Source of the DNA: Octopus vulgaris
Taxonomy: Eukaryota
NCBI GenBank assembly: GCA_951406725.2
Contig: OX597832.1
Span: 12,462,001-12,526,000 of the forward strand
Length of the DNA: 64,000 nucleotides
Reading direction: 5' to 3'
Below, piece by piece: positions 1-64,000 of this stretch. Numbering within the stretch: the stretch's first letter is position 1; every line of letters starts with the position of its first letter. The notes beneath the pieces are model-generated. The model saw nothing but the letters and a program-made list of their open reading frames with translations. It made no database searches and had not been told where the DNA came from. A program made the translations under genes and the position numbers.

Positions 1-527
1 AATAGAATCAGTTCGTAAGAGGATAAACAAACAATCCAAAATTGCAGGTTTCTACGAGTTTATTTGGACACATTTAGTCGATCTACAAAGCATCATAAAT
101 AGAACGTCAATGAAATCCAAACGTCTCTCTCCTTACTCTTACTAAATTGATTGGAGCTTGACTATTTAGACACCAAGTACTACACACAGAATTCAAAGAA
201 TCATCGCATTTGGTTCGGTTTTCTTTCCTTGCCATTTACTGAGTTTTCTCATTCATTTTACACACATACACACTCACAGACCATACGTACATACACACCG
301 GCACATACACAAATGTAACATTATATATATATATATATGTGTGTACATATATATTCCTCTATATTGTTTTTCAGTCTCTTGCTATCAATCGCTCGCATGT
401 ATCTTACTCAATAGTTCCTTTGTTAAGAAAGAATTGCGCAAATGAAGTTGCTGTTAGCCTGTCTGTATTGCATTTTTTTCTTCACTCTGGCATATCGTGC
501 TCCAATAGACAGATGCACACAAACATA

Positions 528-539
528 TCATATATATAT

Positions 540-590
<51 letters not shown>

Positions 591-636
591 TATATAAAGA
601 CATATATATATATAGAGAGAGAGACATATATATATA

Positions 637-678
<42 letters not shown>

Positions 679-691
679 CACATATATATAC

Positions 692-722
<31 letters not shown>

Positions 723-740
723 CATAGACATATATACATA

Positions 741-771
<31 letters not shown>

Positions 772-843
772 ATATCAACAAAAACGTGTGCATAAACGGA
801 CAACCACATACAAACACACGCACATACACACATATATACATAC

Positions 844-874
<31 letters not shown>

Positions 875-900
875 TATATATATATGTGTGTGTGTGTAAA
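528..900. repeat. Compound (TA)n/(CA)n microsatellite
   Basis: Seen directly. Confidence 0.95.
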
Positions 901-3900
901 TATATATAGGTATATAAGGATTTTTCGAATCTTCTCGTTGTAGGCTTTTATTTTTACTCCAGTAAGAGCACGAAGTACAATACGCTGTGCAAGCACTAGC
1001 AGCAACTTCTTCTTTGATAGTGTGACAGCACACATGTGCAACCAGACACATTAATAATGAGTGCGCATGCGTATGTATATATATGTGCGAGGTTGTGCAA
1101 TTTTCTTGTTGATTTTCTATGTTCTACTTTTCATCTACATTTTATGTACGTACATAATTATATCCGTAGGAGTTTGTACCTTTGTTTCAAGTCGCACAAT
1201 TTATTTCTATTTAACGTAGACCTAGCAGCATTTCTGCATACATCTTTTATTTCTTTTCTCTCCTTCATCTCTCTCTCTATCTCTATCTCTCTCGCTCTCT
1301 CTTTTTCTCTCTTTCCTTCTTTTATGCATACACATGCGCATACATATCTGAACTCATCCATGCGCACATAAATTACATACATTTATGTTTTTTATTATTT
1401 TTCAATAAACGTTGTTTCGTCGTTCACATCGTTGAATGTATTTCACAAGTTCTGCGTGTCTTTACAGACAGATATACAGCAATATACTTACAACGAAATC
1501 TATCTCCAACATATATGTATTCTATGATCTCTAATAGAGCGTGTTCATGAAAACATCCTTTACAGAGCTGGAGTCTGTATGTCTAGTAAACACTATTTTC
1601 CCCCTTATACGTGCAATTACCCACCAATATGTTTATAGGCGTAAATAATTAAAAACACACAAACATCCAAAATTTATTTATACAAATGCGTGTGCGTTTG
1701 TGTGTGTAAGTGTGAATGTATTTGCGTGTGTGTTTGTGTATTCATTAATTAAGCAATATCCATTTGTTTACGTCGCATGTGAAATATATTTACATTTGTC
1801 TTTATAAATTTGTAGATATACTAAATAATGTACCGGACTACAGGTCATAAAATGTTTGCCATTTCTCTTACTAAAGTTAACCTATCGGCAATGCTGAATT
1901 TTAGAGTTGGATCAGACATCTACCAATGACATACGAGAGTTGATTCTTTTATTCTACCTTTAGAATGCCACAGGATGTAGTCTTTTCTCTAAGTACGATC
2001 CATTCATTCTATTAAATTCGTTACCTTTCCAAGTTCCAATTATAGTAATTTTGTTATTCTTTAGCTTGTTACACTGTGTTACAATTTTGCTTTTGTATTT
2101 GGTCAGTAAGTATTTTTTCTTATTTGCTTCTGTCTGGAAATTAAAGGAAATGACGAGTATTTCCTTCGCATTTTGCTTTTGCGACCTAGACATCAATGTT
2201 TTCAAACTGACCTATTTTCCATTACACTTCAGACAGATTGAGAACTAAGTTACTGAAGCGGAAATATCGTTTAGCAAATGTTCTGCTCAATACCAGAGAT
2301 TTCCTAACCAGTTGTTTGATTGTAACCACTTGAGCATGTCCCTCAGTAGTTGAAAATATATACATCTCTGAACCTAAAGAATCCTTCTGAACTCATGTGT
2401 TGAGAGGGATTCTTTAGGTTTTGGATAAATGTAACAAAAGCAAAGCTTGAACAAAATGTTGGCTAATTTTCATACTTTCTAGGGGTAAGCAAATAAGAAA
2501 TAACTATTGCTACCCAGAGTAATAAAAATGTTGTTAGGCAGGGTTATTTACGAAACATATTTGATTAGGGATAAATGTTACTAATTATTTAATGATCATT
2601 TATGACCGTTGAAATGCAGTTTATTTTCCTTCTGTACAGTACCTATGTATATGCGTTGTAGTCGTTCCCAAACGAAAGGCAGTGCTTTGCCTCTCTGGCA
2701 AACATTTTCTCAAATGCCATTGGGATCAACGCCAGTCAACTTGCTGGGAACAATAACATAAATTTCCAGTGAAATTCTTGAGTAACAGCTTTTCTCAAAA
2801 TTACTGGCCTTACCTGCCTAGATGAAGAATTCATTTCAAAGGCGTTCGTCCAAAAGTGTTGCAAGAGAAATGGTAAGAAGTCGGAGAAACTATTTCGTTG
2901 TATTTATTTACTGCCCCCACTCTTTTGATCAGAATTCTCATCTGATCCCAATTGATTTTTCAGTTAATCCGCTTGGGAGAAGACATGTTTAAATATCTGT
3001 GTCGAATTTCCAGTAAAAGTGGTTAGTTAGTGTACCAAATTCACCTTTCTCTATATTAGGTAAATTGTGGTGACGCTCAAAAGAACATTTACACACACAC
3101 ACCAACACACACACGCATGCATACGATTTTACATATGTATGTTTCTATGTATGTATCGACAGTGGGGGCGGACAGTAAGACTTGTATTATTCTGGATGGA
3201 TAGTTGCTACCCAACATCCTGGAGCAATAAAAACATGTTAGTTTCTAGTGATATTTGAATTCAAAAGAGAAAAAAATGCGAACCTGAAAAAACATTCGGA
3301 TTTGGCAAACGATCATACACGGCAGATAGGCTACAGTCAATTGAATATAACCCACGCAGAGTGATTCATCTGTAACTTGTGTCGATAAAACCATCGACAG
3401 ACATGTATTCAGTTGTGCCGTCACTCGGAACTGGTGGCCTAATGCCAGTGCTTGAAATTAAGAGTATTATTATCAATATGTTTTAATGCAGAAATAAAGA
3501 TAGTTTTATATTTGTTATTGCCAGTGGACAAGCAGTCTCCCATTGCAACTGTTCAGAGTAATATTTTTTTTATGAGAATTAAGTGTATTGGTTATTTTTA
3601 TACAGAATATAGATAGCGGTAATACCTTTTGAAGTATGGCCTCTGCCTCTATTTTCAATTTCATATTGATTTATTTTTACAAGTTTCAAATAAGAGCGTA
3701 TAGAGACGAAAAAGTCTGGTGAAAAAGCAATGCAACGAAATATCTAAAACTGTGACTCAAAACTAGGGTCTGGAGCCGTGTGATCAATGATGGAAAACGA
3801 CAATAACGAAATTGAAATGAGCTGACATTAATACACAGAATATCATCGTTTTGTTACCTGTAACACATTGAATAATGTGCTAACAATACTGTGTGATGTC

Positions 3901-5328
3901 GCTTGGAGTAGGCACGGCTGGAACGTCTAACTCTTTTGATATGTACGTCAGTTAGAGAAGAGTTAAAGAGATATTTCGTTATGGTACACAGAGATATAAT
4001 AAACAATCGAAGTGGCAGCAAGCTTGCTGCTGTTGGATCTTCGTACTCTGCCACCTGAGTCGTGATTGAGGAATGAAATCGAATCATCAGTTTGATCAGC
4101 GAGAAAATAATCAGCTTCACTCTATCTCTCACCATCACATTTCACTTTAACATTAAATATTTACAATGAACCGATGCATTAAAAATACTAAATTATTCAA
4201 AAATGTTCAACCAACTATTATTTTTCAATTTCTGAAAACCTCTTTAACAGACAGATAATAACAATTTGGGTTTCAACGTAGAAAAGTAAAGAAAATTATA
4301 TAGTTTTGTTTACACTGAGACATCAGCATAAGTTTATTGAAAAATATAACAAGATTGATAAATGAAAAACAGGTAACCTCTCAGAAGTTCTACATTACTT
4401 TCCAATATTAAACGGCTGTTCATCTTTGACTTTACATGCTAGTTGTTTGTTCTGTTTAAATTCTATACTATAATAATTATTTCATCAAATATATATTATT
4501 AAGGAAAAAATTTAAAAACAGAGGAAGAATAATATAGCAGTTTGAATAATCACGAATCTAAATAATAAGTCGTAGTGGATAGCTTTAGATAATTTAGGAA
4601 GATTAGAATACATAACAAAAAATATGTTTAGCAAAAAGAAAAAAGTTAATTCCAGTATGTCCATATAATTGACTGATGAAAACTTCATTGATATTTTCTG
4701 TCTAAGAATTTGACAATATAATTATAAATCAGTGTCCTCGTTCAGATAATTGAAGATAAACGTAAGTCGTTTTATTTTATCCATTTATACATTATTTTTT
4801 AGTTTTTTTTTTCATTTCTTGTCGTCTCTTCTTTTTAGTATTATTTCCCTATATATATGTATATATATATATATATGTATGTGTATATATATATGTAGGT
4901 ATGCATATATATACACACGTACATTATCATATGATACATATCACATATGTGTGTGGGGGGAGCGATTCTTGGATAATTAACATGATGCTAAACGATACAG
5001 TAGTATCCGACTGGTGGACGCACACGACCATTATCTCAGACGTTACATGACATATACATATATTTACGTAAATGTACGAATACACATTTGATTTAAGAAT
5101 GATGTATCAGGGTTATATATGTATATGTGTATATATATATCTATTCCTGAGATTTATACTAATACATCTGTTTGTTTTGTACACCACCTGTCTTCGTCTT
5201 TTGTTTTTTTCATAAATTCTCCCTATATATATGTATATATATATATATGTATGTGTATATATATATATATGTAGGTATGCATATATATACACACATACAT
5301 ATACATATATACATATACATATGTGTGT

Positions 5329-5413
5329 GTACCTGTATTTCAAAGGGCCGGATAATTAACATCTGTGTCATGCTGAATATCCCCGATACTACGTTAAGGG
5401 TATCACGATGTGT
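5329..5413 (+). mobile_element. Internal fragment of SINE family A (tail type 1 region)
   Basis: gtacctgtatttcaaagggccgg...gctgaatatccccga..ctacgttaagggta matches 5776-5860. Confidence 0.8.
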
Positions 5414-5576
5414 GAGTTACTACATACACGAGAGAAAATCTTTCAAACTTGTCTCTTACATTAGGGCTTACATGTCTCATTGATATAAATTTATTCCCGA
5501 ACATCCATATGTGTTACAGTTATTTTTCAGATTGTTCCATCTAGAGTAATGTCTGAAGAAATATAATATGGACTCG

Positions 5577-5964
5577 GTGGAGGCGCAATGGCCCAGTGGT
5601 TAGGGCAGCGGACTCGCGGTCATAGGATCGCGGTTTCGATTCCCAGACCGGGCGTTGTGAGTGTTTATTGAGCGAAAACACCTAAAGCACCACGAGGCTC
5701 CGGCAGGGGATGGTGGTGATCCCTGCTGTACTCTTTCACCACAACTTTCTCTCACTCTTACTTCCTGTTTCTGTTGTACCTGTATTTCAAAGGGCCGGCC
5801 TTGTCACCCTCTGTGTCACGCTGAATATCCCCGAGAACTACGTTAAGGGTACACGTGTCTGTGGAGTGCTCAACCACTTACACGTTAATTTCACGAGCAG
5901 GCTATTCCGTTGATTCGGATCAACCGGAACCCTCGTCGTCGTAACCGACGGAGTGCTTCCATCC
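5577..5964 (+). mobile_element. tRNA(Arg)-like SINE family A, full length, tail type 1 (OR1/OR2-like octopus SINE)
   Basis: Pol III A box TGGCCCAGTGG and B box GTTTCGATTCC around a TCG anticodon-like loop. Near-identical copy at 47684-48070. TSD-like flanks ataatatggact (5563-5574) and atgatatggact (5965-5976). The family name is from recall. Confidence 0.9.
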
Positions 5965-6584
5965 ATGATATGGACTTGATTAATGATATGGAGGATTTTC
6001 GTATTTCGCTCCTATGTTAAAGACGAAACTTGACCTCAATTATGCTGGAGCCTGGTGTACTTAGGACTTATATCAGGATAAGATATGTTAAGTGTGAAAG
6101 TAGATAAGCATTCATATTCTACTATGAACTTGGCCAAAACATTATGTTAATGTAAATTTAGTCGCTTGGAATGTGGTAAACAGTACCCACTGCAGATGGA
6201 CGTTGCCATCCATATTTACGTGAAATTTATCATATTTGACGACGATAGAGAGGCATTCGTTAAAAGCAACGTATTATGATTACACATTAAGATTACTGAT
6301 CCATTCGGAGCCCATGATATGGCAAGATATTTAGAAACACTGGCTTCACTTTTAGTGAAGGTGTTGTATTTGATGCCATTTTTCTGAGTATATGACCTGC
6401 AGTAAACTACTTTCCAAACCAGCAAGGTTAAATCTCCTTTAATCCACTTTAAATAACTCAATATTGCGGTAATCCCCGTTTATATTGACTTTTATTCATT
6501 TTAATATAAGATATAATACATAAGCGCAAATAGTATGAACATATTTAATCATATAATACATATATTCATACAAGCATACTTACA

Positions 6585-6890
<306 letters not shown>

Positions 6891-6917
6891 CTGATGCATG
6901 TATCTGTATATAATGCG

Positions 6918-7212
6918 ACGTATGTGTGTATGCATATACATGTACATTCGTTATACCATTCATTATAATCTAGGCACATAAACATGTACGACTCTAGAAA
7001 AGGTTAGGTACAATAACGTAGCATTAACAGTGTGATAAAACAACCTTGAATGTATCATGTGTTGGTAAGATGCTGCACTAACATATGTAGGCACCAAATC
7101 CAATTTAAGTCGTGCAATATATTCCAGAGTTATTCGAAAACTGTGTTGACTTGCAATAATTACTGATCTAATTGGATAGCATTCATTCCATTATATTACT
7201 TTTGAAACAAAT

Positions 7213-7263
<51 letters not shown>

Positions 7264-7518
7264 ACAGATTAAGTGCCAAGTAGTGTTTATCTATTAGCTA
7301 AATTTAGTGGGGAGTGTGCACGTATGTGTGTATGCATATACATGTACATTCGTTATACCATTCATTATAATCTAGGCACATAAACATGTACGACTCTAGA
7401 AAAGGTTAGGTACAATAACGTAGCATTAACAGTGTGATAAAACAACCTTGAATGTATCATGTGTTGGTAAGATGCTGCACTAACATATGTAGGCACCAAA
7501 TCCAATTTAAGTCGTGCA
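6918..7518. repeat. 199-bp direct duplication (6918-7116 and 7320-7518)
   Basis: The copies appear identical by eye, offset 402 bp. Confidence 0.93.
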
Positions 7519-7852
7519 TCCACCTCAAGAATAGTTCAAGATACGGCATTGGTACAGAAAAGAAGAAAAATTGGGATTTAAAATTCACGAGAATTGCTCC
7601 AGCAGAGCTTATTAATTGATGTAAACTATGAATACATCATAGCATAATTCCAACATTTTTGGGTAAAATTTGAAGCAGGTGTGATAATTCATATGGTCCA
7701 ATATTACACTGGATTCGTCATCAAGTTTTTACCTGTTCAAATTTATACCTCAAGATGGTGGATTTCTGTTATGATCTAATCAGTGTATACTTCAGTATAG
7801 TTCTAAGGAAACAGCTGTCGCACATTTTAAAATCCTTTTGTGTCATATACAT

Positions 7853-8735
<883 letters not shown>

Positions 8736-9544
8736 CAGATATAAAGAGAAAGGGAGAGATTATGTAACACATATTAGTCATTTATATATCATGCATTACA
8801 AATTAATCCCCTCTGGGTCTCCTCCATATTTTCGAGAAATTTTTCTGACCGCTATGCATGTAACCAAGCTACTTACATAGAAAAATAGACGTTCCTTTAG
8901 ATTTGATATCATGTGGATAATAGATATGTTTGATTAGATGCTTCGTTTAATGTTGCTGAGGATCTTAATTAAATTAACTAACCAGTATATTATACATATT
9001 ATTCTATATTACATATATATATAGTTTTGTACTGTATAAAATATATCTCTGTTTTCTGTGCAAGTCTTACATTAAAACGAAACTAGACTACTTAACGACG
9101 TGCTTCAACGAAAATTTTCACTTCAAACAACCTCCCACATAAGAGTAATAAAAATCACTGTTATTATTTAGTTCCCAGCATGTATCCATGTCGACTCCAT
9201 AACTACAATACTTGATGAGCAAAGGAGGGTAGCTGTATCTTGTTAAATGTAAACCTGAAAGCAGTGCTTTCATTTAGAACACTTGTGACGTCTTAAAATA
9301 ATTCTCGTTTTAACATTGAATATTCAAAACGTATCTTCTTTTGTACAAATGATATTTCATTATATTTTCCTCATTCACCATACATAAAGGGGTGCAATAA
9401 TAAAATGTTTTGATAACGATTCAAATAATTCCGATGATAAATTAACATAAACGAGAAGAAAATTATCAAAATCCATTTTCTCTTACCAATAATGAGAAAA
9501 TTTACCAACAGAATGATGATAGGAAACTGTCTTTGATGCTCCCC

Positions 9545-10085
9545 GTTCAAATGCCTTCGAGGTTGACTTTGTGTTACACCATTTCAGTGTCGATAAAATA
9601 AGTACTAGTTGAGCACTGGGGTTAATATTATCGAACTATCCTCCTCTAATATATGCCATGCGAATATAGCAAAAAGAATGATTATTAAGGTGCCGAGCTC
9701 GCAGGATTTTTATCACACAGGAGAACATTCGTAGCGGCATTTTTTCAGGTGCTTTAATCTCTTGGCTCAAACTTTGCCTTTCATCCTTTGGATATCAATA
9801 AAATAAAGTACCAGTTTAGTATTAGATGAATGTAAACCTCTCCCCCAAATATCATACATTGTACCTATAATAGAAAGTATTATTACTTAAGGCGGTGTTC
9901 TTGCAGAAACGTCATCAAGTCGGATAAAATGTTCTGAGTTCGGTTTTACGTTCTGAGTTCCAATTCTGCCAATATCGGTTTTACTTTTATTATTTTGGAG
10001 GTCGATGACGTAAGTAGCATTTGAGCACTTAGGTAGATGAAATCGAGTAGCCTCTCCTACCATTATTTCGGTCCTGTTATTTATT
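9545..10085 (+). mobile_element. Three head-to-tail degenerate old SINE-B copies
   Basis: Recurrent degraded cores (gtcgataaaataagtactag; ttgcctttcatcctttgg; ggaggtcgatgacgtaagtagc). Heads aaggtgccgagctcgcag (about 9687) and aaggcggtgttcttgcag (about 9889) follow attatt-type tails. Confidence 0.65.
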
Positions 10086-10849
10086 TCTATGGACTATTAT
10101 TATTACTGTTATTATTATTAGTTGTAGTCGGAGGAAGAGAAGGTGGTGAAAGGGAAGGAGAAGAAAGAGGAAGAGGAATCACAACAGCGGCGATAGCAGT
10201 TTCAGGAGCGAAAATACAATTATCCAGAGAAAAAAAATGTAAAGGAAATGAAGAAGACCTTGAACAACAGAAGAAATGTCCAATTGCAAACAGTTTATGT
10301 ATTTTTAGCTGTTTTCTAGAAAATGTAATTTTTTATTTCCAATAAGAATTATGTTTTCTATGGCTGCATTGTTCCGATTGCTTCTGTTCCAGTTCAAATT
10401 ACCTAAACATTACCATGACAATTACCGTCACCAAATAAACATTGCACAGGAAATGTTGAAAGGCTACGAAAAAAGGACAAAAAAAAAATTATTAGTACTG
10501 TTGCTGATTTGATGTAGATTTTATTTTGTTGAGGGTTTTAGTTATGTTGGATGATTCTATTGTTCTTTTTTTTTTGGTTAATCATTCTTTTTTTCTGTTT
10601 TATTTTTTTCCAATTATATTTTCGTTCACTGTGATGTTATAATTTAAACACACTAACTGTAATAGCAATTGCAACAGCAACAATATATTATACATTTCAA
10701 TTTCAGTTTAATCAACACGATTAAATTCGTGGTCTGCAGTGTGTAGGAAATTACAGTCTCCTCAAATTCAGTACATCTTTAAAACGTTCTATTCTTGTGC
10801 TAAAAATGTAATCAGCTGAGCATACAAAAGTAGGCACAATAATAAACAC

Positions 10850-11440
10850 AGGCTGACAAATACACAGATACATAACTATATAGGCTCCTTTGCCGTTTAT
10901 TCGATCTATTTTCGAAGCTCTGCTATAACTCTCACTCTCTTCCTGTCTCTGCATCAATCTATTTAGCGCTTGTTCTATTACTCCCTATATTCGATCGAAA
11001 TATAAATAAGCACACACGTTACATAGCAGATGACTTACACATAGTCAATCGAAAGTATTTAAATTATACTTGGGTATCACAAAAATAAATGACAAACGTA
11101 TATATATATATATTGGAAGGTTTAGAGATGATGTACAGGTATTTTATATTAGAAGAAATAAGGTACTTAGAATATCGGATGGTTTTATATTTACAGATAT
11201 TTATTTGTATATTACATGTTTTCATACATCACATAACTTAGATTATGTATTAGCGCTTTCTCCCATTCTAGTGGGGTTTTCAAATCAAACCAGCGATCGA
11301 ATATAGTGAGTAATAGAACAAGTGCTAAAGAGATTGATGCAGAGACAAGAAGAGAGTGAGAGTTATAGCAGAGCTTCGAAAATAGATCGAATGAACGGCA
11401 AAGAGCCTGTATAGTTACGTATCTGTGTATTTGTCAGCCT
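10850..11440. repeat. Long inverted repeat: arms 10850-10997 and 11294-11440, spacer 296 bp
   Basis: The arms are reverse complements with about 8 differences in 148 bp by manual alignment. Confidence 0.93.
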
Positions 11441-11448
11441 ATATACCA

Positions 11449-11502
<54 letters not shown>

Positions 11503-12104
11503 TAGAGTGTGCTTCTCCGGATTTATGTATTTCTACAAACGATCATGTGTGTGCGTGTATGTGTGTACGTGAACGTGTATAGATATATAGATAGATAAAC
11601 TGGCAGAAAATGAGACTGAGAGATATATGTGGATTCACCGCCATCATCATCGATCTCAGTATATGGACAGTGATTGTACAAATCGAGTTAATTTCCATGC
11701 ACCTCCATGTGACTTGATGACCAATATAAATCCATAGGTTTAGTCACAGAGTTTAAATTATTTGTGTCACTTGACATGAAACTCTGAGCCTCATTTCTTC
11801 ATTCTGGTTTCTAAATCCACTCTCATCGCTAAGCTCTTCTTCTCATGAAATATCCACTTGTTTGACTGCAATCATACATGATCCTTCTTTACTTGAGTCG
11901 GTTATTTACAAACAGTTCCCACCCATGCTTATTAAATGCAAGTATCTTTAAATTTCCTTCTCCCATGAATTTGTTACAAATATTTTCCTTTTCTCGCATT
12001 TACATAGATTTGTTTACAGATAACTGGCCTGCATTCAATGACAAAACAATTTGTCGAACCATGCCATGCAAATATGATTTTAATATTAAAAAAATACGAT
12101 ACAC

Positions 12105-12412
12105 GTCGCCCTTTTCAAGCCTAGCCAGGCTCATGGGCTCGGTTTCCAGGTTTTTGTGGCGAATGTCGTTCACCCCAACTGAACGGGGTGCCAGTCCATC
12201 GCTGCGTTACTCAAGAAACAGGAAGAAGGAGAGTGAGAGAAAGTTGTGGCGAAAGAATACAACAGGGTTTACCAGCATCCCCTGCTGGAGCCTCGTGGAG
12301 CTTTTACGTGTTTTCGCCCAATAAACACACACAACGCCCGGTCTGGGGATCGAAACCGCGATCCTCCAACCTCGAGTCCGCTAGCTTAACCACTGGGCCA
12401 TTGCACCTCCAC
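12105..12412 (-). mobile_element. SINE family A head/core with tail type 2
   Basis: Shares about 195 bp of head and core with the 5577 copy, then diverges into gcgatggactggcacccc...ggctaggcttgaaaaggg, which also occurs at 36148-36243. Confidence 0.88.
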
Positions 12413-13687
12413 TGATTTTAACAAAGGACGACTTAATTTGGTCTAACTTGTTGACATCCTGCCATTTGTTTTGGCAATTAATTGTGCACCCTTTCCTTCA
12501 GAGAATGGCTGATGTTTCTCTTCCAGTTCTTCATATTTCACGTGGAGGTTTCTTTACGTTTCATCTATTCGGAGTCTATAAACTCAATGTCACTTAGGCA
12601 CAATGCTCGGTTATAAAATAGTGTAGAGAGACATGTACAGTTAACATAGGCACAGAAAACGATAATGATAGTGCGAATCCTTCGTAGCAGCTCTTTCAAT
12701 GAACTTTTTATATAACACATAAATCATATTTCATCAGGGAAAGACATTGAAATAACAGACTAATTTTCTATGTTTATTTTAAGTACATATGCGCACATGT
12801 TGGTGATTGTGCGTGAGTGTCTGTATTAGTGTGTATCTGTGATTGAATGTGTATGCGTGTGCTTCATTTATTTTCTATAAAATAAAATATTGTCAATTTA
12901 AAATGAAATGAACAAGAATTATTTCCAAAAATCAAAGTAAAAAAATTTTAAAAAGCCTGATGTAATTTCTCTGACTTGCTATAACCTAGTTACTTCGTCT
13001 TCTGGCCACTTATTTCCCTTTCTGCATGTATTGTCTTAATAACAAAATGGATATGACAAAAACAATTGTTACCATTTTGCAGCTACGCTATGCAGATTTA
13101 TGCATGAATACAACAAGAAGAAGAAGAAAGAGAAAAAAGAAAGAAACAAATTTTAATCTAAAACAAAAGAATGTTAGAAATTTCTGAATATTGTTTTGGC
13201 CATTCTAATCATGTCAGTTTTAAATGGAATTTTATTCTGTATGTTTTATTACCTGACGCTATTTCTGGTTTCAAACAGATTCATCTCTGTTAAAATAATA
13301 ATCTATTTATGCCAATAAGTTGACAGGATGCCAAGTATGAAACCAATGAGTAGTGCGAAGCAATTTTGACAGCAATCGTTCTTTTGCTAATTCTTCGGGG
13401 TTCTTGACTTTGTTTTTATATGGCTAACACAATAAACTCAGAATTCAACCATACAAAATCACAAAACAAAAACACAAAACAAAAACAAAGAACAATGTAA
13501 CAAAACACAATACATATATTTGTATATATATGTTTGTGTGCGCATCTGTGTACATTATGTGTGTGTGAGAGTGTGTGAGTGCGTATGTGATCGCGCATGC
13601 GTATATGGTTATAACTTCGTCCATTCCTATGTTTGCCTCCATATTAGCATATATATAACTCATTTCTCATCCCTCCTTCTCTGTCTG

Positions 13688-13744
<57 letters not shown>

Positions 13745-13772
13745 GTGTGTTTATACATTTATACATAGCCTT

Positions 13773-13822
<50 letters not shown>

Positions 13823-13874
13823 AAATATGTATTTATGTATTATGTATATATATATATATGTGTGTGTGTGTATG

Positions 13875-13915
<41 letters not shown>

Positions 13916-14212
13916 AAATATTTCATGTTTGAGTCTATTATGAATATACATACACACATGTAGATTTATCATAGAATTTTGAGTTAGAGGAGAGAAAGCA
14001 TATAGGCTTACCCATTGATTCAGAAACTCTTTTACAATTCTTTATGATGCTTTCATACTTTGATCTCATTCATACCCCACTTGGCAAATCCCCATCGGGG
14101 TTTCTAATCAAAGGGTTAACCGAAGGAAAGTTTCAGAAATTTGTCCCTCGCATAATCAAGCAATTATTCTATCTTTACTAATAATATTACACATCGACAT
14201 TCAATAACAGCG

Positions 14213-14263
<51 letters not shown>

Positions 14264-14288
14264 GCTGCTGCTGCTGATGATGATGCTG
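14213..14288. repeat. (CTA)n(CTG)n(ATG)n trinucleotide tract
   Basis: Seen directly. Confidence 0.95.
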
Positions 14289-14334
14289 CGGCTGTTGAGG
14301 CTCCGACTGCTGCTGCTCTTAGCAGTAATATGAA

Positions 14335-14720
14335 TAAGGATTTCAAATCTTGGTACCACGCCAGCAAATTCGGGGTAGGGGTTAATCTGTTGCACCGACG
14401 TCAGCACTCAATTGTAGGTATTTTATCGGCCCTGAAAGGATGAAAGGTAGAGTCAGGCTCAGCGAAAATTTGAACTCGGAACATCATCACCATCAACAAT
14501 AACAACTACGTCCACCACCACTCTAGAATTGGTAGAATGCCTGTAATTTTGGTTTGGATAACCATCAACATCATTGATATAAGAACATCAGTTATCGACA
14601 TCAAATATATGAAAAAGAAAGATAACTTCGTCGTGATTTGAACCCAGATCTCCAGATCTCAAAGAGGCAACACATATATCGCAAAGCATTTTCCGAGAGA
14701 CTGTACCGAATCTGTCCACC
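14335..14720 (-). mobile_element. Two degenerate old SINE-B copies
   Basis: ttttatcggccctgaaaggatgaaagg...tttgaactc at 14420-14480, and a more decayed match at 14590-14720. Confidence 0.55.
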
Positions 14721-14770
14721 TAAATAGTAAGAAATACCGGCAGCCTATATTCACGGTACACTAGCACATT

Positions 14771-15168
14771 TTAATCCTTTCTACTATAGGCACAAGGCCT
14801 GAAACTTGGGGGAAAGGATTAAGTCGATTATATCGACCCAGTACTTAACTGGTGCTTACTTTATCGGCCTCGAAATGAAGAAAGGCAAAAATCGAACTCG
14901 GCGAAGTTTTAACTGAGAACGTTGCGAGAGACGAAATACTTATTTCTTTACTGCCCACAAGGGGCTAAACACAGAGAGGACAAACAAGGACAGACAAAGA
15001 TATTAAGTCGATTATATCGACTCCTGTGCATAACTGGTACTTAATTTATCGACCCCGATGGGATGAAAGGCAAAGTCGACCTCGGCAGAATTTGAACTCA
15101 GAACTTAGCGGCAGGCGAAATACTGTTAAGCATTTCACTCGGCGTGCTAAGTCTTCTGGCAGCTTGCC
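14771..15168 (-). mobile_element. SINE-B dimer: young-tail unit (14940-15168) joined to headless old-tail unit (14771-14939)
   Basis: Two core copies. The minus-strand junction reads aaagaaataa|gtatttcgtc. The distal unit ends in the old tail caggccttgtgcctatagtagaaaggatta. Confidence 0.88.
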
Positions 15169-15811
15169 GACTTGTCGCATCTAAATAATAATAAACATAT
15201 CTAACACAAGCACAAGTTTATCAAACTGCCCTTAACGACAGCGTGAGTGTTGTTATTGGAAAAAAAAAAATAATTTATTTGTGTTTGAATTTCAGAAAGT
15301 AAGACACATTACTAAATATAGTAAAGTACATACTTCAGTTGGACATTGATTCTCTGAAACACCTATGAAAGGAGGATGGTAATAAATTTCAAGAATAACT
15401 GCATAAATAAACACTTAAACGAAAAGATATTGTTGTGGCTTCGTCCTGTAATGAAGTAACACTTAAGAAGCCACTAACGGTTAGCAATAGGAAACAATTT
15501 TTGAATGACAGTAATAACTACGATTCACTGGCTTTCCTGGTAACAAAGGGACGTAGAGTTTTCAAGACACTTGATTATAGGAAATAAGAAAAAGGCATTG
15601 AAGATTTTGTGCGAATTAAATGTTCTGTAGAAATGAGATAGATACAGACACACACGGTGATACACATGCTCATGCGAGAACACACACACACCACACACAC
15701 GTGTGTGTATCTATATATATAGAAATATACATATACATATATATATATATATTAGTAAAAACGGTAAGATAACAAAGAAAGAATGATACCTCAATATTAT
15801 GTAAATAGAGG

Positions 15812-15869
<58 letters not shown>

Positions 15870-15922
15870 AATAATATAACCATTTATAAAATAAATAAAT
15901 TGTTTCTTATCAATAGTATAAC

Positions 15923-15975
15923 TGAGGCGGTGAGCTAGAAGACTCGTTAGCATGTCGGGCAAGATACTTTCAAAC
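15923..15975 (+). mobile_element. SINE-B head fragment
   Basis: gaggcggtgagctagaagactcgttagcatgtcgggcaagatactt matches the family head. Confidence 0.55.
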
Positions 15976-16137
15976 ATGAGATACGCGTTTTCTGAAATTG
16001 TTTAGAAAGTATATATATATTTATATATTTATAGATAATTTGAAATATTTTAAGAAACTGAAATACTATCATGTTCTAAAATGTCTGCAGAAGGATTACG
16101 CACATATGGAATAGTAGTAATTACTTAATCAAAAGTC

Positions 16138-16610
16138 TATCTTTTGATCGTCATTTCCGCTTGCAGTAGAGTACCTAACACCAGCGACATGTTTTGTCGA
16201 TATTTCTCTCCTCCTATCGCAGCGAATCCTATCTACTCTTGATTGGCATTGAGCTGATATAAATATATGGTCTCTTTATCTACATTTAAATCAATCTCAA
16301 TTTCACCAGCAATATATCAAACCGAAGAGAGCAGTCTTTGGAAAATCACAGATTGCACACTTGATGTGATCATCTTTTTATCGTGATTTCCGCTTGCAGC
16401 CGGGTACCTAACATGAGGGACATATTTTACATAATTTATTGATATATCCCTACCGCTATTTCACTGAGTTCTACCCTTGACTGACGTTGTGCTCATATAA
16501 ATATTTAGTCTCTTTATGTACATTTAGTGCGGTTGCAATTTCAGGCGTCATGTATGAAGTACACGGGGAAAATTCCTGGAGAAATCACAGACTGCACGCG
16601 TGATATGGCC
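16138..16610. repeat. Diverged tandem duplication, unit about 235 bp
   Basis: Colinear shared anchors atttccgcttgcag, gtacctaaca, atataaatat, gtctctttat and aaatcacaga. Confidence 0.85.
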
Positions 16611-16838
16611 AAGTTTTCGTAAATATGATGCAAATAAAGGGTGGATGAATGCTACTTATAGACTCAATATTTTCATATAGTATATGCAATCAATAACATA
16701 GAATAACGTGCCAAGCTTTTGTGGTTTTCTCATGAGAAATTGGAAAAAGTTAATCTGAATTTTAATTCAGTAAAATATGGTGACAGTGTCACTAGCTCAT
16801 TGTTTACGACACACTAGCACTTTCAGAACAACGTTTCT

Positions 16839-17072
16839 TATTTCTTTACTGCCCACAAGGGGCTACACACGGAGGGGACAAACAAGGACAGACAAACGGA
16901 TTAAGTCGATTATATCGACCTCAGTGCGTAACTGGTACTTAATTTATCGACCCCGAAAGGATGAAAGGCAAAGTCGACCTCAGCGGAATTTGAACTCAGA
17001 ACGTAACGACGGACGAAATGCCGCTAAGCATTTCACCCGGCGCGCTTCCGATTCTGCCAGGTCCCCCTGCCT
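16839..17072 (-). mobile_element. SINE family B, young subfamily
   Basis: Reverse complement matches 23152-23372, including the tail. Confidence 0.9.
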
Positions 17073-18382
17073 TTACCAGTCCTCCCACCTTTGCCAACTC
17101 ACCCCACCTTTGCCAGCTCCCCCGCCTTTCTGCCCAACACTAACTTCGAAGGAAGTAAATACTGAAATACTTCGCTAAAGTTGAGATCAATACGAAATGG
17201 CCATATATATATTTATATGCAACGAAAGTGTTTTCTTCTTTGCTGTTTATATGCTATCAATTCACCACTTCTAGTTAAGAAATCTCATGATATCTAGTGG
17301 TAAATAGTTATAATAGTAAAGATTGTCTTACCAATGTAAGCAGACTGTAGCTTCTAGGATAGAGAAAATTTTTGTCGCTAGATCGTGTCGAGTAAATAGA
17401 TATATCAGTAAAATTAGAGCATATCGCAGTCAGTAGCCCAGTACATAAATATTCTATTAACGAATGAGTCTCGCAAATATCTACCGAAATAAACGCCGCG
17501 TCTGCCACCCTGGTGTGAACAAGCTTAGAAGAAAGAAAGAAAAAGCATTGTGCGAGACGTGCATAAACATAAAAATATTATTATCACAAAAAACTTACAA
17601 GCACAAATGAAAAGAGAGATTATTTTTCTTTCGTACAGAATACTGTAAAATCAGTTAGTTTTCTTAGTGAGACACCCCAAGTTTATAGTATTGCCGTTGG
17701 TTAGTGGTAATATATTATATTCAGATAACTTCGTTTACTTGAGATACAGAGGTTGGAAATTAAATCTATTGATCATACACTATCTAATTAACTGTGACAG
17801 AATTCAAAATACACATATTTTGTTCGAGTATAAAACACGTTTTTGTCTAACTTGTCAGCGATTCAAATTAGCGTTTATACAAATATTGCTCAGTAAACTA
17901 GATGGAGATTCAGATTGTAAATAATGTGCTCAAACACAGCGGTGGTTATTAGAACATATGGTCATACAGCTTTTCTTTATTGTTGTTGTTGTTGTTGTTA
18001 TTATCATTATTTTTTTTTTTGTTCTTTCCTCTAAGCAGAATGACACTCGCAAAATATATGGTAATTGAATCACTGAATTGAAGCACAAAAGGAAAATTAA
18101 GGGAATGATAAATTCATTTTGACCGAATACACAGACACACACACACACACACACACACACATATTTGTTGCTGAACAAAAACTTGCGCGGGGAAATGGAA
18201 ATAGAGTGAACTCGTCAGACGAGAAGCGAAGCTAATTGTCCCCACATCGTTTAAGCAGGAGTCCAGTTGTCGCTTCAACGTGACAGTCAGACAGAATTAA
18301 CAGTTATTCTGAAAATTCGTCATCACTGTCAGAGTTTCAGTGCAATTGTATTGTTGCTAAACGCAGATGCTCATCGATAACC

Positions 18383-18625
18383 GTGGTCATCCTCCATATT
18401 CTTCATAACCATAAAGGTGTGGGAGATTTTCTATTTTCATTCTCACAGACACCACCTGAACATTTCCGTCGTCATCTTTATAACCATAATATTTATGTTG
18501 ACCATTACAACGATAGTGACGGCAACGATAATTATAACGTTGATTATGATGACAATGATTATGATCATCATCGACAGTATCATAATCATCATCATTATCA
18601 TGATTATCGTGATGATTCATCAACG
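18383..18625. repeat. Degenerate (ATC/GAT)n low-complexity tract
   Basis: Seen directly. Confidence 0.8.
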
Positions 18626-18989
18626 GTGGTATTTTCACTTTCATCTTTGACAACAAAATTTACAGCTTCATCAACAAGGTATAATCAGTGACTTCATTAA
18701 AAGCTTCATCGCAATATTTATGTATTTATTCTAGCGCCCTGTGTCATACCAACATACGCAAACACACATATTACATGCGTATGCATATATGCTTGAGTGT
18801 ATGTGTGTAAATACATGCATACAAAGACACAGGCACTGGCTTTACTAATCTTTCATTCTCTCTTTCTCTGTATATACAGTCACTCACTTCTACTGATACG
18901 TGCAATGATCGATCGGTGTTATATTATCAGACACAAGCAGTGTGATTGAACCAGGAACCATGCGGCTTCGATGCCAAAACAACTCCATT

Positions 18990-19004
18990 ATATATCTATA
19001 TCGA

Positions 19005-19069
<65 letters not shown>

Positions 19070-19082
19070 CTCTATCTATCTC

Positions 19083-19172
<90 letters not shown>

Positions 19173-19173
19173 G

Positions 19174-19237
<64 letters not shown>

Positions 19238-19271
19238 CTCTCTCTCTCTTCTCTCTCTATCTAGCTATATA

Positions 19272-19324
<53 letters not shown>

Positions 19325-19326
19325 CA

Positions 19327-19361
<35 letters not shown>

Positions 19362-19370
19362 TCTATCTAC
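18990..19370. repeat. (TATC)n/(TGTC)n/(TC)n microsatellite
   Basis: Seen directly. Confidence 0.97.
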
Positions 19371-20210
19371 ATGCACACATACACACACATATATGTGTAC
19401 GTAGGTGTAATCTCAGTTGTGCTACATCAACATCTCTTTCTTCCTACATCATATTTCGGGATCTCTAACATCTCTCCATCTATCTCTCTCCCCCTCGCTC
19501 TCTCTCTTTCTCTCTCATTCTCTCTCCTGCACTCTGCCTTCCATGTGTTCATATTTAACAAGATCTAGTTCATATCTATGCTAAATACCACTTACTCCTA
19601 ATGTTTTTCTATGCTTTAATTGACTGCAGCTGCTCCTGATAACTGACTTGTATGATGTTGACGATGTATCCGTTGTTATTGTTGTTGTTGTTGGTGTTGT
19701 TGTTTGCATTGTTGTTGCTGTAGGTGATTATGAACATCACGATGGTGATGATGTTGACGATGATGCTGACTATAACGTTTCTTGGGGAAGATGGTGTTAA
19801 TGTTTTGTCAGAGTTTGTTGCTATGCGCGGCCTATATTTAAAATAGCTTCCTTCCTCAGTCTCTACCTGGCTGGCATAAAATAGAATAAGAATTATATAA
19901 TGCATCGACTTACACATACACACACACACAAACACAGAGAAACAGATATACTCGCGCAAAATGCATGCATGTACATGTATGTGTATATTCGTAATATATT
20001 TATATCTATAACTAAAAATATATATATATATAGATTATATGTATATCTCTGCTTATATATATATATATATATAGATTATATATATATATATATATATATA
20101 AATATATCAATATCTGTACCTATCTATTTGTCTCTCTCTTTATCTCTCTCTCTATCTATCTATCTCTGCGTGTATATGTATGTATATATTCATATATATA
20201 GACATGTATG

Positions 20211-20247
<37 letters not shown>

Positions 20248-21378
20248 TCATATAAATATATACATGTATAATAAATATATACATGTATAATAAATGCAAA
20301 CATTTATATCATATATCTATATATATATGTATGTATACATATATACACATACATATATACATGCATACACGCACGCACACACGTATACATATGTATGTAT
20401 GTAAACATGTATCTTTTATTCATATGTACATATACACGAACATCAGTCTATGCGAATATATTTATGTATGCCTCTGTTCCATGTTGTGTTTATGCATCAA
20501 CATCTATGCTTTGTGTTATTATAGATGGCGAACTAGTGTTATAAAAATATGAATAACTTTGTGTCACATCGCGTAAATATGGAATGATGTCTATAGAACA
20601 TTATTAGCAGGTAATTTTACCTACAGCATTAGTAACGATGTACTGCAATTAGCAAAGAGGAAGATAGCGATACCGTTTGAGAGTAAAGATATATATATAC
20701 AATGAAAGATATATATAAAAATATATGTATAAAAATCACTCTCTATATAAATACGTGTAGATAGTATATACATACACATACACACACACACATATATATA
20801 TATAATATGTTTATATTCATGCATATATGTGTAGATATACTTACGCATTTATGTATGAAACAGTAATATAAAGTGACATATATAATAATAACGAAGTCAG
20901 ATATCAAACCAGAACAATACATATAATGAAATTACAAATAAAAAAAAAGCAAGGAAGGTAAATATAAATAATGAACAATAAACCGTGAATAAATATATAA
21001 ATAAGTATTACAAATAACAAATATTGTTATTGTTCGAGTTCTGGGTTGATAAACGTTGGTGTAATTTTTTTTTTCTCTTTTTTTATGCTATCTTGCAATT
21101 TTAGCGTTTATTTTGAGGAACCTATTGTGGTTGCTTGCTATTGCTGTTGATTTCACTTAGATTATCGGTTCATTATTCAGACTCTGCGCATGCGCAAACG
21201 TGTGTGTATATCTATCTGATAGTGTTATGTATGAAATTATAACTACACATGCTTGCAAACAAATATACGCACATACGAATACACCCAAGCATGTATACGT
21301 GCATATACATAGATAAGTATAAATATATGTATGTATACATATACATACATAAGCATAAATATATGAATATACACACAT

Positions 21379-21745
<367 letters not shown>

Positions 21746-23151
21746 GAGAAAGATGAGCTAGAGATTTAGACAAACAGAATGATAGGCATTCAGTCAGGAC
21801 GACATACAAATGTTTAAATAGATAGCTTGTTGGGGAGCTAAACAGAGTTGAATGGCGGAGTAGGAACACGGAAGATATTTTACAATGATAGAAATAATAT
21901 ATATGGCGAAATATAAGCGAATTCCTAATTATACACATGTATATTAACAATGTTTTATTAGTTGTGTAAAATATAGTTCTTAAGTGGGAATAGAGTACAC
22001 GAATGAATTCTCTTTCCATTTATCTTACACATCAATTGATATAGATGTTTGTTTAATGTTCTTAGTTATTTTTGCTTATTGATATGTTTTTATTGAATGG
22101 CGTATATGTGTGTGTTTCTATATTTCTGTTTTTGCGTTGAAGCATTTCTCAATTTGTACAACCATGTATGTGGTTGTTTTTTTCTCCATCAAATATCTGT
22201 ATGGGTAATAAACAAATATTATTTTAATTTGATCAAAACAGTTCCATAAGTGTATATATATGTATGCATTTATCTATGTATACAAAATGAGATTATAGAT
22301 CTATCTCTCTAAGTATGTGAGCTTTCATTGCCGTGTTCCAATAAACAATAAACCTTACTGGTAAAGTATACAAATACATACATATATACATACATACATG
22401 CATACAAATACAGTCACACACTTCTATGCATAGTGTCTTTCTCAATTGATATTCACTGTGAATTCACAGAAATTTAAAGCATTTCTGAGAACATACCTGT
22501 GTGTGCGTGCATACGTGTTTACGCACGTATGTGTATGTGCAGACAAACACATACGTGTGCATACACACATATACCTGTAAAAGAAATACTTCTTAGTTCT
22601 GCATTCATTCAGGTTTCATACTATGTATTTATGCGAGCCTATATCATTAACTATCTATTACTTCTTGGAAACAAAGAAAGCTTGTTAAAATTATATATAG
22701 GACATAGCTCACATATAGAATTCTGTACTCAAATACACATGAACCATTCTTTCAAGAACATTCTTATCTTGAACATAATGCAGCTGTTTACTTTTTTTTT
22801 TTTATTTCTTACTATTGTTAAGTTGGTTGGTGATCATCTTTCTGAATCTTTACCGTTCGTATTAGTGTTCCTAAAACAACATCAAATATTCTGCTACCGA
22901 AGTAAACAGATATGCAAAGGGAAAGTATAATGAAAAAAAAATGAAGACGAAGTCTTTTAAAACAATTTATTTTATTGCCAAAAGCGCAACGCATGCTCAA
23001 AAAAAGAACTGAAACGACGTTCTAAATAAATAATACATGTCACTATCTTACATGGGACGTAATAAATCATATTCCAAAGCAATTATAGACGAATGGTATT
23101 AAAGAACGTTCAATATACGTCCATATTCGTGTTAATATACATTCATATATT

Positions 23152-23372
23152 AAGGCGGTGAGCTGGCAGAAACGTTAGCACGCCGGGCGAAATGCATAGC
23201 CGTATTTCGTCTGCCGTTACGTTCTGGGTTCAAATTCTCCCGGGGTCGACTTTGCTTTTCATCCTTTCGGGGTCGATAAATTAAGTACCAGTCACGCACT
23301 GGGGTCGATGTAATCGAATTAATCCGTTTGTCTGTCCTTGTTTGTTCCCTCAGTGGGGGGAGTAAAGAAATA
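23152..23372 (+). mobile_element. SINE family B, young subfamily, full length
   Basis: Head ggcggtgagctggcagaaacg, B box gggttcaaattc, core gtcgactttgcttttcatcctttcggggtcgataaattaagtaccag, tail ending ...agtaaagaaata. Several copies in the window. Confidence 0.9.
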
Positions 23373-23432
23373 TATATATTCATATATATATTGAGAGATA
23401 GATAGCTAAAAAGATAGGACAGATAGATAGAT

Positions 23433-23969
23433 ATGTTTCTTTATTAGCCACACAGGCCTGCACACAGATAGAACAAATTACAAGGTAGAGCTTTTCTTTT
23501 GAAGGTTTAAAAAAAAAAAAAGAAGGGGGAATTTCGATCAAAAGGGATCGTAAAAGGAGAGAAAGAGGACAAAAAAGGGGGTTAAAAAAAAGGGGAGAGA
23601 AAAAAAAAAAAAAAAAAAAATTGATCAATAGGGATCGTTATCACAGAAATGTCAATATGAAGTGTAAAGGGGAGGACAGGTGAGGTTTACCCGTGGAAAG
23701 AAAAGCCTACGGAAAAGACCACGGTAACCTCGGTCAATGAAGTCACATTTTATATTTCTTTTTTTTTTTTTTTTTTTTGCAAATAAGCAACTCTCTGTTT
23801 TCGATTTCTGGGTTCATAGGACTATGCTCAAGGTGGCTTCGTCATTCATACGTGCCATTCTTGCTACATTCACCCATCTTTTTTTAAAACATTCGCTAGA
23901 CAAAACTTGCCTCTCTACTCTCACTTTCCTTTTCAAGTGGTACTTGAAGAAGTTGATGAGAGATTGACC

Positions 23970-23972
<3 letters not shown>
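23433..23972 (-). mobile_element. 5'-truncated non-LTR retrotransposon, Tx1/L1-like, inside a (GATA)n tract
   Basis: On the minus strand: ORF2-like C-terminus, about 380 bp of pyrimidine-rich 3' UTR, and the end ...gtggctaataaagaaaca. GATA repeats flank both sides. The clade is inferred from the motif. Confidence 0.7.
23814..23972 (-). pseudogene. C-terminal remnant of LINE ORF2 (SGQSLINFFKYHLKRKVRVERQVLSSECFKKRWVNVARMARMNDEATLSIVL*)
   Basis: The F..xL..+V..E.......F...W pattern is typical of Tx1-clade ORF2 ends. The upstream part of listed ORF 23814..24038 is microsatellite. Confidence 0.65.
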
Positions 23973-24000
<28 letters not shown>

Positions 24001-26140
24001 GAGAGAGATGTGTTTGTGATTGTGTGTGTGTGACTCATTAAAGTCAGCGGCCATACAATACTGTGTACAGAACCACGGTTCTTCTATTTCTCATGGACAC
24101 AGGTAGTTCCTGCAGCAATCATAGACAAATTAAAACTTTCATGCACCGAACGCTGTGGTTACGTAGATGATTGATACATATTCAGAAACGAACAGGCACA
24201 GCAGGTTAAGTCATTAAAGAACCATGAGAATAAGAATGTAAGCATGGTGTACCAGATTAATGGGAGTGAGTGACTGACACCTAGCTTTTGTTTAGCTTAA
24301 GTGAAAGGAAATCTTAGATGTAAAACCTGCGATTCGATTACAGCGACAGTTATTAACAAGTTCTTTTTGGCGTATCTATCATCGTCGTTCACAGAGTGGG
24401 ATTTTTCATGCGCAAAGCTTCTCCTTACTTCAAAAAGCATCATTAATATGATCATTTGACGTACAAACATCAACTTGGGAGCAGCAATCATTTATGTAGA
24501 GTTATTATCTGTGTGTATGTGTACGGTTTAAAGAAATCGATATCAAATTGCACTGTTTCCCTTACGAACCAAGAATAAAACACTCGAGCACATGATTCTA
24601 GATTAGGTGAACTGTGACAATCAGGAAACATATTGTTGATTGCTGGGCAGCCTGCAATAACGGGTCTTACGAATGAAACTACACTGTATGAAGCAAATTA
24701 TGAGGAATTAGGAAAGACAAAAGACGAACAATATATTAAATGTTCAACTGACGACGCTGTAACAAAGATCGAAACAAGTTGTATGATTATTTGACTATAA
24801 TTACTTATAAATTTGTCGCTTAAGTACCAGGAATGGTTTTCAAAATGAAGCTGCTTATATAACTTTCACAAAATGCCATTTTTGAGATTCACTACCACAC
24901 TGTGTTTGTGCTGCATTCAGTTCAAAAATTTATAGTATGTGTGTGTGTGTGCGTGTGTGTGTGTGTGTGTGTATGTGTGTGTTTGTGCTAGTGTGTGTGT
25001 TTAATCACATTTCACTTATCAAACGTCATGGAAATTTATGAGTATAGCATATCCACACTTAGTCATACATTCTTATTTTTCATGTGGAGCAAATCAAGGA
25101 TCCTCGTCTTTTAAAATGTAATGTACAATTTTAAGGATATCTATTTGGCTGTTATATCATATAAATCGCGCAAGGATTTCGAAGAACAATCACTGTCACA
25201 AACTGTAAAGATAGATTGCTCGAGATTGTTTCACGGTTTGACTTCTATGTTTAAAAGCGTGGTATACAGAACCGTTTCATTCATTTTAAATATGGGACGA
25301 CATTAATCACTGTGGTCTTCTCATTTCTACATGGTACTGCCAAGATTTATGAGTGGTATCTCTCATACGTATAAAAGCTTCGCAATGGGGCCCGAATATC
25401 AATGAGTTGTAGAGATGTTACCAAGGAGCATTTTCAGGATTCTCTTAGATTTCACATCTATTTGCTTCGTTTATTTTCCATCCACTGTATATTACATGAT
25501 TATATTTTCACTATTTCTTTCGAACCACCATCAATCTAGCTAATGGGTTTCCTTTCTCGCAAACCTTTACAATCTATTTCTTCTCACAGCACAAGGTTGG
25601 AAAAATTTATTTTATGGATTCTTTGTCAACCAGCCTGCTAATTGGAGCTGAATTGCGTACATTTTAATAGTTGTTTTTTTATAGTTGTTAATACTATTTG
25701 TTTGTACCTTAAAAGAAGTTTGTTTCAGTTCGTTCTAAGATATGTATGGTTTCTAGCATTTATGTTATATGTATTTGTAATTTTTATTTATTCTTAGTGT
25801 TTTATTTGCAATTGCCAGCATTTGTATGAAGTTATTGATAATTTCTTTCCTAAATATGTTATTGAATCTACATGCCTATATTATTGTGGTTGTAGCTATA
25901 TACTTGCCTGGGTTGAAGGAGACTTCTGCGTATATGTAGCGTAAGGTATGATTGTTGTGTTTCATCAAAACTGAAAAAGAGATGGTATACGTAGATAGTA
26001 ATATGTAAGGCTTTACATCGTCTTACATCTCAATAATTTAAAGAATTTCAGTTCAGTATACATCTGCGAATATATGCATAAATAAACATAATCTAAAAAC
26101 TATATATCTCTATACATTTACACACACATACATGTATGTA

Positions 26141-26210
<70 letters not shown>

Positions 26211-26393
26211 CATTTATACATATATATATATATATATATTTATATATATTATTAATAATAATAGTAGTGAGTATAAACTAACAGGTAAAAATTCAATTTA
26301 GCAATTCTAAATTATATATATATATATATATATATATAAACGTAAATGCATATGTCGGCACACACATATACATATAAATACATGTATACACAG

Positions 26394-26438
<45 letters not shown>

Positions 26439-26754
26439 CATAGGTACATGTGTGTGCATTTATGCAGGTATAATTGCATACAGTATACCATACAATAAAG
26501 CGTATATGTGCTGGGGATGCGTCTATATACCACACGTTGAATTCCAGTTACCGGTGGTTTCACTTTACTTCTGTCTCCCTACGCTATTCAGAATGATATA
26601 AACGTCACAGAGTTTCTTCATTCGATTACTATAAATGTAATTCTTTTCTCTGTGAAATAAAGGAAATAAATCAATAGTGTGTACACATAACCAATACCAA
26701 CTCTGAAAAGACTGCGATATCTGTAATAGTAAGAGATACATAAGTCTATATGTA

Positions 26755-26793
<39 letters not shown>

Positions 26794-26853
26794 ATATAGG
26801 TGTGCGTGTGTATAAGCGTATATACCTACATTTATACCTATGTGTGTGTGCCT

Positions 26854-26905
<52 letters not shown>

Positions 26906-28092
26906 GTATGTATATATATATGTATATGTATATATATATATATGTATATATGTACATATAGGCATATAAATACGTGTGTTAATCAAATATATAAACATAA
27001 AACGTTATATAACTACAGAACGATTGACGCACACATTCATATGTGTGTACCTAAGTATATATACATATAATTGTACTAACATACATACACAATTCATATA
27101 TATATACATACACACATAGGAACAAAAAAAACACACACACATATATATACGGGTGATATCTCTGCATCTGGACATGTATATATGTATATATCTGCATGTG
27201 CGTATGCATGTGTGCATATGATCATTGGATTATATACGCCCTATATCACTGAAATGGAGTCTAATATATTAATACCAAAACTTATATAACTGCGGAAAGA
27301 AGCAAGTAGAAAAAAGAAACAGGAAAACAACTCGTTGCTTCGATAGTATTTCGTACACTTTTTGCATTTTCCGCTGTGAAATCTCAAGTAAAGTACATTC
27401 TGTATAGGAACATAAATTGAAACCTAAAATAAATGCCATTCTCCATTTATTTATATTTTCTCTTGAAAGCATTTGAATCTTTCGAAATATCTAACCACAT
27501 GACTATTAATACGTTCCAGTCTTTACGGTAATGCTAAGCGAACAGTCTTGCCTCTGCGTTCCTCTGTATTTTCATTACGATCGACCAAATCAAATCGGGA
27601 AATATCTCTTGTCAGATTCAAGGATATATCATTCTGCTTGTGGGAAATAAGGAAGCTACCAATTTCATAGGAATTTGGCTGATAAATCGTGATAACTTCA
27701 ACTGTAAATTTAATGGACTGGGCCATATATTTTAATAACAATCGTGAATCTGGTATATTTCAGAAAATTAGTGTAACATTTATTCTTAAATAGATTTTGT
27801 GGCTTTGAAATATCCATATTTCCTCCTGCTGAAGATATACACACGTATGTATGAATGTCTCTACGCGTGCGTGGGTTTATGTACGACTAAATACGTGTCT
27901 AGATATATAAACGGTCTTGTTCTGGCTTTTGTTTTGCACAATTTGAATGTAACAGAGAACGAGTCATCTTTAAAAGGGAGAAAGTATTTTCTTTAATTGC
28001 TGAGAATTGCTGAGAAAGGAACGATACTCGTAGGCCTCCTAATTCAAGTGATATTATGCCGTTACTGTTTCGCTTATATCATAAAAACAAAC

Positions 28093-28333
28093 CCACCATC
28101 GGTCAAGCGATGTTGGCGGGACAAGCACAGACACACAAGCATATACACATACACATATATACATATATACGACGGGCTTCTTTCAGTTTCCATCTACCAA
28201 ATCCACTCACACGGCTTTGGTTGGCTCAAGGCTATAGTAGAAAACACATGCCCAACGTGCCACGCAATGGGACTGAACCCGGAAGCATGTGGTTAGTAAG
28301 CAAGCTACTTACCACACAGCCACTCCTACGCCT
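28093..28333 (-). mobile_element. SINE family C, 3'-truncated
   Basis: Head and body match. The copy ends shortly after the microsatellite. Confidence 0.88.
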
Positions 28334-29649
28334 ATATAATAAGGATTATACTGCTGCTGGTGTTGTTGTTACTGTTGGATGTGGTTGCTGATCTTCACAA
28401 GTGATCAAAATAATTTAATCCTTTTTTTTCTATTCAAATACAGTTTATTTAGTGAGTGACGTCACAGAATCGTAGGAGAGTTGAATAAAATACCTCATGG
28501 GACCAAATTACCGCTTCCTATGTTAAGAGTTTAAAATAATGCTCACGTTAAATATTCCTTTCATCTTTCGGGCAGAATAAAGGATAGGAAAGAGTCTAAT
28601 ATTAGTTTTAATTGAATATTATCAAAAAATATCTTTGATGTAAATGGAATTATAAGAAAAGGTTGGGATTACATTGCAGTAGGCAAAAAATTTCTAATTA
28701 ACTGGTTTTCCATTTAGAAAACAAAAGCCTTAATTTTAGCAACAGTAAAATAGGTATACAAAATTTCTAGATAATAGGAGTTCAGCTTTCAAAATTAATT
28801 TAAATTATTAAGGGAAAGTAAGCTTGATCAATGGTTGTCAGACAAGTAGCAACTATGCTTCACTCCGTTTAATCTATGCTACCAATATGTGTGTGTGCAC
28901 GTGTGTATTTGTGTGTGTATGTTTGTGTGTGTTTGTGTATGCGTGTGCAAATTTACTTTAATACTTATCGTATCAAAGGTGAAAATGTCTGCCGAGTAGT
29001 TGAGGTGAAATTCTAAGCAAAGATAAAAGAAGTACAAACGGTTTTCAATTATTATGATTTGTATATATAATTAAAACTAAACGATCTAAGCGAATGCCAT
29101 TATGCTAAACGTTACCTGGGTGAATGATGGTCAAGCCCTATCTAAGATATCTTATTCGCTAGTTATAGAATACGATTATGAACGCAAAGTGCAATATAAA
29201 GAAAAACGTACGGAACAATAAACAATCTACAGGAATATTCAGTATCGACCAAATATTTCAATTTGTACTTGCCTTTTTCCGTAGATTATGATTTTAGAAA
29301 TATCTGTCTAGTTTTCGCGGATTTAGTATTTGCTGTAGACGTAGATCTTTCTGCTCGCAAGCACACGCATAATTATGTGCACTCCATGCATTGAGTAAAG
29401 CTCCTCCATTCGAGTACTCAGTTTATTTCACACACTACATATATTCTTTCTTTACTTCTTCCATTCTAACAGAACTTGAAGAAGAGTGACGCGCAATATA
29501 ATGAATCATTAACTAGGGCCAGGCAAACGCGTAGAGGAGAGAATATTCATATACAGAGTTATTTCTAATTTCCTATAGGAGACTACATATATGTATATAT
29601 GTATATATATATATATATATATGCATGTATCTGATGTAGCCATGTCTGT

Positions 29650-29735
29650 CCTTACCATCGCTTGACAACCGGTGTTGACATGTTTTCGTCCCCGTAACTT
29701 AGCAGTCCAGCACAAGAGCAGCCAATTATAGCGGT
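29650..29735 (+). mobile_element. SINE family C internal fragment
   Basis: ccatcgcttgacaaccggtgttgac...gtccccgtaacttagc. Confidence 0.65.
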
Positions 29736-30298
29736 AAATACAAGCCACGAATAATACTTCAAATTTGTAGTGTTACCTGTTGAATATATGCGTAGAATCT
29801 CCCACAATTTATTCACTATTCCCAGGAAACGGAGAAAATGCCTTTTTCTATGTTGATATCTTAGATTCATCGTAATACGAACGCTGAGATACCAGCATCT
29901 AGACATCTAAAAAATTAGAAAGAAGCTATTTCAGTAGAAGCTGAAGTCCATTCAGGTACAAGAAATAGAATGAGAAACTCATGCCTGCTTTGAACTCATA
30001 TTTGTCAAAGCTGTAATACCAGGTCCTCATGTGAAGCTCAATTCACAGATCCAGACACAAAATACACGAATACATTAAAGTTCATATATGTGCAGATACA
30101 TTTACTTTGAATGATATAATTTCATTAGCCTTCCTACTCATGAAGTAATTGATCAGCGCGTAGTAGGACCAAAGAAAATTTGCAGAGGAGATACTATATA
30201 CAAACAATTAGTCGTACGCCCACAGACATATTCAGACATACATATGCGCACCCACACAGACAGACACAAGAACGCACACATACACATATAAACGTGCA

Positions 30299-31066
<768 letters not shown>

Positions 31067-31192
31067 GAGATGTATATATAAATGTGTGTGTAGATATATA
31101 TACATATGTGTTGAAATATATAAATATTTAAATATGTATTTCTATGAACGCTTATATGTGTATGCGTGAGTCATATGTATATGTCTATATAC

Positions 31193-31229
<37 letters not shown>

Positions 31230-31472
31230 ATATTTATGCATATTCCATAATCACAAGTGTCTAAAGAGCAGAATACAAACAACACCAAAATATAAGCAGC
31301 AGATTAGCACAACTGTAAAAATATTGAATATTGTTATCCGGTAAAACTCCAGAGGGCAATTGTAAACATCAGGCTAATGACTCAATTAATTACGGCTGTA
31401 TTGAATAGCCTGAAGGATCCACTCCACAAAAACGACAGCAATGTACATACACACGAGTATGTAGTACACACA

Positions 31473-31545
<73 letters not shown>

Positions 31546-32086
31546 ACACATTAACGTAATATTCTTCATACAGTAAAAACAAAAATACTCTCCTTCGCTC
31601 TTTGTCTCAAGGCTACGTGTAATAGATTTCAGCATAGAATGTCGGTATTAACTCTAAAATAATTAATGAATTAGATAATTAATTAATGAAGGAGAACCCT
31701 AAAATAAAAATAAGAAGAAGAAAATAAAATTTTTTGCAACGAAATATTCAAACGAAAGTAGTCATTATTGACTAATGTATAATTTTCGTTTCAGTTAAGT
31801 CAGTTTAATAATGCCTTATACTGACTTAAATATACGCATCTGAAAATGTGGATTCGCAAACACGCACAGACACGCAAATAGCCAGTTATATACACACACT
31901 GTTATACGTACATACATGCATTCATTCATACATACATACATACATAAATATATACGTACATACATGTATGTATGTATATACAGAGAAAGATAGAGAAAGA
32001 AAGAAAGAGATAGATAGATATATGCATGCGTACATATATATAAACATGAACGCACACACACTTTAGACACACACATATATACACAT

Positions 32087-32392
32087 ATCACGTGACCACG
32101 TGACCGACCAGTCCATCAGATGTAGTTACACATCGCCGGTCACAATGAGTTCGCATTGTTTTAGCCTTCGAATGACGCTAGCCCGCTGGCTAAGCGAGCT
32201 GGCCAACAGAAGAAAGAGTGGGAGAAAGAGTGGTGAAAGAGTACAGCAGGGATCACCACCCCCTGCCGGAGCCTCGTGGAGTTTTTAGGTGTTTTCGCTC
32301 AATAAACACTCACAACGCCCGGTCTGGGAATCGAAACCGCGATCCTACAACCGCGAGTCCTCTGCCCTAACCACTGGCCATTGCGCCTCCAC
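32087..32392 (-). mobile_element. SINE family A head/core with tail type 3
   Basis: Same tRNA head and core. The distinct tail ends ...ggtcggtcacgtggtcacgtgat. Confidence 0.88.
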
Positions 32393-33909
32393 ATATATAG
32401 ATAGAAAAGAAGGCAGATAAACGGACTGACAGACAGTTAGACAGGTAGGTACTCGTATAGATGATTGAAAACAGAGCAGAGAAAATATTTCGTTCAAATA
32501 ATAAAGAAGAAGAATGATACGTTTGTTTAAGAGTAGGCTACTTATTTGTTTAATTTTGAGAATACAATTTACCTATGTACTTCTGGTTACTATGACTAAC
32601 TAACTTTTAGTTGAATTTATTAATTTTGAAGAAAGGTAAGTAATAAAATTACTTGTGTTACTTAGATGTAAAGTAATGTCTACGAAAAGCTAGACGTTAG
32701 ATACTCTCATTTCATTCAATCTGGGTAGCTATTTTCTTTGCTATTTCATTCAATCAATAGATTTCAGTGAAGTGCTATTTGTTTTCTGTTAAGCATTACT
32801 AATACTAATTAGATAAAATCCAATTATAAGTGTCACATATAAATTCATACAAGTGTTTAAGCAAAAATGTTATTTTTATTTAGAAAAGTTTTAAAATTAT
32901 TCATTAAATTCCATGGAAATCCGTCGGTTATTGATTTCAATGTCTCTCTTTTAATTAAGTTTAAAAGCTTCAATTTCAAACTTTCTCATATCATGTATGG
33001 AAGTAGAAATTACTAGGTTTTAGAAGTGAAGTTGTTCGCTATCAAATTCGGGTCATCTTTATTATGGAAAAAAAGGCTTCTCAAAACATTTCCTTCATCA
33101 ATTCCGTAGTCTTTTGAATTAATATCTTCATATAATATTTCTTTGAATAAAGGTTTATAAGCTTTGTGGGGAAACACTAACAACAAATGAAAATACTCAA
33201 TTAAGACCTGCATATCACATTCCATGTTTGCCTCACGATAAATCGGAATTCTTCAGAGAAACGTGTCAAATGTTCTATACAAGAAAATGTTTGTGTAATG
33301 CAGTTACATGCTCCAGTATAATACAAAGATTTTCTATCGCTACTAGTTTTATGTTCATATATAATATCTTTAGAGACTAATTACTTTCACTCCTTGAAAC
33401 TAGGTAATACTTCAAACTAAAAGTCGCAATTTGCGATATTTCAGTTGAAAATAAATTTTGACGCATACACATATGTGTACAAGCACTGATATCTATACGT
33501 GTGAGGGCGGTGTATACATATGAAACATTATGCACAAACACACGGAGATGCATACATATACATTTATACGCATATAGACGCACATTTTTCTATATAGGAG
33601 ATAAACATGAAATTATATATTGATAGCAGATATTACTTGTTGTAAACATCATTAGCAATGGAAAAATCAACGATCGATTCAGTTATTTGGTGTCCTGATT
33701 TCGTTTTCAGTCGCAGATAATTGCATTGCTATACACATATATGTATATATAAGGAATATATGTCTGTTTCGTCTCCAGAAAGTGTTGATTAAATACATGT
33801 AGAATACAATACTGGGATAAAGCATCATAATTTGTTTAGTGTATCTTCTAGTTACCGATGCTAATATAGCAAACATCTGTACACACACACATACCCACAC
33901 ACACATACA

Positions 33910-33941
<32 letters not shown>

Positions 33942-35939
33942 GACACACACACACACACAGAGGCATGCACACGCACATTTACTATAAATCAAACGAAGTA
34001 AATACAGATTCTTGACCAGCCTCTTTGCAGTAGAATTCACCCATCACAAATAATATCCAAACCTCCCTGAATTTATTCGCTTATTTTTGACTGAACCAGA
34101 AACCAGCATTAACGATTGTTTTGCATATATCGTCTGAATACCTTAATTACAAATTTCGAATTCAGAGAATACTTTGTCTTTAAAAACGTCTTCGTTCTGA
34201 GGAAATCACCCACGTTAAATCCAAATTAATCCATGCACTTCGTAAGCTACTCTATGAGTGTGGATTAAATAACTCAGTTAAAATGAACGCTGAAAGAAAT
34301 GCATCGTAGAGAAGACCAAGAATCTTGCTCGAATATGGTGCGACTATTGTTTGTCACTCACTGATGAGCAGTTTCTGTTAAACAGCGCTCTGTTCGTAGG
34401 GAGGGAGTGTCGCTGAAATTTACGTCACAATTTGTTCTACCGGCACTGTCAAACTTAAGATACGTAGCATACTTACACTACGTACATACATATGTGATGT
34501 GTTAGTAACAGTATGTATGAGTATTCATTTTGTTGCTGTTGTCTTTGTTTACCAATGTGGCCGTCATTTACCAGGTAATCTATCCTCACAAATCCATATT
34601 CGCAGAAACTACGCTCATAGAATACGCCGTTCCTTGTAAATCTATAACTACTCTATCTAAAAAATAAAAAGAGTACGATTTTTCAATTTAAAATAATTTG
34701 GTCATAGAACTATTTATATGTTGTCATCTGGTTAAAATTGAAATCAGAATTTGCTAGCCAAGTTTTGGAAAACGATAGAAAGATTGGAATCGTTAAATTA
34801 GTTACTATATACTAGAAATCAGTAGCATCAAATAAGTGATAATTTAGATTTATAACACTCTTGTTATAAACGAATAGTACACAAATGCCTACAGATTGTG
34901 ATAAAAGAACGGGGAAGCTAAAATATCAGTATTATGTTAAAAGATATCTAGCATTGATATCTTGTATTTCATAAGTTGGTTGAGGGAACGTATTCGCAGG
35001 TGTGGTGCATGTTTTGCGGTGGTTGAACAGATTCTATCCCTTCCTAGTCTCAAATATCTGCTAGTTTTCTTGTTATATTGTCCCATGAAGTATCGAGATT
35101 CTGTATACCTGGTTTCTTTCAATCAAGCCTATATAAAATTATAAGTAAGCAGGTTTGATTTTTAAAATACTTAAAAATCAAAGGTGCAATTTCTTAAAGA
35201 AAGCGAAAGAATATATTTCGTATCTAAATACATTTGTGGTTTGATTGTGAATTATCTTTTTTTCCAATGCTAACAAGAACTCTCATGCCATCGCTCCTCA
35301 TTATAATGATTTTGTAATGATTATAGAATCAGTGTAGCTCACACTGAGCTAGACTATCAGGATTTCAGCAAGAATTTGGCCACTCGCTAAGTACTATATA
35401 TATTTATCAGAAATATTATGTAATAACTATATCAAGTAAGCATAAACTGCAAAAAATTGAATAGAGCTTAAACTTATCTCTCATACACATTTACTATATC
35501 CCCTTTTTTTTATCCATCTGAATGAATCTTGTAAATTAATGAAATAATTCAAAAGAGAGGACGTTCTAAAATGGTAGAAGATATATTGTCTCCGTTTGCA
35601 TTTAACACGATCTTATTTAGTTTTCTACAGAAAAAAGTATATCGAACAAAACTACATATAGACATTTTGAAGTTCCAGCCAACATATTGTAATCAATCGA
35701 TATTCTGTCTCACTAGAAGAGACAGTCAAGTGTCGTAGTTTAGTGTAATTCAAATTGTAATAAAAATGTTTTATTCGTTCTCCCGACAAGAATATATTCA
35801 TTAAGGGTATCTGCAAAAATATATGTTTGGAAGAAACTCTTTAACTCATTACACACGCATACACACACACTAACACACAAACAAATACACACACATTCTA
35901 TATCTCTCTCGTAGAGACTCATGCTTAGATGTAAGTATC

Positions 35940-36001
<62 letters not shown>

Positions 36002-36011
36002 TTCATATACA

Positions 36012-36245
36012 GTGGAGGCGCGTGACTTAGTGGTTAGGGTGTCAGCACCATGATCACAAGATTGTGGTTTCGATTCCTGAACCGTGCGACGCGTTGTATT
36101 GTGTACTTGAGCAAAACGCTGCCTTTCACTGGCAAAAATGTGTTACCCTGCGATGGACTGCCGTCCCGTCCAGCTCGAGAACACATACGACATAGAAACC
36201 GGGAAACCGGACCCATGACACTGGCTAGGCTTTAAAAGGACGCAT
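36012..36245 (+). mobile_element. tRNA-derived SINE, diverged A-like head with tail type 2
   Basis: A box tgacttagtgg and B box gtttcgattcc. The 3' half ccctgcgatggactg...ggctaggctttaaaagg matches 12105-12205 on the minus strand. Confidence 0.8.
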
Positions 36246-36383
36246 TTATTATTATATTCATATGCATTCATATACATACATTATATACATATATTATATG
36301 TGTCTGTCTGTATGTATGTATGTACAAAGTTGAAACAGATAGAGACAAAGAAATGTAAATGATTGGATAGAAATATACATATA

Positions 36384-36616
36384 TATTTCTTTACTACCCA
36401 CAAGGGGCTAAACACAGAGCGGACAAACAAGGACAGACAAACGAATTAAGTCGATTACATCGACCCCAGTGCGTAACTGGTACTTAATTTATCGACCCCG
36501 AAAGGATGAAAGGCAAAGTCGACCTCAGCGGAATTTGAACCCAGAACGTAACGGCAAACGAAATACGGCTACGCATTTCGTCCGGCTTGCTAACATTTCT
36601 GCCGGCTCGCCGCCTT
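36384..36616 (-). mobile_element. SINE family B, young subfamily
   Basis: Full head, core and tail on the minus strand. Confidence 0.9.
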
Positions 36617-36954
36617 CTTATAGACATATACGTACGCAAAACACATACGAAATGCATAAGTAAGAATATGTAGGTATGACATTTTCTTGTTATCACACAT
36701 ATACAAACACTCATGTGCAGGTGTATGCTTGCAGGTGCGCATGTATGTATATGTGCTCGTACTTACACATACACATTTTCACGCAGAACATGTCAAAAAC
36801 TCTTACACGTATTGAAGTATATTTTGTATCTTGTTTGTCTTTTGTTGTTAGGTTTCTCTTAATTATTAAAGGCAACCAAAGTATATTTACTTGAAAAAAG
36901 TCAAGCAAAAAAAAAACTAAAAAAAAACCTAATAATAATAATAATAATAATATC

Positions 36955-37001
<47 letters not shown>

Positions 37002-37605
37002 TGAGGAAGTAAGAAAGAAAGAAAAAAAGAATGAAAGTATCTCCCTCAATTCATTGCAGAAAAAGTATTGCTTTCCCAGGCGATAAGATTAAGTATTACG
37101 ACGAAACGTAGACTGCTTAAATTTTTATCTCTTAAAAACCCAGCCAAGCGTTTGAAAGTAGATGTTGTCTTAAACTATATTTGGACTCCAACCGATTAGC
37201 GTACTATTCTATTTAATTCATTATTAAAGCCGATTTCCGTTGCCGAATGAAATTTGGAAATGTAACCACTTCTTCTCTTACATCATTCTACTTCCTACAA
37301 TTAAATCTGAATGCTTTAGCGATTTTAAATGCTGAAAAACTTATTTGATTTTATAGCATCGATACGTTTTATATGTGATTATTTCTCTTTTTTATATTAA
37401 TTTATTTTCTTAAAGAACTGTAAGAGCATAAATGTCTGCATTGATATAAAAAAAAAACTGAGAAAGTATGTGTGAATTTCACTGAGACTCTCAGTTTCAC
37501 ATGTCGGTTCTCGTTCAGACGCTATGTAACTGTATGAAATAAACCTTGTGAGGTGCGCTGCAAACGTATTCACTTGATATATGTAAGGCACACATAAGTT
37601 ATCTT

Positions 37606-37643
<38 letters not shown>

Positions 37644-39087
37644 GCATGCATAAAGATAATTTACGGACTCCCAGTACTATAGCTTCGTTGCTGTCCCGAT
37701 ATTCAAGGATCATAAAACTAAATGCTCACTGATCTTTTTCGCTTAACAGCATTATATATAGGTTATAAACCTCATTAAGGGATAATAAAATCCAATGAAA
37801 ATCTGGTTAGTTACCAATCCATAAAAATTTCAACTACGAAGTAACTATATAAGCCTTGGTTCATATATTTATATATGCAAATAATAAGGAGAAAATTGGT
37901 AGGTAATTAATAAAATATTATTTCTTATGACAACATAACTGACAGCTGTTTCGATTTGGTAATCTTTAGATAATAAATTTATAACAATAAAATCCTTATA
38001 AAATCATTCATCTTATAATGATTTTATTTTTATAAATTAATTGTTGTTCTCGCTCGCCTTAGAACCGTTTCAGTATTATTATTTTGGGTATTTCCTAACT
38101 CAAATAAGACATTCTTTCATACCATACACTGCATGCATTAGCATATGTTCTACAATTATGTGTTGAAAATCATTACGTAGCTTTGGTGTTTCTTGCTTCT
38201 TCTGGACAAATCGAATATGCATCAGATTATCCTGAAATAAAGAATAGTTGGTTAAGTGAAAGTATAAAGAGCAAGGCATGGAGATTGAAATACAATTTTT
38301 GTATGTACGTAAGTATGCATGTGTGTATGTATGTATGTACGAACTAATGCATGTATGTATGTGCATACATGTGTGTGTGTGTGAGTGTGTTAGCGTGAGT
38401 TATTTGTGATGGGACTGGTGTAACTATTTCACACTGGATTAATTAGCAATAATTATAGGGGACATATATGTGTATATGTGTGTATATATGTGTATATATG
38501 TGCATCTCTATTTATCTATACATACATATATACATATATACATACATACACACATACATATATACATATATACATACATACATACACTACATACATACAT
38601 ATATATATACATACATACATACATGCATACATGTATGCATGTAAAGATACGTATCCGTTAGTATCTAAATGTCTCGCTTGTGAAACCAGTGGCAGTAATT
38701 AATGTTAGCATAGCATTATACTTCATTTCTGATTTGAACGCTCAGGGGTGGCGAATGAAAACAATAAGAACAAAGCAAAAACGAAGAGTAGGTTCAGAAA
38801 ATTCCATTTGAAAGTTCTATAGTTTATTTCCGAGCACGAATATTTGTAATAAATTTCAGTTTTACGCACAATGCTATTTTCGAGACACTACAATACTTAT
38901 ATAACTGACAGAGTAAATGCAGCCACTTCACCTATTATCTAAGAGTAAATTGTTGTTGTCGACATACATCATGCGAAAATGGATGTTTGAAATACATTGG
39001 CATAACATTTTATGATGTCTAACACGCACAGCAAACTGCTACTATGGGGACAGCATATATATATATGTATATTTGTTTATGTATATC

Positions 39088-39251
39088 GGAGTAGTTGTGT
39101 GGTAATTAGCTTGCTTACCAACCGCATGGTTCCTGGTTCAAACCCACTGCATGGCACCTTGGGCAAGTGTCTTCACAAGGCCTTGGTCGACCTCAGGCCG
39201 ACTAAAGCCTTGTGAGTGGATTTGGTAGCCGGAAACTGAAAGAAGCCCGTC

Positions 39252-39255
<4 letters not shown>
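39088..39255 (+). mobile_element. SINE family C 5' half, running into a long TA/TATG tract
   Basis: ggagtagttgtgtggtaattagc...gaaactgaaagaagcccgtcgtat. Confidence 0.88.
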
Positions 39256-39299
<44 letters not shown>

Positions 39300-39332
39300 G
39301 TATATATATATATATATATGCATATATATATG

Positions 39333-39363
<31 letters not shown>

Positions 39364-39518
39364 GTATGTATATATGTATGTATATATATATATGTATGTA
39401 TATATATATATGTATGTATATATATATATGTATGTATATATATATATGTATGTATATATATATATGTATGTATATATATATATGTGTGTATATATATATA
39501 TGTATGTATATATATATG

Positions 39519-39595
<77 letters not shown>
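39255..39595. repeat. (TA)n/(TATG)n tract with an 18-bp higher-order period
   Basis: tatgtatgtatatatata is repeated several times. Confidence 0.93.
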
Positions 39596-39598
<3 letters not shown>

Positions 39599-40424
39599 AA
39601 CTATAAAGTTTTATCTTCATTGACAACAACGCTCAAGATATACAACGGACTGGAAATAAAAGTTTTCCAATGAGCTGTATACACTTTTTTTATTATCCAA
39701 GGGAAAGGAATGCGAACAACAACCACAGGAACATCACAAGTAAAATAAGGCGCTATAATGATAGAAATGATGACAGAAGCTTTAATGGAAAATTCATTAA
39801 TGTCATAGAAGATGGTATTAATATTATTAGTACGTCTTAAGGTGCTCGGGCTGCCACCAGAACTACGTGGGGTCCACGGGATTATCACTCACACGCAGAT
39901 GCACTCTGCATCGACAACATATTGCATTCCTAGAATATAAAATGAAACCCTTTAGTGAGCATATTGAGAAATGCGCAAAGCAACTACTACCATAAGTTTT
40001 AATCTTTCCATTCTATCAATGTGCTATTGGAACACCAACACAAATTGGATTAAACAAGGAAACATTATTCATTGAAAAATATAAGCCTGAACTTAATCAT
40101 CCTAACATTCTTATACAGAGAATCTCATCTCATTAAAAAAGAAGAAAATAAATATATAGCGATTATCTCCCTTATAACGGAAGAAATCGCTTATTACCTC
40201 CCCCTGCCTGGAACTCTTCTTTGCACTGCATACGAAGACATGACACGATGTAGTTGAAGACATTTGAGAAATTTGAAAAGTTAACACGAAACCGATAATT
40301 TCTCCAAAGACTATGTTACTATATGCAAAATTTTCTGACATTTTTCTAACATAACGACTTAAATATATTCTTTAACCTTATAAAACAAGCCTTCTGTATT
40401 TTTTTCACTCTTTTCTATTTATAT

Positions 40425-40518
<94 letters not shown>

Positions 40519-42606
40519 GTATTTACTTCATTTCACTTAGAGCTTTAACACCCTAACGGGTAATCATTTATTTATGATTTACTGTTTAACAAAAAAAAAA
40601 AAAGACGTGAAAGTCTCAGATAGTGACTGGTGACCTTGCATCACTCCTTCTACTATCTCCAATAACGCCACTGAAACGAAAATTATATACGTTAAAATGA
40701 GAAGACTTAAGAATACAAAGTAAGACGAAGCATTTTCGTTCCAACAGGTTCCCACACATTTGCTTCTAGTATATCTCGCTTAATGACTTTTGTTGTTCTG
40801 AAGCTATGATACAAGATTGCATATGGCTATACGCATTGGGATCGACCCAAACCACTTAATTGCATGCTGTTTTTCTTAATTACATGACCATTGCTGTCAT
40901 TTCTTCCTTTTAGTCCCATGTGTTAGTTGCATTATTGCTTCCGTTTAATGTCAGATCCGCCCTCATCGTGCATTCTAATGATCAAAAGTGTTCCATTTAG
41001 TCATGGCCATGCTTGTCTTTCTGTCGCTATAATGCGTATCAAGGTCATTATCAAATATGGTCCCTGAACTTTTCGTTATAATCAGCTGTCTGTCATATCA
41101 TGGAGACTTATCTAATATTTTATGTACATGCACTATACAGCTATATACATGCTCTTTCCTTGCTCGGTAAGCATAATACTAATTGAAATTTTTCTCTAAT
41201 TATCATCGTATCATACAGTGATCAGCGTTTAAGCAGAAACACTTACGGGGAAACAAACATAATGTTATTTACATTCACTATCAAACTAAAAAAATAATAA
41301 TAGAGGAATTGCAAAATAAATTAGGATGAAATAAAATTTATACAACTGTTTTAAAGTTGCCAAATATGCTCTCTGATGCATATTTATTAAATATGAATCC
41401 AATTAAATGAGAAAGACCGCTGTTAATTTGTTGCGGTTTCTTAAGAGTAAGCAGAGCAGGCATAAATTGCTTGCCGCGATTTGTAGCTGTTTATTCGCAG
41501 GTATGATTCCCTGATGATGAAATCGGTAGCTGATGTGGGAAAGCTATTTCGTTAGTGCAAACATGCTTAATGTCAAACACGAGTATAGCAAGTAATTATG
41601 ACCAGGTAATGAAATAAGATTATTTATAATTAATACATTTGAGTCAGTGGAGTTTCATCCATGAATTGAAAGAGTCTTTAATAAACGTGTGGCTTTCATG
41701 TAATTAATAATGAGATCACCGCAGTTCTGTTTACTCATCACCATGTTAGGGTGTACAAATATAAGTTAATTTTGAAAGATAGATGCTTCTAAAACGGTAG
41801 GCTTAAATTAAACATACATTGATATAGAATTAATGTAACACAAGAATATATGTCACAGATATCTGAAGAATTTCATATTCATTTCTGGTTATATATTTGA
41901 AATGAAATTCTGACGGATCATAGCTTCAGAATAGCAGTACTTAAAATGAGTTGTTCCTGAATAATTGAATCTTCAGCAAAGTTTCTTTCCCATTCTATAT
42001 GTATATATATATATATTCATATTTATATACATACACACATACACTCACACACACTCTCACACTCACATATGTATATATGTATGTATGTATTTTTTACACA
42101 ATGAGATTTGTAATGTAGCTTCGTCTAGATTCTGGTATAGAAGATAAGTTACATTCTTGCTTTACTATAATAGATGATTTAGTTTCCAGTATTTGAAAAT
42201 ATATTTGGTATCAAGTCCCAGGCCATTGAATCCAAATTCTTAAATATCCAATGAATCATGTCTATTGATTCCTTTGCTTGGCTGTAAATCATAGATAACC
42301 AAAAAAAAAAGTATTCATTTCAGGATTGTATATCGGAAGAAACTGTTTTGAAGGAATGTATATAACAAACTACTAAAGTGAATTAGTAACGTAAGTTTGT
42401 ACTATATTGACATATATTAAATACATATTTTCAGTTAATTCAACACACATTGTGAACTAACTTTGTATTTAGCTGCATTTATACTAGTAGGTTAGTCTGT
42501 TAGTACTTAGATAATCTAAATTGTGATTTAATTTAAAGACAATATATTCAGTTTTTTATAATTTCATATTTATCAGAAATTGCTTGTTTCTATTATTATT
42601 ATTATT

Positions 42607-42806
42607 AGCAAGAGTGGCTGTGTGGTAAGTAGCTTGCTTATCAACCACATGATTCCGGGTTCAGTCCCACTGCATGGCACCTCGGACAAGTGTGAATGGA
42701 TTTGGTAGACGGAAACTGAAAGAAGCCCGTCGTATATATGTATGTATATATATATATATAACTGATATCCATAGTGGGTTACCCTCATAACCCCTATCTT
42801 ACTTTG

Positions 42807-42857
<51 letters not shown>

Positions 42858-43070
42858 CGTTTGTGTATATGTTTCCTGAGTCTGTGTTTCTCCCTCCTCC
42901 GATGTTGTTGTGTTCACATCCCCGTAACTTAGCGATTCCGCAAAAAGAGACCTATAGAATAAGTACTAAGCTTACAAAGAGTAAGTACTGGGGTCGATTT
43001 GTTCGACTAAAGTCGATGCTTCAGCATGGCCGCAGTCAAATGACAGAAACAGATAAAAGAATAAAGGAAT
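42607..43070 (+). mobile_element. SINE family C, full length with internal deletion and nested insert
   Basis: Same head and tail as 48379-48811. The internal microsatellite carries an extra segment of about 50 bp at 42761-42810. Confidence 0.88.
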
Positions 43071-43394
43071 AGCATATTTGATTTATAACTCTGCCACAAG
43101 CTCCATAAAATATTGCTACAATAAGCACTATATTTTTTATAGTTTTCTCTGTAGAGAATTCAATACCATGGACCTTCCTAAGCCCGCCATCACCGATAAT
43201 GGTGGAAATTATCTACTAACAAAAACCAGGCTACAATACTTGACTGAGCGTCTACTTTACTATGCGGTGGTGCTAAACTCGATGAAGAAAGAAGTATACC
43301 ACATAGGTAAACCCATGAAGCGATTTGAACTGTGAACGAAAGGGATCGAAACATTGCATGATACATCTTGGCTGATAATTTTTGACAGTTCCTT

Positions 43395-43490
43395 AAATCT
43401 GCTGTCGAGTATTGGTACTTACTTTATCGACCCGGAAATGATGGAAAGAAACTTTTAATTGAGCCAAATATGAACTCGGATATTCAGCGA
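43395..43490 (-). mobile_element. Degenerate SINE-B core
   Basis: tggtacttactttatcgacccggaaatgatggaaag...tgaactcgga. Confidence 0.55.
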
Positions 43491-44179
43491 GGTCTGGAAT
43501 CTTATACAGTTGAAGAGATTCTGCGACGGTATCAATACTGGTCATATACCTGGAAGAATCGGCTAAGTGCCAAAAGAACATTTGATAGTAATTGTACTTA
43601 ATGACACTCAGCTCACGCTGTCGGATTTACCACACCAACAGAAAGTGGAAATAGTTAATATGAAATAATGCTCCTTGCCATCGAATTGACAAATGGACTT
43701 CGCTGCTGCGAGACAAGGAAATCAATATTATAATGAAGAAGTAGTTGAAAATTTGTTTTCGAATTATTAGTTAAACTGATCGTATAGATTTCGCTTCCAC
43801 TCATAGGTTGGCACTTATATTGCAGTTATTACTGCTTCAGTTGTTGGTATTGATAATTATCTGTCGGTTTCAGGACTTTTGTAATATATAAGATTTCAAA
43901 ATAGAATTCTTGCTTCTATCTTCAACAATGTCCTATTAATAGTCATCTCCGACAATGGATTTCAATAGCGTTAAAACTTAAATAGAAAAAAATATATAAA
44001 ATACGAAGCCTATCAATTGTAATCTAAAAGTACAAGGCACGTAGAGCCACGTGATTTAATAGATGTATATTTGTTATTTAAGTCGTATGCGAAATTGTTT
44101 CATACATCTTGCATCTGCATACCTTACAGATATTCACAAGCAAACCAATATACACATGCGTTCATATACATGTAGATGC

Positions 44180-44261
44180 AATATATATGTATGTATATAT
44201 ATATATATGTATATATATATATGTATGTATATATATATATATATGTATGTGTATATATATA

Positions 44262-44355
<94 letters not shown>

Positions 44356-44384
44356 ATATGTATATATATATATATATATGTGTG

Positions 44385-44415
<31 letters not shown>

Positions 44416-44548
44416 GTATATGTATATATGTGTGTGTGTATGTATACAAACATCAACATGTACATATATATATATATATGTATGTGTATACATACATACA
44501 TATATAAATATGTATATAGTTTGATAGATAGATAGATAGATAGATAGA
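44180..44548. repeat. Compound (TA)n/(TG)n/(GATA)n microsatellite
   Basis: Seen directly. Confidence 0.95.
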
Positions 44549-44951
44549 TCCAAGGATAAAGGTGTAGCATGATAGTGCGCTTCAAGCATTCCGCAAAAAA
44601 TATTTAAAAAAATAACAGTGGTTTCTTGGATGTAGAAGGTTGTGAACTTATCCCGTAGTGTAGTGCAATAAGCTGAAAAAAAATAATTTTATGTTTCACA
44701 GTTGGCAGCCAGGGTTGGGACTATAGCTCCTAGAGTTAAAGAATGGAGAAGATAAATTCCGGGTTACATATGTTCCATAGTGAGCGGAACCTCGGAAGTG
44801 GTAAATATCCAGTTGAGCTGTATACCACAAGCTACTGTTCAGGCAAAGGCGATATTGATCAAATCGATTTTACTTTATTGTTACGAGACTTACGTTAACA
44901 CACAGAGGATTCGATCAGAAAATAGACCCCCCCCCCCACACTCATGCACAG

Positions 44952-45200
44952 AGGCGCAGCCGTGGCTTTGTAGTAAGAAGATTGTTTGCCAACTACATGG
45001 GAAGCTTGCTTCCCAACCACTGTGTGTTACCTTCGGCAAGTTTCTTCTATTATATCTATGGTTCGACGAAGGTCACGTTAGTGGAATTTGTTAGACGGAA
45101 ACCGAAAGAATCACGTCGTATGTGTGTGTGTGCGTGTGCATGTGTCTGTGTTTGTCTCGCACCCGCCATCGCTTGACAATGATGTTATATTTATGTCCCC
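44952..45200 (+). mobile_element. Degenerate SINE family C
   Basis: aggcgcagccgtggct...gacggaaaccgaaagaatcacgtcgtatgtgtg...cgcttgacaa. Confidence 0.7.
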
Positions 45201-45632
45201 CAAAATAAACCACCGTTCAACTAAGCCAACAAACCCCAGAAAAATTTTATCTAATGAAAAACTATAGAAAGCCAAGATTAATGTAATACATAACAGTCCG
45301 ATGATGACTTAGATGGCCCATACTGCAAAGTTACTGTCAATGCTATTTATATTATAGTATATATAAAACATTGAATAGAAAAATATGAAGAATAATATAT
45401 TCTATAGAGAGAAAGAAATACTCTTATATTGTTATGATCGATTCTCCCTAGAGACAAATGTACATATACGTGTTTAATGTTATGAATGATTCCTGTTCCT
45501 CATTTGAAAGTGTAGGCATTACTGGATCTGGAAATTATCTCTAATACCAACAAAGACAAAATATCCAGTGAAAACTCATTACATTAAGATCCAAATTTTG
45601 AGAATGAGGTACGTAGATGGAGAGAGGTAGTG

Positions 45633-45640
45633 CTATATAT

Positions 45641-45731
<91 letters not shown>

Positions 45732-45740
45732 TTTATATAA

Positions 45741-45808
<68 letters not shown>

Positions 45809-45988
45809 GATCATACATATATTTACAGGTGAGAGAGAGAGTGAATGAAGGACAAGGAGAGGAGAGATAGTTATATGTATATATTCATATATATATAATA
45901 TATATATATTCATATGATAATATATATATATACATATATATATTCATATGATAATATATATATATATATATACATATATATATTCATA

Positions 45989-46025
<37 letters not shown>

Positions 46026-46045
46026 GGAGAGAGAGAGAGAGAGAG
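45633..46045. repeat. (TA)n-rich region with a triplicated atattcatatgata motif
   Basis: Seen directly. Confidence 0.9.
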
Positions 46046-46940
46046 CAGGCGAATGGAGATGGTTATGAATTAGTCCGATCACTTGCATTCACTACTCAGG
46101 TATATAATTCTCGCGGAATAATTACTTCAATTTAAATTATAAGCATCCGTATGAAAAGTACGAATATCGTGAACGGCAGAACCATGAAGCTAGTTCAAGA
46201 AAACCAACCAGGTATAATGGCATCTCTTATTATAGAAGCATATTAAATCAAGAAGAAACAGTCACACAATGAGTGAGGTAGACAGAAACATATACAAACT
46301 GACGGACCGAGAGAGGGAGAGAGACAGAGAGAGAGGAAAAGAGGGAGTGAGAGAGAGAAAGCCGATAGATAAATTGATTGAAATGCAGAGTAAAGCTAAA
46401 AAAACAGAAAAGGAAAAACATGAGCAACAGCTTACCCAGAGCAACGCTGTATAATATGAAACGGAGCCACTCAGAGACATTAAATTATTAATGAATGGTA
46501 AAAACAGCTTAGTAGTTTCTCTTTCTTTCATTCATAATCTGGATTTTGGTTTCTTTCGAAGGAGAAGTGTACAATACAATTCACCATCTACGCTTTTTGT
46601 ATACACAGATTTGTGCAAACATAGTAACACGTTCTCTCACACATTCTCTTTCTATATCAAACTCTGAGTGTCTGAGAGAGAGAGAGAGAGTGAGCGAGTG
46701 AATGAGTGAGAGTGTGTAAGTGTGTCAGTTTGTCGAGCACACACAGTAACTAACTGACTGATATGCAAGTATGAGCACATATTCGTGCAAAAGGACACGT
46801 AGAATAATGTATTCAAAGATATACAATAAATATGAGATGGTCTCGGAAATAACGCCTTTAATAATAGATCTTATTCATCATGGTTGGTCTAGGTTAGAAT
46901 AATTACAGAAATAATACGTTCAGTGTTATTCACCCACCCC

Positions 46941-46984
<44 letters not shown>

Positions 46985-47116
46985 GGCCATCGCCGTGATC
47001 GACCGCTAGCCACAGGCTCGAAACTTACAAGACTTTCTCAACTTCCTGAGCGTTAAACGAATACACCTCTTTGTTGTTTACACACCTGTCTCCGTCTTTT
47101 GTTTTTTGTAAATTCC

Positions 47117-47160
<44 letters not shown>

Positions 47161-47198
47161 GTGTGTATGTATGCATATATTAGACCTTACTATATGAG

Positions 47199-47326
<128 letters not shown>

Positions 47327-47359
47327 CTGGTGTGTGAGTGTTTGCGTTTTATTCTTTGT

Positions 47360-47538
47360 AAACCGGTGGTGGTTTGTTTACGTCACCGTCAAATTAGCGG
47401 TTCGGCAATAAAAAGAGATAGAATGAGTAGCAGACATCAAAGAAATAAATACCGGGGTAGTTTGTTTTCCGTCAGAGCATTCAAGGCGGTGCCCCAGCAT
47501 GGCCTCCGTTAAATGACTGAAAGAAGTAAAACGATAAA
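47360..47538 (+). mobile_element. SINE family C 3' half
   Basis: ttagcggttcggcaataaaaagagatagaatgagta...ggcggtgccccagcatggcc...aaatgactgaaa. Confidence 0.75.
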
Positions 47539-47683
47539 TTAAAATGTATATGTATGTCTGTGTGTGACTACATATGCACATATAAATACATATATACATA
47601 CACGCATATATGTGTGTGCGTTTGTCTTCCTTTGTATGTTTCTGAGTGAATCTCTGTGGTTATACATACATACTAATATATGA

Positions 47684-48070
47684 TGGAGGCGCAATGGCCC
47701 AGTGGTTAGGGCAGCGGACTCTCGGTCATAGGATCGCGGTTTCGATTCCCAGACCGGGCGTTGTGAGTGTTTATTGAGCGAAAACACCTAAAGCTCCACG
47801 AGGCTCCGACAGGGGATGGTGGTGATCCCTGCTGTACTCTTTCACCACAACTTTCTCTCACTCTTACTTCCTGTTTCTGTTGTACCTGTATTTCAAAGGG
47901 CCGGCCTTGTCACTCTCTGTGTCACGCTGAATATCCCCGAGAACTACGTTAAGGGTACACGTGTCCGTGGAGTGCTCAGCCACTTACACGTTAATTTCAC
48001 GAGCAGGCTGTTCCGTTGATTCGGATCAACCGAAACCCTCATCGTCGTAACCGACGGAGTGCTTCCATCC
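47684..48070 (+). mobile_element. SINE family A, full length, tail type 1
   Basis: Only a few substitutions relative to 5577-5964. Perfect 13-bp TSD catactaatatat at 47669-47681 and 48070-48082. Confidence 0.92.
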
Positions 48071-48378
48071 ATACTAATATATATGTATGTGGGAAATCTG
48101 ACAGGTGACTGTTGATGCAGCCATCTACTGTTGCTTTCGGACTAAGTGAGGAATGGTGATGTAAGAAATAGAAGGGAGAGAACCGCTGAGACTATATAAT
48201 TACTTTCTTACAAGTAACATTGGTAGCCACTTCAAGATGGCTGTCCGTTCGATCGGACTCTACTGCGATTTTTTAACCCCAAGAGGACATATCTCGCTGA
48301 TTAACGATGCACAGCCGCATCCGATAGAATTGCGAACAGGGGAGCGAACCTCTGATTTGTTATTTTTATGAGAGAACT

Positions 48379-48588
48379 TATACTCTTTTTACTCTTTTAC
48401 TTGTTTCAGTCATTTGACTGCGTCCATGGTGGAGCACCGCCTTCACTCGAGCAAATCGCCCCCGGGACTTATTCTTTGTAAGCCCAGTACTTATTCTATC
48501 AGTCTATTTTGCCGAACCGCTAAGTAACACACCAGCATCGGTTGTCAAGCAATGCTAGGGGACAAACACAGACACGCAAACACACACA

Positions 48589-48640
<52 letters not shown>

Positions 48641-48811
48641 ATACATATATACGACAGGCTTCTTTCAGTTTCCGTCTACCAAATCCACTCACAAGGCTTT
48701 GGTCGGCCCGAGGCTATAGTAGAAGACACTTGCCCAAGGTGCCACGCAGTGGGACTGAACCCGGAACCATGTGGTCGGTAGACAAGCTACTTACCACATA
48801 GCCACTCCTGC
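48379..48811 (-). mobile_element. SINE family C, full length, with internal (TA)n/(TG)n tract
   Basis: On the minus strand: head ggagtggctatgtggtaag with B box gggttcagtccc, body ending gaaactgaaagaagcctgtcg, a microsatellite, then a tail ending gtcaaatgactgaaacaagtaaaagagtaaaaagagt. Confidence 0.9.
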
Positions 48812-49515
48812 TTTTTTTCATTTGGAACGTAGAATACATATATATTGAAAGAATGGGGATATACGTGCGTGTGTGTGTGTGCGTTTGCGTGTGCGCCTCT
48901 GTTTATGAATGTATGCATGTATGTATGTATGTATGCATGTATGTATGTATGTATGTATGACATTCAACATTTAATAGATATTTAATTTGAAATCCTTCTG
49001 GCACAAATTTACACAGTATTCGCCACTGTATTTATAAGTTAAGAGTACACGTGTCTTTGGACTGTTCTTCGACTTGCATGATATTTCAGTTGAAGGATCC
49101 ATTAGGAAAATAAATAAATAAAATATATAAACAAAATAAATAAATAAACTTTCATGGCTCTGGATAATACAATAGTAAAGCTATTTGTTTCTGTATAGAA
49201 ATATAGAACTATTTGTGTTGAAACAAATATAAACAAGCCTATTCTTGTAAACTTTAACTCTACCACTTATTTCTATTTTATTTCGTTATTTAAACATTTA
49301 CTGCCATGCACAAATATAGATTATGTTACATTATATATAGCAAAACCCACAATTTGTTAAGCTGTCGATAAACACACTTCGGACTTTAATATTGAAACAG
49401 TGAGTTCTATAAATATTTAGAAATAGAGAGTGTAGGTTATATATAATAACGTATGATAAAATATAGTGTATTTAACCTAGCATTCACGATTTCCCCGGCA
49501 TAATTTTTTTTTTTT

Positions 49516-50085
49516 CATTCTCGGCACCAGGTCCGAAATTTTCGGAAGGTGGCCAGTTGATTAGATCGACTGCAGTACGCAACTGGTACTTAATTTATCG
49601 ACCCCGAAAGGATGAATGGCAAAGTCGACCTAGACGAAATTTGAACTCGAGACCTAAAGACAAACGAAATACCTATTTATTTACTACCCACAAGGGGCTA
49701 AACACAGAGAGGACAACCAAGGACAGACAAAGGGATTAAGTCGATTATATCGATCCCAGTGCGTAACTGGTACTTAATTTATCGACCCCGAAAGGATGAA
49801 AGGCAAAGTCGACCTCGGCGGAATTTGAACTCAGAACGTAGCGGCAGACGAAATACCTATTTCTTTACTGCCCACAAGGGACTACTCATATAGGGGACAA
49901 ACAAGGACAGACAAACGGATTAAGTCGATTATATCGACCCCAGTGCATAACTGGTACTTATTTAATCGACCCCGAAAGGATGAAAGGCAAAGTCGACCTC
50001 GGCGGAATTTGAACTCAGAACGTAGCGGCAGACGAAATGCCACTAGGCATTTCGCCCGGCGTGCTAATGTTTCTGCCAGCTCGCC
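49516..50085 (-). mobile_element. SINE-B trimer: full unit 49857-50085, headless unit 49673-49856, headless old-tail unit 49516-49672
   Basis: Three core copies. Both junctions read (minus) ...aaatag|gtatttcgt. Confidence 0.9.
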
Positions 50086-51373
50086 GGTTTCTCCCGCAGA
50101 GAAATACATTCAACTCCAGTTGAGATAGATGATAATCAGCCTCGTATTATGTATCTCACGCAACTGCAAAATTTTGAATTTGAAAGGTCAGGTTCACTCA
50201 CAATTAAATGTTCTTTAAATTAAATCTTTTTCTCGGAAAATAGAAAAGTAAGGAAGCTGGAACGGTCGTATTTGGGTTCATCTTGATCATAGGTCTTCAT
50301 TTACCAGAACCGTCTTGGGCCTGTACCACAACAATTATATCTAACTCAAATGGAAGAGAGTTAACACGATTTGTTGCTAACGCTGACATATGGGCGGAAA
50401 GGTGGATGAACAAAATGGTGGGTGTTCAAATAAATAAACGAAATGAAGAGATAGAACGATCATTAATCTTTAGTAATTATCTTTATCGACTGAACATTGA
50501 GTAATCTGAAATGAATTGACATAAAGAAGCCGGATGATGAACAAGGAGGAGGAGAAAGATGATGATAATACTGATGAAGAAGAATGAGAAGAAGTAGTGA
50601 AGAAAGAAGAAGAAGACGAACAACCGCAATAACCACAACAATATCAACAAAGAAATATGTGAGGAAAACAAATGCGTTAATAAAGAAAATCAATTAGAAG
50701 GAAATAAAGTACTATTTTAATAACATTCCAGAATGTGTCCCAACAAATAGTTATCCGTAAACGGCGAGGAGTTATTGAAAGAGATTAATTAAAGTAAAAT
50801 CAAAGAAGAGAGGTGAAAGAAAGAAAGGTAGACAGAAAGGCAGGATAGACATTGAAAAAAAAAACATACAAATATACAACGACCATCTAAAAATAAAAAC
50901 ATTAAGGATGTTAACTAAATTATATAGGATAATATCCAAGACATATTTAGTTTAAAGATTAGTTTACGGAGAAATACGATTGGTTATTTAACCGTGATTA
51001 ATGTAAATTATATCTGGAGGAAAAAAAACAAAAACAAACAAACAAACAAACTAACAAAAACACAAAGGAAATAAAATTCCACTCGCATCATTTTACCAGA
51101 AGATTTTGCAATGAATAAAAGTAATGAGATTTTGTTCACAAAAGAACAATGTTGCCGGATCTCGATCAATTATTTTAGTGTTTTTTTTTTCCTTATTTAG
51201 TTGCTAGGTTTACATACATCTTCCTTTTTCATCGTATTTGCTTTATATTTAATATAGCCGTAAGCCTAAATTGTAAAGCACCCACCACTGACGCCACCTC
51301 CGCTTTCAGTTCTAACAAAACCTTCCCGTCAAATTTCTGACCATCAGCTTCTATACCCAATTGTTTTTGTTGG

Positions 51374-51418
<45 letters not shown>

Positions 51419-51435
51419 TTTTATAATTAATACTA

Positions 51436-51620
51436 GAAGGCAGCGAGGATGGCAGAAACGCCGCTTGGATGTCATTAGACGCAAATGCTTAGCAACGCTC
51501 CTCCCAGATCTTTACGTTCTTAGCTGAAATATCGCTGTGGACAAAGTTTTCATTTTTTTTTTTTTTCATTCTCAGAAAAGGATAAAATCAATACCAGTTG
51601 ACCATTAGGGTCGATGTAGG
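51436..51620 (+). mobile_element. Degenerate old SINE-B, followed directly by a Penelope-like element
   Basis: aaggcagcgaggatggcagaaacg...ctttacgttct...gataaaatcaataccagttgaccattagggtcgatgta. Confidence 0.6.
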
Positions 51621-51646
51621 AGGAAGAGTAGTAGCAGCGATTGCAT

Positions 51647-51866
51647 TATACTCTCCAGCCTTCATGGCTTGGGGAAATTTCGAACCTCGGTTCATTAGGG
51701 ATGAGAACTAAGGTTCGAAATTTCCACAAGACACCTGATGAAGGCTGGAGGGTATATCAGCCGAAACGTTGTGTGAACAACAAACAAGATGAGGACAAAT
51801 ATCCGTCAAATGTAAATAATGTAAATACTGTACATAATTCCCCATCTCTCAAATATAGAACTGTAT
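51647..51866 (+). mobile_element. Penelope-like element terminal fragment with inverted (fold-back) junction
   Basis: Contains a minimal hammerhead motif and a fold-back of about 110 nt. Both are features of Penelope-like pseudo-LTRs. Confidence 0.65.
51731..51774 (+). ncRNA. Minimal type I hammerhead ribozyme motif
   Basis: Stem I acac/gtgt, core CTGATGA (51735-51741), stem II ggctg/cagcc, GAAAC (51763-51767), then GTT. The ACGT palindrome replaces stem III, as in dimer-type ribozymes. Predicted cleavage after 51770. Confidence 0.75.
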
Positions 51867-52027
51867 CCGCTAAATCTTGTTAAGTTCCTATGTCTGTTCA
51901 GTTATACAAATAATTAAAATCAACTCATAGTTCGGTATACTTCTTATAATATCATTTCAGCTTTAACAACAAGAGTAACAAATAAGAGTACGGATTCTAC
52001 TAATATAAGAACAAGCCTACGCCTAAC

Positions 52028-52062
<35 letters not shown>

Positions 52063-52084
52063 ATGGATAAAATTCTAACTGGGC

Positions 52085-52262
52085 CTGACCTGCAATGTCA
52101 AGCGCTGTTTATATTGATATAATATCACCATGTTGGGAACATGGTTGTGATGCATGTGCCTGGTGTAACTTAATCAGAGAAATAGTCATGACGAGTAAGG
52201 TTTCGTATAGTTTACTCCAGTGTCACTTTGATGGCATACATTGCTTTTTCACTCAATAATAA
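52085..52262 (+). mobile_element. Probable 3' end of a LINE-type repeat, next to (AAT)n
   Basis: Follows (AAT)10 and ends cactcaataataacaat. It resembles a common octopus repeat, from recall only. Single copy in this window. Confidence 0.4.
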
Positions 52263-53346
52263 CAATACCAGAAGAAGAAGAAGAAGAAGTAGAAGAATGT
52301 CATAATTATGTAAACAATAATTCTAATAATACATAGCCGAAGCAATACTAAAATAACCAATATAAAAAAAACAATAATATGAGAAAAATAATATTATGCA
52401 GTAAGGAAGAAATAAAGGAAGTTTGCCGTTTCGGACAGTGTTCCTTCACCAGGAGAATAACAGGAATATGTAGACAACATAACATAGAAGGGAGTATATT
52501 TGCTTATTGTTTTACAATGGTCTACTGTTAATAATTTTTTTGCAACATATAATCTATGCTACTCTCTCTCTCTCTTTCACAGTTTATGTGAAAGCTCAAA
52601 TGTAGGTCCCTGAAATATGAATCATGTATCCTCCTGCCAAATGGATTTATCAAATTCATCAATAAAGTGTCCCATTGGGTTATGATGCAAATATCCAGAA
52701 ACATTTCCAAATGATGGACATTATGTATTCGTATTTGTTCTAACGTAATTTGCGATTGTTTTCCTCCTGTACATGCCTACACCGACAAGGTACAAAATAT
52801 ATTATCAGCTAATCACAGTGATTTAAGAGCTCTATAGATAATTACTAAGCTTGCTAGAAATATCCTTAAATCACCTTTAAATATCATCCTACAGTCTCAA
52901 CAATTTAAACGAATAAAAGGACTTGTTGTAGGGCGTAGTACTATTTATGGCAAGTACAGTATGATCACGCTTTATTTAGTCCACAATGCTCCTCAATTAT
53001 AACTGAGCTGAAGGATGAAACAACAAGAGGAGCAATAATCCAGAAAACAGAAGAGAACAGAAAACATTAACAATAACAAAGCAAAAAAAAACTAAGTAAA
53101 ATATATTAAAAAAACACATCAAAAGCTAATTCCTACTGGAGCAAGACATTCGTACACAACTCTGTTATGAATTACAATATTTTATAGTGTGAATAATTTA
53201 ATCATGTACACGTCTACACCATCGTTCTTGTCTTGCTAAATGAAGCAATCGCGTGTATGAAATGTTATGAGATTATTATGTTATCTCTTGAGATAATTAA
53301 TTATTAAATAATTTAAAAAGAAAGAAAATACTAATACAAAATATTT

Positions 53347-53487
53347 AATACTATATCATCCGCTGAGATTGAGTATTAAACTGAAGACCTGTAGCATTGA
53401 CCTTGCAGTTGTTTTTAATAATACATCATCCACCGAGAATGAGCATTAAATAGGAGAATCTGTAGCAATGACCTTATAACTGTATTT
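53347..53487. repeat. Diverged tandem duplication, unit about 70 bp
   Basis: atcatcc..gag..tgag.attaaa...ctgtagca.tgacctt occurs twice. Confidence 0.8.
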
Positions 53488-54110
53488 AAAATTCATTCAG
53501 TCAGAATGCCATGTTATTGCATTTATATCAACAATGAGTTTAAACATTACTCATTCTTTCCGATGCAAAGTGTTTTGCGAACATTCTATAACAGTTATTC
53601 CTGATTCAAATTAACCGATTTCTTCTTTCCATCGCTCTGACAGCAATTCTCCGTCTTTCGCTACCTCCCTCATTCTTCCTTTGTTTCTTTTTGTCTCTGT
53701 CACTCATTTTTCCTTACAGTGAGCATCGCTATATGTTTGCCTGTCTTTGTTCCTCTCTCTACATTTATCGTCCTCTGTCTCCCTCTATTTCACTCTGTTT
53801 TTCCTTCTTTGTTATTCTCACATTCTACAACAACCTTTGTCAGTGTCTCTCTCTCTCATTCTCTCATGGTCATATGTCACTCGTTGTCTTTATGCCTAAC
53901 TCTCTTATTCACTATCTCTATTTCTTATCTCTTAGTCTTTCCATATTTTTCTCTTTGGCTGTCTACACCGCTGTATTCTTCTTCTTCTTCTTCTTCTTCT
54001 TCTTCTTCTTCTTCTTCTTCTTCTTCTGTTTCCTTCTCTCTCTCAACCCGTCTTTGACTCGTTCTTTTACTCTCTCTCTCTCTCTCCGTATATATATATA
54101 TATATATATA

Positions 54111-54172
54111 TATTTCTGTCTATGTCTTTGTGTTTATATATAAGCACATCTGTACAAAGGCATGTACACAAA

Positions 54173-54219
<47 letters not shown>

Positions 54220-54276
54220 CTGTCTATGTCTTTGTGTTTATATATAAGCACATCTGTACAAAGGCATGTACACAAA

Positions 54277-54318
<42 letters not shown>
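54111..54318. repeat. Exact 104-bp tandem duplication bounded by (TA)n
   Basis: tatttctgtctatgtctttg...cacaaatgtgtgtg starts at 54111 and at 54215. Confidence 0.9.
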
Positions 54319-54327
<9 letters not shown>

Positions 54328-57300
54328 ATATGTGTGTGTATATATATAGAGAAGATATATAGATATACATACATGCATATTCTTTCTTTAAGGTGTTTAG
54401 TTCGCCCTTGATCTCTAAACGAATAGACTTATATCGAATGGCAATTCATCCATGGAGATACCGCATTTCCATATTTACAGGAAATCTAGTCTATGACAGC
54501 AAATTCATCTTTCTTTTTAAGATACTAGGTTTGGTTTGGAATGTTATGAGGCACATTAGACTATGCATCAAATTAGATAACGTTAAATATATCAGGCATT
54601 TCCAAATATGGTATAATCCGTTTAGTTGAATCAGTAGAGGCACAGCAATATCCAGAACAGCGGTGAAACAAGTTGGTGTCTGTTCACAGGTCCGGTTGTG
54701 TTCTAGTAGAAGGACTTGCAGCACAGTGGTCTATGCTCTAGACAACAGAGGAAGGGGGTAAGATATGTTTCAATTATGATTTGATAATTGTTTACCAACT
54801 TGTGTTATGTGACACAAGTTAATAACAAGACAACATCACAGACAACCATCACCCAAAGAGGAGTGTACCAGAATCACTGGTTTCGGAAAAGAAGTTGGGT
54901 TATGGTAGTTAGTTATGGTACGTGACATACTACATCACATCATATCGAGGTTAATTTTACCGTCCACTCTTCAGGTATTGCTAAGATAATATACCTGTTA
55001 TAAAGTGGGGTTGATTTAATGATCCCTTAAAGCATCAAAGTTCTAAGTAGAATTTATAATACTTGACTAAGTCTACCTTTGCCTGTTATCATTCCAGACC
55101 TATAAATAAAATCTAATTTTCTCGAAAATCCTAAGAGTGTGAGCGTAGGCCTACATTTCTCTCTCTCTCTTTTTCTGTGTCTATCTATGTGTGCTTTTCT
55201 GTTGGTATATATATACACACATACGTACTTACATATATGTGTGTGTGAGAGAGAGAGAGAGAGTGTGTGTGTGTGTATCAAACACTTTAATATCTTCATA
55301 TTGGCCGCTTCAATAAACGCAATAACTTGGATTCATAAAGTAGGTTAGCTTAAACGGGATTGAGGAATAGAAAACATTTCCCAAGAGCTTTAGGGTGTGA
55401 AAAAGTGAATTGCTATGGAAAGAAAATTTAGGTTGAGGAATTATTTCACTGGCAGCTTGTTTCTAATTTACCTGCTGCTTTTGCGGTTATACACATAGTA
55501 CAGCACTCTTAAATGTGCTACCGAAAAGCAAATGTTAATAACGTTCCGCAATATACTGGGTTCCCGAATATCGAAAATGTCTGTGGAAACAGAAATATAA
55601 TCTGATATATTTCCGCGTAGAAAGGATATGTCATATATATGCTTCCTTTCTAAACATGTTGTAGGTTATGCTATATTAATAAAAGTGATTTTCTCCGAAT
55701 TTTAAATTACATACAGGCGTATATAAACACATTGAGACACAAACGAACGTACGCACAATTACGAACATGAGCCACTTATATCTGATGAAAAGAAGTGATT
55801 TACCGATATATGTCGAAATCTGCCTATAAAATTACTGATCTTGTGATACAAAGCATAGAAAGTAATCATAGAACAGCTAAACATGATTGTTTTCGTTGCG
55901 TCGTACTGAAATTGGTTTATTTTAATACTTCTCATACATTTGTTTTTCTAAGCTGACATTTGTGACAGAATAACCCCCAAAGAAAATGTAAAAGCAGTTG
56001 GTGAATATTTTCTTCTTGGATAGAGTGGCGAGTTGGAAAAGATTTTAATGTTTTTGGCTGGGTGCCAGCTATTTTAGAGCGAGTATATGTTATACTACGA
56101 ATGGCAATTATAAATGATATTTTTCTTAGGCGTTTCCATTAGGTCTGTTCTGTATATAATGAAGTATTTAAGTTGTAGTGTGTGCGGATGATTGCATTCT
56201 TTTGGCGAAAAAGTGATGAAGATGTGGAAATGTAAACAGATATTTTATTCATGCTCGGTCAAATGTACAAAACATTGATTTTTAAACAACTGTAAATAGA
56301 TAAGGAAAATACATACCTAAGCCAAAATGAAATCAAATACTAAAACGACTAACTTTTATTCTCAGCGGAAAATCTCTCCCACCCCACTTCTTATATATAA
56401 ATCTATATTGAATATATATATATATATGTATACATATATATATATATAAATATATATATATATGAAATATATTATTCAGATTACAATCAGATTACAAACA
56501 CACACACACACATACATGTACCCTAAGCATACCTTTGTTCTCATTCCATACGGTGAAGATGTTGGTTTCCATAGTGTACTATTCACCAGTATTTCAAAGA
56601 GTGATGCTACATTTAGTGGCTCTACAAGTGAATAGTCAAGGGATTAGTCTAGTTTCTCTTTGATGTTTTTCAGATTCGTTTCCTGCTTCTGATATATATT
56701 TTTCTAAATACCATAGAGTGCGTATTATCCCAAATTCCTCATTCATTTAATACTAGTTAAAGTGTGTTCTTTACCCGAATATCACACTGAAGAATTTTCC
56801 TTTTTTTTTTTCTCCACAAAAATCTCCAACAAATTACCCAATTTGTTCCAGTTTAATATCCAATACTGTCCATTTGTTATTGGTAAAATATTCAATCGAT
56901 GACTTCAAGGAAGGTTTTTTGGCATTTAGCAGCATTTCAACTTATATAATGCCAGAATATCCTTGTTGATCTTCAGCTTATTACTGTTCATTCGCGAGCG
57001 ATTAAAAGCATTTCAAATATCGTAGATTTATTGCATGTCCCCCAGTGCTAATACGATTTGTTTTCTATTAAATGCATTTTTCAAATCACCTCTCTCTAAC
57101 ATGCACTTATTTGCTGCACATCACTTCTCTGATCTTCCTTTTTTCTGCTTGTACACAATTTAGCTGTATTCATTCTCTATTAAAAAAGGAAAAAAAAAAG
57201 GAAAAAAGAAATATATATTTATCATTAACGAAATTTAGAGGAAATAAAGCATATCTACTATTTATCTAATGGCAGAAACGAATTATTGATTTATATATTT

Positions 57301-57344
57301 TTCCGACTAAACTGAGTCTACTAACCAATCTATATACATGCAAC

Positions 57345-57505
57345 AACAATCAAACCAGTAAATGATGCAAATTTATCGATGCTGGAAAGATGAAAGGTAA
57401 AAATCGTCACCGGAGGAATTTGAAATCAGATTGTAAAGATTCATAAATAGATATCGAAGGAAATTAAATGGCTGCCTCTGTTGTTTCTACCCGTCAACCG
57501 CCCTC
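57345..57505 (-). mobile_element. Degenerate SINE-B
   Basis: tttatcgatgctggaaagatgaaaggtaaa...ggaatttgaaatcaga. Confidence 0.5.
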
Positions 57506-57997
57506 ATATAGGAAATCGATATTAATTAAATAATACCCCCAGAGAATAGTTGAATTAAGTGCCTTGTCAAAACATACAACAAACCGTTTCCATTCAAACA
57601 GGAACACGTTATCAAACGAACAATACTTATTTGCTTAGGTATACTTTAGTTCTTTTTAATACTTGTTTCATTTAGATGATGCATACGAATACAAATGTTT
57701 ATACGTACTGCGGTAGAGAAATCATTGTTCTAAATGACCAACTCCTGAGACATCACAAATGCATTATAATGCATGTCGTTTTATGTCATTCTGTGGTTAT
57801 ATTATTTCCCGGAGATTAGGAGATAATATATTGAAGCTACAGTTACGAATAGAGAAAAACTCAAACCCCACTATATTGTTCATATTCTATCCGCCCTAAC
57901 ATCAGCACTCATCAAACGGAGCGATAATCGAAATCAGTCAAGCTGTATTCCATCCCATAATCGTATTTATCTCTTAATCAGAAAGTCTGTCTTCATG

Positions 57998-58143
57998 AGT
58001 AGCGGTTTGGTCAAAGAGTCCGATAGAATAAGTCACAGGCTTGCCGTAAATGACAATATATGTTCGACTAAAATCCGTCATTGTGATGTCCCAGAATGAC
58101 TTCAGTCCAGAGATTGAAACAAATAATCCAAAATAGAATAAAG
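57998..58143 (+). mobile_element. Degenerate SINE family C 3' half
   Basis: tagcggtttggtcaaagagtccgatagaataagt...gttcgactaaa...gattgaaacaaataa. Confidence 0.6.
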
Positions 58144-61100
58144 TTGGCAATGAGTCCATTCTTTATTGTAATACCAGCTTTTGGTTTAAGGATTATTCGG
58201 CAGTTTAAAGCGACCGCTAGGGATATAAATATCCTGACAGAGAACTATGGCCGAAGTCGCTCCGACACTGGTCACCCATTCCTTTAATATGTGTCAGGAA
58301 TAGATTGTCCTATGTGATCATTCTCTTTCCTGAGGAAAATCTCGTACATCAATCACACGTTTTCTCCAATTTCAGAAATTTTGGTGGGTATATCATCTCG
58401 ATAGAAGATGAGTTATTTCTATTTTGGAATATATTCAAGACACATTTATAGCTATAAGTAATTGCATTTAGATATTGGGTTGAAAGTCATTTTTGGTTAA
58501 AAATATCGAAGCATGTCCATGGAACTCGAACCCGCGGATATAATACGCGCATTGAAAGCCACTATTCCTAAACGTAATTATTTCATCTCTTGAACGTTCA
58601 TATAATTCGCATGACATCAACAATATGTATCTATGTGTGAGTATATGTGTATATGTGTGAGTATATATGTGTGCTTATTCGCACATTTCTGTGTGTGTGT
58701 GCGTGTATGTGTATGCATGTGGTTCTTTGTCTTTTTATGCAACGATTTGTTTTCTAAGTCGTATTGAATATTCAGAGAGCAAACTGCATTTAATAGGTGC
58801 AACAATTGCAAGAAGGCATATCAAATTTACTTCTAACTGATTGAATTCATATTATATAAACAATAACCTTTTTTTGTTATTGCTATATATTTTTTTCAAA
58901 GCTAGCGCAAATAAACGAGGATTTGCGACAAACTAAACCGTATTAATTCATCATATTTCTCTGGAAGCAACACGTGTACCTCGTGAGCTTTCCTGTTGCC
59001 CTACAAATAAATGGCAGATTTGTATTATGTTCGTTGTTATTGTCTTTCAGATAATTTACACATTTCAGTGATATATTATTATTATTATTATTATTATTAT
59101 TACTCTTATTCACACAAATCCTTCCCTTTTCTCATGCTTACTCTAGCCCATAATTGTCCACTAATTACATACCTCTGTTAGCGATTCTCTGCACAATCAC
59201 TATTCATGTCATGAATCAATGATAAAATAAAACAAAATAAAATAACACAGAAAAAAAAGAAAAGAAAGAAAACACAATTTTGTTTCTCTGAAACAATCCT
59301 TAATCAAATAATGACTTATTTAGTCATAGCCTCCCTCCACCAGCCTCGCTCGCTTCTTCTTGATTACATTCAGTTATAGTCACGCAATGCGAATAATTTG
59401 AATGCCTGATCACACTGTCAATGGGAAATTTAGTTCCAGGAAGCTACAGTTCATTGTTTCTGTAAAAGAGAATATTAATACAATGGAGTCAGTCTCTCTT
59501 GAGTTCTAAGATTTTCGAATTACTAATGTTGCGAATTTCTCACATTGTCACATCAATATTTGAAATAAATAGAAACTTTTTTGCAGTTTTCTTTTTAGCT
59601 CTTTTTTTTTTATCAGCTTTATATATGGACAAAATAATAAAAAGGCATTATATTGTACAATGACGTCGACTCATAGAATGAAGTAATGAAGGAGAAGAAC
59701 TATTTTCTTTACACATTGATTATTTTATATGAGGTACTTGGAAAATTTCATCGGATTATAAAAAAAAAAAAAATGATGCTTAGAAAGAAGAAAACCATGT
59801 ATTTTTTTTTTATTTGAAGTGATAATCTAACATTTGTTTGGTATTTCTTTAATTATATTGACAAATATATTGTACATATCTACACTGAACATGCAAAGTT
59901 TCATTTCATGCAAATCGAATATATTTAATGCATTATTATTATTACATATTACGATTGGCATTTTTCATTTTTAATCTTGCAACTTCATTCAGCTGGAAGA
60001 GCTGTGTAGATACACTGAAAGGTTGAAGGCAACGAGATAGGCGTGCAGAGAGGAAAGTGAAGATTTGAATCGTTTAACTGTACATCTTCTCCTTTCTCGT
60101 ATGACTCATTAACAGTTATTTCCTGCGTGCATCTCTCCGCCCTCTCTAATACGGTTTCTCGTTCCTCTCTCTCTCGTTCCTCTCTCCCTCTCTTCCCTCT
60201 CTCTGTATGAACACACGCACACAAAATATATATATATATATATATATATATCCGTATCGCGCACATATTTGTTGCGCATGCATTCAAACACACACACACA
60301 TATATAAATATGCATGTTTGTGTGCGTGTGCATGTGCGTGCGCGAGTGTGTGCGTGTCTCCGTCTCTTTCCTTCTCTCTCTCTCTTTATATATATGGTTA
60401 ATCCAAACATGAACACAGGGAAAACACAACAACGGGAGGACGTGGAACAAGTATAGTGTTAAATATATATATGGATGTGTTGATAGATAGATAGATAGCT
60501 TTTCTTAAATTTTCCCAGAACGATTCATTTCATTCATCAATTGATCGAAATTATTTTTACCTATTCCTGATGACGTCACGAAGCAGAAATTCAATTTCTC
60601 GATTGCCCTTCGGCTGTGCGCACCAAGATAGTATTATATCGCTGCATTCAATCTCGTTTCGATCATGTTTCAATATGGTGGCAAATTAAAAGTTTGGTTA
60701 CTATATATTATCATGTTTTGAAAACGTAGTCACGACAGGATTCAAACCATTACCTTCACTTAAGATATGTGTCTGTATATAATGAAGTCACACAAACACA
60801 GACACGCACACACATGCATTTATGAATGTATATGCACATACAAATACATATATGCATATATATATATATATATAAACATATATGTTATATACATGTATAT
60901 ATAAATTCTGAGGCTCAAGTATACAAGGAGCTCTCCCCAAATAATGTAGAAGTAGTTCAAATTTATCCTTGCTTTATGCGGCTGTAACATAATTAAACCA
61001 TAATTAGCGTTGTTAATGTCAGATAATATGAAATTTTAATTAAGTTGCCGTTATGAGGAATCACATGCACACTTCGTGAGCATCAATGTTCTGTCCAAGT

Positions 61101-61165
61101 AATGTAGAACATAAAATTCGTATTAGTAGTACCTATCAAACCAGGCCAAGCATATACACAGACAC

Positions 61166-61202
<37 letters not shown>

Positions 61203-62769
61203 CATACATACATTATTTAATTACGGCCTTGCTCGATAGGTACTACTGTATATATATATATATGCATATATATGTATATATATATTTATATATACATATA
61301 TATATATATATACATACATATATACATATATATATATACACATATATATATATATACACATATACATATATTCATATATATATATATATACATATATACA
61401 TACATATATGTTTATATATGTACACAAGCATTTACATTCATATAAGTGAATGCACACACACATACACTCACACACGCACATATATATATATATACAAACA
61501 CAAACACACATAGGGAGATTATGTATAAAAATAATATCATGGAAACGAAGAATTGCCAATGTAAACGGAGGAAGTATATGCTGGTCATTAAGTGACAACG
61601 TATAAATCGTATTAAAACATTTTACGATCAGATACAGACGAGCCCTCAAATAACGATAGCTATGCATATATTGATACTGATATCATCAAAGAACCTACAC
61701 AAATTACGTACATTGAAATACATAGTGCCTCCCACATCGTTCAGAAACGTTGCAACGACATGTTTGCTTTACACAGTTGGATATTATTGATGTAAATAAC
61801 TGTCACCATAAAGCATATACATAAAATGAGAGGAACTAATGCATAATTGTTATTCAGTTGAAGTAAATGTAATTGTTCATTTCAGATTAGTTATAGATTC
61901 CAATAAGGTTTGGATATAAGATTTTCACGACGACCGTCTTGATATGTTGAGTAAATATGCAGTTCCGGGTATTATACTATTAGAAAGGAGAGGATTTACA
62001 TAGTTGCTTTTAAATCTATCTACTTTCACTTTGACATGCAAAGGAAATTTTATGGAAGTTAGTGGAAGGCGTTTTTGTGCATAAAACATTTACATGCTTG
62101 ATGTCAACATTGAGGGTAACTATCATCAAGCTACATATCTCATTACAATATATCACATAAGAGTATCGTTTGGTGTCAATATTCAAGTAGGAGACAGATG
62201 CATCAATATCAATGTAATGCTACAGACCCCTGGTTACTGAGTACCCATTTACAAAATCTGACATATTATTAAGGACGAAACCGGTCTTTCTGAGAAGACA
62301 GGGTCTAGAGATGCACGTAAACAAATTCTGGAATAATTTTGATTTTAAGTCATTTGAATTACGCCTAACAACAACACCAACAATATCAACATACGAAAAG
62401 CATTATATTCCTTTTCAGAATGTTGAACCAAAAATTCTCCTGTCCATGTAGCTGTTCATAATACAGTATATGAAAAGTATATCAAATTAACAAAGACTGC
62501 TTCAAGTGTTATAGGAAATATGATGTGTAGCCATATTTGCAACATTTGTAGCTCATATAATACTTTATATAAGAAAACCAAGCAGCCTGGGCTTAATTTC
62601 TAGGATTCTTACAAAGGCCCCAAAAATAATAGTAATAACAAGATGATATAAGTTTCACATAAGAAAACGCCATTGAAGCTATGCTCAATTATTGAATAAG
62701 TGAATAACCAAAAAAAAAATGAGATTTTGACCTGTGATACGAGATTTACTCTGTATCTCTCTCTTTCTC

Positions 62770-62803
<34 letters not shown>

Positions 62804-62854
62804 GAGCTAAGGTATTCAAATGTAGTTTAACTACCTTTGCAAATTCTGTGTATA

Positions 62855-63251
62855 TCTACGTATATAAAAGAGAGGTTGTGAGCTTTCTGTCTCCTACGAT
62901 TTAGATTCCTAACTACTCCCACATTTTGCGGTGCAGTTTAACCAAAACCGGGTATCTCATAATCGTGATTCATATCGAGCCCTTCTGGGTATTAGCGCGC
63001 GTCTACGATGAGTCTACGATTAAAAAAAAATAATTACCATCAATTTTCCCCATTTTTGATGCATTTTTGGCATATATAAGTGAAGTAACTCTCTAAAAAT
63101 TTATTATTAAATCTCAGAACGTAAAAAGCTACAGTAACACCCTCCCTTTGTGGTTAGCCATATTGAGATGGCTATTATACTTTACATCTCTAAAAATGCT
63201 TATATAGTTACTTCCCTTACAAACCCGAGCAACGCCGGGCGATACTGCTAG
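62855..63251 (+). mobile_element. Non-autonomous Helitron, complete
   Basis: Starts A|TCTACGTATATAAAA and ends CTAG|T. Subterminal GC hairpin cccgagcaacgccggg at 63224-63239. No TSD. Confidence 0.88.
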
Positions 63252-63709
63252 TCTACATATATACTTCTTTACTATATAGGAATTATAGGAACAGATAGAG
63301 AGAAAATAAATTCGAGAGAGTGATACATAAGACGTACAAAACATATATATAAAGCATAAAATTCGCTACTGTCTCTAGGGTTTTGTCAACGAAATTGTAG
63401 AATATATACAAAACTATATCGTTACGATTGTCAGTAATTTATGAAACAAGATTTCAATAACGGACTATACAGAAACTTTATAAAACTGTCTAACTCTATT
63501 TTGAGGTAATATACAAGTACATATATATGTCTGAATTGTATTTTAATTTTATTTTTCCGTATACAAGCAGCGTTCTTTTCGATGGGAAGACACACACGCA
63601 TTCACACACACACACAGGTACACACACATCAATTCCGATACACACACGAAGTCACGTATATATCCCTATACATATGTATCTATCACTCTCTCCTTGTCTT
63701 TCTCCCCTT

Positions 63710-63715
63710 ATATGC

Positions 63716-63810
<95 letters not shown>

Positions 63811-64000
63811 GTATGTATATATATATGTATGTATGTATATATATATGTATGTATATGTACGTATGTATATATATATATATATATATGTATGTATATATAT
63901 ATATATATGTATATATATATGTATGAATATATATATAAGTATGTATATATATATATGTATGTATATATGTATATATATATACATACATATGTATATGTAT
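63710..64000. repeat. (TA)n/(TATG)n microsatellite running to the window end
   Basis: Seen directly. Confidence 0.96.

Follow-up and report, generated by a model that had tools for sequence, protein, structure and literature searches.

Recurrent joining of a SINE and a putative Tx1-like LINE to one internal base of pre-existing SINE copies in an octopus genome

Known targets of site-specific LINEs comprise rDNA, genes for small RNAs, microsatellites and DNA transposons. The named octopus SINEs are OK, OR1 and OR2, and SINE superfamilies include CORE, Meta and Deu. In crocodilians, SINEU-3 and Tx1-Mar LINEs have a common preferred site in another repeat, and independent insertions were argued from truncated copies in the available part of the description (PMC4494074). 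An Alu-into-Alu hotspot at position 133, with approximately 16,000-19,000 events, is explained, in the text available, by suboptimal L1 sites beside the A-linker (PMC2836564). TSD1-(SINE)n-TSD1 arrays, for which the accessible sections suggest unequal recombination, were reported in the clam Scapharca broughtonii (PMC11481361), and SINE-derived satellites were reported in squamates, where one snake unit begins at position 42, inside the head, according to the portion available (PMC10702118). The available portions of mollusc or SINE surveys (PMC4824008, PMC4758252, PMC8967140), as well as of PMC3414825, do not mention such targeting. In the literature searched, no LINE restricted to a site within a SINE and accompanied by seamless self-insertion was described; notes on octopus Tx1 targets may exist in Repbase, Dfam, supplements or subscription journals, which lay outside its scope.

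The octopus system analysed here is a real, well-supported variation on transposon-targeting systems of the Tx1 type, and its parts have precedents. Like the SINEU/Tx1-Mar system, as far as the latter is described in the available text, it combines a Tx1-like LINE family and a SINE with a common site inside a repeat, but it is not a member of that system, in which the SINE head is snRNA-derived, since no match to Rfam was found in the window (the whole stretch of 64,000 nucleotides analysed, G000:C19:12462001-12526000 of a 2.8 Gb genome) and the target is the SINE itself. The crocodilian target is a Mariner DNA transposon used in two broad regions, whereas in the octopus a single base is used and it lies in copies of the SINE's own family; passenger and target are thus the same element, and seamless joins become possible. 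The Alu hotspot is similar in that a SINE enters its own family in sense orientation at one prominent base, but the available account includes neither head loss nor a LINE confined to the site, and in both features the octopus differs. The clam arrays, in the sections accessible, likewise have one complete head, head-truncated repeat units and one flanking duplication; their internal units are, however, also tail-truncated, whereas the octopus internal units carry a complete LINE-type tail and are accompanied by insertion intermediates. Squamate satellites also consist of tandem units derived from part of a SINE, but their account, to the extent available, contains no insertion mechanism, and the octopus arrays are mostly of 2-3 units and dispersed.

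The locus at 49516..50085 had been read in the earlier note as a SINE-B trimer of the structure head-(body+young tail)2-body+old tail, which was confirmed by alignment of the minus strand and by TRF (period 184, 2.6 copies). With nt 1 of the SINE placed at position 50085, the array on the minus strand comprises the head (50085-50042), unit 1 (50041-49858), unit 2 (49857-49674) and the old-type body and tail (49673-49516), followed by an A-run (49504..49515, minus strand). The single tRNA-like head (nt 1-44; 50042..50085) aligns with the heads of the family and contains a putative Pol III A-box region; motifs resembling the A and B boxes are visible against the consensus, and Rfam and ARAGORN gave no match for the head. 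Both young units are 184 bp long and consist of a body from nt 45 and a Tx1-type tail: in unit 1 (49858..50041, minus strand; tail at ~49924-49858) the body differs from the young consensus at 2/110 positions, and in unit 2 (49674..49857, minus strand; tail at ~49740-49674) at 1/110. The remainder of the older target copy (49516..49673, minus strand), with a body from nt 45 and an old tail, is of the O1 type at all diagnostic sites and is off the O1 consensus at 9/109 positions.

Both young tails meet the same motif approximately 45 nt into the SINE, as proposed earlier, but the junction coordinates given then (49672/49673 and 49856/49857) shift by one base: the joins were placed at 49858/49857 and 49674/49673, because target duplications at other loci begin directly after the tail end AAAGAAATA, which assigns the initial G of GGTATTTCG to the target. 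The target motif GGTATTTCG is present on the minus strand at the last junction (49665..49673) and again at 49849-49857, and its variant GGCATTTCG at 50033-50041, also on the minus strand. Units 1 and 2 have no private changes in common and differ at 5/9 subfamily-variable sites, so that assembly collapse or duplication is, judging from these differences, an unlikely source of the trimer. Candidate 5' and 3' copies of a decayed target-site duplication, dating from the first insertion of the old SINE, were found on the minus strand at 50086..50098, adjoining the head, and at 49488..49500; 10/13 bases match, and three or fewer mismatches in 13 occur in ~0.7% of random pairs, a frequency from a narrower search than that made for the trimer. 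The decayed 13-bp duplication flanking the whole trimer is accordingly suggestive only. The best interpretation of the trimer is a single old O1 copy to which two young units were added separately. At this locus one contig from related organisms holds 50043-50450, with the head, and one holds 49200-49588, with the old tail; among the contigs listed from these organisms none spans the trimer or a second array (L085), and paralogous SINE contigs dominate. The depth of the junction bin relative to the core bin was 4% in one related organism and 35-36% in the other three runs, a ratio not equivalent to copy number.

The window contains a second multimer on the minus strand (14760..15168), composed of a head, a young unit and an old unit of subfamily O2 with the same junction, as well as young monomers at non-SINE sites, namely at 36384..36611 (minus strand), 16839-17066 (minus strand) and ~23157-23370 (plus strand). 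The target 9-mer with at most one mismatch was matched 32 times in the window against 22 expected, which by itself is weak evidence. In the monomer 36384-36611, at SINE nt 30-57, an imperfect inverted repeat folds into a long stem whose 3' arm contains the target; the predicted folding of the monomer RNA is no better than that of shuffled sequences (z -0.56). At each junction the tail end GAAATA and the sequence TATTTC together restore a short inverted repeat.

The SINE, of ~230 bp, is dispersed and non-coding, with at least 91,523 exact tail matches genome-wide; its tail is 79-96% identical over 26-46 nt to those of several zf-RVT LINE families, and its copies are flanked by target-site duplications of 15-18 bp. 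The peak of one motif expected downstream of young tails was found: the tail followed by RGTATTTCG has at least 25,114 exact genome matches, and reversed controls of both the tail and the tail-plus-site patterns have none. In a sample of 539,923 bases chosen around tail matches, blind to the downstream sequence, 152 tail ends were found, including 69 at nt 45, 7 at nt 12 and 3 at nt 45 with small deletions; one lay beside a separate SINE, and 72 lay outside SINEs. With 69/152 tail ends at nt 45, the SINE is not an element with nearly all copies at the target, and for it nt 45 is a strong preference, or hotspot, rather than a strict specificity. Among 124 non-SINE tail ends of a larger sample, GGTA was enriched 83-fold and TATA 6-fold over random DNA; these letters lie inside the 15-18-bp duplications and therefore pre-existed in the target. 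The samples consist mostly of chosen loci from one contig and are not random DNA. Of 4,411 exact old-type sites, the first 100 were scored by hand for occupancy, with each unit of an array counted singly: 62 stand behind a young tail, 37 behind a head and one behind a LINE tail. The nt-45 site is heavily used.

The same base is joined by a LINE. One of 30 loci (L360) contains a LINE whose tail ends with AAAGAAATT at SINE nt 45, and when its own 3' end alone served as query, 39 of the 40 best-ranked among 389 candidates proved to be further copies. The 3' joins of all 39 are at nt 45: in 37 an aligned SINE body follows, one is interrupted after 18 bases and one has a readable few bases. The idea raised earlier that the LINE itself inserts at this site is thus upheld, as regards the 3' join, on copies selected by their own 3' end. 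The SINE remnants behind these copies are old-type in 18 cases and young-type in 15, with 6 unclassified by motif, and have 0.17 derived changes in common per pair; in this respect, with independent copies at one base, the L360 family behaves as a sequence-specific non-LTR retrotransposon. Its copies are ~85-92% identical to each other, an age that, judged from this divergence, would be compatible with that of the young SINE, and the young SINE tail, as in unit 1 of the trimer, is 80-88% identical to the tail of the site-specific LINE across 34-43 nt. Fragments of the family are 40-85% identical along the intact ORF2 of L203, which contains the domains Exo_endo_phos, RVT_1 and zf-RVT; its nearest database proteins have the same domains. 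An Argonauta protein is among the two best database matches of a LINE reading frame, and one named protein, 'transposon TX1 uncharacterized 149 kDa protein', was matched with 36% identity at rank 96 of 120. From these domains and protein matches, the L360 family appears to be Tx1-like, of the AP endonuclease-RT-zinc type.

In 10 copies of the family, several of which are broken or extend beyond the fetched stretch, the 5' ends showed no SINE head. A composite LINE+SINE master was considered and rejected, since the SINE remnants are diverse and no duplication links the LINE 5' ends to the SINE ends in 10/10 copies. Searches for the LINE at the site with other sequence patterns returned mostly SINE variants, and 30 plus 18 zf-RVT stretches contained other LINE families, not at nt 45. 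Tail likeness does not identify the partner, because the LINE family whose last 27-28 nt are closest to the SINE tail was found at the site in 0/15 exact matches.

Insertion into existing copies is most directly seen where the second head was retained. In 101 exact cases genome-wide, ~15 bases of the site are followed by a complete second head. Among 30 such loci fetched (two pairs overlapping), 22 have a full young copy ending at nt 45, preceded by a head in 14 cases and by an earlier young tail in 8, with a duplicated run of 9-25 nt (median 15); 6 loci have no young tail within 300 bases and 2 copies end elsewhere. At four loci (L271, L272, L296, L297) variants private to the target, including one deletion, are present in both copies of the duplication, as is characteristic of a staggered cut with primed insertion into a copy already in place. 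The copies behind earlier young tails show that existing junctions can be hit again.

The targets are diverse and older than the units joined to them. Among 87 terminal old units, 69 belong to O1, 7 to O2 and 6 to O3, with 5 ambiguous; their pairwise distance of 11.8% is about twice their divergence. The diversity foreseen for the downstream old-tail copies was thus found: they fall into three subfamilies and are no more alike than lone copies, with 0.34 derived changes in common per pair against 0.37. The divergence of terminal O1 units is 5.38%, of lone O1 copies 5.35% and of the upstream units of the same array 3.7%, means calculated without trimer-selected loci; in 50 arrays the terminal unit was the more diverged in 33 and the less diverged in 16 (Wilcoxon p=0.001). 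Flanking duplications, detectable in 25/51 O1-ended arrays and 49/87 young-ended copies, have 13.8% mismatch in the former and 9-10% in the latter (p=0.017); between O1 arrays and lone O1 copies no difference was detected (5 lone cases, p=0.14), and approximately half of the elements tested had no detectable duplication. Bodies with fewer than 60 aligned nt or near locus ends were left out, as were low-complexity flanks in the duplication test. Unsealed duplications, older and diverse targets and the LINE at the same base together bear out the central proposal of the earlier note, namely that young copies insert at a fixed site inside pre-existing SINE-B. Its further suggestion, that the old family is the target, holds in that old O1, O2 and O3 units are hit, but is too narrow, as young copies and existing junctions are hit as well.

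These data also bear on the reading that one or a few composite masters with the junction built in were retrotransposed whole, so that no targeting is needed. Such masters were expected to leave both common diagnostic mutations and one duplication around the whole array; the latter is found, and the former is absent. Whole arrays within single duplications, together with head-less fragments of tail and body in unique DNA, speak for this reading, but it accommodates neither the three old subfamilies downstream with star-like distances, nor the greater age of terminal than of upstream units, nor the copying of private target variants in unsealed insertions, nor a LINE at the same base. As a general account it is very unlikely, and at most it likely explains some copies, mainly young-ended multimers. 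The recurrent join marks repeated insertion and not one composite master. The single duplication around whole arrays also fits pre-joined RNAs, and in 7/30 loci of one sample head-less tail scraps joined to a body were found in unique DNA, as truncated composite RNAs would give; some pre-joined RNAs were probably retrotransposed.

Probably, the Tx1-like LINE and the young SINE are both joined at nt 45 of pre-existing copies by nick-priming, with head pairing in the case of the SINE. The LINE machinery would nick the lower strand at nt 45, at GGTATTTCG, and the nicked site would prime reverse transcription from the end of the RNA tail. The SINE cDNA would then pair with the identical head of the target upstream, so that only body and tail are added; each such event would leave GGTATTTCG whole downstream, and the site could be hit again. 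In this scheme the LINE family would mobilise the SINE, its endonuclease would set the site and the 5' join would be sealed by homology. The SINE is far looser than the LINE (72/152 SINE tail ends outside SINEs against 39/39 LINE copies at the site), and its copies elsewhere are likely the work of less stringent partners, or of the same enzyme acting less stringently.

More than 99% of the joins have no second head, a rough ratio from different patterns (101 against 25,114), and the second head is likely missing because the cDNA pairs with the head of the target. Old-type letters just past the site were found in the first unit of only 7/76 old-ended arrays, so the 5' join usually falls within the head. 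Uniform 5' junctions of R2 were postulated, in the part of the paper available, to arise from annealing of the cDNA upstream of the site (PMC3774820). Both R2 and SART1Bm/R1Bm (PMC7265360), as described in the sections accessible, are comparable in that target-homologous sequence in RNA or cDNA leads to precise joins; those elements are, however, autonomous and reside in rDNA or telomeres, whereas the homology in the octopus is the SINE's own sequence. Alternatively, all insertions may at first have been unsealed, with two heads, the extra head being lost later by recombination between 64-bp repeats. Unsealed forms exist, and DNA-level change of this repeat is seen in the eight 64-bp copies at G000:C10:17996023-17996502. 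Later loss is nevertheless disfavoured, because unsealed copies are as old as seamless ones (divergence 3.0% and 3.0%, p=0.94); the longer 184-bp repeats, moreover, persist by the ten thousand, although they might be expected to collapse faster. This alternative is therefore improbable, and head pairing during insertion is preferred.

What sets the site may be answered differently. Run-on RNA reading through the junction could pair with the nicked primer strand, in which case a loose endonuclease suffices and the target is inherited in cis; this is possible, though we hold it only tentatively, and it may act together with reading of the site by the endonuclease, from which it differs in what sets the site. 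The terminator of Pol III is a run of four T. No such run is present in the young consensus, the O1 consensus or the trimer, so that Pol III would read through, and the run-on would be complementary to the primer strand. In favour of RNA aiming are also the 83-fold enrichment of GGTA at non-SINE sites, inside the duplication, and target classes that look discrete (GGTA, TATA and AGAA), AGAA matching the other site in the SINE, that at nt 12. At GG sites one tail variant is more frequent (28/35 against 49/89, p=0.013), but this is one of five tests, of which the other four were not significant. Annealing of 3' RNA to the target was proposed for SART1Bm and R1Bm in the available sections of PMC7265360. 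The strict placement of the LINE (39/39), on the other hand, is explicable by an endonuclease without RNA pairing. Overwriting of the first 20 nt of old targets by run-on RNA was considered and rejected, as the positions concerned already show a mixture in lone copies of O2 and O3; the remaining signal is a preference for T at the third target base (11/13 against 31/68, p=0.014). Run-ons truncated at the 3' end into non-SINE DNA were seen by eye in ~5/326 ends.

Arrays could also arise by tandem duplication at the DNA level, either through unequal exchange or through gene conversion with a dimer as donor, a model proposed for the clam SINE arrays. In arrays of six or more units, 20/33 neighbouring pairs have at least two private changes in common, and the longest run seen, at G000:C2:9368448-9371608, is a homogeneous series of 18 units of 184 bp. 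In arrays of 2-3 units the proportion is 21/144, against 0.4% of random pairs. Duplication does not reach, however, to the first young-to-old junction formed independently in three subfamilies or to the placement of the LINE, and the units of the trimer have no common private change. As the origin of the join it is excluded by the private target variants in unsealed copies, and as the general explanation of arrays it is highly improbable; it stands for long arrays, in which, from six units upwards, growth is mostly by local DNA duplication.

A bolder and rather unlikely extension of the targeted-insertion reading would be a closed loop, in which the LINE has specialised on its own passenger SINE, run-on RNA pairs at both ends and the choice of landing site is inherited and seeds tandem repeats genome-wide. 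The usual relation of host and passenger is reversed here, in that a LINE is confined to one base of a SINE and the SINE piles up at that base. Through the joins, at least 25,114 in number, the passage of a dispersed repeat into tandem arrays can be followed on a very large scale, and it becomes testable how target choice and 5' joining by LINEs are divided between the endonuclease and pairing of RNA or cDNA. With seamless joins, annotation of repeats will count too few insertions and give wrong ages for old copies in the octopus genome.

Several further structures were noted at other loci. The eight tandem 64-bp copies on C10, each made of the head and the duplicated target, form a minisatellite that arose by amplification of an unsealed insertion. 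The rarer nt-12 join leads to 217-bp units (L265 and C1 loci), one six-unit array of which lies in a single 15-bp duplication. Four young copies (L037, L041, L042, L049) end at an apparently single site, starting with GG, of another repeat, and at L090 (G000:C1:1943000 stretch) a young copy has inserted in antisense orientation into another copy's body; the duplication there measures 18 bp and begins with GGTAC. A different LINE family, with near-identical copies and an intact ORF2 of 1140 aa, is arranged head-to-tail every ~5.4 kb in L191-L199 (e.g. G000:C2:73040000-73069999), and behind 6/6 copies stands one common stretch of ~250 bases, which is a fixed target or else an extension of the 3' end. 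Two more zf-RVT LINE families (L207, L210) end directly in (ATT)n and (ATCT)n runs, resembling what is expected of microsatellite-targeting Tx1 families; in the window, a LINE 3' fragment at 23844-23984 (minus strand) is 97% identical in protein to the L210 family. A repeat with units of ~200 bp at L209 and L210 includes SINE body fragments starting near nt 42.
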